Assembly (NCBI RefSeq): GCF_038025025.1
Contig: NW_027117340.1
Span: 496,001 to 560,000, forward strand
Length of the DNA: 64,000 nt
DNA from: Phyllosticta citribraziliensis
Lineage: Eukaryota
Direction: 5' to 3'
Below the pieces are notes generated by a model. The model had not been told where the DNA came from, did not search any database, and saw only the letters and a list, made by a program, of their open reading frames with translations. The translations under genes were made by a program, and so were the position numbers. Of the stretch, positions 1-64,000 are shown piece after piece; position 1 is the stretch's first letter, and each line of letters opens with the position of its first letter.

Positions 1-201
1 TCGCGCGGACTGGGCGATGGCGTCCGCGGCTACGGCAACAACATCAAGGACGCCACCCACGCATCAGGCCGCAGGGCCCCGACTGCCACCAACCCGCTGG
101 GTCTTGCTGGCGGCTCTACCCAGTCTGCCGCCGCCCTCAAGAATGTTACCAAGAGACTCCCCGGCACCAAGGGCAGCGCGAGCAACCCTCTTGGCTTGTA
201 G
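1..201 (+). CDS. 3' end of a small Gly/Ala-rich hypothetical protein (partial, runs off window start)
   Basis: Frame 1 is open from base 1 (SRGLGDGVRGYGNNIKDATHASG...TNPLGL...SNPLGL*) with C/G-ending codon bias. It ends at TAG 199-201, followed by two more in-frame TAGs. Confidence 0.6.
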   Translation, partial: SRGLGDGVRGYGNNIKDATHASGRRAPTATNPLGLAGGSTQSAAALKNVTKRLPGTKGSASNPLGL

Positions 202-649
202 TAGTAGTTACGAAAGCGGAAAAACACGCCACCATCATCACGGCATACCTACCATACCCTACCTACATCATGTAGCTACGACCAACGCACAATCTTTACG
301 ACCTGCATGACGACTCGCACACATTTCATCCAAAGTTCCCACGAGAGCGAAGATGAGGGGTTTTATCTTTCGAAATTCAATTCAGAACTATCAGCACAAC
401 CGTCTTCATGCCACCATGGGTATTCAGCCGCTGAATCAGAATCTCCATCTTTGCACAGCGCCCATGTCCTTTTGCCTCTCGAAAGTGATCTCAAACGCCT
501 TTCATGCCGTGTCCAAATCTTCCCTGAAAGACCGCCGCGACTTTTTCCAATATCCAGGCCCAAAACTCCACGCTGAAAGCACATTTTCCGAAAATCAATC
601 CAGACCATTCGCCGAAAGTCCAGACCCGCACTGCGCGCCTGACCGCACA

Positions 650-2730
650 TCATCCACTCATCTCTGTGGCTGTGCCCTCCTCGAAATCCTCGCCGTCCGA
701 TTCTTCGCCCGGCGCCTCCGTGTCGCTGTCGTCCTCGACTTCTGGCTCCAGCCCCGGGATGCTCTTCCACTCGTTGTAATCACCCTCCATCCACCTCTTG
801 CTCCTGGGCAGGTCGTACGGGTCGAACGGAAAGTACCCGTCCAACTGCAGCGAGTCGTCCCCAAGCTTCGCCGAAAGCGCCGTCTCTCTTTCTTGAAGAC
901 CTCCGTAGAGAACCGCCGACGACACTGTCCTGGAGAGGCGCAGCTTCTTGTTCGTCTCAACAAGCGGGAACACGTAGAGGAATTGGAGGTGGTGCGCAAT
1001 ACGAGCGAATTGGCCCACAATCGCCGGCGAGCACACCTTGAGCGGGTTCAGCTTGGAGTAAATGTTGCGCATCAGGTTCTCCTTGATGCCAGGCAGCCAT
1101 GTAAGATCTCTCCCCTCCAACAAAAGCTGGTCGTCGTCCTCAAGATCGTCCGTGTCCCCAATAATCAGCTCCCGCCAGCGGAAGCAGAAGATGTAGATGA
1201 GTGCCTGAGCCATGCCGTAGTAAGTTGCGTAGCGACGGAGGTCCGGCCCTTTGCATTGCGATTCATGGTTGACGCGGAAGTTGTCCAGCTGAGCACCAAG
1301 GACGTAGAAAACATCCCTGACCGTGGCAGTCGGGATGTGCGCTCCTCGGGAAATGAAGCTCGCGAGGTAAGCAGATGCCGTTAGGCGCATGATTTCCGGG
1401 CGTGTCCGGTCAAAGGCCATGGAGGCACAAGCCCCGGTGAATCGATCAATATATTTTGTTGACATCTGTCCATAGTGGAACAGCAAAAACTGCGTGTGCC
1501 TGGAACGATACGTCGGAACAAGGGTGTTGGTGAACTGCGAAATGAGAAGCTCCCATGTGTTGTCGGCATCAACGACGGTGCCCTTGACGAATATCTGATG
1601 ATAGTACTCAAAGAGCATGTCGATCATGGCGTCAATCTTGCCAACAGACTCCCTCACCTTCTTCAGGCGCTTTTCGTCAGTCGGCTCATCCAGACTGGTC
1701 ACCGACTCATCATCGCTATCTTCTTCAGACATATCGTCGTCGTCTTCAACAATCTTGGCCTCCTCATTCTGGTTCATGGCGTCTTCGACGAGCCTCTCTT
1801 CTATGTCGTCATCCAAATCCTCCATGTCGACTTGGATCTGCACATCTATTTTGACAAGTCTTTCAGTGATGAGTGCGAGAATAGCGCCCTTGAGCTCCGG
1901 TGCGTAGCTGGTAATCTCCAAAAGGTTTTGGGTATAAAAGACGTGGACCTTGGTGGAGTCGGCGGCAAAAGGAAACGACGCGGCCAGGATGTTTGAGAGG
2001 ACACCGCTGGCGGAGGGTATAAGCTTGAGGATGCGCTTGAGGGCTTCGTGCACGCGTTCGCGCAGCTGCGGCCTCGTCACAGGGGGATCGACCGAATGAC
2101 GGATGGCAGGCGATGGCACTTGAGAAAGTTAGCGCCTGGCACATTGGTTGTGCGGCACGGTAACTTACGCTCCACGAAGTATTTGACAAGCATCTGCAGG
2201 ACCTGCGAGGTATATCCACCCTGTGCAGAGATCAAGCTCCCCAGGAGCGTGACGTACAACCTCTTGAACGATTCATCCCTTGCAAGCCACTGGCAATCCA
2301 GGACGGCGTGGACAAGCCCGGAGCAGTTTCTGCCAAGCAGATTGACGCTGCCAATGAGCGCAATGACATATTTGTTGAGCAGCTTCGTGGAAGGCGCGTC
2401 GGAAGCGGAGGGTCGCGTTGCGAAGAGAGCTTTGATTTGGTCGTAGTCTGTGCTGTCCCCGGAAATGTGGTTGTCGATGGCGCGACGGACTTCCTCTCTG
2501 ATCAGATCCAGACCCTTCTCGTCGTAATCCTCGAGGACGTGGACTTCAATCGCCGGATCGAACGACACTCTGGCCCTCTTGGGTGCGTGGACGGATAGTT
2601 CGGGCTCTGGTTCGTCGTCTGAGGATTCAATTTGCTTGCGTTTGCGGCTGATGTTGGCGATGATGGCTGGGTTGGCTGAGCTGGCGGGGGGCGACGGCAG
2701 GGCCGCGACGGGTGCAGCGAGCGACACCAT
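650..2730 (-). CDS. RRN3: RNA polymerase I-specific transcription initiation factor Rrn3; 2 exons (2730-2169, 2118-650)
   Basis: ORFs 2077..2730 and 650..2119 are joined by a GTAAGT...GCTAAC...AAG intron (2168-2119). Rrn3-typical segments: LVKIDVQIQ plus acidic loop, PTYRSRHTQFLLF, YLASFISR, ALIYIFCFRW, LNPLKVCSP, YFPFDPYDLPRS. Confidence 0.93.
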
Positions 2731-2883
2731 GGCTCAAAGGCGCATGCCGCGATGTGGAGAGGATAAGAAAAGAGAGGGTCGCGGCGGAGGAGAGGTATGC
2801 AAAGTGGGCTTAAGCGAGGCTAACACAGGCGTGAAGGAAGTGCAGGTGTCGCGTGTGGAGTTTCGGGGCGGGCGTGGAGTGCC

Positions 2884-2890
2884 CGATGAG
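2884..2890. promoter_or_regulatory. PAC-like element (CGATGAG) upstream of RRN3
   Basis: Matches the PAC core GATGAG about 155 nt upstream of the ATG of a ribosome-biogenesis gene. Short motif, so it could be chance. Confidence 0.35.
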
Positions 2891-3335
2891 AATTCTGGCT
2901 GCCACAGCAGTCCGTGCGTTGGCGCCAAGCACCAAAATGGATGATCCCGCGTCTCCCTCTCCCTCTGTTGCGTCATGAAGTCTGCTTCAGTTATATCTCC
3001 AAGGCTGTCATGCTGAGCCATACTGACTCACTGGCACAGCTGTCATCACTCTTCTCCAGTGGGTGCAGACCAATGAGGGATTCCGTTAAATCTATCTGAC
3101 AGATGAAGCTGCACCAAAGACTCATCGCCCTTAGCAACGCTGCTTTCCTAAGCCAAAAATATTTCGGATTGCTCTGATTGGAGACTTAATTGCCACAAAG
3201 GCTGTTTAGGCGCGCTCTTGTCGCGTATGCAAACCTCTCACGCGTCCGAGTCCGACCGACAAATTTTCTCCGCCCCACCGTGCGCGACCTTCAACATCAG
3301 CAAAAAGTTCTCCTCAAGGACAAAAGAACGATTTA

Positions 3336-3419
3336 AGGTCCTACCCGGGATCGAACCGGGGTTATGAGAATTCTCTGACGTCTCAGAATCTCATGTGCTA
3401 GCCACTACACTATAGAACC
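3336..3419 (-). tRNA. tRNA-Gln(CTG) with a 12-nt intron
   Basis: Minus strand reads GGTTCTATAGTGTAGTGGCTAGCACATGAGA-TTCTGA-[GACGTCAGAGAA]-T-TCTCA-TAACCCCGGTTCGATCCCGGGTAGGACC-T. Acceptor stem, D-arm, TGAGA/TCTCA anticodon stem and GGTTCGATCC T-loop are all present; 72 nt after removing the intron at the canonical 37/38 site. Confidence 0.95.
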
Positions 3420-4749
3420 TCGAATTGCGAGTTGTGTTAATCTAATCTGCTTGAAACATTTATAAATGCAACAACAAAAACCAACAGCAGCGGATCTAAG
3501 CTATCATCAGCGATTGGTGTACACAAGATTGACAGTTGGCACTGTTCCCAGCGCAGCTAGCGTGGGTCAAGTGTGCAGTTGGACGTAGCAGGGTTTCGCG
3601 TCCCGACGTCCGGGCATGTCCTAGCGCGACTGGGGTTGACTGTTTGTACCACTGAGCAGTCATTCATCGATGATATCTAGCTGGGTAGAGGTGCAAGATC
3701 AATCAGAGAGGAACATCTGAGCGCTGGAATAGGGACAGCGGAGACATGAGAGACCAGGGCGCAGGATGGCATAAAAGAAACCTGGGTAGTGATGCCCTTT
3801 TCCCAGAGTCTCGTGGAACTCGGGCCAGCCGGCATTTCTTTGCTGCCATGCATGCACAAGTTGTTCATGCCTCAACGTACAATCGACACAGTTGTTGTGG
3901 CAGTCAACCCCTGAGTCAAGAAGCAAGACAACGAAAGCAAAGAACCGCGGATGACGTACACATCCTTGGACACCGTGGGATATCCTCGGGCAATTCAAAG
4001 GTTAAACGCAGGTCGGTGGACAGATACTGCCCCAAGCTCATGTCGAGACAGCGTGCATGGCGGCGGCATGCCGAGTTGAAAAGGCAGAATAAGTCTCGAC
4101 ACGACCTCAAGATCGTATTGGCCCACGTCAACAGCCACTTGAAGCAAATGCAACATTCATACCAAATGCAGCAACCTCTGAATCGCAGGAGGCTCCACTG
4201 ATGACGGTCAGATGTGCGGACGGACGTCGTCGAAGGCGATGGAAGGAAGGGTGGTCGATGAGTCGGGCGCAGACAAGGAGAAGACAAGCAGAGACGATGA
4301 GAGACGGCAGCGGAAACGGGGCATCTGCCAGCAAGACAACAAGCGACTTATTAAGACGGCGGTTCGCGAGAGTAAGCACCCGGCAGCGGGCCGGAAGAGA
4401 GGCATCCAGGTAGTCAGCATTCCAGTGACGTCGTCAACGAGCGAGACAGCGGTAAACAAGGGCGGAAATGACCCCGCGCGCTCGTCAGCGTAAAGGCAAT
4501 CTTCAGCCGTGGCAGTGTGAATGCTTGGCCCCCCCGCAAAGGGCGGATGACGAACAATGGAAAATCGACGTGCTGATGAAGATGGACTAATGATTTGGCA
4601 GCGCGAGAGAGAGGGCGCAAGGAGCATGGCTCTTTGGGATTGGTAAGGCTTTGCTAATCAGTCAGCGCGCGCGCATCGCCCAGCGACGATACCTACCACT
4701 CGAAGCGCACGGATCATGCCGCACGCGAACGTCCAGATTCCAAGGCGAG

Positions 4750-4757
4750 TATATAAA
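4750..4757 (+). promoter_or_regulatory. TATA box of the quinone reductase gene
   Basis: TATATAAA about 110 nt upstream of ATG 4860, followed by a pyrimidine-rich tract. Confidence 0.55.
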
Positions 4758-4859
4758 GACATGGCGGGCTGGAATTGATGCGGCTATTTACAAGCACACA
4801 GCCTTTCCTCGTCTTTGTTTTTTTGATACCCCCCAGTTGCCAATACCACAGCTACCACC

Positions 4860-5664
4860 ATGGCTCCCAAGATCGCCATCATCTACGTGAGCTCCCCCTA
4901 GTTACCCCGCTCAAGCTATACGAGCTCCAATTGAGCTGCCAAATACTGATTCTTGTGTCTCTGGCCAGTACTCCATGTACGGCCATGTGAAGCAACTCGC
5001 ATTGGCTGAGAAGGAGGGCATTGAGGCCGCTGGTGGCTCTGCAACCCTTTTCCAGTACGCAACCCGTCAACACTGAATACAAGGCCTGTGTCTAACGATT
5101 TGACAGGGTTGCCGAGACCCTCCCCCAGGAGGTCCTGACCAAGATGCACGCTCCCCCCAAGGATGAGAGCATCCCGGTCCTTGAAGACCCTGCCGTCCTC
5201 GAGCAGTTTGACGGCTTCCTGTTCGGCATTCCCACTCGCTACGGAAACTTCCCCGCGCAGTGGAAGACTTTCTGGTACGTCTGGCACGAGCAACGCCACT
5301 AGCTAAACATTTCGATGCTCATTCTATCTCCAGGGACAAAACTGGCGGCCAATGGCAAACTGGCGCCTTCTGGGGCAAGTACGCCGGTCTCTTCATCTCG
5401 ACGGGCACGCTCGGCGGCGGCCAGGAGACGACGGCCATCTCGGCCATGTCGACCCTTGTGCACCACGGCATGATCTACGTCCCGCTGGGCTACAAGACCG
5501 TGTTCCCCTACATGGCCAACGTCGAAGAGGTTCGCGGTGGTTCGCCCTGGGGAGCTGGCACCTTTTCCGCCGCCGACGGCTCGCGCCAGCCTTCCAAGAA
5601 CGAGCTCGAGGTGGCCAAGGCTCAGGGCACCGCCTTTTACCAGACCCTCGCCAAAGTGGCGTGA
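4860..5664 (+). CDS. Flavodoxin-like NAD(P)H:quinone oxidoreductase (WrbA/Pst2/Ycp4, Alt a 7-like), 203 aa; exons 4860-4886, 4969-5054, 5107-5274, 5334-5664; probable readthrough extension to 5847
   Basis: The spliced product is [16 protein letters not shown]...[30 protein letters not shown]...[12 protein letters not shown]...[10 protein letters not shown]...GSRQPS, which carries the family signatures. Three GT-AG introns restore the frame. Confidence 0.95.
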
Positions 5665-6500
5665 CTAGATGGCAGCGCGGCGGGCGCCATTGAGAATGGC
5701 GCGGGCAAGAAGGAGGACAAGCCCATTGGTGCTGTTGCCTCCCCTGAGACGCAAAAGAACACTCCTGCAGGTGGTGAGCCAAAGGGCAAAGCCAAGTCTG
5801 AGAAGAGCGGTCCTTGCGGTCTTCCTACTAAATGCGAAGTAATGTAATTGGAAAAATCAAACAAATATTCCTGGAGAAACTCTGCCAGTTTTGGTGAAAG
5901 ATCTACATGCAATCGTGCTGGCTCCATGAGGACTGAAAGACTATCAAATCCCGTGAGGGGCGGGCTAAGCCGAAAGGAAATACTACCTCAACAACCTCCT
6001 CGATACGACCAAGGAACGCAAGTAGGTGCCACGCCCATCGAAACGTGCACGATGATGGTTTAGACAGAGATTCATAACCGAAACTTCCCGTGGCTCTTTC
6101 CATGCTGCCAGCGCCCGCATGACATCTCGAACAAACCCTTGGCGCATGTCCGGATATTCCAAGACAGAGTCTATTCGATTACCGCGGAGAGAAGGCTGCA
6201 GGATTGGAGATCTACCGGCTTGTCGTACAGCGGCAAAATTTTGACTGAAAATAGTTAGGATTTCGGGGCGGAGAGGGAGCAAGGAGTCGAGTTGCCTAGG
6301 CAAAGGCTCTTGTAGCCACCAAACTTGGCTGCTGCAGTCGTCATTCAGACGTGTCGGAAAACGACCAGCACGCACGCTGACGCTGGATGCACAGAAAGAC
6401 CGCAGGGAATAATATTCGCCACGTTGAATTGGATAGACTTTCGCAGGGCACCACTTTCTACGCCCTCCGTGCCGTCGACCAGATTTTGCGGGCAATTCTC

Positions 6501-7475
6501 CTAATTATGAGACGACGAATTGGTCTGTTGGCCCACCATCTCCTTGATGGTCTGCTCCAGGGGCTTCGGGATCCTCCCGTGCTTCTCAAGCAATTTCTCC
6601 AATATGGGATCCTTGTTTTCGGCCTCGCCGTCGACGATGGCGTCGTACGTCTTGGCCCACCAACGAATGTAGCTCGGCTCCAGGTCTCTTTCGATGTAAT
6701 GGCGTTCGTGCTCCTGGCGGCCAACCGTCTTGACTGCCAAGCGAGGGCCGTCGCCGTCGCCCCTGGCGTTGGACACGATTGCGGCGATTTCGTTCAGACC
6801 GTGTGCATTGTTGGTCGTGGAGAGGGACACAGTAATTCCAGAATAGCGGGAGGGCTCGTCTGTCAGAATCATCGCCGTGCCGAGGCCCAGGTCGTCAATG
6901 GCAGCCCAGCTGATGATGCCGTCGCCAGCCAGGACGATTTCAGATCTTTTCTCCGTCGGCAGCTCATAGTAGTGGCCTAGATACAGCGGCCACGACTCGT
7001 TGTACAGCCCCTCGCGGATAATGGTGAAGCCCGTGTCGGTGAGCATTTGCAGGAACTCTTCGGTGCGGTTGTGGGCCTTCATGACGCCGCTCTTGCTATT
7101 GCTCTTGAAGCCCAGGGAAGTGTAGTAGATGTGCTTGATTCCCGCGGAGCGCGCAGCCTGCACTGCGGCAAAGTGGTGAGCCTCTCGCCCTTGTCCATAC
7201 GGCGCGTCGTCGAAATCCATGCTGATCCGCGGCGTCGATACTAGCAGCAGCCGCTCGCCGCCCGCAAACGCCGCTCGCATCGAGTCCGGGTCATCGTAGG
7301 AGGCCTGTCTGACTTGGACGCCGCGCGCTTTGAAAGAATCCCAGTGCTGCGATGAGGGGCTCGAGGATGTCGAGACCACAATCTCGTGAGGCGGGACCAG
7401 GTTGTATTTGAGGAGGTTGTGCAAAACGGCGCCACCCAGCTTGCCCGAGGCGCTGGTGATGACCAACTTTGGCAT
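6501..7475 (-). CDS. NmrA-like / atypical SDR NAD(P)-binding protein (QOR2/YtfG-like), intronless
   Basis: N-terminal Rossmann motif LVITSASGKLGG, plus GERLLLVS, AGIKHIYYTS, HNRTE, FTIIREGLY and GDGIISWAAIDDLG. Confidence 0.85.
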   Translation of the reverse strand: MPKLVITSASGKLGGAVLHNLLKYNLVPPHEIVVSTSSSPSSQHWDSFKARGVQVRQASYDDPDSMRAAFAGGERLLLVSTPRISMDFDDAPYGQGREAHHFAAVQAARSAGIKHIYYTSLGFKSNSKSGVMKAHNRTEEFLQMLTDTGFTIIREGLYNESWPLYLGHYYELPTEKRSEIVLAGDGIISWAAIDDLGLGTAMILTDEPSRYSGITVSLSTTNNAHGLNEIAAIVSNARGDGDGPRLAVKTVGRQEHERHYIERDLEPSYIRWWAKTYDAIVDGEAENKDPILEKLLEKHGRIPKPLEQTIKEMVGQQTNSSSHN

Positions 7476-8444
7476 GGTTTGTACTGGAAGGTGGAAAAGT
7501 GTTGGCACGAGAAAGGGGATGTCTGTCTTTTCCTGATTTCAAGATGATCGGTTGCACCGATGGCATTACAAATCAGAGTGGATCAAGCCCACCAAGACTT
7601 GGGTTACATGGAGGAAGGGCTCCTTCTCCATACGCTCGGAGAAACCAAGTCCGTCTCCCGTCTCCCGTCTCCCGCTCCCGTCTCCCCGGAATCAGTTGAC
7701 ATGCGTGTCCAGAACGGCGAGATTCCTTCTAGGTTTGTGGAGAAGGAAAGCTTCACAAAAGCCCACAGATAGGCCAGAGCGTCCAGGATGCTGAGTCCAT
7801 TGTGCGGAAGACGTGAAGCAAGAAGGGAATCCGCCGTGAAACCTACCTAGCTGTCCCGGTCAAGAAACTGGCCACTTTGACGTGCCTTTGCCGTCCCGTA
7901 AACCCTGGGATCAAGAGATATTGGTGTGCTCGCTCGGAATCTTCGAAGCCGATCTTACTTAAGAATACTCTTTCGACGGGCTGGGCTCTTTCGATTGTAG
8001 AATCCGTAATCGTCTCGAGGTGCAAGACAATGCATGGTAGCAGATAGTCGTATGATCTGCCGTATGTTGTTCGAATAAGGTTCAGAATCCAACTATCTGT
8101 ATTTGTCGGCGTTCTAGAACCGAGTGAGACGCTTCGGCGCCGTGCAGCGGCCGTCCGGAACGCGCGCGGCGGACAAAGTTGGCAAACGATCGAGAATGCC
8201 CGCGATAGGCCGACATGGCCGTCGGAGGAGATGGGAAATGGGGGAGCTTCGAGAGCGCCGGGAGCTGTCAGGCAGAGCCGTCCGGGTGCAGACGGCCTGG
8301 TGACGCCATACTGAGGGCAACTTTGCCGTTATCGATACGACGCGAGCTTTGGCACGGCCTCTGTTTTTGCGGGCAGGGTCCAGCATCCCGCATCCATCGT
8401 CACGTCGCACAGCATCACCACTTCCAGACAATCGACCCTCCGCC

Positions 8445-9383
8445 ATGGCCGACGCGAACAATGAGCACCTCGTCCGCTCCGACGATCCGCAGCATCCGGC
8501 CAACCTCATCTGCGAATTATGCCGCAAGTTCTACACCTTGGGATGGGTACGTCGATCTCTCCAGCTTCGCGACATCGCGCCGTCGTCTTCTTCTCCACCA
8601 CCACTCAATCCGGGACAATTCGACAGACAGACCATGGCTAATGTTGCTCTCCGCGCCACAGGTGACCGGCACCGGTGGCGGCACGTCAATCCGCCATCAC
8701 GACCACATCTACATCGCGCCATCGGGAGTGCAGAAAGAGCTGATGGCGCCGTCCGACATGTTCGTCATGGACTTCAACTCGCGCGACTACCTGCGCAGGC
8801 CGACGTCGCTCAAGCCGTCGGCCTGCACGCCGCTCTTCCTGGCCGCCTTCACCAAGCGCGGCGCCGGCTGCTGCATCCACACGCACTCGCAGTGGGCCGT
8901 GCTCGTCACGCTGCTCGTCGAGCGCGACTTCGGCGCCGACGCCTGCTTCGAGATCGAGATGATTGAGCAGATCAAGGGCATCCCCAAGGGCTACGGCAAG
9001 CAGGGCTACCTCGGTTACTTTGACAAGCTACGCATCCCGATCATTGAGAACACGGCGCATGAGGAAGATTTGGCCGAGACGCTGGAACAGGCCATGGAGA
9101 ACTATCCCGATACGTATGCTGTGCTTGTTCGGAGACATGGCATGTGAGTGCCTATCTTTCTTTTCCCCCTTTAAATTCCCGGGTCCAAGAAATGGGATTG
9201 ACGCCAGCGTGCAGTTACGTCTGGGGAGACAACGTTCAAAAGGCAAAGACGCAGTGCGAGAGGTAAGCTACTCCGCGTATACAGCCAGACAGCCCAGGTG
9301 CTGACAGCTCCATGCACAGTTTGGACTACATCTTCCAGCTTGCGGTAGAGATGAAGAAATTGGGACTTCCGTGGACAAAATGA
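8445..9383 (+). CDS. MDE1: Methylthioribulose-1-phosphate dehydratase (methionine salvage, class II aldolase fold); 4 exons
   Basis: [69 protein letters not shown]...[26 protein letters not shown]. Introns begin at about 8547, 9144 and 9262. Confidence 0.95.
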
Positions 9384-10096
9384 AAGCGTCGGTGGTCAAC
9401 TGCGATTATACCCGACCCTGTGATAGAGCAAGACGCAATAAATACGCTATGTTGTAGACTTTATTTGGTGCCTTGTGCTTCGTGCAGCTCCACCGTCCCT
9501 TTACTCGTCGTTTTGCGAGCAGGCGAGAGCGACTTCAAGTCCCATGGAAAGCGTTTGTTTACTCAATCAGTACCAGTGGCTTGATATTAGGACTTGTCGA
9601 ACCGGGGGCATAACGTTTGGACAAGTACAGACGTAGAACTGGGTTGAACCTTGCAAGTCTCGATTGATTTTCAAAGTCCTCAATTGATATTCGTCCCGGT
9701 GTTCAAGTTGTTGACTGCCATTTGGTAGCCCTGCCTCATCCATTCGAGGTGTTCCTATTTACAGTAACCCCCCACGAGTCCGTCCAGCCTAGGATAGTGA
9801 GATGACGACATCAGTCTCTTGCGCCCTGCGTTCGCTCGCAAGCAATGTCGCAGGCAGAGGGCTGACTGAAAGCGAGGGAGTGGCTCCAAGAAAGTCAGGA
9901 AAGAAAGGAAAGAAAAGAAGGAGGAACCACAAAACTATTTATCCGCCGTGGTATTGCTTTTCATCGAAGCTTCGAGGGGAGCAGACCTGGAACAACAGGC
10001 TAGCAATGCCAGAAGACCTCGACCGCGACCTCATCATCGTGACTTTCGTCTGCCCGCTAGCATCCGCTCATCGTTAAAACCAATTTGCCGTCAAAT

Positions 10097-12254
10097 TCAA
10101 GCAGCAGCAACCTCTTCGGCCGGCTTGTCCTGGCCCTTGGAGGCGTCGGCGGTTTCTTCAGCATCCTCCGTGGGCTTTGCATCTTCCATGGCGACGTCTC
10201 CCTTTTTACCTTCTTTGGACTCGGCTCCAGCAGCGGCTGGGGTAGAAGAGATCTCGGCGTCGTCCTTCATCTCAACCTCCTTCGAAGCTTCCTCAGCCTC
10301 AGGCTTGTCCTCGTCCATGGCATCACCGCTCTTGGCGTCTTCGGCCTTGGCCGGCTCGACGGCAGGAGTAGCCTTGTCGCTGCCATCCTTCTCATCATTC
10401 GCTCCCGCCTTGGTCTCGGCGCCGCTCTCCTCCTTGCTCTCGACACCGTTGACCTTGGCAGATTGCTCAGGGGTAGCGGTAGCAGTCGCCTCACTCAGGC
10501 TCTTGTTCCATGCGCCCAAAAGTTCAGTAGAGCGCTGCTTGAACTTGTAGACTTCCTCCTTGGGGATCGAATCGAGCTTGATGATCGCCTTCAGAACCTT
10601 GTTGATCTTGGTGTCCTTGATAATGGCCGCCTCGAGATCTCGGTAGGCCTCCAGTTGGTTGAAATAATCGGACATTTGATCCATCTCCTCAGCCTGAGGA
10701 ACTTGCGAGCGGGTCAAGAAGCCCTTTTGGAGCCGGTGACGCAGGTAGAGAACTGTGTTGCGGATTAGCCTCGAAGCAACTCCATGAAAACGTGACGTCG
10801 GCTTACTGGCTTTGGAACGCTTCTCAAATTGCTGAGCAGGCGTCAAAACCTCTTCGACCTTGGGCGTCTCCGAGCCGCTGTCGGCCTTCTTGGCCTTCGC
10901 TGACTTGGCCGGCGTCTTCTTAGGTTTGCTGGCCGAGGCATCGGAAGGCGTCTTTGGGCCATTGACCTTGAGCTTCGTCTTCGGCGTCTTAGCAGGCTGT
11001 CCAAGGTCATTCCTCGCTGTGAGTACAGTGATATGACGAGACATACCTTGGGGGTGTCGGCCTCGCTGTCAGCCTCCTTCTTGCGCTTCTTTGAAGTCTT
11101 CTTGGCGGGGGTCTCAGCGTCAACCGCATCGTCATCCATCTTCACATCTTCGTCGCCGGCGCTCGCTTTGCTCTTGCGCTTGTCCTTCTTCACTGACTTT
11201 TCGGCCTTTTCCGCCTTCTCAGCCTCCTTGGCTGCCTTTTCGGCCTCTTTGGCCGCCCTCTCCTCAGCATCCTTGGCCACAGCCTTCTCGTGGTCCATCA
11301 ACAAGTTCTTGAAGTAGTCAAGATCGTGGTTCTCGGAAGTGACTTGCCAAGCCTCCCAGAGTGCCTTGCTCCTCTTGCCCTGCTCTTCGCTTGCGACTTG
11401 CTTCTTGACATCGTCCATGTCGAGCAGCATCAAGTCTGTGTTGACTTGCCAAGCACTGCGATCCGCGTTAGCATTTCCTTGTGGAGCTCAGAGGTCAACG
11501 TACAATTCGTTCGTGCCCAAGAACATCACTGGGTACCGGCGATCGCGTGCGTTCTTGCCACCATCCGCGAAATCCTCACGATAAGTGCCATCAGGGCGAA
11601 TGGCGCTCACGGGTCGCTTGTTGAGGAGCGATTCGGGGAGCATTCCCTCGTCGCAGATGATGACAGGCCAGGAAGCGTATCCCTTCATTCTGGCCCACCA
11701 GTACTCACCTGGCTTGACCGAGAGGTTCAAGTTGGGCATAGACTTTTTCTTGTTGAGCTTCTTGTTCTTATGCTCGGGCACACCACCCGTGGACTTCCGT
11801 TTGCCATTGGACTTGGCAGGCGCTGATGCGCCATTCACGCCAGCTGTGGTGTTTCCGCCAGCATCAGCTGAAGTCCAAACATGTCAGCGAGCATGCGCGA
11901 TGCGATACGTCTGACGGTTTGACCTACCCTCAGCCTTCTCATCCTCCTTCACTTCAGTGTTATCCGCCTGCTCGGACTCGGACTTCTCCGCGTCGGGCTC
12001 TGACTTGGTGGTATCTTCCGTCTTTGGTTTCGCTGGATTGAACATGCCAATTAGCAGCCGCGCGACATGTTGTGATTGTCACAGTCTCACGTACCTTCTT
12101 CAGATGGCTCAGCTGCTGCCTCCTCCTTGGACGCAGCTGTGATGCCATCGCCTGGCGCGTCGTCGGTAGTAGTCTTGACCGCAGCGGGCGATGTAGAGGG
12201 CTTCTCAGGCTTCGGCGAGGTCTCAGCAGCAGCGGCAGTCGGTTGGTCGGCCAT
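10097..12254 (-). CDS. PWWP-domain chromatin protein with a C-terminal helical (TFIIS-N/IBD-like) domain; about 6 exons
   Basis: KPGEYWWARMKGYASWPVIIC...YPVMFLGTNE is a PWWP variant. Later come LYLRHRLQKGFL...TKINKVLKAIIKL and Lys/Glu-rich linkers. GT-AG introns connect ORFs 12087, 11488, 10843 and 10097. Confidence 0.85.
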
Positions 12255-14931
12255 TGTGCCTGGGGGAAGACCGTTGCACGACCGGGGCAGGAGTTGGGTT
12301 CGACGGCGACGCGTGTACCGGGAGGTGGGGAGCGTAAACACGGCTCGTGGACACTAGGCGCGACGAGGCTTGTGTCGCGGTGATGCTGTGGTAGGGATGG
12401 TGGATGGAAGGCGATGTGGTTGATGGAAGGAAGCAGTCGTGGTGGAGTGGAGCGCGCGACGTTGGTGTGCTTTTAAGAATGGCCGCCCAGAGCTTGACGG
12501 AAAATGTGTGGCTTAGTCAGGCGGAGGAGCACGAGTGTCGGTAGGCGCGCCCTGAGGCGGACAGCGATCGCAACAGCAGCCTCACCACCACCAGATAGCT
12601 TCCAAAGAAATGGAGGAGGGTGTAGCGTGCGATGCTCGCTCATGCAGCAGCACCTTTCTGCTTGTTCACGGCCAAACGGACGTGTTCATGGCGTGACGCG
12701 CGTGTAGGCCTGGCCGATCGGGACGGTCGCTTGCGCTGAAATGGACGCATCCCCCAACACAGCGCCCGAGCTTCCCGCGATTGCGCAGACTGAAGCCCAA
12801 GACCTCGAGATTGCGATTCGACCTCTGAAGCCTGGTTGGACGAATCATACGTCGGTGGAGGAGAGAGACCAATTGCGTGCAGTCATACGCTTCCAATTTC
12901 GTCCCAAGCTCTTTCTCCAGGTTTCCGTTCCAGCGTCCGATCGCTCCGGAGAGTAGCCCTAGGAGAATGACCACGTCGATAACCTGCATCCGCAGCTGCG
13001 AGCGACATTGTCGTCTTTCCAGACAATGAGTACGCGGAAGCCGCAGAGCAGCTAGGAAAAGAAAGTTTGTCAACTCAAGTACCAGTATCTTAAGCTGATG
13101 CCTGTGCTGAGGCGCTCTCCTGACGAGAATCCATGGAATTTGCTGTTGATGACCGCTGTCTAGAACCTAGACTGCGTTAGCCCCTGATTGAACAACGCTC
13201 GGCTTTCTAAAGATCGAATCCCGCCAGATAGAATCCGCGCGTGTGAAACTTTCAAACTACCTTTGGATGAGCCCCGTGAAAACATTGTCAGTCTTGAGCT
13301 CAAGGAAAGATTTGAATGAAGAAAGATGGCCGAGCGGTGAATGGAAGCTTCTGGAGCAGACCCCACAGTCTCATGTGACCCACGAAGATCCAGGGTGGAC
13401 TACCTGTGGCCAGGGTTGAGAGAGGGGCTGCCGAAGAGCATGTAGAATATCGCTCAGGGCCAGAAATCTTGAGTCCAGGCTTCCAGAGCCTACGAGGTAA
13501 TGACCGTGGGAAATAAATCCGAGTCCTCACGGATAAGAAGCATTTGCGAGTAGCAAGTGCATTTTGCAGACTGACGAAAGATAAAGGCCAACCAAATACG
13601 GAAGAGTTGAACAGGAAATAGAAATTCGAATTGCACAGAATACCCAAGTCCTTTTGGGTATGCTGGAAAAGAAAAGACGGGCCAAGCTTCAACAGCTTGT
13701 GGTGTTGGAGCGCGTGGAGATGTGAATAAGTGACAATGGACGAATGAAACCATCCCTTTTCCAAAGTCGTTGACGACGAGGAGGATGTGGGAATACTTTT
13801 GACGGAGGGAGATGGCGCTCGTAGAACTTTGGGATTGACGAAATCGTTTACATCGACATGGGTGAAGGACAGTCGGACCTGGAGAAATCCCACAATGTCT
13901 ATTGGCGCGTCCAGAAGTTTTGCCCACGCTATTTTGTGAGGTTGACCATCACCGACATTGAGCTCCAAGCCGAGAGACCCAATTCACGTCTGACGCGCTC
14001 AATGGACGCTTTTGGGCTTTCAACGTGGGCGACTCACAGGAATCATCCTCCCGACTGTTGCTCGCAGAGCTCGCCCACCCGGTTGAATTTGTGGCGGTCT
14101 CCAAAACGCAGCCGTCATCCAGTGGCTCCCAGGATATGAGAGTGACCGCAAGGCACCCGGTATAAACCGCCAGGAAAATGGTGTCCAGAGACTCCCTGCG
14201 ATCGAACAGGTCGCACATTTGATCGAACCATCTTTGCCGTCGGAGGCGCGCTTTGTGCGATGTGGCCGGCTGCCGAAAAGCGAAAACGGCCGTACTGTCG
14301 GTGCAGTCAACAGCCTCGGTGATAGGGTATGTGACGACGGGTTTGATGCGGCTTGCGAGGCGGTCGTGGAACAGGTTGCGGCTCAACGTGTACTTGCATG
14401 GTGATCTTGAGCGCTGAGACGTCGGACAGACGACCTTGGCCTGCCCTGCTTAGTCAGACCCACGTGTGTAGCCCATTGAATAGGACACATACGGACACTT
14501 TTTACGGCAGCGTACAGTATGTTAATATTTTCTTTCTTCTAGATAAATGCTGGAATTTATTTTCCCTAATGTGTACTTTACGATCTGATTTGGGCTATCA
14601 GGCTATCAAATGCATGTTCTTAAGAAGGCGCTTTGCGCTTGGTGCTATGCTCACCACGAAGAACCAAGAAGAGAGACTTTCCTCAATTGTCGAATTTACC
14701 CGGAACCACGTTGGATTGAAGAGATCTTGTATGCTTTGGCATCGGCGCAGGTATTTCCGCACGCAGTATTTAAAGCATGCAATAGAAGACCGAAAGAGCT
14801 GGCACACAGATTGGAGCCAAGAATACCAGTAATTGAAATTTGTAAAAAGGCAGATCAATCAAAACGCCTCTCCCATGCGCTCCCATGGTCTTTGGTAGCC
14901 TCTTCCGATGCTGATAAAATCTACCACCTGA

Positions 14932-15555
14932 TCAAGGCCTCCTTTTAACAAACTCCTCCAAATCACTCCTTGTCGCCACACCAAGCACAAATCTCCTGCT
15001 CGCATCTGTGATGACTGCGAATTCCTGCTTCGATCCAGTGTTGCTGCCTTCGAAAAAGGCCTCCAGCTCCTCGAGCGGCGTGTCCATGGTGATGACCTTG
15101 TAGACGTTGGCCTTGCGGCGGAAACGCATCATGGCCTGCTCGACATGATCGGTCTCTTGGACCTTGCCCTCCTTGAGGAGCTCCTTGAGGCGCGGTATGC
15201 TGAGGTATCCGAGCAGGGCGCGGTTCTCGGGCGAAACGACTGTCAGGTGCGTATAGTCTCGTTCGAAGGCCGACATGAGCGCGTGCGAGATGGGGTCCTT
15301 TGGAGAGACCGAGAGCGCTGGAGGAGAGTCAAGGTCTTCCACGGTGGCCTATGTTGTCTGTGAGCAACTGTTGTCCAATGCTGAGCTCTTGGATGGTCGG
15401 GTCGACGATGCGCCTGCGCCTGCAAGTCGCAGTGCCCCGCGACCACCATGGTGAATGAGAAAGCTCACCCCGCGATACTTGTCGGCCCAAAGCGACGTAG
15501 ACCCAGGCTGCGGTACGCTACTTGAAGTGGTTGCTGGCATTGTGCTTGTGGCCAT
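14932..15555 (-). CDS. Small CBS-domain-pair protein; 2 exons (intron 15468-15349)
   Basis: WADKYRG|ATVEDLDSPPALSV...ALMSAFERDYTHLTVV...LLGYLS...VITMDTPLEELEAFF...FAVITD...VLGVATRSDL: two CBS-like repeats. Confidence 0.8.
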
Positions 15556-16669
15556 TGTGGTTGTGTGTTTGGGAGGAGACCGAATCAGAAGGGCATGGTG
15601 AAAGGTGACGTGGGGCGGAGGTGAGGCTCTTGAACAAAGCAGGGTTCCGCACCATGTACGAGTCGGAAAATGATCACCACACTCTCTGTGTTTTAAGCCC
15701 AGCGTAAGCTACCGAGTTCTCCATAGGACGTTGAATCATTCGTTTGGTCTAATATTTGAACGACGGATTTTTCCACAATTCACCATTCTCGAACTACGAG
15801 GCCTTCGCACGAGTTGTCCACCCTAAAGCATCGTCAAAGTCCACACCAAAGCCGCTATCATGCAGTCGTGAGAGTTTGGGTGGTTAGGCCCACAGTTTTG
15901 GGTCCTACTCTATCTGTGAATCTGTACAGAATCCCTCAACACGACCCGAGCCAAGCATTCTTAGCTCATATCAATATTTCCTCCCACCTAAGAAATTATG
16001 TCAAGCAGGAAGGCGCATGGAAAAGGCACAACCGCGCAGATGACCTTTTGCACCATCTTACCTAGAAATGATACTTTATTCCAGTAACAAAGCGCCAGAG
16101 GTTTCTGTTCGTTAGCGCCACCCAAGAACTACATCATGACCTTATCGCGAGGAAGGCATGAGCTCCACCGTCGACCGCATCTTCAAAGACCCAAACCGAC
16201 GGGGGACATGGGATAGCCGTCAGGTAGTCCTACAAGGGAAGCCCTGTCGTGGCCCGCGATTTTCATAAAGTTCCCTGCACAAGATGTCTTAGCACTGGAT
16301 CTTGAATGCTTCTGTGTAAAATGAATGTTTGGAGGGATTTTCAGAGAGAAGATTACTCGGCATTATCTAGACTGTCCATGAGAGGTGCTGAGGTCCCGTA
16401 TCTCTCCAACGCCAAGCGCTTAGATAGAACGATCCTCCCTCGCCACTTCATGCGTCCGGATCTACGCCTAAGGATGACGATAAAGGTTCTCATCATTGGA
16501 AAGGAGGACAACGAATCTGACGGGGAATCAACACTAACCTTAGAAATTACCCTGCAGGACGGGCCTCTGAGTTAGCCATGTTGCTCTTGAGCTCGTGGCT
16601 GGCTTGCGGGCGGATTCGAGCGCTGCGACGGGAGTAAATGTCCCACAGAGAACTGTCCCGCGGTGGAGC

Positions 16670-17363
16670 TCAATAGTCCAATTCGACGTCAACCGCCTTC
16701 ACGTCGTCCATCTCTCGCGCAATTCGCCGGAAGGTATGATGTTCGGATTCATCGCTCCTCTTGCGCTTCTTTGGACCATTGTTATACGGCGGGGCGTCAT
16801 TGCTCGCGACTTGTGGACTCAACCTGCGCTCGCTGCCTTGAATCCTTTGATTTTCTTGCTTGATGCTGGGGTTGGCGTTTTCCACGGATTTTTCTTCCTC
16901 GGCTTTCTCAACCACAGTTGTTGCGGCTGCGGGGTCAGACTGTGGTTCATACTCTCCTTCCTCACTAGGCTCGTTCGACTTCGACTTGGCTTCAAGCTCG
17001 GTTAACCTGCGCTCTGCAGCTTCGGACGCGTGCTCCAACAGTTGTGCGTAGAGTCGTTGAACTTCACTATGCCGGAAGATTGAAATTTCATCGTCAGTGA
17101 GAGTGCGCTCGACGCCGTCTTCATAGTATCCGAGACCATCGTCCTCATAGTCTTCTGTGACAGCTGGAGCTTCTGTAAGATTGTCCGCAACGTGTGAAGG
17201 CTCCTCATGGCGTGCTTGCTGGTGGGAAAGGAAGTCTGCCGGAGCTGACGCAGTGGGAAAGTGTCTTTGATGAAAGTCACGCATGTCATCCTAAGGACCG
17301 TTAGCTAGTGTCGAAAACTGGACGGCGGGGGATGAGTACCACTGTGATGGCCGGGACTCTCAT
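16670..17363 (-). CDS. Conserved fungal protein (DUF3807-like); 2 exons (intron 17339-17291)
   Basis: MRVPAITV|DDMRDFHQRHF...DDGLGYYEDGVERTLTDDEISIFRHSEVQ...TFRRIAREMD...VELDY*. The intron has a GTACTC donor, GCTAAC branch point and TAG acceptor. Confidence 0.75.
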
Positions 17364-17618
17364 GATGACTGGCCGGCTGAGCGTCCCGAAGACTCAGCTT
17401 GGACTCAGAACTGGCGGATGGGTGTCGCAGTCGGAGGATGGGAAGGAAGACGAACTCGACGCGCGCGCGCCGCAAAGCTTCCGCGCACGGACACCCGCCG
17501 TGGAGTAGGCGAGATCACATGCAGATAACGGCGATTCGATGACGCAGTGGTGTCTCATCGCAGCAGTCCAAGTCCTGCTTGAGTCGCAGGCTGGTACTTG
17601 ACTTCAGCGTGCATCAAG

Positions 17619-18298
17619 ATGAGAGCTGCATTTATCCACTCTTTCTCCATCAGTTCACTCCTGCTTCTCTTCGCCAGCGCAAGAGCTGGCCCGCTTTTCC
17701 TGCACAGGCTTGACCAAGCTCCCATCGCGAACGCTCCAGGCATCGTTCTGCCGCCGATGGATACCACGCACGATCCAAAGACCGGCGAGCCAATACTCTC
17801 GGACATCGTGGGAAGAGACAGGAGCATCAATATATTTAGCGGTTTCACGCGAGACGTCGACGCTGTATCCGCGCGGCTCGACGACAGCAACAAGAACGCA
17901 ACTATTCTCGCACCCCACAATAGCGCCATCGCAAGCCTGCCCCGCAAGCCATGGGAAGACCCGAAAGACTACGATTCTTTGGGCTCGGAGGCCTATGCTG
18001 GTGCTGAAGGATCTGGTCGGGCAAATAAGAACCTCCAGACGTTTGTGAACGCCCACATCGTACCTCGCAGCCCGTGGCCCGAGAACGAGAAGGTGGAAAC
18101 GGTGGCTGGCAACACTGTCTGGTACGAGGTCAAGGATGGCAAGAAATTCGTAAGAGATCCTTCTGCTAGGCACATGTCCGTTCATCGTTGAAACTTGATC
18201 AGATTCAGCCCGGCAACATCGAGGTGTTGAGCGTTGCCGACAAAGTTGCCAACGGCCAACTCTGGATCCTCAAAGACGTGCTGAATTACGGACAATGA
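17619..18298 (+). CDS. Secreted FAS1 (fasciclin) domain protein; 2 exons
   Basis: Hydrophobic signal peptide, TILAPHNSAI (FAS1 H1), FVNAHIV, and after the intron (18150-18202) IQPGNIEV...VANGQLWILKDVL (H2). Confidence 0.85.
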
Positions 18299-18633
18299 TC
18301 GATTCGTGAGAGTCCCATTTCTGCATTTTCGTTTATAGCGTTGTGGTTCGTGAGATACCTTGATAATGTTATGGTGGTCGAGAGACCGGAAGCAAAGTCT
18401 CAAAGCGAATGGTTATATGGGTGCATAAAACAACATGCGTTTTGTCCCACTCTATCATGATTGGAAAACTCTATACGCTGTATTAGCCACACTAATGTAC
18501 TCGTACCGACGCTCCGTAGTGGTACTCCACCTTTGCATCTGGTGACCTCATCCTGGGCAACCCCACCCTCGGCAAGCCGGTTCGCCTTTAATCTCATAGG
18601 CCGTCCCGGGACTACACAAGCAAAAACATCAAC

Positions 18634-19902
18634 ATGACGGATACAACGGATTTAGAAAATCTTCTGATATGCGTCATTTGTGGCACACAATTCGATGTGC
18701 CAGCCTCCAACCCGCTTCCCAACTGTAGAATATGCGACGTCAGTGCTCCCGGCCTGCTCTTCCAAGCGTTCAAAGCAAATTAACAGGTTAAGAGCTAACG
18801 TCGAGTTTCAGGATCCTCGCCAGTTTGTCCCGCCTACGGGGCAGAGATGGACAAGTCTGGCAGAAATGCATGGAAAATACGAAAACAAGTGGCAGCAGGA
18901 CCCTGAAGAGCGTGGAATGTGGTCCATCTGGACAGAGCCCAAAGTACTACGCACCATTTGCATTTATTATCAAGCCCTTCGTGTGCTGATGTCTTGATTC
19001 CAGTTCGCGATTGGCCAACGAGCAATCTTGATTGAAACCCCAGAAGGCAACGTGCTGTGGGATTTGATCACGTACCTCGATGAGAAAACGATTGAATTTG
19101 TAGGTTCCACTGATTTTCTCCCACCATTTCACAAGCGCTCATTTGCCCTGGATGGCTCTCACGGGCGTCAAAAAGACATGCTCATACAGTCTCCATAACG
19201 AGTTGTTCTATCACATATTCTGACCCTACACAGATCCACTCCCGCGGACCTCTCCTCGCAATTGTGATCTCGCACCCCCACTACTACACGACACACCTCC
19301 ACTGGTCTTCCATGTTCGACAATTGTCCCGTCTACACGGCCATCGAAGACATGTCGTGGTTCAACCGCGAAGACTCGGCGACTCGACCCGCGCGCCACTT
19401 CATCACGGCGACGCCATTCCAGATCCCTATCTCGCCGTCGCTGGAAAAGGCCGACGCCGTCACGGTGCTCAAGCCCGGCGGCCACTTCCCAGGCTCGCTC
19501 GTGCTGCATTTCCACCGCCGCCTGCTCATTGCCGACACGTTTGTCACCGTGCCGTCGGGCATGAATCCACATCCGCTGGACCCGACGGCGGGTGCGAAGC
19601 TCGCGCCGGATTCGTCGACTTCGCGGCCTCCGCCGACGCCGCAGCCAGGCACCACGACGTACTCGTTCATGTGGTCCATTCCTAACATGATTCCTCTGTC
19701 GCCTGATGATTTGCAGGCTATGTGGGACGCGGTCAAGGCTTTCCGGTGGGAGAGCACGCATGGTGCGTTTGTTGGTATGGATGTGCGTAGGAGCGGGGAC
19801 GATGGAAAGGAAGGACCGCGCGCACTGCTTGAGAGTATGAAGATCCAGGCACGCGGGATGGGTTGGGGTAACCACAAATTGCTGGGTGAGAAGGTGGTCT
19901 GA
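18634..19902 (+). CDS. Metallo-beta-lactamase-fold hydrolase with an N-terminal CxxC...CxxC motif; 4 exons
   Basis: LICVICGTQF...CRICD|DPRQFVP...|FAIGQRAILIETPEGNVLWDLI...|AIVISHPHYYTT...GGHFPGSLVL...ADT...YSFMWSIPNMIPL...STHGAF. Confidence 0.85.
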
Positions 19903-20166
19903 CAAAGATGGATTCCCTTTGTCGGAGTGTGCGGCCGGCAGCGAGTTCAAAGAAGACATGTACGCGTTTGTTTTTCTTGATCTTTCGGAGTACGGTGAGA
20001 TTGATATTGGGTAGCTAATGAGAACCACCCTGAGCTGTTCCAAGCCACCTGTCCAAATTTGCCGCGCACATATTCAGAACTGTCTAAGAGGGGTAAAATG
20101 GAGGAAGGCAAATTGACCCAGTTCCCTGAGCTTTCCCCAGCCAGGAAAGATCAAAAGTGTCCAGTC

Positions 20167-22137
20167 TCACACAACTGTCCTCGGCGAAATTCTAACATCG
20201 AGTCCGCTCTGCACGACGAAAAAGTACGTTCGGAAGTCCAGCTCGCGCTCCGGGTGGATCAGCTCCATCTTGAAGTCACGGAGCAGCATGGGCAGCACTT
20301 TGTTCATCTCAAGGAGTGCAAGGTTGCGGCCGATGCAGATGTGGGCGCCACCGCCAAACTGAGAGGGAAATAGTCAGCATCGAGTGCACTTGGAACCCAA
20401 ACACAAGATTGTGGAATCACCTGAAACATGTGCCTATCCATCAACTTCGCCCTCTCCGCATCTTCGAGCCAGCGCTCCGGGCGAAACACTTCAGCGTCGT
20501 CTCCAAAGATGCCCCGGTCGCGGTGCAGCACCCAGGCATGCACATCAATGGCCGTGCCACCCGGATACCACTTGCCGTCAATCTCTGCACCGGCCGGTGG
20601 CACTTGACGCGCCATGGCGACGCCCACGGCGGGCCGCATGCGCATGGCCTCCTTGAGCGCGGCCTGGAAGTAGGGCAGCTGGAGCGCTTCATTGTACTGC
20701 ACAACGTCCGAGAGCCGCCCCGCTTTGACTGCGTCGTCTATTTCGGCTAGGATCCGTCGGTAGATGTGCGGTTCGCGGAGGACGTGGTGGAGTAAGGATT
20801 GCATGGTTGAGGCGGTCGAGTCGGAACCAGCGAAGCTGTAGGTTGCCATTGTCAATGGACATGGTCCTAGTAGTTTCAAGGCATGGAGGATGTGCAACTT
20901 ACATGGCTCCGTGTGCTACAGCAAAGACATCACCTTCCGAGAACTTTTCAGGGGTAGCTTCATGTGCTCTGAGCAACTGTCCGAGCAGATCCTTTCGCTC
21001 CGTATTCACCTCCCCCGTCTTTCTCTTTCTCAACTCGTCCAGCGCCAGACGAGTTATTAGTGGTTGCGCGCTCTTGACGAGAACCTGGCACAGCTTCCAA
21101 ATGGGGTTGTGCCGCAAAAGAGCGTTTAGTTGCGGGATCTGACCCACCGCGGCATTGTACTGCTGGTTCACGTTGATGGCGCTGATGCAGCCTTCAACAT
21201 CTTTTCCAGTATCCAGAAAACCGAAGCGACGGCTAAACGCCACTTCCCCCAGGACGTCAAAGGCGAAATAGTGGAGCCAGATGTCCAGAGCCACTTCGCG
21301 CGAGCCCTCGGCGAAACTTCTTACTTTTTGCATCAGTAGATCAATGGTGTTTTCGATACAAGGCGTCATTTGCTGCATGGTCGCCATGCTGTAGGGTACA
21401 GCCGCTGCCCGCTTCTTGCGCGCGTGTTCATGTTCGCGGATTTCGGTGAAAATGTCCGGGTTTTCGGGCGGCGGGAAAACAGCGTAGAAGTCGGTCTTGT
21501 GGAACCCTTTTCCAGCGGAGAGGATTTCGCGAGCTGCATATGGCGACGATACCGAGATGGAGTTTGGAGACGTGCGGACGATTGGTCCTTGGAGGCACTT
21601 TAGTCGAACATCTAGATGGATTTGAAAACATAAGGTGCAGATCGAGATGGAAAGCAGCAAACAAACTCCCGCCAACCCTGAGTAATCAACTGATGGCTAT
21701 CTGTTTGATGCCATTGATTGATGATACAAAATGTGTGTAGCGCAAACCAAACAGCTTTTTGCCAACGTGATAGAGTTTTCGAGCAAAGTCCAGTTGGTGT
21801 CAAAAGACGAGAGCGAAGATTTGTTGTTTCCTCCCTATGAACGAGGGCCGAAACAAGCGAATGTTCAGAGACTCGGTAGGAATGCCTTACCATACTTGGC
21901 GTGCAGCTTGATATATTCCGTCTCTTGATGCTGCGTGATGGTCGCCCAAAACTTCCAAAGACGAGTTCCAGAGGCAAGGAAGGGCCCAGGAATGCTCCGC
22001 AGCGGCGAGGAATACCGATTCCAGAGAAAACGAGCCACCAAGAAGATTACCAAGGCAAGAAAGATGGATATCGGATCAGCGCGAAGGAGCAGACGGCCGA
22101 TGGCCGAGCCCGCCACGTGTTTGGAGTAGTCTTCCAT
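20167..22137 (-). CDS. Cytochrome P450 monooxygenase (pisatin-demethylase-like group); 4 exons
   Basis: N-terminal TM anchor and IPGP, I-helix AGSDST, K-helix EAMR, PERW, and heme motif FGGGAHICIG in the last exon; TGA at 20169-20167. Confidence 0.93.
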
Positions 22138-22248
22138 CTCTGCAGCGGATTAGACGATGGCACAACATCCTTCTTGGGAGTAACGAAGGGCCGAAGTGCA
22201 TTTAAAGGAGGGCACGAAAGTTATTATCCGCATGACTAGCTACTCCAG

Positions 22249-22270
22249 ATCCGACACGGGGCTGTCGGAT
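22249..22270. promoter_or_regulatory. Perfect 8-bp inverted repeat ATCCGACA-N6-TGTCGGAT in the divergent P450/MFS promoter (putative Zn2Cys6 site)
   Basis: The inverted repeat is directly visible. The half-site TGTCGGATTT recurs at 22422-22431. Confidence 0.5.
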
Positions 22271-22948
22271 TTGCTTTGGGGTTCTTATTGAGACGAGTGA
22301 TTGCGAAGCTGACACGAGCGATGCCAACGACTGGACTGGAGCCATAAATGGGAGCGCGCATGATTTGCAGAGGATCGCGGGGTACCCCACGCAATTGATC
22401 GCCAGATTTGTTCATGGTCAGTGTCGGATTTAGGCACTGCCGGCATGTTGAGGAGTTTGAACAGGGCTGAGGAGTTTGGTACGGTGGTCTTGCCGGGTCC
22501 AGAAGTGTCTCCGACTGGACCGTTAGCCTGAGGCGCGTCAAAGGCTATTGTTGATAAACGTAGCGCCCCGCAGATGTGGCGGCTAGGGTTGGCCAGAGCA
22601 AGTGATGGAATCTGCCAACCAATCTCAATGTGAGAAGAGCGTCGGGGGCTGAGCAGACGTCGACAGTCGAGTCGCTGGTCTGTCATGCAGCGGACCGGAG
22701 AAACCTGGTCTCCCCCAGACTGCGAAGCTACCCCTGTCTGGTACCGGCTCGTGTTCCTTGCATCCATCGTTCCAAGCCCATGACGTGCACAGCGTGTTGT
22801 ACCCGCGACTACTACTAGCGCTACAGACGGTTTGCTCGTCGTTCCGCGACGCCCTTCATCGTCGTCAGCATGTAGTGCTCACCGTAGAAGGGCCACTTCG
22901 GCCGTCTTTCTGTCAAGAGTCCAGGTCTTGCCAAAGACAACAGCTGCC

Positions 22949-24513
22949 ATGCGAGGCCTCAACGACGAGCGTTCGCCGCTGCTGCGCAACAACCGGGGCG
23001 ATGACGCGAATGACCAAGAGGTAAGAGAGCTCCAGATCCCGCTGTACTCCAGACGCTCAGATCAAACACAGGAAGTCAAATTCGACAAGAATGACCCTGA
23101 AAATCCTCGAGCATGGAGGAGAAGAGAGAAGCTCGCCAACGTCTTCGTGATCTCCTCCATGGCCAGTGCGTAGACAAGTCCACAACGAGGCTACAGTGAT
23201 GCTGATATGCCCACGTCCTCAAAGTCATCAGCCCGCTAGCCAGCTCCATGTTTTCTCCAGGAATCCAGCAAATCGCAGACTCATTAGGGACACAAACAGA
23301 CGTCGTGATAGGAGCGGCAACTGGGTTTGTAGTCATGACAGGCGTCGGGCCACTGATCCTGGCTCCCTTGTCGGAAACGTTTGGCCGCAGGAAGCTCTAT
23401 CTCTCGTGCTTCGCCATCTTCACGCTCTTGCAGCTGCCCACGGCTTATAGTCCCAATATCGCGACCCTGCTCGCGCTGCGAACGGCTGCTGGATTCTTTG
23501 GTAGCGTGGGACTCGCCAACGGTGGCGGGAGCCTCAGCGATATGTTTGTTCCTGAAGAGAGGGCTGGTGTATTCGGATGGTACCTGCTGGGGCCGCTGCT
23601 AGGTCCAACCTTGGGCCCGCTGCTCGGAGGCGTCATCGTACAGCGTCTTGGATGGCGGTGGATCTTCATTGCCCTCACCATCTTCTGCGGCATCAACACC
23701 ACATTTGGATTTTTCTTCCTGCGAGAAACGTATGCGCCTGCCATCCTCGCGGCCAGGAAACGAGCAAGGGAGAAGGCCGATGGGTCCACCGGGACGATGT
23801 ACTGGTACGAGGGCGAAGACGCACGATCACTGCCCACGAAATTGGGCCACTCGCTGCTTCGACCTCTCCGCATCCTTGTACAGCCCATCGTCATGATCAT
23901 GGCGCTATACCAGGCCCTCATCTTCAGCACCACGTACAGTCTGTACACCAACTTCCAAGAAATCTACAGCGGCGAGTACGGCTTCACAACCGAGCAGGTA
24001 GGCCTCATGTACCTTGGGCCCGGCGTCGGGTGCCTTGTTGCTGTGCGCCTGCTCGTGCCGCAAATCGACGCCGTCTTCAAGAAGCTGACGGCCCGCAACG
24101 GCGGCGTCCCCAAGCCCGAGTACCGTCTGCCCCTGGCAAACATTGGCGCCGTCCTGGTCCCTGTATCGTTGTTTTGCTTCGCCTGGACGGTCCAGTTCCG
24201 CGTACACTGGGCCGCCACTGTCGCCAGCACCTTCTTCTACGGCGTGGGGCAGGTTATGATTCTCAACGCGGTGCAGAACTACTACATTGACTCTTTTGAA
24301 AAGTTCGCTGCTTCGGCCATTGCCGCTGGTGCCGTCTTTCGCGCCGTCATTGGCGGGTTGGTACCTCTTTTTGCGCCCCAGCTGTTCAAAAGCGTCGGAT
24401 ATGGATGGGGCGTCTCAGTTTTTGCATTCGTGGGTGTTGCTCTCGCTCCAGCACCGTCTGTCTTTTATCGGTATGGCGAGACTATCCGGAGACGGTTTAC
24501 GGTCGAATTGTGA
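22949..24513 (+). CDS. MFS transporter, DHA1 drug:H+ antiporter family; 3 exons
   Basis: DPENPRAW, GPLILAPLSETFGRR, GPLLGPTLGPLLGG...LGWRW, LRETYAP, PEYRL, YYIDSF; about 12 hydrophobic segments. Confidence 0.92.
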
Positions 24514-24810
24514 CGCGGGACAGCCTGACGTCAGACCCGATATGAGATGAGGACAGACACAGCACCTGGAGAAACGAAAATAGAGACCATTTTTCTCAAG
24601 CCTTGGGAAACCGCAACTTCCGTCGTTTCCAAGCTTGTCTGTAAGTGTGTCATGCCTTTGAAATCTGACAGGTTTCTGGTCCTCGGCCATACGCAGTACA
24701 AATTCGCCAATGGTATTGACTGATCGCCTGGGATGAATGAGTCAACGAGGAAATCATCCACTCAAGAAACAGCGGAAGCCAACTTCAAACCAGGCCTCTC
24801 GAAAAGGACG

Positions 24811-25887
24811 TCACAAGCCACACGGGGGTATGCCAAATATCCTTTCGGCATTCCTCCACGCAATCTTTCTCTTCGTCTCCTCGCCCAACCCCTCAACCCC
24901 GTCAAACCAATCTGCGGCATCCTCGTTGCTCTCATACGGGTAATCGACACTCCACAGAACGCGCTCCTCGCCCATCTCCTCGAGCGCACACCTTACGGTC
25001 GACAGCCTCCTGACACCAGACAAGGTAGCCAGAAAATTGTTGCGCAAATAGTACGACACGCTCTGCCTGTGAGGGCCCGAAGCGCCGGAAACACCGACCG
25101 CCAAGCGATGATCGATGCGATGAGCGAGGAACGGAAGTGCCTCAGCGGCGTGACCCAAGACGACTTGGAGTCGCGGGTAGCGGTCAAAGAGGCCAGAGCA
25201 CGCCAGCCGCAGCGCGTGCGCCCCCGTCTCGGCGCCAAACCCGTACGCCGCGTGCGCCAGCATCGGGAATCCGCGATACACGCGCTGCTGCGACGGAGGC
25301 GGCACGCGCGGATGCAGGTACAGCGGCACGTCGAGCGCCGCGAGTGCTGCCCACACGGGCTCGCATTCCGCTTCGTCCAAGTACCGCACCGAGTCTGCGC
25401 TCCCGAGCTGGACGTAGCCGTTGACGAGTGCGCCTTTGGCTCCGAGCTGCGTGACACAACGCTCCAGCTCGCGCGCGGCCGCGGGAGGGTCTTGCATGGG
25501 CAAGCAGGCGAAGAAGCCGAAGCGTTCAGGGTGCGGCGCTACGTATGTTGCGTGCATTTCGTCGTTGACTTTGCGGGCATATTCCACGGCCTGTTTCGCG
25601 TCGAAGACTCCCTCGATCCCCGGGCTGGTGAGTGATACGATGGCGTACCGAATTCCCGACGCGTCCATGGATTGCAGCCGCAGTGATACGTCGGTCAGGC
25701 GCTGGCCAACATCGGCGGTGAAAGTGGGAGAGAGCACTGCGCCTGGCACGTCGGCGACTTGGGGAACTTGTGGAGTTGTTTCGTTAAGGGGAATTGAGAC
25801 GGGGAGAATGGCTTCCTCGAGGGCGATTTTGTGAGGGAGGCGATTTACCACATTCGTGCATGTGGTGCTGCGGTTGAGTGCGGCCAT
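24811..25887 (-). CDS. Amidohydrolase-2 family reversible aromatic-acid decarboxylase (2,3-dihydroxybenzoate / gamma-resorcylate decarboxylase-like), intronless
   Basis: KIALEEA, SLTSPG, RFGFFACLPMQDP, PLYLHPR, GLFDRYPRLQVVLGHAAEALPF, SVDYPYE, NAERIF. Confidence 0.88.
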   Translation of the reverse strand: MAALNRSTTCTNVVNRLPHKIALEEAILPVSIPLNETTPQVPQVADVPGAVLSPTFTADVGQRLTDVSLRLQSMDASGIRYAIVSLTSPGIEGVFDAKQAVEYARKVNDEMHATYVAPHPERFGFFACLPMQDPPAAARELERCVTQLGAKGALVNGYVQLGSADSVRYLDEAECEPVWAALAALDVPLYLHPRVPPPSQQRVYRGFPMLAHAAYGFGAETGAHALRLACSGLFDRYPRLQVVLGHAAEALPFLAHRIDHRLAVGVSGASGPHRQSVSYYLRNNFLATLSGVRRLSTVRCALEEMGEERVLWSVDYPYESNEDAADWFDGVEGLGEETKRKIAWRNAERIFGIPPCGL

Positions 25888-27417
25888 GGCTTGCTCTTTT
25901 TCTGTAGGCTTGAGTTTGGTGATTTGCGATTTCAATCGCTGCGAAACGTGCTTTTCTATGGCTTTGAAGTCGGATTAGCCGGACTTGCATGTTGCAAACA
26001 TGCCGCCCTCTTTTCCGGTGGTAGCCGCACAGAACTCAGGAATGCAATGAAGCTCTGCGATGTCTAAGTCCGAAATCTCATGACAGTCGGAATTATGCGC
26101 CTGTGAACACGCATGTTAAGCCCTGTCATGGATGCTCCCTTTGGACAAACCAAGCATGGTCGTCCAAAAGCTGTTGCACAACCCGGGAGCATCCAATGGG
26201 GCGAGAGCATGGAACAGTTCGTAAAGTCCGGGAATTCCGTAATTGAAAGATGCTAACTGAACGCGGCAAGCGAAGAGCGGGAAGACGGCGATGTGGGAAG
26301 TTTGTTTCGACTAATCGCAACAATGGAAAGTCCGAGTTGGATACTCAGAACTGGATAAACGCCATTTTGATGGTCGGTAGTGATTGTTTTGACATGGTAG
26401 GTGGGACGGCGCATCCAGCACCAAAGCTAGCTACGAAACCCCGCTACGGAGCATATTGTGCACACTCAAGTGGCTATGATCTGGGTGCACTCTCACCGAT
26501 AAGCTCTAGTAGGTGGATTTGAAAGTGATGGAGGTCTGGCCCTCGAATCTTGCTTGGGCTGTACTCACTGGAGACGAGAACAACGTGACGTCATTTGAGG
26601 ACCGAAAGACGACAATTGCATGTGCAGGGCTGAGGACTTGCAATTCTCCAAATTGACATGCTTAGCAGTGGAGAACCCCGAAGATCGTCCCATCCGTTTC
26701 ACCAGAGCGGTGGCTCGACAATCACAGTCGTTTCCAGAAAGGCCGCCAAAATTAGGGGCGCAATCTTCCGTGGATCGGCACCTTGCTGACCTTTGAAAGT
26801 TTGATTATTGTCCTACTTTGCAACTTCGGCGGAGCGGACCTTGCAACACTGGGAATCTCCGGTCGAAGACAGACAGCGCCGGAGACAATGAGAACGGGAA
26901 CCGGTGAAGCTGGAGAGCTGGAAGCGATGCTTGGCATTTGAAAGCAAAACTGAGAGTAGAGTCCGATATCGTCGACTTGTGGGGGAAGGCTGCGTGCCTG
27001 CTGGACGCGATCCAGTTTCAAGTCGGCCGTCCGTGCTTCGCTGGAGTTCGCTTAACTTGGGACGATCTTGGAGCGGTCGCGGCAGGCGTGGAATCGGGGG
27101 GTCGAATCATTGCAAGTGTCTCCGAGCATGTTACGAGACGATGACATGTTTGAGAAGTGAAGGGTGGAACAAGTGCACAATTGACGTGCCTCGCCGTGTT
27201 GCTGGCGTGCTTGCCAGCTGTTGGCTGAGGATAATTTTCCCGTTTGCTCTTTCAGGTGACTTTGCTGGAACGCTGCAGCGATGATGGTCCTCAATCGCCT
27301 TTGAAAAAGTTTTGTCGTTTATGACAGGATGATGCTGAATACCAGTCTAAACCCCATACGCCCTGAAGCCCACCAACGCCTTGAATGCTTTTTGTGTGAA
27401 TCAGTCGCGCTCAAGAC

Positions 27418-27873
27418 TCAGGACTTGAGCAGCTTGTTCCTCTTCTCTTTCCTCTTCAAGCGTTCGACCTTCTTCGCGTGCATCTTGGCGGCCAGCTGCG
27501 CATATCTTTCGCGCTCGGCCTTCTTCTCGCGTCGCTCCTTGATGTTTTGCACATGGGCCTGTTGCCACGGACGGTCAGCGAAAATTCTGCAGCGTCTGTC
27601 GGGTTGCGCACCTGTCTCGCGGCCTCCTTGTCGTCCTTGAGTTCCTTTTCTTTTGCCTTGACGGCGGCGAGGGCTTTTCTCTCTTCGGTGCGCTTTGCGT
27701 ACGAGGTCAGGCCGGCGGTCGGGCGAAAGGGCTTCTTGGGCTGGTGCCACTGCTTCCCTGGAAAAGCGTGAGCTGCAGGTTCGTTCGTGTTGCGAGGCGA
27801 CAGTACCGTTCTTGCGCATGCCCTGCACGGGGGCGGGGTTAGCGGTGGCAGGCTCGGGTTCGGAGGCGGACAT
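27418..27873 (-). CDS. CGR1: rRNA-processing protein Cgr1; 3 exons
   Basis: [28 protein letters not shown]...[16 protein letters not shown]|...[35 protein letters not shown]. Confidence 0.92.
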
Positions 27874-28163
27874 ATTGTGGTTGTTGGTGGGAGATGAAGG
27901 TGCGTAAGAAAAATGTCGCGAGTCGGCTTTGGAGCCATTTGGGTTATCAAGATGGCGCTAGCGGGCGGATCAGATACGCAAAAGCGGAGCGCAGTGGGGC
28001 GGTGAGGCCGGATGGGCCGCCAAGCGCCCAAATTTTGCAACATCAACCTCGCATTTGTGCCCCTCCCCACGCCCGTAGCGCCCAAGGCCCGTCTCTCGCG
28101 CTGCTTTGCTCTCTCTATCGTCGATGCCTGCCTGCTGCGGTGCTGTCCTTTGATTCGGGCTGC

Positions 28164-28222
28164 TGAAATTTTCCCGCACCGCGCCGCTCCACCCCCAGGC
28201 CAGTCCGGTTTTCGCTCATCGC
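28164..28222. promoter_or_regulatory. RRPE-like (TGAAATTTT, 28164-28172) and PAC (GCTCATCGC, 28214-28222) elements in the CGR1/ornithine-carrier divergent promoter
   Basis: GCTCATCGC is the reverse complement of GCGATGAGC (full PAC consensus) and lies upstream of a ribosome-biogenesis gene. Confidence 0.55.
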
Positions 28223-28319
28223 TAGCAGCTTCAGCTTGGAAAAAGCCCGCACCGCCGTCCCGTCAGCAGTCGTCACCACTTCTTTATAAAGCACCCTCGC
28301 CGGTGCCCCACGCCCGCCG

Positions 28320-28388
28320 TTGACTCTCAGTCCATACAACATGCTCCCGCGATAGCATCAACCCCTCCCACCTACACACATCGAGTCA
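28320..28388. promoter_or_regulatory. Two Gcn4/CpcA-type elements (TTGACTCT 28320-28327; GAGTCA 28383-28388) flanking a 4-codon uORF (28341-28355)
   Basis: TGACTC cores on opposite strands directly upstream of an arginine-pathway carrier; ATG CTC CCG CGA TAG with an ACAAC context. Confidence 0.45.
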
Positions 28389-28412
28389 CCCGTCGACCAA
28401 GACAAGACCGGA

Positions 28413-29475
28413 ATGGCCTACTCGGAGCGCCCCTTGGGTGTCCCCAACACCGAAATCCACATGAATGCCCCTGAACCCGGCCCAGACACTGCGAAAGAGG
28501 CTCTTGCCGGACAAGGCATGGAAGCGCTCAAAGACATCGCCTTTGGCTCGCTTGCTGGCATTGCCGGCAAGTACATCGAGTATCCCTTTGACACGGTCAA
28601 GGTCCGCCTCCAGTCTCAGCCCGAGCACCTGCCCCTCAAATACACGGGTCCGCTGGACTGCTTCAAAAAGTCATGGGCCAAGGACGGAGTCATGGGCCTC
28701 TACAGAGGAATCAGCGCACCCCTTGTCGGCGCTGCTGTCGAGAATGCCAGCCTGTTCTTCAGCGTAAGCACCATCCCGTCGCCTCCAATGGCGGACAAAC
28801 GAGCTGATTGTGCACCAGTACCGCCTCTGCCAGGAAATACTCCAAAAGAACGTGCTGGGTCCCGACACGCCTGTCCCCTACTCCGGCCTGATTCTTTGTG
28901 GTGCCGTCTCTGGTGCCTTCACCTCGATGCTCCTCACACCGATTGAGCTGGTCAAGTGTAAAATGCAAGTCCCTGTCGAGACTAGCAGTGGCCAGGTGCG
29001 GCGCCTGGGTCCTCTCGGCGTCATGGCCAGCGTGTACAGACACCAAGGCATCGCTGGATTCTGGCATGGACAAATGGGAACGCTGATCCGCGAGACTGGC
29101 GGCTCTGCCGCGTGGTTCGGCGGATACGAGGGCATGTCGCTGTTTTTCCGCGGCCTGAGGGAAAAGTCTGGGTCGTCCAAGTCCAAAGACGACCCGCTCC
29201 CAATCCACCAGCAAATGGCGTGCGGTGCCATGGCAGGCATGAGCTACAACTTCTTATTCTATCCCGCCGACACCATCAAGAGTCGCATGCAGACCGAGGA
29301 CGTTACGCGGCTTTCGGGAGTCAAGCGCACCTTCGGGTCCGTGGGCAAACTCATCTACCAGCAGTCAGGCCTCAAGGGTCTTTACAGGGGTTGCGGCATC
29401 ACCGTCGCTCGGTCGGCGCCGAGCTCAGCCTTCATCTTTACGATTTATGAGACTCTTAAGCAACAATTTGCTTGA
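28413..29475 (+). CDS. ORT1: Mitochondrial carrier, ornithine/basic amino-acid transporter (Ort1/arg-13-like); 2 exons (intron about 28764-28818)
   Basis: Three carrier signatures ([30 protein letters not shown]), plus [14 protein letters not shown] and [14 protein letters not shown] typical of the ornithine-carrier subfamily. Confidence 0.85.
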
Positions 29476-30529
29476 GCGGGACATGGAATATCGACTGCAT
29501 TTCTTGGAGTTTGGAGTTTGGGACGTTGAAAAAAAGCGAGGGCACGAGGTGGCAGTCCATCGAGCTGGTTAGATACCAAATTTTTAGATGGCGATTGGCT
29601 TCAGACGTTGGAGCAATAGATTTCAAGATTACAGCTGGCATGAGACGGCACTTGAACAGTCTGAATATGTTGCACTTTCAGCTTGCCGCATCGAGATTAG
29701 TGACGACCCTGGGTTGATGAGAAGTCGACCGTTCGGCCGGAGATGCGCATGGGCTGGAACGTGAGAAAAAGGCCATCAACGGCTTCCCAGGGTCTCGCCA
29801 TACGGGTGACGAAAAGATGTCAACGCCAACCCTTGGTTGAAGACATGGGACGAGAAAGCCACAATCACATGCGGACAGGACAGGACCGGGTGTGGCTTGC
29901 GCGCGGCGGCGGGTGTCATGGATTGTTCATTGTCCAGCGGCAGCGGGCGGCGACGACCGGGGGCCGCATCTGCCTCGGCAGTCGACTGCACTCAACAATC
30001 GTCATACCCGAAGCGGCTGTCCGGTAAGAGTACCACACTTCTGAACCAATCCAGACCCCGTCGACGACGCTGGTCCCTTCCGTCCACCAAGCCGCAATCC
30101 AGAACCAACCTGTCCCCCTCTTTGCCGGCTTTTCCTGGTCGCCGTGTGGTCTTTTCCCATGAGGCTCTGGACTGCGCTCGAGCGTTGCAGCTAGTTACCA
30201 TCAGTTGCGATATTCTTGGACACGCCGCGCCGCCCAATCCTTTTCCTTTTAGGGGCTTCGCTCGGCCTTTTGAAGTGGAGACGGAACATTGCCCGCGGCT
30301 ATTCCTGCGGTTGACAGCGAAACAGCGGAGAAAAAGAAGACGACGCACTTTGTTTGCGGGGAAGAGCGAGGATTCTCTGGGACTGCCACCACCACACCTC
30401 CAACCATACATCCTTACGACTGCACCTCGACTAGACTCGACGCCGTCGATCGATCTTTTGGATAATTGCTGCTGCACACGGACCCATCCCTCGAGCGCAT
30501 AGATCTTTCTTGGACATACCACAAGAGCC

Positions 30530-31618
30530 ATGGACGCAATAGCGCAACTTCATGTATGCGGAAATGCACAGGCTGGCAACCGCAGAGACACAAGCTGACG
30601 GGCATGGTGGACAGGATGCGGCGGAGCGCATAGTGCTGGACCCAAAATACCACGAAATCCTCACCCTCCTCAAGGGCTTGCGCAATGGTATCGTGTACGG
30701 AGCAAAAGTGCGGTTCCCGCACGCGCTGGTGTATGTCTCCACTAAACTCTGTCCTGACAGGAATGGGGACAGGGACATTTCTAACGCAATCTTCTCTATA
30801 GCATGATATTCCTTTTCCGATCTGGCGAGTAAGTTCATCCACGTCCGTCCTGCGTCAATCTTCCGCCGCTGACCTCGTCTCCGCCCAAATCAGCTTCCGC
30901 ACCAAGCTCTCCATGGTGCTCAAAGCGACCAAGACGCACGCACGAAACCTCGGTACCTTTGCCCTCATCTATAAATCCAGCATGCTGGCGCTGCGACACC
31001 TGTCACCGACGGGCAAGGAGCGCCAGTACGACTCGCTGCTCGCTGGTCTCGCCGGCGGCTACTACGTCTTCGGCCGCGGCGTGCAGTCGAGCGTCAACCA
31101 GCAAATCGTCATCTACGTCTTCGCCCGCGTGGTTCTGGCATACGCAAAGTTGCTGGTGCAGCCCAAGGCGGCATCTAGCGCAGGCGCCAGCAGCAGTGCC
31201 GGCGGCCTGGGTCTCATCAAGGACGAAAAGTTCGCCGCCACGCTGCGCGAACGCAGCTGGCCCGTCTTCGCCAGCTTGTCCTGGGCTCTCGTCATGTACG
31301 CCTTCCGCTGGCACCCGGAGACGGTGCAGCCCAGCATGCGCAGCAGCATGGTGTACATGTAAGTTCTCCCCTCCCCTACCCGCTTTCCCCTGTTGTCATG
31401 GTTCACACCGTTCCCGCCCGACTTAGATTCGGCTGAGGGTAATGATGATTACGCTGGCTGGCTGGCTGGCGACAACGAGCGAGTCAAATCCCGGACCCTC
31501 TTTGCGATCCTCCTGAGTTTTTGTTTCGACGCTGTTTTGCTGACGTCGGTGTGCGATTAGATATGACCAGGCGGACCGCTGGGACTCGCTGCGCAATTTC
31601 ATCTGGCACAACAAATAG
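30530..31618 (+). CDS. Peroxisomal membrane protein 4 (PXMP4/PMP24, Tim17 family); 5 exons
   Basis: LKGLRNGIVYGAKVRFPHALV|MIFLFRSG|...ATKTHARNLG...GGYYVFG...VNQQIVIYVFARV...WPVFASLSWALVM...|YDQADRWDSLRNFIWHNK*. Confidence 0.9.
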
Positions 31619-32433
31619 ATGGGACCGTCGAGCCGCCAACGACGTGTCCACGATCAAACGACGGACGAGAGGTCTGCGGCAGGAGAGGCAGCTCATGACT
31701 GTCTCGGTTAAGCTGCCGTCTTCGTGACAGCGTTGGCCTGCCGTGGCTCACTCTTCCAGTGCCGTGTCGGTCGATGACATGTCTCTCTTACTTATCTTTC
31801 GACACTTAACCCCCCCTTTTTTCCCGAGGGTTTTCACAGATCTTTGGCGCCTGCGGAGTAGACACGGATTGGATGAGCCCATCAGAAACGGTTTCGTTGG
31901 ACTGAATTGGACTGTCGGGCGGTGATCTCTAGCGGCAGGGTTGAATTGCCGGCGTTGGCTGTCATTCTGCTTTTATCATTTTATCACTCTTGAACCTGAC
32001 ATACATGCTTTTCTTTTCTTATCTTGTTCCGTCGTTCCTGCTTTTATTGGAAGATCCGCCGGAGCGGGGGGTGGTGATATTTTTATACCGCGCCTTTAGA
32101 CTTATTTTATATGCTTCTTCCTGGTGCTTATTCATTCCTCTCTCATCCACGCACTACTGTCTTTCGTTTAGTCTTATAGGCACGCTTGATCTCTCGTCAT
32201 ACCTTGTCAATAGAAAGAGCGCATGCGCTGCGCGGCCACTAGACTGCCAAATAATCAAAATGACGGGCTGCATACCTGCGCTTCTGCATGTGTCCTCACA
32301 CAGACTTACTTTTCCCGATCGGTCGGGGCTGTGCAATAACCTACTTTGCCATGCTTGAGACTGGGGGAGGCGGGGAGATGGCAGACGGACAGACGGACAG
32401 GCAGAGATGGGCGCTGAGAACTCGGCCTCATCG

Positions 32434-32463
32434 TCCATCCATCCATCCATCCATCCATCCATC
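32434..32463. repeat. (TCCA)7 microsatellite
   Basis: Directly visible tandem repeat. Confidence 0.9.
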
Positions 32464-33298
32464 GCCGCGCCACATCTACAACTGGCCAACTAGACCTGTG
32501 GGAAGAACCGTCAATCGATCGTGCGTGGAGTGGAGTGGATTGTTGGACGGACAAGCCGACGAGAGCGACGGAAGACTTTGAAGCTGAGGAGGGAGAATGA
32601 GGGAGAGAGAAAGGAAAGGGAAGAAAGCATCGACGCGACAGAGGCGGGCGCCATGTCGCATCCGTCATCCGTCCGTGAGCATTGTCGCCCGTCGTCCCAG
32701 TGACCAGTTGGCAAAAGATCTGAGCGGCCCAGACCCTCCGTAGATGCGAGTCGACGACAGGAGACAAATATCACGGACGCACTCGACAAGGGCGATTCCG
32801 TAAAGATAGCGACAAAGTATGGAATGACATGCTCAGGGGATGCCTGGGATCAAGTGGTCCGGTAGGTTTAGCCATCGTGGTGGTTCGCGCGGAGGCAGAC
32901 GCGCTCGAATGCTTCAGCATGGCCCATCGGCTGGAGGAGAACAAGTGTCGGTGCAAAGAGGCGTGTCGTTGTGGTGTCGTCGGCCTCCTGGTAGAGAGGG
33001 AGCCAGGTACCACGCGGCAAGGGACAAGGCGATGCAGCTCAATCGTCAGCGGCGTGCGGGTCGACGGGGTGCTTCAGACGATGACTCGATTTCAAGCGGG
33101 AGGTCTGTCGACTGCGGTCATTGCGTTCTGGTTCAGTGATGCACGCAAGTGAGAATGAAGCGCCATGGCAAGAGGTTGGTTGCTCATCCACGAGCCATAC
33201 CCAAACAGGCAGGCGAGAGGAGGGACAAGGGGAAGCGAGGTGGTGCAGGTGGCGAAGGGCCAGTTTGTCCAAAGCTCTGATGCCGGGTGGTGCAGGAT

Positions 33299-33312
33299 GG
33301 GGGGGGGGGGGG
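33299..33312. repeat. G14 homopolymer
   Basis: Directly visible. Confidence 0.9.
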
Positions 33313-34145
33313 TCCAAGACATGGCCGTATGATTGGGCGACGCGAGCTCGTAGGATTCCAGCTCAGAGGCCGGGTCCGCGATGCTGCACTTGCGCCTGTA
33401 TCGTGACCTCTCCAAAAACAAGGTGCTGAACTCGAGCATTCGTGTCAGCAGGCAGACGGGATCCTTGGCCCGGACCTGACCAACAATCGTCGCGCCATGT
33501 CTGCAATCGAAGTGGCCGTTGCGCTTTACACGACGGCAGGGCTGCAGAGGATGGCTGTCATGGCTGGTCCATTCCCGCCCGTGCTCGCTCAGCCTGGCAA
33601 GGCAAACAGTGAAACTGCGGACCGCAGACAAAAGAGCGCAACGCTGAGGAATTCTGCCTTGCGCAGTGGGCAACGGGCTGCTAGGGTCCTCGGTGAGTGG
33701 CTCGAAGCATCGCCATGGACCCAAAATCGTGGTGAGCGGGTCAACATGGGTTGCGCGCCGCGGATGGCATTGTGCCACGGCGATTCTTTGGCTGGTGACC
33801 ACAAGGACGCGGGACAAGGAAAGTGGCGCACTCACCAGAGGGTGGCAAAGGCTTCCAGTGTCTTGGGAAGAGCCTCATTGTCGTGCTGCTTACCATTTAA
33901 CCCGGCCGTCGTGACGGCCACGTTGGCTCTCGTCCTCCCGCCGCAATTGAACTTGACAAGGCCGTTGTTGAGACTACCATGTCAACCGTCACTTGGCTAC
34001 TTTCCATTCGGAGCTACAGCCACCCAGCTATCTGGTAAGCTTACCATACATACCTTTTGCCTTGAGAAAGTTTGGGAGCTCCTCGAGTTGATTGGTCTTA
34101 TACCTGGAAGGCTTTGCTGAATGGGATCAGAAACAAACCGAGCAA

Positions 34146-34892
34146 ATGGCGTCAGCTTTTCGACGCATCTCACAAAGCATTTCAGGATGCTCCGGTCTTG
34201 CGGAAGCAGACAAACGACGGCCATCAATTCATGGCCAAGCCTTGGAATGCGAGTGCCGCTGCGACTGCCCAGGATGTCCGTGTTTGAAGGCGCGAAAAGA
34301 AGCTGTGTTCCGTCGAGAGGAAGATTTGTCCGACTACGTCATTGTTGACAGGTTCGGAGAGTGCTCCAATGCGAGCTCGGAAGACGAGACAATTCGACTG
34401 GGGATTGAGGGTATTGGCGTGTGCCCAATCGCGCCTCAGATTGAGAGAGAAGCGCCATTCCCCTGGCGCATCGACCTCGGAGAGCGCGGTTGGACAGGCA
34501 GCGCCGCGGATGGATTCTCAAATGACGACCATGGACGAGCAGAGATGTTGCACTACTCGGACATTCTGAGAGACCTGGCAGAGATTGACCGGACGGGGAC
34601 GCCAGACTCTTTGGCCAATGAGGCCGCGAGCATGGGAGCAATGAGCATGACGAAATCTGGATTCCTGCGTCGGAGGAGCTTGACGCCGGCGGAGTCGAAT
34701 GTCCAGCCATACAGCCACATGGGAGCTTGGAATGATGGAGCACCGCCGCAGGCATATCTGTTCTCGAGGCAACCGCCGCCATCCGCGACGACGTCAGGGC
34801 TGAGTGAAGAATGTACAACCGGCGGCGGATGGGATGAGAGAGCTGAGTATTCCCAATATCCAAGATTCATTAGGGACGAAGACCTGGCGTAG
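34146..34892 (+). CDS. Putative orphan protein (248 aa) with a Cys cluster CECRCDCPGCPC
   Basis: Long stand-alone ORF not antisense to any recognised gene, good start context (CAAATGG), acidic/disordered composition. No recognisable domain. Confidence 0.45.
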   Translation: MASAFRRISQSISGCSGLAEADKRRPSIHGQALECECRCDCPGCPCLKARKEAVFRREEDLSDYVIVDRFGECSNASSEDETIRLGIEGIGVCPIAPQIEREAPFPWRIDLGERGWTGSAADGFSNDDHGRAEMLHYSDILRDLAEIDRTGTPDSLANEAASMGAMSMTKSGFLRRRSLTPAESNVQPYSHMGAWNDGAPPQAYLFSRQPPPSATTSGLSEECTTGGGWDERAEYSQYPRFIRDEDLA

Positions 34893-35432
34893 AACTGGGG
34901 TTGGAGTGTTATAGATGGCCGAGGAGTTTTGATGGCATAGGTGGTTTTATGGTCGACGGCGTTTTGATAGACCGGGGCGGCGTTTGCTAGTCGGATCCGA
35001 TGGTGGAGGAAGCTGTGGTTTAGTGGGGAGAACAGGCTGCTCTTATCTGCAGGCAATGGCAACGGATCATACGATGTGCAGGTGGTGTGTTCGTCAGGCA
35101 TGGTCTTCTCCACAAGTGGCAGGGTTTGGAGGGAGCACGAGGATGCAAGATCCTGGGTTAGCAGCTTTTCGAGAGGAGAAGGCTCACGAGAAATGGAGCC
35201 ACGTACCAAAGCAATGCTGTGACGCAGTCAAGTCGACACGAGACTGGAGTTCACCTCTGAGGCTGTTTGCGGTGACGACGCACGCAGCCGCGTCGATTGG
35301 ACCCGAGTTCCCTGCCACCCGACCACCATTCAGGCAGTGCGAAAAGAGTAGGAGACCGACGTGGGTGTAAACAACACGGTCGGCCACGCCTCATTTTGGC
35401 GTATAAGAGAGCCCTGGCTCTGGAAGCGCAGT

Positions 35433-35465
35433 CGGTGCGGTGCGGTGCGGTGCGGTGCGGTGCGG
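35433..35465. repeat. (CGGTG)6 microsatellite
   Basis: Directly visible tandem repeat. Confidence 0.9.
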
Positions 35466-35966
35466 GTTCCTTGTGGACACACCCACTGGGATCTCCGCTG
35501 CGTGCATATCATATCGAGGGACCGGGCTCGTTGCTTGGGTCGTTCTCGACCATTCCAAGGTGCGCGGAAGTCCCAACCGCTTGACGCACAAAAGCCCTGC
35601 AGGCTCCTTGCTTGCTGGATTGCTGCTTTGGACAATTTTGACGCCTCGTCTCGTCTCCTCGTGCTCCCCTCCCTCCCTTGGCTCTTATCTCGCGCCGGCC
35701 CTGGCGACATCGGCCCTGTCCTGCAGTAGCACCACGGCAGGAGATACTGCCGTGCTGTACATCCCCCTCGATCCAACATTAAAGCCTGGGGTAGAAACAT
35801 CGCCGACAATCCGGGGGTGCCGCAGCCTCCTATTTCTGCTGGGGGCTATTTGTGGCCGTCGCTGTCTCTCGCACGGCCGCCCAAGGTAATAACCACACCC
35901 TCTCGTCAGGTCAGGACCTGAGACTGGAACCCTTGTATCGTCTCCTATTATTGCAAGCACCCACAT

Positions 35967-35990
35967 CCCGACCCCGACCCCGACCCCGAC
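35967..35990. repeat. (CCCGAC)4 microsatellite
   Basis: Directly visible tandem repeat. Confidence 0.85.
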
Positions 35991-36810
35991 TCGCTCTCAC
36001 GTCGCTCTACTCCAAAAGCCGTTGGACCTGCAAAACCAGAAACAACCATTGGATCCCGTTGCCACTACCATCCCGGCCCACCGACACGCGGCTCCACTGT
36101 TCTCGACGTCACGCCCGCCGCACAACATACCGGCCAAACACTTCAGCTCTCTCCCAGCTCGCAGCTTTGGCCCTCATCACTCTTCAATTTCCTCCTCTTC
36201 GTGCATCTCGGCCGCTCTATACCTGCTCGCCTGTGCGCCATCTCACCCCCAGCTCTCTACCGCACAGGTCCGTTTCCAATCCACATGTCCGCTCCTGAGC
36301 CCCTAAACAACGCGACTACTGCAGCTTTTCGGTTGAGGCTCTGACATTATTCGGCAGACTTGCACAAGGCCCTCTTAGTTTGACCGTTCCGCCGGCTTGT
36401 GAAAACGCTTGTCAAACCTGCGACTCCTGGACCCTTGACACCATAATCCGCACCCTCGGCAGTCGACAACATCCCACGCTTGCGCTTTGCACGAGGCTTC
36501 CGTCCAGCCATCAATCGTCAGACGGACCTTTCCACTGCTTATTGAGTGGCTACCGCGCCTTGGGTTGACTGAACATCATCCCAAGCCATCCCGATTCTTC
36601 CCGACGACTTGCACCCGGCTTTCCCTAGTCGCAAAGAGCTTTGAAGCTTATAGATTGGGACATGATCTGGTGGATAGGGGACAAGGGCGTTGTTTAGATG
36701 CGGAATCTCTTCCTGCATCTCTGTAGCCAAGGCTTGGATTCGATTTGATCTCTGCTTCGAGAGAACTTGAAACAAACATTGGCCTTTCCAGCGGTCGGCC
36801 ACTACCCGCC

Positions 36811-38964
36811 ATGTCATCTTCACCCCCAGCTCCCAAGCGGAGGTTCATGCCCGAGCCTGTCGAAACCACAACAAAATCCTCCAGGAAATTCGCGCCAGAA
36901 CCAGTCGAGATGACGCAAAAGTCCTCGAGAAGATTCGCGCCTGAGCCGGTGGAAACTACGACCAAGTCAACGCGCAAATTCGCCGTCCAGCCTGTTGAGA
37001 CGACGGCGAAGAGCTCGAGGAGATTTGCGCCAGAGCCAGTTGAGACGACTGTGAGGAGCAGCAAGGACCAGCCTGCTGCAGAGCCGCCAACCAAGAGGAA
37101 ATTCGCCCCGCAGCCAGTCGAGACGACGACGAGAAGTAATCGGAATGGCAGTGTCGCGAATGGGATCAACAGCTCGCATGTGGCGCGCGCGGAAGCCAGC
37201 GCCAATTCGGCTGGCGCCCAGTCTACTCCGCAAATCGACGTGGATTCCCCGCAAGCTGAATCACGTCCAAGGAGGAAATTCGCTCCCCAGCTCATCGAAA
37301 CCGCCAAACGCTCCAGAAAAGCAGGCGATGTAGGACCCACCATAAACGAGGCAGATCGAACCGAAGCCACGCCCGATGACGGCGGCGTGCGCAGTCCTGC
37401 GCGACGACCAAGGCTATGCCCCATGCCCGCTCCTCCGGTCAACTCGCCAAACATCTGCGTGCCACCTGTTCCGCAGCCTCTGGAGGCACGGCGCCTTGGT
37501 ATCCCCATGGCCAGGAGCGACTCGCTGAGCAGCAGTCGCTCGCACTCTTTCAGGGTCCCCGATTTGGACACGATTGAGAGCTCCGAATCCGACGGAGAAG
37601 ACACGCCTTCTCTTTCCATGTCCCCCTCGTCTTCTTCAGATCTTTCTACTGCTTTCAACCATGCGACTCGACTGCGAGAGAGTGTCGATGAGCGGTTCTC
37701 TGGTTTCTTGTTGGAAATCGCTGCAAAGGCTGCGGAAAAGCAAATGAGGGAGCAGGCCATGGCAGCCTTTCCAAATGACGACCACCACGAGCCCGTTGAT
37801 CACTTCATCACCAACGAGCCTGATGAGTTGGAAGACGAAGAAAAGGAAGACGGGGAGCGTCGGGAGTCTTTTACAAAAGTTAATTGGGAGTTGCTGGCCA
37901 TGCAAAAGCACATGGAAGAGAAGAACGAGACCAAGCAAAAAGAGCCCACCAAGACGGCTGCGGACCCGGTCAAGACTAGCCCGTGGGGCGATCCGGTATG
38001 GGGCCAGCCTGCTTCCAAAAGTCCTTGGGAAACTGCGGCCAAAAGCCCATGGGGCGATCCCGCTGCCAATCTGTTTAGCCAGCGAGGTCGACAAGAAGAC
38101 CGTGAGATGGATGGAATGCAAAAAGGAGCACGGCCACCCATGCTCGGATACGACATTGTATTCCCACGGTGTCCGTCCCCCGAGCCCGCCAAGTTCGATG
38201 TGACGCAGGGCTCGGAAGCGCTTCGCACCTCCATGTGCTACTTGACGGAACAAAGCAACAACTCCGAGCCTCACACTGGACTCTGGCGCGGTGCTTGCGA
38301 AAAGAAAGCAACAAAGGAAAGGAAAGAAAGTTCCAAGTCAAAGGAGCCTCACACGAGAACACAGCGCTCAAAAGGGTCGTCGCTGCTTTGGTCGGGCCCT
38401 CAAAGCCGGCAACCGAGTCGAGGGGGTCTCTGGAATGGATGCTGCGTCGACACTGGCCCACAGCCTGATGAGCAGACTGGCATGCTCACTCCTCGGATCG
38501 AGGTTGACAATCCCTTCGATAGCCCGCCTCCCACACCAGCACGACCTCCACCAACGCCGCCTGCGTCGAATCCCGACATGCACACCATCCAGGAGAAGCT
38601 GACGGCGCGACAAGCCATGGAGGAGGAGTTCAGCGACGCTTTTGTAACACAAGTCTACAACTACCTCTCGCTCGGATACCCATCGATCGCGCGCAACTAC
38701 GACGAGGAGCTCAGCAAAATCAGCCGGATACCAGTGGACGAGTTGAGACAAGACGACGACTTGGCCACGGCTAGAGGATACATCCGCCTTGGCGATGACA
38801 ACAACGCCAAAGATGCAGGCATCACGGAAGAGACGTGCATGAGGTGGCGAGCTCTGCGGGTGTACATATACGAGTGGGCCAAGCAGCAGCCACATATGGT
38901 GCCCGCAGGTCTCGCGCTGGGTGGTTTTGGCGTCTCTGCCAGGAGAGGCAGTTGGGCCTGGTAA
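36811..38964 (+). CDS. Uncharacterised, largely disordered fungal protein (717 aa) with N-terminal tandem R[RK]FxP[EQ]PVETT repeats and a C-terminal helical domain; intronless
   Basis: 2.15-kb ORF, start GCCATGT; folded-looking C-terminus FVTQVYNYLSLGYPSIARNYDEELSKIS...RWRALRVYIYEW...RRGSWAW. Confidence 0.85.
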   Translation: MSSSPPAPKRRFMPEPVETTTKSSRKFAPEPVEMTQKSSRRFAPEPVETTTKSTRKFAVQPVETTAKSSRRFAPEPVETTVRSSKDQPAAEPPTKRKFAPQPVETTTRSNRNGSVANGINSSHVARAEASANSAGAQSTPQIDVDSPQAESRPRRKFAPQLIETAKRSRKAGDVGPTINEADRTEATPDDGGVRSPARRPRLCPMPAPPVNSPNICVPPVPQPLEARRLGIPMARSDSLSSSRSHSFRVPDLDTIESSESDGEDTPSLSMSPSSSSDLSTAFNHATRLRESVDERFSGFLLEIAAKAAEKQMREQAMAAFPNDDHHEPVDHFITNEPDELEDEEKEDGERRESFTKVNWELLAMQKHMEEKNETKQKEPTKTAADPVKTSPWGDPVWGQPASKSPWETAAKSPWGDPAANLFSQRGRQEDREMDGMQKGARPPMLGYDIVFPRCPSPEPAKFDVTQGSEALRTSMCYLTEQSNNSEPHTGLWRGACEKKATKERKESSKSKEPHTRTQRSKGSSLLWSGPQSRQPSRGGLWNGCCVDTGPQPDEQTGMLTPRIEVDNPFDSPPPTPARPPPTPPASNPDMHTIQEKLTARQAMEEEFSDAFVTQVYNYLSLGYPSIARNYDEELSKISRIPVDELRQDDDLATARGYIRLGDDNNAKDAGITEETCMRWRALRVYIYEWAKQQPHMVPAGLALGGFGVSARRGSWAW

Positions 38965-39515
38965 AAACCGTCTCTACACAATTTTTGGAACCGAGTTTCA
39001 AGGGAACAATTTGGGTACTATCAAACTTGTATCTTTGGATGGAAGTTATGGAAAGGAATCAGCATTTGGCGGGCGTTTGATGGGTTGTCGTTCAAGCCAG
39101 TTATTTTATTGTTGTCAAACCAAGCAAGGCGTGGGATATTCGGGTGTCAATCTGCAATTGAGCGGTAGCAGTCAATGGTCGCAACCCATTGTTTAATCAA
39201 TTCACATTTCATAGTCCAAACGGTGACGGCATCGTTGACGCAGCAGGGCAGCACCGCAGCCAAGCCTGCAGGTGCCCCACTGGGCGAACGTGCCCCTGGG
39301 CTGCCGCAACAGCAACGCAGGGAGAACTCCAGGTCCCCTCCCGTCGTCCCGTCCCCCAGCTCTCACTTGCAGCGGATGAAGTTCGGCCGGTTGCCAGGCG
39401 TGGCCCCGTTTACTCGACCGAGCTCCCGTCCGCGACCTGCGACCTAACACTATCCACCTACTCCTCCTCTGCAACATCTCTCTCTCTGCTTCTTCGTGGT
39501 CACAGCCCTACCAAC

Positions 39516-40974
39516 ATGATGGCGACCGCCGCGGATAAGAAGCTGCTCAAACAGACCAAGTTCCCCCCCGAGTTCGACCAGAAGGTGGATCTCGGAAAAG
39601 TTAACCGGGCTGTCATGAAGAAGCAAGTCGCGTCGTCTCCCTCTGCCTCTCGGGGCTAACCGTTCTCACAGTTGGATTGCTGCTCAGATTCAAAAAATCC
39701 TCAACAACGAGGATGACATCGTCATCGACTTCATCTATAACATTTTTGACGCCGGTCCAACCGTGAGTCTACGCTGTCCTCACTCCCACACCCACGCTCG
39801 CTGACTTGGAGCCCATGCTCTAGCTCGACATAAAAATGCTCCAAATCCAGCTCCAAGGCTTCCTCGACAAGGACGCGCCCGCATTCTGCAAGGAGCTCTG
39901 GAGCCTGCTACTCGATGCGCAAACAAGCAGCCACGGCATTCCAAAGGCAATTGTGGAATCAAAGAAGCAGGAGCTGAAACAAGAAAAGGTGGGTGCCTGA
40001 GATACTTGCACCCTGGCCAAACTAACTCTCTGCAGGTCGACACGGAGAGGGCAGCCGAGGAAGAGCGCCAGAGACGCGAAAACGAGCGCAGACGTCAGGA
40101 GGATCTGGACGACATTCGTCAGCGCGAACGCGGTGACCGGGGCCGCAATAGTCGAGGTCGAGGTGGCCGCGGAGGTTCGAGCTACTCATATCGACCAGCT
40201 CGCTCTCGCTCTCGCTCCCCCCGGCGCAGCTACTACGACGACCGCCGTCCACGTCGAAGGGAAACAGACTCGTACGTTCCAGCTGGTCGCAGGCGCAACA
40301 ACGGCAGGGGAAGGCCGCGCTCGCCTTCGCCCAAATCACCTTCCAGGTCCATCTCCCGTTCCCGCTCGCCGCCACGCCGTCGCCGTCGTCGATCATACAG
40401 CCGCTCCCGCTCACGCTCCATAACTCCACCGCGGAGGCACACAGACAGTCGTCAAAACAGAGACAGGACCCGTTCGCGCAGTCCTGTAGGAAGATCGAGG
40501 CGGGGCAGAAGCCCCGTCCGTGGTGATCACCGTGCTAGAACATCTGTCTCGCCAGAAAGGTCCAACTCACGCGCAACCAGACGCCGCGACAGAAACCGGT
40601 CTCTGTCGTCTCGTGCATCACTTGGTCGATCCCCGCCTCCCCGCACCCGCCAGCCATCTCGCCCGCGTCGACCTTCACATAGCCGGTCTAAGTCTCGGTC
40701 AAGCAGCTCCCGCCGCGGGAGCCACAAGAACAAGCGATCTCCGTCCGTTTCAGAAGACGAAAAGTACAGCAGGGCTGATAGTCGCAAGGGTCGCCGTCGC
40801 CGGAGCCCCAGCTCCTCTAGGAGCCCAAGTCCCCGCAGACACTCTCACAAGCGTTCCCGCCGGGACAGTCCATCAGCCGAGCGCTCTCGCACCCCTGTGC
40901 GTCGCAACACATCTTCTCCTGCGGACCATTCGATGCCCGACGCCAAAAGCTCCCCCTTACAGGTTGGTCAATGA
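39516..40974 (+). CDS. PWI-domain Ser/Arg-rich splicing factor (SRm160/SRRM1-like); 4 exons, first intron GC-AG
   Basis: KQTKFPPEFDQKVDLGKVN...WIAAQIQKILNNEDDIVIDF...IKMLQIQLQGFLDKDAPAFCKELWSLLLDAQ...GIP (PWI domain), followed by a long RS/SP region. The exact 3' end is uncertain. Confidence 0.88.
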
Positions 40975-41975
40975 TTACGAGCTTCCAATTGGACGTCTCT
41001 TTCCACAACAAACTTCTCGTTATGCTGCCTTGGCGGCTGCATCCATTTTGCTTGTCGATAGCCCTAGCAATAGACGAAAACTTCAATACAAGGTCTCATT
41101 TCTAGTCTGGCGTTTGCCAGAGATTCCATGTATCCATTCAACTCAGTATTCAAGAGGGACAAGAGGGAAACACAACTCTGCAGACAGGCCTGCCTTGAGC
41201 AAGATCTGGGGTGGAGTATTCAATCAATCCGCATGCTAATGCTTCGTGAGAAGTTGGCCACGTTTGAATTGGTGTACAGCTCGAGTGTTCTTTGATATTG
41301 TTCTGGTTCCCCAAGTGAATGCATTTTACATGAGTAATGGCGTTTGCTAGTTATTATGGAACAACAAAATGTGTCTGCATCACAACCACCTATCAAGCTG
41401 AGTCTCTGGCGCCCACGTGGAGTGGATAAAGGACAGCTGGTTCATCTGGGCTGGACTAGACCGGTTGGCAGCTGGGCCGGCCCCAGGAACGGAGATTTTG
41501 CGACGCCTCAGGGCGGGATGGGGCCGATGCGCGATGGAAGCATCAAAGAAGACGAAGGAAGGGCATGTGGTGCGCTGGCAAGGTCGGGCTGATTAGGAAA
41601 AGAGTCTCGTGGAGGGCGGTGAGATGGCGGGACATGTTGGTACGGCGAGCGACGGCGACCTTTGGTGCAACAGTGAACGGCTCTACTGGCGGTCAGAAGC
41701 GCTCCCGCGACGACAGCAAAACTGGGCGCCCGTCACACGGCCAGCATCCTATTCGCCTTCACCTTCACCCTCTCCGTCCCTTCGTCTACACTCGTGGCAG
41801 ACCTCTCCCCATCTTCTCCTGCCATCCCCCCGAGCAGGCCGACTTTGCCGGACTAAAACATTTCTCACTCGCCCTGCCAGAACCCCCGCTCCGCTGCTGT
41901 TTACCCGCTGCCATATAGCAACCGTCCTTAAATCCGACGCGGCGCATAGCTGCTGAGCTCTACACCATCGCAATC

Positions 41976-44586
41976 ATGTCTTTGGGCGAGGACCTCCTCA
42001 AGATTGTCAACAGGCTGCAGGACCTGGTCTTCAACACCATCGGAAATGATTCCTTGGACCTGCCGCAGATTGTACGTTTTGGCCACAACCCTCACAACCT
42101 CCTTGAGCTGACTCGATCGTAGGTCGTTGTAGGCTCGCAGTCTGCAGGAAAGTCGTCGGTGCTTGAGAACATTGTCGGCAAAGACTTCCTGCCTCGTGGC
42201 AGCGGCATCGTCACTCGTCGGCCGCTCATTCTCCAGCTCATCAATGTCCCTAGCCAGCACGAAGACCGCCCGGATACCGATGAAGTCCACGTCCCGCATA
42301 CTCCAGCAAGCGTGGCGGCGGGTCAGGAGGAATGGGCAGAGTTTTTGCACATGCCGGGGCGCAAGTTTTTCGACTTTAGGGAAGTGAGGCAGGAGATAGA
42401 AAACGAGACCTCGCGCATAGCAGGAAACAACAAGGGTATCAACCGGCAACCCATCAACCTCAAGATCTACTCCCCCGCCGTGCTGAGCTTGACTTTGGTG
42501 GATCTGCCCGGCCTGACAAAGGTTCGTAGCGCCGCATGCTTGCCCCCGACACGCGAATCTGATTGCTCCTCCAGGTCCCCATTGGAGATCAACCTACGGA
42601 TATCGAAAAGCAGACGAGGAACCTTATCACCGAGTACATCGCCAAGCCCAACAGTATTATTCTCGCCGTTTCCCCTGCCAATGTCGACATTGTCAATTCG
42701 GAGGCGCTCAAGCTGGCGCGGCACGTGGATCCCATGGGTCGCAGGACCATCGGTGTCCTCACAAAACTGGACCTCATGGACCACGGCACCAATGCGCTCG
42801 ATATCCTAGCCGGCCGCGTGTATCCGCTCAAACTGGGATTTATTGGCGTCGTCAACAGGTCCCAGTACGATATTCAGGAGAACAGACCCTTGTCCGATGC
42901 CCTCCAAGCCGAGCGTGACTTTTTCAGACAACACCCTGCGTACCGGAATATGGCCAACCGTTGTGGAACCGAATTCTTGGCAAAGACCCTGAACCAGACC
43001 CTCATGGCACACATTCGCGAGAGACTGCCCGACATCAAGGCTCGGTTGAACACGTTGATGGGCCAGACGCAGCAGGAGCTGGCGAGTTACGGCGATGTCG
43101 CCTTCAACGGCAAAGAGCACAGAGGCTCTTTGATCCTGCAACTGATGACCCGCTTCGCTTCCTCCTTTATTGCCTCGATTGACGGAACGTCTTCTGACAT
43201 CTCTACGCGGGAACTCTGCGGAGGTGCCAGGATTTACTACATCTTCAACTCCGTTTTTGGCAACTCTCTCGAAACTATTGACCCCACGACGAACCTCTCT
43301 TCTCAAGACATTAGGACTGCCATTCGAAACTCTACCGGACCCAGGCCCAGTCTTTTTGTTCCCGAGATGGCATTCGACCTCCTCGTCAGGCCTCAAATCA
43401 AGTTGCTGGAGCCGCCAAGCCAGCGCTGCGTCGAGCTTGTCTACGAGGAACTCATCAAAATTTGCCACACCTGCGGATCCAACGAGCTAAGCCGGTACCC
43501 CCGCCTCCAGGGCAAGCTGATTGAAGTTGTCTCGGACCTACTGCGCGAACGTCTTGGACCCAGCTCAACCTATGTCGAATCTCTCATTTCCATTCAACGC
43601 GCTTATATCAACACCAACCACCCCAACTTCCTTGGCGCGGCAGCTGCAATGTCGTCCGTCCTACACGACAGACAGGAGAAGGAGAGGAAGCTGGCTGCAT
43701 TGGAAGAGAAGAAGAAGCGGGAGCGCAGGCGGCTCAAGGAGTTGAACGGTGTCAACGGCGCCGAGACACCTGAGGACGAGCAGGACGAGATCGAAGTCCC
43801 CGGCGAGAAGGCACTCCCCCACCGCGGTCACTCCAGCAAGCCGAGCCGTAGCATGTCTCCTGCCGTCGGCCGCCCCGGGAACGGCATGCCCGCCATTGCA
43901 AGCCAACTTAACGGATCGAGGTCCATTTCTCCACCAAGGATGCAGCAGGCCGGATCAACAAAAGACTCTTTCCTCAACTACTTTTTCGGCAAGGAGGGTG
44001 GTCTTCCCGGCCCACACATGCCACCGCAAATGTCGGCGGACCGTCCCGGCAGCAGACATGTGACACAGCACCAGGAGCCGAGCTTCAGCGGCAGCATAAG
44101 GCGGGGAGACACGCGCCTGCCCGACCGCAGCATTGCAGACGTGGTCGCGGAGGCGTCGGAAATCGCCATTCCAAGAAACGACTACGACGTCGGCGTAGGA
44201 GGATTTGTGAGTGCCAACCAAGCCCCCTCCTTTTGCAGCTTTACCAGCCCACATACCACTAACACGCCTCGTTGCAGGACCAAGAGCCACCAGAGCTGAC
44301 GGAGCGCGAGGCGCTCGAGACGGAGCTGATCCGGCGGCTCATCTCGTCGTACTTCAACATTGTGCGCGAAACGATTGCGGACCAGGTGCCCAAGGCGGTG
44401 ATGCACCTGCTCGTCAACCACAGCAAAGACGCGGTGCAGAACCGGCTCGTCAGCGAGCTGTACAAGGAGGCGCTGTTCGAGGAGCTGCTGTACGAGGACG
44501 ACGGCATCAAGGCCGAGCGCGAAAAGTGCGAGCGCTTGCTCAAGACGTACAAGGAGGCGGCGTCCATTATTGGCGAGATAAGGTAA
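41976..44586 (+). CDS. DNM1: Dynamin-related GTPase for mitochondrial/peroxisomal fission; 4 exons
   Basis: [41 protein letters not shown], insert B with [10 protein letters not shown], and [16 protein letters not shown]...[13 protein letters not shown]. Confidence 0.95.
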
Positions 44587-46314
44587 GTTGAGTGAGTAAC
44601 TGGCTGCGTGCGCTGGCTGGTGCTTGCTTGGTCTGCTATGCTCTGTTCAGCTCTGTTCTGCCATGTTCTGGTTGCTCTGTGTTTTGATCGTCATTGTGGC
44701 GCTCTACTCTCTACTGCTCTGCTGTAAGAAGTTTTAGACTCGTGGTACCTGCTCCCACCATTCCGCCGATGGAAGGAGCGGGAAGGGGGGGCAATATCAC
44801 AGAAAGAGAGACATTTTTTGTATCATCATTTTCTTTTTCCACTGAAGCGATGGGTAGGATGGACGGATGGATAGGTAGGGCTGGACGCGTGGATGACGTA
44901 GCCGTCTGGCCTGACTGGAAGCGAGGGCTGCTGCATTGAGATGGACGGACAGGCGGGGTGGACGGATGGACGGGCGGGTGGACGGACGCCTCGAAAGGCT
45001 TGCTTCTTTTTTGATCATCTGGTCGTTGGGTTCGCATGCACACTCCACTGCCATCTCCTGTACTTTAGCGGCGGCGGCGGCAGCTCGAACGGGATGTACA
45101 AGAGAAGAAGGGGAAAAAGGAGTGGTAGAAAAGACGTCTGTCTTCGTCCATGCCCTCTCTGTCCGTTTCGTTGTTGAGCTCGTTCTTGTCTTGTTCTTGC
45201 TCGGAAGTCTGTTTGGCTGCTTCGTTGTCTGTCTGTCTGTCTGTCCGCTCGTCCTGCCCTTTGTCCGGAGTCAAGTTTATCTGCCGTCTGTTCCCGCGCT
45301 GTGCTGGATTGGAATTGTACTCTACTGTTTACCTATGTTGTATGATACCTTTTCTGCCAGCGCACCTGTCTGTCTCCCTTCTCTCCGCAAGTCTTCATTT
45401 CCCAAGAAAGCCAAGTTCCTGCGACCTACACCTGTCCTTCGCGCTCCCTCGATCTTGTTTGCTTTCCCTTTCGCTGCCCTTTCCTTTCTTCTACCACACT
45501 AGCTCTCCAGATCAGACCAAACCCGGTTGACCGGACTGCAAACACCAAAAACGAAGGAAGACCGTGCTAACGCAACCGTCTTCTCGAGCAGATTCAGCTT
45601 CTTCCCGCACGCGCCGGTGTAATTTACCAGCACCCAGCGTCGTCGCGTAGCTACATACGTCGCGGCCGACGGCGACACTGACGACGAGAGAGCTCGAACG
45701 GCACTGCTTTCGCCGGCAGCAGAGATGGCGGCACCACCACCTCCTTCCGCTTTGAGCGCTGTCCTCGGACTTTGATTTTGGAATCAGTGTGGGGACTGGG
45801 ACATGGTTCAATGCGTGCGCCCGGCATCCAGGGAGCGGCGGAAGAGATGGAGGGCCCACGTGTTCGCGGATTCGATTGCCTGTTTTGACTTCCCAGAGCG
45901 CTGAGAGCGAGAAGTGCGTGTTCATTCAGATGGGTAAACGGGTGGGGTGGCTAGAGGGAGAAAGGCGTTCAGGCGACCTCTATCTCTTTCGATTTCTTGT
46001 TGTGTTTGGCTTCCCATCGAGCTCCTTGTTATCTAAGGCGCCATGAGCAGCAGAGTAATGTAGCAGCGATGGTTTAGACCAGGTACAAGGACACTTGGGA
46101 CATTTTCTGAATTTCAAGACAGTCTGAGTCTTTGTGAAGCAAATTTTAAGATTCATCATCGTCCCTCTTTGGTATCGACGCCGTTCTGTCCACCCCCGAG
46201 CTAGAGGTATAGCTGCCTCATTTATCCGTAAACGCCAGCCTACTTATGATTGATCAACGCGCCCATTCGTACGAATCCCGTCAGCTCTTCATTCACGCCC
46301 GTTGCCGCCGCGCC

Positions 46315-47595
46315 TCACACGACCATGTGCTGGGCATAGAACTCCGGATGCCGGCTCTGAATCATCGTCGTGATGCGCTCCACCTCCTCGGCCAAGCTGC
46401 GCACATTGTCGTCCCACTTGCGCAACTCGCCGCCCACAGCGCGGTCCAGGTTGCTAGTTGTCGCGTTCTTCTTGCCGCTGGCCTCGCCGCCCTCGAAGTA
46501 GATGTACGCCGTGATCTGATCAATGTGCCCGGCCAAGCGGCCCTGCTCGATCATCTGCGCAGCGTAGTTCTCTGCCCGCTCTGCGTCCACGTTCAGCAGC
46601 TCGCCCAGCTGCGCCATGCCAATGTTGCTGTACAGCCTCGACGCCGCGAGGAGGTTGTGCTCCAGGACCGCCTTGTCCAGCACCGTGCTGCCGTCCGACG
46701 TCTTGGCCAGCTGGTGCGGCTCTAGCTTCGCTGCGAAGGCGGCCACTTCTTCCGGTGTAAGCAGCCGGTCCAGAAATATCTTCTCCAAGATGCCATATTC
46801 GTCGACTTGACTTGCACGGTCGTCCTTGTAGAGGCGGGCGAGGGTGCGGCCACGCTGGGGTCCGGCAGGTGCCAGCACGGCGCACTTGATGGCGGCAGAA
46901 AGGGCTTGCAGGCGCTCCTCTTCGTCGACTATGGTCTCGGAAGAGATGCTGTGATATGCGGCGCTAGCATCCAAGAAGGCGCGCTGTGAGTCGTAGATGC
47001 GGGCTTGCGAGAATTGGAAATTGAGCCTGGCGGTTTTGTCCGATACATCATGGATGATATTCTTGACGCGGCTGAGGTAGGTTGTGGCAGAAGTCGGGTC
47101 ATCCTCTTCGAGGTAGCAGCGCACAATGTGGATCCACACTTTGGCCTTGTCGTCGGCTGTGATGGCGCGTTGGGAAGAGTCGAGTGTGATTGTTTGGAGG
47201 ATTTTTGCGGACGAGACAAAGTCTTCATTTGCTTCGTGGGCATCGGCGACGATTTCCTTGAGCTGAGTATCTTGTTCTTCGTAGAGGACGACTCGCGGTT
47301 GTAACAGGTCCAGGGCTCGCTGCCCGACTTCAATCTTGACATCTGGGTCTTTGATGGTGCGAAACTTTTCCACAAAAGAGATGAGCAGCGGCTTCGAGGA
47401 AATCTGATTGAGGGTGTCTCCGAGGATGGACTCCACGTAGGCGATCAGGTTCGGTGCGAGTGTCTCCGGCGTTGAAGTGTCAATGACTCTGTTCAACAGC
47501 TCATTGTAGCCCGAGGTCTTGGAGGACGTCGACGGCGATTCCAGTTCCCTCAGAGCTGCCGTAACTTCAGCAGAGGCTTGCGCGTCAGAATTCAT
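46315..47595 (-). CDS. CSN4: COP9 signalosome subunit 4 (PCI domain), intronless
   Basis: RCYLEEDD, CAVLAPAGPQRGRTLARLYKDDR, DGSTVLDKAVLEHNLLAASRLYSNI...AENYAAQMIEQGRLAGHIDQI. Confidence 0.93.
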   Translation of the reverse strand: MNSDAQASAEVTAALRELESPSTSSKTSGYNELLNRVIDTSTPETLAPNLIAYVESILGDTLNQISSKPLLISFVEKFRTIKDPDVKIEVGQRALDLLQPRVVLYEEQDTQLKEIVADAHEANEDFVSSAKILQTITLDSSQRAITADDKAKVWIHIVRCYLEEDDPTSATTYLSRVKNIIHDVSDKTARLNFQFSQARIYDSQRAFLDASAAYHSISSETIVDEEERLQALSAAIKCAVLAPAGPQRGRTLARLYKDDRASQVDEYGILEKIFLDRLLTPEEVAAFAAKLEPHQLAKTSDGSTVLDKAVLEHNLLAASRLYSNIGMAQLGELLNVDAERAENYAAQMIEQGRLAGHIDQITAYIYFEGGEASGKKNATTSNLDRAVGGELRKWDDNVRSLAEEVERITTMIQSRHPEFYAQHMVV

Positions 47596-47947
47596 GGTGA
47601 CAGGGTCGGTTGGGGTTGAGGTTGAAAGTTAGGTTGTGGCTGCAGCGGGAGCAAGCAAGCTGTGGTGGAGTACCACCCACCCACGTTAGCCGCCTGGAGC
47701 TAAGGTAATCGATAAGCCGCTATGACACCCGCGTTCATTTGACCTCCGCCGCAGCGCATGCTGCCTTTGACCCTTTCAACTCCACACCCTGCCCGCCCTT
47801 CACGCCCTCCTCTGTCGCGCATCGTCTTCTCACCCGCTGCGACACTTTACGCACGCTGTAGTGCGCGACGCGCTACCCGCAGACCGAAGCTGCTCGCCTC
47901 CACGACCACCGCTCTGTACCGATACGCCTCACGCCCGGCCCGCAATC

Positions 47948-49070
47948 ATGAACGGGGTCAAGATGGAAGAAGATACACCGATCAAGCCTGATCCGGAAAT
48001 GGCATCTCCCGGCGGTGGCTTTGTGGACGACGACATGTTTGAAGACACTGGCGAACTCAACATTCCTCCCGACTTTCCTGCGAGCCAGACGGTGTGGTTG
48101 ACACGCGTGCCCAAGTGGCTTTGGGATAGACTGGCCGATTTCGACGACGACGAAGAGATCGAGATAGGCCGCATCTACAGCTGGAAAGAGCCTGGAAGTA
48201 GTGAAGAAAAGGTTGGCATCACTCGACGTACATTGTCAGCTGGGTCTTGAACTGGGTTTGCTGACAAGCCTGGCTGAGTAGGTCAAATTCCAACTGCGAC
48301 TGGATGCCGACGGCTTCAATAAATTCACGGACATACCCAAGGAATACAAGCTCAATACGACAAACCCCAACCCCAGCAGCGTCTACGTATTCTCGGAGAA
48401 GGATTTGGAGGGCTACAACCCGAACGCCTACAAGCGTCCAGGCCGTGCGAACCAGCCTGGTGGCAACAACCACGTAAAGGACGGACGGGTAGACAGGTAC
48501 AGCAAGCGCGGCAAGAAACCCATTCCAAAGCATACCACACTTGCGGCCAAAGACGTCCGGGACGTGAACTGCGTCCCGATTGACAACAAAGAACTCGCCC
48601 AATTCCGCCTCAAGCAGAACAAGAAGACGGCGGCCGGATCGAACAAGCTTGTCATTGAAGACCTTACCAAGCTCACTAGCGCCATTGGAGGCACTACAGC
48701 CGCGGACCCGTCAATCACGATAGAAGCCAAGGCCAAGCCGAAGGCTCAAGACAACAAGTTTGCGCGTATCCCACAAAACGAGCTGCTCGATATGCTGCTC
48801 AGGCTGTTCCAAGAGTACAAGTACTGGCCCATTAAAGCGCTCAAGGATAAGACGCGCCAGCCTGAGGCGTATCTCAGAGAGACTTTGACCAAGATCGCCA
48901 CTCTGGTGCGGACGGGGCCGTTTGCAAACAACTGGATGCTCAACAAAGAAGCTGAAGAGGCCAATTACGCGCACCTCGCCAATGTTGATGTGAAGGATGA
49001 GATGGCCCCCGCGCCCGACTATGATGACGACGACGACGATGGGGACGACGAGATGGTCGATGCGCTTTGA
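47948..49070 (+). CDS. TFG2: Transcription initiation factor TFIIF beta subunit (RAP30); 2 exons (intron 48212-48281)
   Basis: VWLTRVPKWLW, IEIGRI, IPKEYKL, YVFSEKDL, IPKHTTL, and winged-helix ARIPQNELLDMLLRLFQEYKYWPIKALKDKTRQPEAYLRETL. Confidence 0.9.
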
Positions 49071-49451
49071 GCATCTCTGGGAGGTAAGGTCATGAAGAAT
49101 TGCATGGGACGGCGTCTAGGAGACATTGGAATACCCGTGATTGGTATCATGGGCTTGTTGCAGTTTTCAACGGCAGTTTGAAAGGGCGTTTTGTGGGCTT
49201 TACAAAGAAGAGTGTCAAGGAGGTCTATATCCAATTACTAGAGCAAACAATCAAAACCAAATGTGTGCATGGTATCCGACTTTACGGGCTGCGGCTGTTG
49301 CACGTCACCTCCGCCCCCCGGGCCGGCCGCGCCAAGATTCATCGGCCCGAAATTTTCCGGCCAGATTCTCGTGGATGCGACTCTGGAGCTGTTCGACAAC
49401 TCGTACGCCAATCGTCCTGGCTCCAGCTTGCTGCGAGCTCCAATCCCCAAA

Positions 49452-50417
49452 ATGTTTTCCCGAACGATACGGCGGTCAATTGTCGACGCCAGGTCTGCAT
49501 TGACCCCAACCTACTCCCTGCCAATCCGCGCACACCTCTCGACCGTCTCGAATACTCTCGAGCCAGGCAATGTCCCCGAACCGCTCACCAACGCATCCGG
49601 CCACAAGACCAGCAGGACGGCCGATTACAGGCCCAATCTGAAGGGTAGCCGCCAGACGAAGACGCCCTCGATCCCCAATGACTCGGTAGCAACACCTCCC
49701 GCTCCTCCCTCTGCCTCTCCGCTGCCGCCGCCCACCGCCCAAGCGCCATCCACGGGCACCACCCCTCTGTCAGATTCGGTCAAGGAGCTGCTGCCGCTGC
49801 TCCACGCGCAGACGCCGCACTACATGGTCGCACACATCCACGCCAGAGCGTACATGGTGACGCTGGGCGACACGGTGCGGCTGCCGTTCCTGATGCCAGA
49901 CGTGCAGCCGGGCGACGTGCTGCGGCTGAACCGAGCGACGGTAGTCGGCTCGCGCGAATTCACGCTGCGCGCGCCGGCGTCGATCAAGGGGACGCGCGAG
50001 GACCCCGGGCGCAAGATGCGCTACGTCGACGACCGCGTCTTCGTGTGCCGCGCCACGGTCGTGGGCACCGAGAGCGAGCCCATGCGCATCAAGGAGAAGA
50101 CCAAGCAGCGCAACCGCCACATCAAGCACGCCAAGAGCAAGCACAAGTATACGGTCCTGCGCATCTCGGAGCTCACCGTCCGGAGCCTGGCGGAGGTTGA
50201 GGCCGAGGAGGAGGAGCTGGCCGAGGCGGAGGTTGCGGCCGAGGCTAGGAGAGAGACTGCTAGGGCGAAGAAGAGGAATAGAGAGGAGAAGAAGAAGAAT
50301 AAAGAGGAGGAGAAGAAGAATAGAGAGGAGGAGGAGAAGAAGATGAAGATGAAGGCAGAGTCTCCCGAAGCGAGTGTGGCCGACGCGGAACCAGAGCCAG
50401 TGAAGCAGGAAGCATAG
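49452..50417 (+). CDS. Mitochondrial ribosomal protein bL21m (yeast MrpL49-like) with a charged C-terminal tail
   Basis: Arg/Ser-rich presequence MFSRTIRRS; L21 core HIHARAYMVTLGDTVRLPF...PGDVLRLNRATVVGSREFTL...KTKQRNRHIKHAKSKHKYTVLRISEL. Confidence 0.85.
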   Translation: MFSRTIRRSIVDARSALTPTYSLPIRAHLSTVSNTLEPGNVPEPLTNASGHKTSRTADYRPNLKGSRQTKTPSIPNDSVATPPAPPSASPLPPPTAQAPSTGTTPLSDSVKELLPLLHAQTPHYMVAHIHARAYMVTLGDTVRLPFLMPDVQPGDVLRLNRATVVGSREFTLRAPASIKGTREDPGRKMRYVDDRVFVCRATVVGTESEPMRIKEKTKQRNRHIKHAKSKHKYTVLRISELTVRSLAEVEAEEEELAEAEVAAEARRETARAKKRNREEKKKNKEEEKKNREEEEKKMKMKAESPEASVADAEPEPVKQEA

Positions 50418-50937
50418 AGCGAGCCCGAGAGCCGCGAAGACAACTCAATTTTGGCCGCACATTTAAGAGTACAGGGGAAACCGACGGATGGCAGGAACCC
50501 AGGCGGAGCCACGTTGAGAGATGCGTCTAGTCCGCCAAAGCGAGAGATGGACCGAGTGTCAAGCGTAGCAAAGGAGAACGAGTTGACGAGCCCTCGGAGC
50601 AGCCGAGGAAGCTGTGAAAGGAAGGGGATTACTACCACAACCCTGGAATCTACCGTCCATGGACGAGCAGAGCGGAGCATGCCATGCATTTGTGGCGGTA
50701 TAGAAGCCGCGGACATTGTTGTATCCAGCTGTAAAATACCAAAAATCAAGCATGGCTTTGGATGACGAATGGGAGTGTAACGAATAGCATTTTGGCTAGA
50801 CAACTAGTAGAAAACCACAATACTCAGCCGCTAACCCCAGGCCACCGCCCTTCAACACCGAACAAGATATGTAGGTGATAGTAACATACACGTCAAGACA
50901 CCAACTGCAGCAACTGCAACACCATCACTCGTTTGCT

Positions 50938-53900
50938 TTACACCTCCTCATCGCTCTCCTCGCCCAACAGCTCGCCCTCGTCCGGATCCACGACGGCGTA
51001 ATCGCCCCTCGCAAACGAGCTTCTAGACGTAAATGTGCGTCCGCCATACCCACCACCCAAACCGCCATAGCTGCCGCTCGCGCGGCCGAACCAGCCCTGC
51101 GCCGAGCGCCAAAGGGAAGCGGCGAGGAGCGGCACGGCCGCCGCAACAGCGACAGCCGCCGAGACGGCGGCAACGGGCCAGGCAATCCAGCGCGAGTCCG
51201 AGTCGAAGCTGGTGGTGTGCGTCGAGTCGCCGAGGCGGATGCGGCCAAACTTGCCGTCCCAGTTGCGCCAGGCGTAGTAGCCGATGCCGGCGGCCGCCGC
51301 GATGGGGATGACGACGGCGAAGAAGACGCCCGTCGCCGACGGGCCGTGCTTTTTGCGGTACTCTTCTTCCTTGTTGGGGCAGGGAGCCGTGCCCGCCGAC
51401 AGGTCCAGCTCCACGCCGCCAGAGCACGTCGTGATGGGGATGCGGCGGTAGCCTGTGATCTTCTTGTATTCGATGACTTTGGGGTCCGAGCAGACTGCCA
51501 TCGGGTCTGCCGGCTCAAGGCCCTCGACCAGTTTACAGGATCCGTCGCTTTGGCGCTCGTAGTTGTAGTCGCTGCGAGACGTTAGCTAGAGTTGTCAGGG
51601 GAGCGTTTAGTGGGACTAACCATTCAAAGTCCTGCCGCGTACAAGTGCAGTTCTTGGCGATGTTGTGCAGCTTTTGTATGTCGTGCTCATTCCAGCACTT
51701 GGCTCCAATCTTCTTCCTGTGGTATTGAGCGACGTGACCGAACAGACAGTTATCCTCTTGCATCGGGTGTTTCGGCTCCCAAAGATCGTAGTCGCCTGCA
51801 GTCGGGTTCTTCTCGTCCAGTTCACAGGCACGGTCGTAGAGGCCGGAAAAGTCCAGGTTGACGGTGATGAGGTTGCCGTCAGCCTTGCCCCAGAGCAGGA
51901 AATTCTTCGACGTGTCACTTGGGACGGTCGAGATGGAGTTGATGATGACGGCCTTGCCGGGACTGAACTCGTACTCTTCCCAGGTGCTGCCTTCATCGAC
52001 GGAATAGAAGATGGCTGTGACGGGCTCCCCTTCCTTGACAATCACGATGATGGAACCTTGGTCGCCAAACTCCCACATGTAGGTACCCTTCATGGCTTCG
52101 TGCCAGGTGTTGCCGCCATCGCGGGTAACAAACGTGTTGCCGTCCCTGTAGCGGCCAAGGTATTCGCCGACGTTGCCAACACCCATCATGAGGCCAACGG
52201 CAGAGGGCGACGAAAAGGTGTCCCTAGGGTCCTTACGCTCCGTGTAGCCATGGACGTGGAGAGAGCACTTATCCAGCGACGAGCCGGGGCAATCGTACTT
52301 TTTACCGTCAGAGTCCTTTTCAGGAGGCGACAAAAGAACCCAGTCCGCTCCGTCGTTGTGAGTAATAAACGATTTGAGCTTCTTTGCAGCTCCTTTGTCC
52401 ACGTCCTGTGCATTCGCAACAATGTTGATCAGAGCAACGCCCTCTAGACCTTGCATCTTCTCGAAGTCAACGTAGCCATCTTCGTTCCTGTTCACCTGAG
52501 CGACGCTGAGAACATATTCGGTACCATTGCTGTTGCTCTTCAAGATGGTGCCGTATTCCTGCTCGCGCTCATTGTTGATCGTGACGTGGAGGAATACAGA
52601 GTGGGTCGAGCTGTCCAATACAGTGTATGCTTGTCGGTGATCCAAGTTGAACTTGGGCGGGAACTCGGCTTCCGCAAAAGTTTTGCCGTCGATGCTGGCG
52701 TCCACCTTGAGCGAGGTGCGGTTCTCCGTCTTCTTCGCCACGATGATGAATTCTGCCATGGTCGCGAAGTTGGCCACATCTTCATAGTGGACTGTCTTGG
52801 TTTGAAACCAATCGGTGCTTCCCAAAAGCTGGAGAGGGTTCGTGGTGTCCTCGCCCGCGTATTGTTCACAAAAGACGAGCTTCTCGCTGTCGGCGCGCTC
52901 CTCCCTCCACGCGAATTGACACTTTTGGACGAATGGAAGCATTGGCTCCCAGCTGCCTTCCAAGCCGCCCTTCGTCGAGACATAGGCAACTGAGTGACAG
53001 TCGCCACTTCGCATGTCACAGTCCTTGCTGCCTGTCCAGAGTATCCAGCTCTTCGCGTGCGGATGGAATCCCATGGTAGGAAGCCTCTCCCGGGTTGGAG
53101 GAGCAGGCGCTTCAAACTTATGGATGCTGTTACCCAGACCACGGTTGTCCGAATAGTAGACAGTCTTGTCGGGAGTCAGGAAATAAACAATGTCGTTGAA
53201 GTACTGGTGGGGATAAATGGTGACGACCTCGCCGTCGACAGCAGGCTCCCAGCTCTTGCCATGGTCGTGGCTGATGTGGGCTGTGCGCATGTCGTCGAGG
53301 ATCACGACAGTCTCGTCTGATTCAGCATTGGCCGCCGACGTCCTCTCCAGATAGTAGTATTCTCGGTATGCGCCGGCCTGCTTGAACTTGGTTAGAGTGG
53401 CTTCGACCTTGCCGCTCGAAGCGGGTTTCTTGGACTCAGCACAAGGCCTCTCGACGGGTTTGTCTTTTTCGCTGGCGCTATCTTCGCACTGGTTTCCGGG
53501 AATAAGACGCCAGCCAGAAGTGCCTCGAAATGTCTCCTCCCCGTTCTGGCACTGTCCATTGGGCACTGGCACCGGTCCAGCTGGCACACACTTGTCGCCC
53601 TCGCGAACAAAGTTGAAGTCGCATTCGTAGTCGGCGTCAGTGCACTTGCACGCTTCCCACTTCGGCTCGGGGTCCACGAATTCGTCCTTGATGAAGCAGT
53701 CCGCGTCGGGCTTCCTCCGTCGGTAAGACTGGGTCCGGCCCATGACACATCCAGGCTTGCCGTCAACCTCGCGTGCATGCCATAGCTCGAAGTCGTCGTC
53801 CTTGCACTGACGCTCGTGAAGCCCGTCAAAGTCCAGAGAGTAGATCAGCCACGTAAGGCCTTCCCTGGCCACGAGAACAAACTTGAGGCTAGTCGAGTCA

Positions 53901-55451
53901 GGGATGGTGGTCAGTTCGTGAGCGACGATTTTGGAATCCAACTCCACCGTTGCCCAGTCTTTGCCGTGGTTCAACGAGTAGCGGACCTTGTTGGTCTCGC
54001 CCTTGTCGTAGACCGCAACCAGCAGAGAGCCCTTGTCTCCAAACTCATACTTGTGCGGACTATCAAGAGCATGCCTCCAAGTTATGCCAGCATCATCAGA
54101 CACCCAAAGATCTCCATCATCGTAGGCTTTGAGGTAGTCTCCCGTGTTGCCGACCCCCATTACAAGGCCCGGTGCAGGACTGGAAAAGACCTTGCCGCTA
54201 TTGCGCTGTTCGGTGTACGAATGCAGATTGAGAGTCTTGCCATCCTTGGTCTTCAATTTCTGAAACGTGCGACCATCGTCGAAGCTGATTTGGGAAATGA
54301 CTTGCTTCTTCTCGAAAAGGGGGTTGTGTTCCAGCTTCTCCCAGTTCTTGACCGTGTTTACGATGATGATGCCTTGAATGTTCGTCACTTTCTCAAAGTC
54401 GACGTAGCCAAGTTCGTCACGATTCGTGTGATCGATGTTGCGCGCGAAGTAGGTGCCGTTCGAATTGCTCGTGAAAAGATTTCCCATGTTTGCCCACTTG
54501 GACGACATGACGTCGACTTGGACGCTGTAGTTGGAGGATTCCAGGATAGTGTAGGCGTCCTCCTCGAGTTTGTGAGCTCCAAACTCAGCTCTGTGCCAGT
54601 TGTTCGAGTCGTGGGTCACGTAGAGCGCCATTTCGTCGGTGCCGTCGGACTTGGCCGCAGAGACAATGTAGGCTTTTGCTGACGCTAGGTGTGCCATGCC
54701 CGCAACAGTCCGTCCGTCAGACATTGGAGGCTCGACAATGGTCTCGCCAAAGTTGTCCGTCATTACTAACCGGTAGTCTTTTCTTTGCTTGGAGAACTTG
54801 CCCTCCGTCACACACAGTATCCGATTCTTGTCCGTGTCTTCGGATCCAGAGTAGAAAGCGTTGGTGGTGCGCGCCCACATGCAGGTCTTCCTGCCATCGA
54901 CCAAGGGTTTGAAGTGCTCGAATCCATTCGTGGTATACCATGTCTGCTCGCACCGTCAGCAGTGAACCAGGCCTGGGCCAACAGCGGCTTACCTTTCCCA
55001 CGCAATTCATCCACAAGTCGCAACGGTCCGCGCCGTTGAACAAGACCCTCTCCGGATCATCCGCATGCCAGCCGATGGGACTGTAGGGACTGGGGTCCGC
55101 CTCGGGGGTCTCAAACTTGCGCCAAGTCTCGCCGTAATCTTTGGTATACCAGTGTAACCGCTTCCGCCCCAAGGCCACGGCAACCTTGTTGTTGTAGGGG
55201 TGGTGGAGGACCTGGTAGACCTGATCCTCCTTGAGAGGGTGGAGGCGCTCCCATTCCTGACCAGAGTCGGTGGTCCGCCAGACTCTGCCCGAGTCGGCCT
55301 CGGTGACGATAGCTGTCTCGGTATCGTCGAAGAAGAAGAGGCCGCGGGGTTGGCCGTCGAAGGTCTTCTTGCGGACGGTGGGCCCATCGGACTTTGCGAG
55401 GGAGCCGATGGCGAGCAGCAGAGGCAGCCAGACGGCCTTGTGTATTATCAT
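50938..55451 (-). CDS. PEP1: Vacuolar protein sorting receptor Vps10; 3 exons
   Basis: Signal peptide, two Vps10 beta-propeller modules with BNR repeats (SFDDGRTF, SDDAGITW, THNDGADW, TRDGGNTW), Cys-rich 10CC segments, a TM helix and a cytosolic tail. Introns at about 54990-54948 and 51620-51573. Confidence 0.95.
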
Positions 55452-55958
55452 GATGGCATGGGGAGTTGTGGAGAGGTGTACGGTCTCGAAGTATGGCCCC
55501 GGTCAAGCTTGATGCCAGCTTAGCGCGCGGTCGCGGGCAACCTCCGGCAGGGTAGGTTACGTATGTGCGCTCGGGCCAGGACCGGACGCAGAGGGTTTGG
55601 CTTTGGCTGCGCGACGGACGTTTGACAAGTCGATGAAGCTGATGATTGACGATGCAGTCGTCGTTGCAGCTTCGCAGCCCGACCAAAACACTTTTTTGCG
55701 TGCTGCCGTCATTGCTGAACGCTTCCAGGCTGCTTCGGGCCACCGCCAAGGCCATACGGATGTGCTGCAGGGGCCGCGTTGGTTGCATCTCCGCCCGACC
55801 AGGATGGCTGCCTTTTCTCAACACCACGCCCTAACATCCTCGGCAGTCCATCCCCGTCTCTCTCTTGCGTTGCCCTGTTTTTGTTTTTTGCTGACGTTGT
55901 CGCTGTACATTGCAGTATCTGAGGCTTGAATATACATCTATAAACAACAGATAGTGGG

Positions 55959-55995
55959 AAGAAAAGGGAGAAAAAAAAAAAGAAAAAAGAAAAAA
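55959..55995. repeat. A-rich tract in the VPS10/acyltransferase divergent intergenic region
   Basis: Visible poly(A)-rich run; possible nucleosome-depleted element (inference). Confidence 0.6.
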
Positions 55996-56092
55996 CCTCG
56001 CATCTGGTCCGCAAGGCTGAGACCACAGGAAACACGCCGTCGGCAGCAAGCTCCATACGGAACATCTGCTCTACCCTGTATAAAACCTTAAA

Positions 56093-57802
56093 ATGCAGGC
56101 TGATCATTGGCTCTCCCGCTACGCCAGCGACTACCACGCTTGGCGAAAAGTTTACTCGGGCCAAGACCTGATCGCCTACCAAAGACCACTGGGCCTCGTT
56201 GAAACTGCCTTCGACATTGACGGCATCCACTATGGCGGCAGAGCCGACGTGAATTCGGCTTTCACCGTCGAGGCGCGCACCAGCCTGACGGTCGACGACT
56301 TTCGGCAAAGGATCACTCTGGCATGGGCCAACCTTCGAATCCTCCATGTCCTGCTCATGGCGACCGTGGTTCGGGACAGTGCTTTTACATCGAGAGAATT
56401 CAAGCTCGAGATCCCTGCGAGCAGCAGAGAAGCCGTCGAAAACGCTGCTTCCACCATTCGCTTCCTACAAAACAGTCACGAGCGCATCGAAATCGACGAC
56501 TTCTTCAAGCATTGTACAAACAGCGGCAGGGTCATCGATTCAGACAAGAGCCTCTCGGAACTCCTCGTTCTGCCATCCGAGCCGCTTCATGGAGGAACCT
56601 TTCGCCTCACCTTCTTCCTGGTCGCCGCCCACGAAACCTGCGACGGGCTCGTATTGCTGGGAAATTGGTGGCCTCACTTCCTCCGCCTCTTGAACACGCC
56701 CGTCGCAGGCTTGGAGCGTTCCTTGGAGCATGAGAGGCTTCCGCAGCGGTTGTGGGCTCGTCTGCCGCGAGCTCAAGAGGATCTTTACCCACGGGTTCAG
56801 GGCAGCATCGCCAGGCAGCGCTGGTACTGGGCGATCATGAGAGTTCTCAGACACGTCCGCAAGCCGCCCCCGCAAGGCTTCTTCAACCCGCTCAAACAGG
56901 CAAAAAGGCGCGATCATGCAATCTTGCCACCGCCAAAATACCCGGATGTCTTTGAGTACTCGGAAGAAAAGAAGCCTCCAATCAATGGCCATCGCATCGG
57001 AGCGGTTCTCTCTCGAACAGTGACGGATCGCTTAGAACGCTTGGCCAGGGCGGTAGGTGCCAGTGTTGGTGCAGCATGCTTTGCGCTGGTCGGTCTGTCC
57101 ATGATGGAGCTCGAGGAAGCCAAAAACCCGCAAGTCCCGTTGGAGCAGCGCCAACCGTTCGTCGGGTCATTCCCCATCAATCCAAGGCCGTTTTTCGGAT
57201 TCACCAGCCTTGCCGATTCCTGCATGTTGACATTTTCAGACGGCATTTGGTTGCCGTTTCTCCCATCGGATCTGCCTGTGGAGGCAAGATTGAGGTTGCT
57301 GATCCGCCAGGCGCATAGACAGCTGGGAATGTATCAGAAACGACTGCGGAGCGACAAGCTCAAGGGCAGCTGGGATCCGACCGACCCAGCTCGTGTCATT
57401 GCTTCGAGCTACCTAGTAGGCCTTGAGAGGATTGAAGACAAGAAGCCCGAGCATCTGCGGTCTGGCATCAGCCCGCAAGGCGCTTATCCGGCCAAATGGT
57501 CCCTCGGGACGGCCACATGCGGCATCAGCTCCATGGGGTCGGTCAAGAAGTTCTTGCAATCAGGCAAGTACAAGCTCGACGAGAAGGCGACCGAGGAGAC
57601 TGGGTTCGTGGCAGACTACCGTTCCTGCAGGACTTGCGTGAGGGCACGAGACGGCGAGTTTCTCGTTGGTGTCTCTGGAATGGATGATGGAATGACGTTT
57701 GACGTTTCGTACGACGGCAACGAGATTAGTGAGGAAGTGGCCTCGTTCTGGCGGAGTAATATTGAGAGCATTTTGGAGCCAAATGTCGTGGCAAGACTCT
57801 AG
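56093..57802 (+). CDS. Uncharacterised CoA-dependent acyltransferase-fold protein (HxxxDG) ending in the PTS1-like tripeptide ARL; intronless
   Basis: 569-aa ORF; YQRPLGLVE, AWANLRILHVLL, FFLVAAHETCDG, FPINPRPF, ISSMGSV; C-terminus VVARL*. Confidence 0.7.
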   Translation: MQADHWLSRYASDYHAWRKVYSGQDLIAYQRPLGLVETAFDIDGIHYGGRADVNSAFTVEARTSLTVDDFRQRITLAWANLRILHVLLMATVVRDSAFTSREFKLEIPASSREAVENAASTIRFLQNSHERIEIDDFFKHCTNSGRVIDSDKSLSELLVLPSEPLHGGTFRLTFFLVAAHETCDGLVLLGNWWPHFLRLLNTPVAGLERSLEHERLPQRLWARLPRAQEDLYPRVQGSIARQRWYWAIMRVLRHVRKPPPQGFFNPLKQAKRRDHAILPPPKYPDVFEYSEEKKPPINGHRIGAVLSRTVTDRLERLARAVGASVGAACFALVGLSMMELEEAKNPQVPLEQRQPFVGSFPINPRPFFGFTSLADSCMLTFSDGIWLPFLPSDLPVEARLRLLIRQAHRQLGMYQKRLRSDKLKGSWDPTDPARVIASSYLVGLERIEDKKPEHLRSGISPQGAYPAKWSLGTATCGISSMGSVKKFLQSGKYKLDEKATEETGFVADYRSCRTCVRARDGEFLVGVSGMDDGMTFDVSYDGNEISEEVASFWRSNIESILEPNVVARL

Positions 57803-58938
57803 ATGGATAGAGTGGATGGTTGTAGTCTCGGATTCCCGACAGTTTGACTAGTCGCTGTCACCTTCCCTTTTCTCGGTTTGAGAAGTGTCTATCCCCACAT
57901 CCCATTTCTCACGTGGAATCTCATTCATGAAGCCCAGAATCAGCTGGGCGTGGGAACAAGGGCGGCTGCGGAGCGCATGTACACTTGCATTTTCTCGGTA
58001 TCCAGGTCGTCGTAGAGTAGCGCCAGGTGGGATCGGCCAGAACGCACCTCGGAAGCAAGGACAGGCAACGATGTGCACAAGAAATTGACAAGAAATGAGA
58101 CGGTGGATGAGGCCCGATCTGGCAAACGTTTGTCGGCCGTGTGCTGCTTGGCGGTGGTTGTTGCATGACGTTGCCTCAGCCTTACGACGGCCTGGGCGTG
58201 GTTGAGGTGCAGCAAGCAAAGCACCGCTCGGCTTCACATGGGCGCGGTGTGAGACGGGGCTGGGATTCGATGCATCAGCAAGCACTCAGCTGACCAAGGC
58301 CAACGGCCGGTGGGGAAGAAGCAGAGTAGAAAAGTTCCGTGGACTGAAGAATGGGTGCGAGAGACATGACGGCGTCGGGAGTGGCGTCGAGGGTCTCGCG
58401 GGGGGTTCAGTTCAGGTCCAGGTCCAGGTCCAGTTGGCGCTTGCAGGGAGCTGGAGCTGGTGGCTGTTGTCAGGCCCGCCATCCTCGTTCAACGGTGATC
58501 ATGCTCCCTTTTTAACGCGCCTCTTCAGTCCTCTGTCGTCAACATCCATGGACGTCTAGTTCCGTGAGGCTCGTCTGGGGCCATGACGGCGGCCGCCTTC
58601 GTCGTCGGTTTCCCGCCTCCCCACCCAACTCCCCAGCTCCCGTCACCAGTCACCAGTCACCACAGCCATCTGCGACCATCATGGATGTGCATGTAGGCAG
58701 GCGCTACGGGCGTGACGTAGCACTGGATGCCAAAAAACTCCCCACGTCCTTCGTCGGTCTCTGCTCTGCTGTACATGACCACTGCTAGGCCCTGGGTCTG
58801 ATATTCTTAACCCCCGCTCCCCTAGTCCCAGTCGTATCCCCTGCCTCTTTGTATTGCCTAGCCTCTGCGTCCTGACTCTTGAACTTCAGCCCTCTTTTTC
58901 TTGTCTTCTTTGCCTTTGCCTTTCTGTCCATTCTTAGC

Positions 58939-60826
58939 ATGGCCGATCAGCAAGACGCCCCACCGCACCGACAGCATCAACACCAAATCAACGATCAAGC
59001 CAACGGCCACGCTTCGCCAAAATCACATGTACCGGACGACTTTTCCGGAGCCGGCGGCATGCCAGGACGGCGGCTTGCCCGCGCTCCTACAGTCAAGGTC
59101 TTGTCGTCTCAAATCGGCGGAGACGACGACGCGCCTCTGCCCTATACCGCCGACCCTTTTGATTTATGCTGGGAAGACATCAAGCTGCTGGCCCACAAGC
59201 TCTACCTATTTCCCGTCATCTTCTACCCGTGGTCCCGCCATCCGGACGATGAGACGTACCTTCAGCGCGGCAACGTCGTTAGCCTACTCTGGCAGGTGTT
59301 CCTGACCTTGTATCAACTCGTCTTCATCCTCTCGCTTCCGCTTTGCTTCTGGATGCCCCTGTCCGTCTTTCTCATCTACGTCGGTCTTTCCATCCTCATC
59401 TGCGTGCCCATCTGGATGCGGGTCAACGGGAGGAAGAGACTATTGAAGAGTGACCCGCGTATCGCCTCTGCTAGCCGACATCGGGACGAGCATTGGGTCT
59501 TTATCAACGGCGTGGCCGTGGGGTGAGTCTCGAAAAGAATACACAAAGCGCCATCTACCAGGCTTCTCAAGGAACATCCACCTGACCAGGCTACAGCAAA
59601 TACTGGCTCCAAGCCAACATCGACCGGCTAGCACGGATATTCCGGCGCCAAGTGACGGGCGTCCACAATCCGACCAATGGCCTCATCTTCGACCTGATCC
59701 AGTGCATGATCGAGCGCAACTTTAGCTACTCGACCCAAGACGTGCGCGACGCGTACAAGGTGGTCAAGGAAGCACTGCTCGACCCCTCGCGAAAAAAGAT
59801 TGTCCTCGTCCTCCATTCCCAAGGCGGCATCCAGGGCTCGCTCATGGTCGACTGGCTGCTCGCCGAGCTGCCCGACGACATCTTGCGCAAGGTCGAAGTG
59901 TACACTCTGGGCTGTGCTGCCAACCACTTTAACAATCCCCACCGCCATCTCGGCACCGACAAGCAGGAGGGACAGCCGCCGACTGCAAACGAAAAAGCCA
60001 TCCGCTATATTGAGCACTATGCTAATGATGGTGACATGGTGGCTCAGTGGGGCGTTTTGTACTTCACGCGCGTGCCAAACCGCTTCATGGGGCGTCTTTT
60101 CGAGCGCCAGGGTACGGGGCATCTGCTCAATGTAAGCTCATGTCCTCCTTCTCCAGAAAGCATCCTACTCACCAGCAACAGCAACACTATCTGAACTACA
60201 TGTTCCCACTCGGTCCAGACGGTGCGTGCATGCTCTTTTGACCATGAAACCCATGGTCCAACTAACGCGTTCCAGGCCGCGTCCTCGAGAACAACGACTT
60301 CATGGACGAGCCGGTCGTTTTTGACGAGGAGGAGCTCGGAGGACTCGACACGGACCGCGAAGGCCTAGAAAACTTGTGGCGTCTCCATCTCCGCGTGCCC
60401 GCCCACATCCACTCCCACTCGCGCTCCCGTTCCTCTTCCTGCTCCTCCTCAGACAGCAACGACAGCAGCACACCACCCTCCCCTGCGCACTCCTCTATCC
60501 CCCTTCTTCCTCCTACATCATCTGACACGCTCCTCATCGCGCCCCAAACAAGTGCTGTCGTCGTCGTTAACGGTGACTCCAGCCCCGTCGTCCCCCCGTC
60601 GCTTTCGTCGAACCCGGACAACAAGATCACCGGCAGTCGGCAAAACAGCGCAAACAACGGCGGCGGCGGCGCCGTCATCGACATCGACATCGATAGCACC
60701 GACGCGGACGACGAGCAGAGGCGCCGCCGTGCGCACGCCCATCGCCAGCGCCAGAACCGCGGGCCCCGCGTCAAGGACTTTAGCCGGCTGTGGCAGTATC
60801 GGAATGGGCGGAGTCCGAGGGATTGA
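58939..60826 (+). CDS. Membrane-anchored alpha/beta-hydrolase-like protein; 4 exons
   Basis: Hydrophobic segments, then WVFINGVAVG|...GVHNPTNGLIFDLIQC...VLVLHSQGG (nucleophile elbow)...EVYTLGCAANHFNNP...IEHYANDGDMVA...GHLLN|QHYL...RVKDFSRLWQYRNG. Confidence 0.8.
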
Positions 60827-61397
60827 GCGGGTTGGGGCGTGGCGTTTGCTGGCGAGTATGGTAGGATGAGGGTGGTGTTGGTTGGGAGGCGTTGTAAATA
60901 CCTGTACATACTTGTTCGAACTGCACCTACTTCTTGTACTTGGTACATACGCATGGCCATTGCAGTGGCCTGGCCTGGCTAGCTAACGCAACCGGACTCT
61001 GATTTGGGTTCTTGCATGAGGTAAAGACTCGAGCGGGGACTAGTGGGATGATTCTTCAGTCGCCAACTGCTTTGTCAATATACTAAGGGCTACGGTCCAG
61101 CAAAGCCGAATTTCCAGCCTTCAAATCCAGGGCAAGTTTGCGGCATGAGCAGAGTGGCGTGTGGCTCGTGTCGTAACTGTGGTAAAGATCTGCTCCGCGT
61201 ACGCCCACGAAGGTGGTCTTTGCCTGCTTGAATCATTTTAGTGACAAGACAATGAAAGCATGCAGTCGATTTCAATTGCATGCAGTTGGGAATTTCTCGA
61301 GCGCGTTGTGTTTAATTGCACAGAGTCTATTTGACATGATGCCGAGTTAGCTGGTATTGAGGAATGCTGCTGCTCTATTTGAACGCGGTTCCGGCAT

Positions 61398-62329
61398 CTA
61401 AGCCTTCTGCTGGTTCTGCTGAGAGACGATCCCTGTGGACAACGTTAGCACAACGGCACATCACAGCCGGGAGTTGTCGCAGCTTACTCTCAATGTCAGC
61501 AACGCTCTGGTTGAGAATCTGCTGGAGAGTCTTGGGGTTCTCGAGCTCCTTCTCAATCTTGGCAATGATGCTGGCGGCGAGCTCCTGCTGCTGCCTCTGC
61601 TTGACCTGGCCCTCGTAGCGGACCCACGAGTCGAGGACGTTCTTGGCCTCGGCGGCGAGGGCCGTCTTCTGCTCGAGCTCGTAGGCCTGGGCCTCGATCT
61701 GGGCGGTTTCCTGCAAATACACAGTCAGGCCCTTGTGTGTCCCCTACTTGTTCCGGTTTTTCTGTCATGTCCCGCGTACCTTGGAAACCGCAAACAGGTT
61801 CTTGGTGACCTCGACGACACCGCTCAGGTCCTGGACGTTGTTGATGCGCTTCTGGACGGCCTCGGTGTGCTCCTTGCGCGCGCCGTTGAGGATGCCGAGG
61901 ATCTTGCTGTGCTGGCCCTCGGCCCACTCGCTGTAGGCGGGACCGCCGTACTTGAAGGCAGCGGCGAAGACGGTCAGGAGGGAGAACATGACGATGGACT
62001 CCTCGTTGACGACGTAGAGCTCATTGCTGATGGCGGCAGCGCCGAGACCGGCGCTGGCAGAGAGGATGGCGGCCTTGGAGGCGATCGAGTTGCCCGGCAG
62101 CGAGTCAATGATGGACTGGGCCTTCTTCTTGGGCTCCTCCGAGGGCACATTGGACGAGGCGCGGGACGAGACGACTGCGGGAACAGCAGCGCGGACAGGC
62201 ACGGTAGGGCGGAGCCGGGCAGCGCCTGCGTCAACGTCAGTCAAGTGTTGCGATGCCAATTGCGGTCGATCCGGGGGGCAGAATCGGCGCTGGCATACCA
62301 AAGGCACCCCTTGCAAGACGAGAAGCCAT
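61398..62329 (-). CDS. ATP4: Mitochondrial ATP synthase subunit b (subunit 4); 4 exons
   Basis: MASRLARGAF|...EPKKKAQSIIDSLPGNS...ISNELYVVNEE...VTKNLFAVSK|ETAQIEAQAYE...EAKNVLDSWVRYEGQVKQRQQ...ILNQSVADIE|RIVSQQNQQKA*. Confidence 0.95.
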
Positions 62330-62548
62330 TGTTGGTGATGTGGGAGTGGAGAGGATGAGGCTCTTGAATCTTGCCGTGAGGAGCTTCGGGTACGCTGTTG
62401 CAAACCTGAGGTGACTGCTTGGCGTTGTCGGCGCCGATTGGTCCGAGTGCCCGTCCGGGACTCTGTGCTGCTTGACATTTTTCTGGGACGGCGCCTGCTC
62501 GACAAACACCTCGCTCACGACCGCTCCAGGACCGCGCTTCGATTGAAA

Positions 62549-64000
62549 ATGTCCTTGGCCTCTCCAGACCCGCTCGCCGGCCACAAGAGGAAAAGAGACG
62601 GCGAAAAGACCGCCGAGAAAACGAAGAAATCCAAGAGCAAATCGACCTCGACGACGGCCACCATCGCAAATGGCGACGACTTGGAAGCCCGCATTCTCGA
62701 GCTCGAGGGCGACATCAGCCAATCGCGCCGCCACTACAACAACATAGTCGAGCTGATTACAATCGCCAAGGATATCGATGCAAAAAGGTCGCGTCAGGAC
62801 GAGACGCCAAACCTGGCCATGCTCGCGCTGGTTCGCGTCTTCAGCAGGCTCTTGGCCACAGGGAACATGAAGAAGAGCAAGGGCTTGTCCGAATCAGAGC
62901 TCATGATTGTACAGTGGCTGAGGAAAAGATATCAAGAATTCACAGACTACCTTGTGTCCCGTCTCAATTGCAACGATGCTCTTGAGAGCTTGTGTCTGCA
63001 CCTTGCCATGCGCTTGGTGAAGGGAGAGGTTCAGTCACAGGCAGGCCATGGCGATGATGCTTGGAAACAAGGCCTCTTCCGGAAGGTCGTGCGTGAGGCA
63101 TTGTCTTGCGACGAGTGGATAACAATGGACGAGTTCCGGGAAAAGTTCGCTAACGAGTACACCGACGTGAGATTTTATACTCTACAAGCGATCTCGTAAG
63201 TTTGCTGCCTGTACGTTGGACTGTAAGCTGACTGTCACAGTTCGATATTGAAAGAACCACCATCACCTGCCGAGCAGGAGGTTTTGGTGAGCAACAGCCT
63301 TCAATACCTCCTCTTGATCGGAGAACTACCTGGAGACGAGAAGTTCTTTGGTGATTTCTTCGGCCCGGAACCCGAACAACCCAAGCACGCATTGAAATCC
63401 CTATCCGCGCACAAGAGACAAGGACAGGATGCCTGGCTAGCACTGCTGAGATCCGGGCTGGACGCAGATCAGCGCAAGAGGGTGCTCGGCAGCATGACCG
63501 GTTGGGTCGTTCCTTGGTTCCTCAAGGTCGAACTGTTGATGGACTTTTTGACCGACTCTTACAACGTGGGCGGTGGTACTTCTCTCCTGGCTCTTGCAGG
63601 ACTCTTCCACTTGATGAAGGAGAAGAACTTGGATTACCCTTCGTTTTACCAGAAGCTCTACTCGCTCCTCGACGACGGGCTGTTGAATTCCAAATACCGC
63701 TCACGCTTCTTCCGCCTTCTGGACGAGTTCATGTCTTCGACCCATCTTCCTGCTGCGCTTGTGGCTAGTTTCATCAAACGCCTCTCCCGGCTGGCACTCC
63801 ACGCTCCCCCTGCCGGCATCGTCGTGGTCGTCCCATGGGTGTACAACATGCTGAAAAGGCACCCGGCGTGTACCTTTATGATTCACCGAGAGGTCCGAGA
63901 CCCACAAGCGCGGGAGGAGCTGGAGGAGAGGGGAATGAACGACCCATTCGACATGGAGGAGCAGGACCCAATGGAGACTGATGCGATTGAAAGCAGCCTT
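62549..64000 (+). CDS. NOC4: Nucleolar complex protein Noc4 (CBF/Mak21 domain), 3'-partial; intron 63196-63240
   Basis: LMDFLTDSYNVGGGTSLLALAGLFHLM...NLDYPSFYQKLYSLL...SSTHLPAALVASFIKRLSRLAL...YNMLKRHP...DPF...AIESSL. Confidence 0.92.

Follow-up and report, generated by a model that had tools for sequence, protein, structure and literature searches.

A putative UGA-CUAG readthrough extension ending in a CaaX box in a flavodoxin-like quinone reductase gene of Phyllosticta citribraziliensis and its relatives in the Pezizomycotina

Cryptic PTS1 signals which are reached by translational readthrough in fungi were reportedly described by Freitag et al. 2012. In Ustilago maydis, other fungi and animals, readthrough at the motif UGA-CU(A)(G), which is an experimentally defined readthrough element, equips enzymes of glycolysis and others with such a cryptic PTS1 (Stiebler et al. 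2014, PMC4207609). The Phyllosticta gene analyzed here possesses the same stop codon and the same 3' context, and it would follow the same logic, in which one gene yields mostly a short cytosolic form and, to a lesser extent, an extended form with a targeting signal at its very C-terminus. The interchange of readthrough and splicing that belongs to the PTS1 system also recurs here, as a Sordariales-like lineage uses a real intron. In contrast to the PTS1 system, the tail of the Phyllosticta type carries a CaaX box for the membrane instead of a peroxisomal signal, is long (44–99 aa, median 60, in the relatives among the matches listed) and has its own motif. Its nucleotide context is also wider (CTR-SAT-GG), and it occurs in one enzyme family throughout the Pezizomycotina.

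In vertebrates, UGA-CUAG readthrough genes comprise OPRL1, OPRK1, MAPK10 and AQP4; UGA-CUA alone allows ~1.5% readthrough, and with flanking signals ~31% is reached (Loughran et al. 2014, PMC4132726). As in the Phyllosticta gene, CUAG directly follows the UGA, and a deeply conserved motif and a coding signature are present beyond it. However, these genes are unrelated, and their extensions are devoid of a lipidation signal. Predicted prenylation signals have been described in the readthrough extensions of Drosophila Syx17 (PMC3840789) and Arabidopsis MT1C (bioRxiv 10.1101/2021.11.09.467898), and in these proteins, as in the Phyllosticta tail, the CaaX-type signal occurs only in the readthrough product. 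Both are single-species predictions of motif servers for unrelated proteins, whereas the CaaX end of the Phyllosticta type is conserved across fungal classes (55 clusters at 70% identity among the matches listed).

A close described counterpart is Ycp4, the long flavodoxin-like protein paralogue of yeasts. The earlier note on this DNA had named a Ycp4 extension with lipidated cysteines, which is borne out by the ~90-aa extension of Candida albicans Ycp4 with a CAAX box at its end (PMC4556627) and by the listing of Saccharomyces cerevisiae Ycp4 as a palmitoylation substrate of Erf2 (PMC5364179). Ycp4 and the Phyllosticta gene share the enzyme family, which is associated with the plasma membrane, and a C-terminal extension with lipidatable cysteines at its end. 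Yeasts, however, encode Ycp4 in a gene of its own whose ORF is uninterrupted, whereas in Phyllosticta the long and the short form share one gene, with a stop between them. The Phyllosticta gene would act in the manner of Ycp4 but differs from it in its coding, as the tail is located behind the in-frame TGA of the only ORF. A search with a profile of the tail yielded 64 proteins at E ≤ 1 and among them no protein of the Saccharomycotina, a miss that carries little weight for a tail that is short and of low complexity.

Flavodoxin-like quinone reductases shield the fungal plasma membrane from lipid peroxidation and matter for the virulence of Candida (PMC4556627). The annotated proteins of 203–205 aa offer no obvious route to the membrane in filamentous fungi; an anchor added by readthrough would. 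The earlier note knew of no readthrough-encoded prenylation in this family, and a description linking readthrough with Ycp4, Pst2 or flavodoxin-like proteins was likewise not found in the literature searched, which left subscription journals and bioRxiv supplements outside. The combination of readthrough and a lipid-anchor tail in a quinone reductase gene is therefore apparently not yet described.

The reductase gene and its tail in the window

The window, which is the whole stretch of 64,000 nt analyzed here, contains a gene of four exons on the forward strand, with 203 codons of a Pst2/WrbA-type flavodoxin-like quinone reductase upstream of a TGA. Exon 1 (4860..4886) begins with the ATG at 4860–4862 and encodes MAPKIAIIY. 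It is followed by intron 1 (4887..4968, 82 nt, GT..AG; RNA joint 4886->4969 in runs X1 and X3), exon 2 (4969..5054, with RNA joints on both sides and a translation in agreement with the annotated protein P0005) and intron 2 (5055..5106, 52 nt, GT..AG; RNA joint 5054->5107 in X1 and X3). Exon 3 (5107..5274) was delimited by RNA joints ('cut +1') and the reading frame. Intron 3 (5275..5333, 59 nt, GT..AG) showed its RNA joint in all four runs, and the coding part of exon 4 for the short form (5334..5661) was read from the sequence and ends with ...AKVA.

P0005, a protein of 203 aa from Phyllosticta citribraziliensis, is 100% identical to the translation of the last exon over the aligned region. 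The reductase of 203 aa ending at TGA 5662–5664, as proposed in the earlier note, is thus supported by the exons set from RNA contigs and by this identity. In Pfam, P0005 matched PF03358 FMN_red (44.2 bits, cut-off 24) and PF00258 Flavodoxin_1 (33.1 bits, cut-off 25). Among solved structures, yeast Pst2 (5mp4, 'Protoplast secreted protein 2', E 4e-75, residues 3–201) comes closest, and similarity was also found to E. coli WrbA (2r96, E 1e-49). Judged by these matches, the short form is a WrbA/Pst2-type flavodoxin-like NAD(P)H:quinone oxidoreductase with predicted FMN binding and quinone reductase activity. WrbA and Pst2 are tetramers.

The putative leaky stop TGA (5662..5664) directly adjoins CTAG (5665–5668), which belongs to the candidate readthrough context CTA GAT GG (5665..5672). 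The 60 in-frame codons from 5665 to 5844, the putative readthrough extension, translate to LDGSAAGAIENGAGKKEDKPIGAVASPETQKNTPAGGEPKGKAKSEKSGPCGLPTKCEVM and consist of a hydrophilic linker, with the peptide EDKPIGAVASPETQK, and a conserved end. This end comprises the motif G-P-C-G-L-P-T-K (5809..5832), whose Cys is a candidate second lipidation site, and the CaaX box C-E-V-M (5833..5844). The second stop TAA (5845..5847) would terminate a long form of 264 aa with the C-terminus ...KSGPCGLPTKCEVM, in which the Cys of the box lies exactly four residues from the end. All features are on the forward strand, and the coordinates and the translation of TGA, CTAG, open codons and CEVM-TAA proved to be exact in the earlier note, which had read them as programmed readthrough.

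The G+C content is 59–64% over the tail region and 0.39–0.40 just behind the TAA. Two more frames are open over the tail, one on the forward strand (5669–5842, 57 aa) and one on the reverse strand (5665–5856, 63 aa). The open frame of the tail, taken in the window alone, is not beyond chance expectation, and its significance derives from the relatives only. The tail showed 82% identity to the long models annotated for Phyllosticta. No Pfam family was detected for the tail, nor for the last exon and tail alone, unlike for the full protein. When a representative library was searched with the 259-aa model, the matches were dominated by the enzyme domain, and little on tails was obtained.

Conservation of the junction and the tail in relatives

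Relatives were collected by a frame-blind scan of metagenome contigs with the DNA back-translation of GPCGLPxKC, which yielded at least 118 loci; the survey took in only genes that carry this motif of the tail end. Among the matches listed, 100 of 118 loci showed the motif followed by three codons and a stop, and 83 of these 100 also possessed an upstream tblastn match on the same strand to the C-terminal part of the enzyme domain. In 74 of the 83 loci, again among the matches listed, the tail lies in the frame of the domain with exactly one stop in between, so that the open frame noticed in the window is a conserved one. Five of the other nine listed loci deviate solely in that one more intron directly precedes a ...VNF-TGA-CTN junction. 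Additionally, eight relatives among the matches listed (contigs of ~1.0–1.6 kb) have an uninterrupted ORF of 203–204 codons from Met to stop, followed by the tail; the junction is TGA-CTN in seven of these intronless ORFs and TGA-TCG in one (L078). In P0013, P0034 and P0285, the gene was evidently called with TGA read as W, including a W-LDGS identical to the window, and the W at this site thus reveals an in-frame stop in further relatives. P0282, by contrast, is of a sense-codon type, with R at this position.

The proteins found with the tail profile extend this picture. All 59 of the 59 proteins with an organism name belong, by genus and with three lineages checked, to classes which we take to be those of the Pezizomycotina, presumably Dothideo-, Leotio-, Eurotio-, Sordario- and Lecanoromycetes.

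The counts of the stop context are based on 84 unique assessable genes among the matches listed. The junction TGA-CTN was present in 74 of these, and the codon following TGA was CTA in 48, CTG in 18, CTC in 7 and CTT in 1 (n = 74, among the matches listed); CTAG followed the TGA in 39 of the 74 listed matches. The ten deviating loci among the 84 listed comprise five of the intron type (L022, L046, L050, L067, L088), two error-laden copies (L040, L041) and one each with TAA-CTC, TAG-ACC and TGA-TCG. Elsewhere in the same genes, CTA accounts for 36 of 468 Leu codons (7.7%), compared to 48 of 74 at the junction (Fisher 4e-27). In the next codon, NAT and NAC occurred at 55 : 0 among the matches listed, and elsewhere at 207 : 239 (2e-17). 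The consensus of the junction among the 74 listed relatives is CTR-SAT-GG, with conservation at synonymous sites to at least +8. Read from these codon counts, the preference for CTA and NAT is a constraint on the nucleotides and not on the amino acids. The stop itself is also biased, as TGA serves as the first in-frame stop before the tail in 79 of 84 genes and as the stop behind it in 22 of 84 (8e-21, among the matches listed); the stop behind the tail is mixed, with TAG in 37, TAA in 21 and TGA in 16 of the 74 relatives listed. The sequence TGA CTA G of the window fits the UGA-CU(A)(G) element, with UGA and CU and the enhancers A at +3 and G at +4. The stop context on which the earlier note had built its reading is hence a conserved one.

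A stimulatory RNA structure was not indicated. The fold of the window gave no signal (z = -0.06), and in 70 relatives the mean z was -0.02 for the 80 nt downstream of the stop and -0.44 upstream, without a structure signal. Recoding of the UGA by selenocysteine was rejected, since no Rfam family (SECIS) was detected at E ≤ 1 in 5400–6500. According to the part of PMC4207609 drawn on here, fungi are without selenocysteine machinery.

The tail behaves like coding sequence. In eight of ten disjoint pairs, dN/dS over gap-free columns was 0.06–0.29, and two pairs were saturated; the pooled pN/pS was 0.32 for the tail and 0.28 for the last 50 codons of the domain. By this substitution pattern, the tail is under purifying selection in the relatives. 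The tail might instead be untranslated, either as a conserved element of the 3'-UTR or as what remains of a long ancestral gene after a stop arose in it, and the other frames of the window alone, which are equally open, would agree with this. However, a relic would decay, yet the single-stop frame is intact in the loci described above, and the tail has no higher dN/dS than the enzyme domain. Stops interrupt the two remaining tail frames in 59 of 74 and 70 of 74 cases among the matches listed, the tail ends precisely with the CaaX box and a stop, and the preceding stop appears to be selected as the leakiest type in the leakiest context. An untranslated tail is the least probable of the alternatives, with a likelihood close to negligible, and a translated tail reached by readthrough agrees much better with these observations.

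Transcripts across the stop codon

Four runs provided RNA contigs, which stem from the same organism or one nearly identical to it, and from relatives. Spliced joints identify X1 and X3 as RNA, and X8 and X9 consist of RNA-seq data of relatives. As assembled contigs, these data drop rare variants and leave poly(A) sites and levels invisible. Intron 3 was removed in X1, X3, X8 and X9, and all three introns were removed in X1 and X3. The stop and the tail are bridged by contigs at 5499–5862 (X3, 0 differences) and at 5447–5856 (X8 and X9), and transcripts cover the whole tail. In X1, a contig at 5697–6300+ had a depth of ~900 and the coding exons one of ~16,000, which, at one figure per contig, says nothing local on poly(A) sites or isoform levels.

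The RNA contigs of the four runs contained no joint that removes the TGA, and no A>G at 5664 was listed in them, although contigs hide minor variants; at contig level, neither splicing nor an edited base was thus observed at the stop. The TGA is retained in the spliced mRNA, and no other letter was listed for it. In low-depth contigs from a relative further removed, the alignment jumps twice (5591->5659 and 5679->5794; 'between: not known', side 21), because the sequence there has diverged beyond alignment and not because it is deleted; the piece 5659–5679 between them still contains TGA-CTAGATGG.

These contigs also bear on alternative splicing, in which the removal of a tiny intron around the stop, of 15 nt (5661–5675) or 39 nt (5656–5694), would fuse domain and tail in some transcripts. 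These GT..AG deletions are matched exactly by annotated Phyllosticta proteins of 259 aa (P0007, P0009) and 251 aa (P0002, P0004). Furthermore, a real intron is present at the junction in the related lineage of L046, L050 and L067 (5' splice site GC/GTAAAT or G/GTGCGT, CTAAT branch site, AG), and P0309 represents a contiguous spliced form. In the four runs, however, contigs that show the genuine introns cross the site with zero gaps. Lengths of 15 and 39 nt are far below those of the real introns of the gene (52–82 nt), and the removed lengths differ between annotators, as expected of predictors that step over a stop. A G precedes the TGA in just 36 of 74 relatives among the matches listed, so that a GT is not conserved. 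Splicing would require neither the continuity of the frame nor a TGA nor the synonymous preference for CTA and NAT, and the stop is kept in the eight full-length intronless ORFs. The micro-introns of the long GenBank models were therefore rejected as pseudo-introns for which the RNA contigs show no joints, and splicing as the source of the long form is extremely unlikely.

The long form could also arise if A-to-I editing turned the UGA of some transcripts into UGG (Trp), for instance in sexual development, and this would likewise account for a conserved in-frame tail. Stage-specific stop loss by editing is widespread in filamentous ascomycetes, with 323 genes in Fusarium graminearum (PMC4817773), and DBF2 is a functional case (PMC13123824). 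The stop loss reported in PMC4817773 is, however, UAG->UGG; according to the same source, U is favoured at -1 (85.7%, against 5% for G), as is A or G at +1 (with C at 6.9%), and editing within GAC triplets is rare, whereas the A considered here lies in G-A-C (a U-G-A-C site). Editing offers no reason for the near-exclusive use of TGA or for the downstream CTA and NAT-GG, which fit the readthrough element, and no hairpin signal was obtained in the window or in the 70 relatives. Together with the unedited contigs, this makes editing very unlikely.

It is highly probable, on the grounds of these sequence comparisons, that programmed UGA-CUA(G) readthrough adds a prenylation tail to the reductase, and that it does so across classes of the Pezizomycotina.

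The CaaX end and the proposed membrane anchor

In the alignment A3 (51 tails), the residues G, P, C, G, L, P and K are invariant, which is partly by construction, as the loci were found with that motif; GPCGLPxKC is also nearly invariant in the independent protein set A2. All 74 tails among the matches listed end with C-x-[IVL]-x and a stop, with I, V or L at a2 in every case. The X residue was L in 28, M in 21, S in 16, Q in 5, A in 1 and T, V or I in 3 of these 74 listed tails. L, M, S, Q and A, which occupy this position in 71 of the 74, are the canonical X residues of FTase or GGTase-I substrates. The terminal CaaX box, which the earlier note had described for the window, is present in 100 of 118 motif loci among the matches listed. 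CDIM is the commonest box among the matches listed (13, followed by CEIM with 6 and CEIL with 5), despite the D at a1, which is restrictive for yeast FTase in the screen of PMC10320760.

In this screen, CEVM showed a Ydj1 EF of 1.67 and values of 4.46 for Ydj1_HM and 13.8 for Ras_HM, and the scores of CKQX variants ranged from 3.57 to 5.35 when prenylated and from 1.77 to 1.97 when not prenylated (PMC10320760). The scores of CEVM and CDIM lie in the range of prenylated variants.

The tail might be read through and still serve another purpose than a membrane anchor, namely as a degron with a lower enzyme dose as its effect, as a targeting signal for a different compartment or as a peptide that binds proteins, with the Cys-x-x-x remaining unprenylated in vivo. 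GPCGLPxKC, and not the last three residues, is the most invariant part and could mark a binding motif, D or E is frequent at a1 in the boxes listed above, and protein-destabilizing readthrough extensions are documented (PMC13123824). Against this, the distance from Cys to stop is fixed at three codons in the loci counted above, a2 is always aliphatic, X is nearly always a canonical prenyltransferase residue, and CEVM and CDIM score like modified variants. Additionally, yeast Ycp4 ends with a CAAX box or is palmitoylated, and flavodoxin-like proteins are located at the plasma membrane (PMC4556627, PMC5364179). A role other than anchoring is for these reasons unlikely, and a lipid anchor is the preferred function of the tail.

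In the proposed mechanism, one mRNA would give rise to two proteins. Most ribosomes would terminate at the UGA (5662–5664) and release the 203-aa soluble subunit of the Pst2/WrbA type. Because UGA-CUA-GAU-GG is a context of weak termination, a smaller share of the ribosomes would insert an amino acid at the UGA and read 60 codons more, resulting in the 264-aa isoform. Its tail probably forms a disordered hydrophilic linker in front of the CaaX end, of which the Cys of CEVM would be farnesylated, followed by trimming and methylation. The conserved Cys located six residues upstream, a candidate for lipidation, and a Lys-rich patch may provide the second membrane signal. The long subunits, alone or in tetramers with short ones, would then hold the enzyme at the plasma membrane.

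We lean, though only slightly, towards a wider reading, in which this is an ancestral, class-spanning way of placing the enzyme at the plasma membrane. Readthrough at UGA-CUR-SAU-GG would supply soluble and prenyl-anchored subunits from one gene, the leakiness of the stop would set the share of membrane-bound tetramers, and yeasts (by the Ycp4 paralogue) and the Sordariales-like lineage (by an intron) would reach the same end. Readthrough, intron and paralogue would then represent three interchangeable evolutionary solutions of one problem. If this is true, the tail would represent the first case of a deeply conserved lipid anchor that is specified by stop-codon readthrough alone, and functional readthrough in fungi would reach beyond peroxisomal targeting to lipid anchors. 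With NAU-GG, at +4 to +8 behind the CUR, readthrough would have a new determinant, which stress or oxygen could perhaps tune.

The 74 unique junctions (55 clusters at 70% tail identity, among the matches listed) constitute a natural data set for the readthrough context, which they can refine since the conservation at synonymous sites runs to at least +8. Fungal annotation appears to be systematically wrong at this gene, as the tail is missing, is joined by pseudo-introns of 15–39 nt or, in metagenome calls, is reached with the TGA read as Trp.

The reductase gene and its tail in the window

The earlier note had proposed that readthrough of a leaky stop appends a CaaX-ended tail to the quinone reductase. 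This reading is supported by comparative sequence and RNA-contig evidence, and it is very probable that readthrough does add the tail. The gene lies on the forward strand and consists of four exons (4860-4886, 4969-5054, 5107-5274 and 5334-5664, the last including the stop TGA at 5662-5664), as defined by joints in RNA contigs; the three introns are all GT..AG, and each is backed by such joints. The short-form product has 203 aa, and the translation of the last exon is 100% identical to the 203-aa database protein P0005 of Phyllosticta citribraziliensis, a species placed in the Dothideomycetes, Botryosphaeriales. Pfam FMN_red and Flavodoxin_1 both scored above the cut-off on the full reductase protein, and the nearest solved structure is yeast Pst2 (5mp4, E 4e-75), followed by E. 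coli WrbA. When the sequence was re-read, the coordinates and the tail translation proved exact to the base: the TGA is directly followed by CTAG (5665-5668), the tail comprises 60 in-frame codons (5665-5844), and a second stop, TAA, follows at 5845-5847, all on the forward strand.

In the window sequence alone, the open frame of the tail is not above chance level. Two rival open frames, in the second forward frame (57 aa) and on the reverse strand (63 aa), cover the same stretch, and the G+C content of the tail region is 0.59-0.64. Along the window, G+C is 0.64 up to about 5744, 0.52 across 5745-5834 and 0.39-0.40 behind the TAA. Further downstream, a convergent gene for an NmrA-like NAD(P)-binding protein (6504-7475, reverse strand; PF05368, 45.9 bits) faces the reductase gene with its 3' end at a distance of about 650 bases.

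Junction and tail in relatives

Relatives were collected by scanning metagenome contigs with the back-translated motif GPCGLPxKC, a search that is blind to upstream content and frame, and at least 118 loci were obtained. Among the matches listed, 100 of 118 have three codons and then a stop behind the motif; the other 18 look like chance matches. Tblastn with the domain part located the C-terminal end of the domain upstream of the motif, on the same strand, in 83 of these 100 loci, and in 74 of the 83 the tail was in the domain frame with exactly one intervening stop. Five of the nine out-of-frame loci differ merely by an additional intron immediately ahead of a ...VNF-TGA-CTN junction.

Removal of eight truncated loci and of exact duplicates left 84 unique tails among the matches listed, to which the following counts refer. 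The junction reads TGA-CTN in 74 of them (CTA 48, CTG 18, CTC 7, CTT 1), whereas in the remainder of these genes 36 of 468 Leu codons are CTA (Fisher 4e-27). Going upstream from the tail, the first stop in frame is TGA in 79 of 84, in contrast to the stop behind the tail (TAG 39, TAA 23, TGA 22; 8e-21). Leu is followed by GAT in 35 and by CAT in 20 of the 74 junctions and never by GAC or CAC; the NAT:NAC ratio is 55:0 at the junction versus 207:239 elsewhere (2e-17). GG follows this codon in 54 of the 74. The resulting consensus is TGA-CTR-SAT-GG, and the window reads TGA-CTA-GAT-GG. Clustered at 90%, 70% and 50% identity, the 74 tails fall into 64, 55 and 21 groups, respectively. Since these preferences fall on synonymous positions, they act on RNA and not on protein. 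They match the UGA CU(A)(G) element, whose ability to cause readthrough has been demonstrated by mutagenesis in human cells and in Ustilago (PMC4207609 and PMC4132726, both in excerpt).

At the 74 loci, conservation extends past the published UGA-CUA-G motif, over +4 to +11 behind the TGA (5668-5672 in the window), and no RNA structure accounts for it; the extended junction context is possibly new. No indication of a downstream RNA structure was obtained for the window and the relatives examined. Three loci deviate singly (L032, TAA-CTC; L035, TAG-ACC; L078, TGA-TCG). Two others, L040 and L041, stand on one 4448-nt contig as inverted copies of a gene of the TGA-CTA-G type, each frameshifted when judged against L064 and L114, and are probably an assembly artefact. 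A 231-aa protein from a JGI contig (P0282, ...NFA-R-LQGS...) has Arg at the position of the TGA in its relatives and may represent a lineage in which the readthrough site is a sense codon.

The tail could also be a non-translated relic; this is contradicted by purifying selection on the tail and by its intact frame. For ten disjoint pairs, drawn from 35 loci with at least 150 stop-free bases upstream and compared at gap-free columns only, tail dN/dS lay at 0.06-0.29 in the eight for which dS could be calculated, the remaining two being saturated. The pooled pN/pS values were 0.32 for the tail and 0.28 for the last 50 domain codons. Among the matches listed, the two alternative frames of the tail are interrupted by stops in 59 and 70 of 74 cases. 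By these signatures the tail appears to be coding. Its length is 44-99 aa (median 60.5), and in the CaaX boxes of the 74 tails listed a2 is always I, V or L, and X is L (28), M (21), S (16), Q (5) or, once each, A, T, V and I.

Transcripts and gene models across the stop

A search with tail words only returned one cluster of Phyllosticta 'flavoprotein-like proteins' of 251 aa (nine sequences, five named species, plus one Logan sequence). This cluster mixes 203-aa models ending in ...KVA with long models of 251 or 259 aa, which equal the short protein plus the tail minus the stop; the genus has thus conserved both the stop and the tail. Missing from the 259-aa models are precisely five codons, *LDGS, equal to a 15-nt GT..AG 'intron' (5661-5675), and the 251-aa models lack 13 codons (39 nt, 5656-5694). 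Judged from these sequences, the annotators stepped over the in-frame stop. The GT..AG pseudo-introns across the TGA occur in the GenBank models P0002, P0004, P0007 and P0009, and in long models of other genera varying lengths are removed around the junction, which suggests a systematic annotation artefact.

If such a micro-intron were real, splicing would remove the stop and join domain and tail. This is contradicted by the continuity of frame between domain and tail, by the TGA, CTA and NAT preferences, by the absence of any conserved GT (TGA is preceded by G in 36 of the 74 junctions listed) and by the RNA contigs. The contigs of runs X1 and X3 match the window near-perfectly and are recognisable as RNA by the joints of the three introns; the RNA-seq runs X8 and X9 come from plant material containing relatives. 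No joint excising the TGA was found in the contigs of these four runs, and none shows an alternative letter at 5662-5672, the differences of the relative starting at 5674. X3 contig 11 spans 5499-5862 with zero differences, X8 contig 15 and X9 contig 21 span 5447-5856 gap-free, and X1 contigs cover 5557-5665 and 5697-6300+. A lower-depth contig from a more distant relative aligns again over 5659-5679 and thus has TGA-CTAGATGG too. Eight metagenome loci on contigs of 1.0-1.6 kb (L029, L033, L036, L052, L054, L055, L063, L078) have an unbroken ORF of 203-204 codons from Met to TGA, followed by the tail; introns are present in related loci such as L053, and the eight look like transcripts.

A-to-I editing, which does occur in this subphylum, could turn the stop into a sense codon. 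Stop-loss editing, however, acts on UAG, where U stands at -1, and a GAC triplet is seldom edited (PMC4817773, in excerpt); the junction A lies within G-A-C. Selenocysteine recoding was excluded, as no SECIS/Rfam match was found at the locus and fungi are without the machinery (PMC4207609, in excerpt). In assembled contigs rare variants are dropped and each contig has one depth figure, so that a minor spliced or edited form may exist beside the TGA-retaining mRNA, compatible with these data. A major poly(A) site may likewise lie within the tail: X1 depth is about 900 on the 5697-6300+ contig versus about 16,000 on the coding exons, per-contig and not local figures that could hint at a major 3' end in the tail region or be meaningless. 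Inside exons 3 and 4, at 5275 and 5507, X3 contigs depart from the window into similar, non-identical coding sequence, which suggests at least one expressed reductase paralogue in the same organism.

When the last 110 residues of the 259-aa model served as query, long forms of about 240-260 aa were found in many Pezizomycotina, and every one matched ends in G-P-C-G-L-P-x-K-C-a-a-X. The metagenome or Logan gene calls P0013, P0014, P0034 and P0285 have W at the junction, and in P0013 and P0034 a second W stands directly behind the CaaX box. Evidently TGA was read as Trp when genes were called on these contigs, which exposes the in-frame TGA followed by Leu in relatives. P0013, whose full-length ORF is free of introns and lies on a 1349-nt contig, has the junction W-LDGS, identical to the window. 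A profile of 51 tails retrieved 64 proteins at E ≤ 1, all of this reductase family by Pfam domain or name and none from a yeast or basidiomycete. The 59 with named organisms all belong to genera that we take to be Pezizomycotina (Dothideo-, Leotio-, Eurotio-, Sordario- and Lecanoromycetes; three lineages were checked).

Proposed mechanism and a spliced counterpart

Most ribosomes would stop at the UGA and yield the soluble 203-aa subunit, and a minority would decode it and yield a 264-aa subunit. The tRNA decoding the UGA would be a near-cognate one, for Trp, Cys or Arg. CaaX boxes with X = M are farnesylated, and CEVM would accordingly receive a farnesyl group. The invariant Cys six residues upstream, together with the Lys-rich patch, may act as second membrane signal, as in Ras. 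Reductases of this family assemble as tetramers, and mixed tetramers of short and long subunits could then be tethered.

The mechanism belongs to the known UGA-CU(A)(G) readthrough class, of which this case has unusually strong comparative support. In human cells, UGA-CUA alone gives 1.5% readthrough, and flanking signals raise it up to about 31% (PMC4132726, in excerpt). In a yeast FTase screen, the scores of CEVM (Ydj1 EF 1.67, Ydj1_HM 4.46, Ras_HM 13.8) lie among those of variants with demonstrated prenylation (PMC10320760, in excerpt). The outcome would function like yeast Ycp4, although the encoding differs and the likeness of the tails is one of function, not of established homology. The Ycp4 extension is CAAX-ended (PMC4556627) and Ycp4 is an Erf2 substrate (PMC5364179), and these sources bear out the statement in the earlier note on a Ycp4-type paralogue with a lipidatable extension. 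Prenylation signals have already been predicted in readthrough extensions of Drosophila Syx17 (PMC3840789) and Arabidopsis MT1C (bioRxiv 10.1101/2021.11.09.467898; both in excerpt); full-text literature searches yielded nothing linking readthrough to Ycp4, Pst2 or flavodoxin-like proteins.

A Sordariales-like lineage, with domains ending in ...AKAFGA, appears from its sequences to attach the tail by splicing and not by readthrough. In five unique loci (L022, L046, L050, L067, L088) and, by eye, L095, the domain end ...FGA is followed by a canonical intron of about 56-90 nt, whose 5' splice site overlaps the short-form stop; a CTAAT branch site is present, and the AG brings the tail in frame. 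Intron retention would yield the short form. The spliced mRNA form is P0309, a contiguous 250-aa ORF with a spliced junction on a 1058-nt contig; Podospora-type models are likewise spliced. As the Fusarium-like locus L033 is of the TGA type, the Sordariomycetes hold both arrangements.
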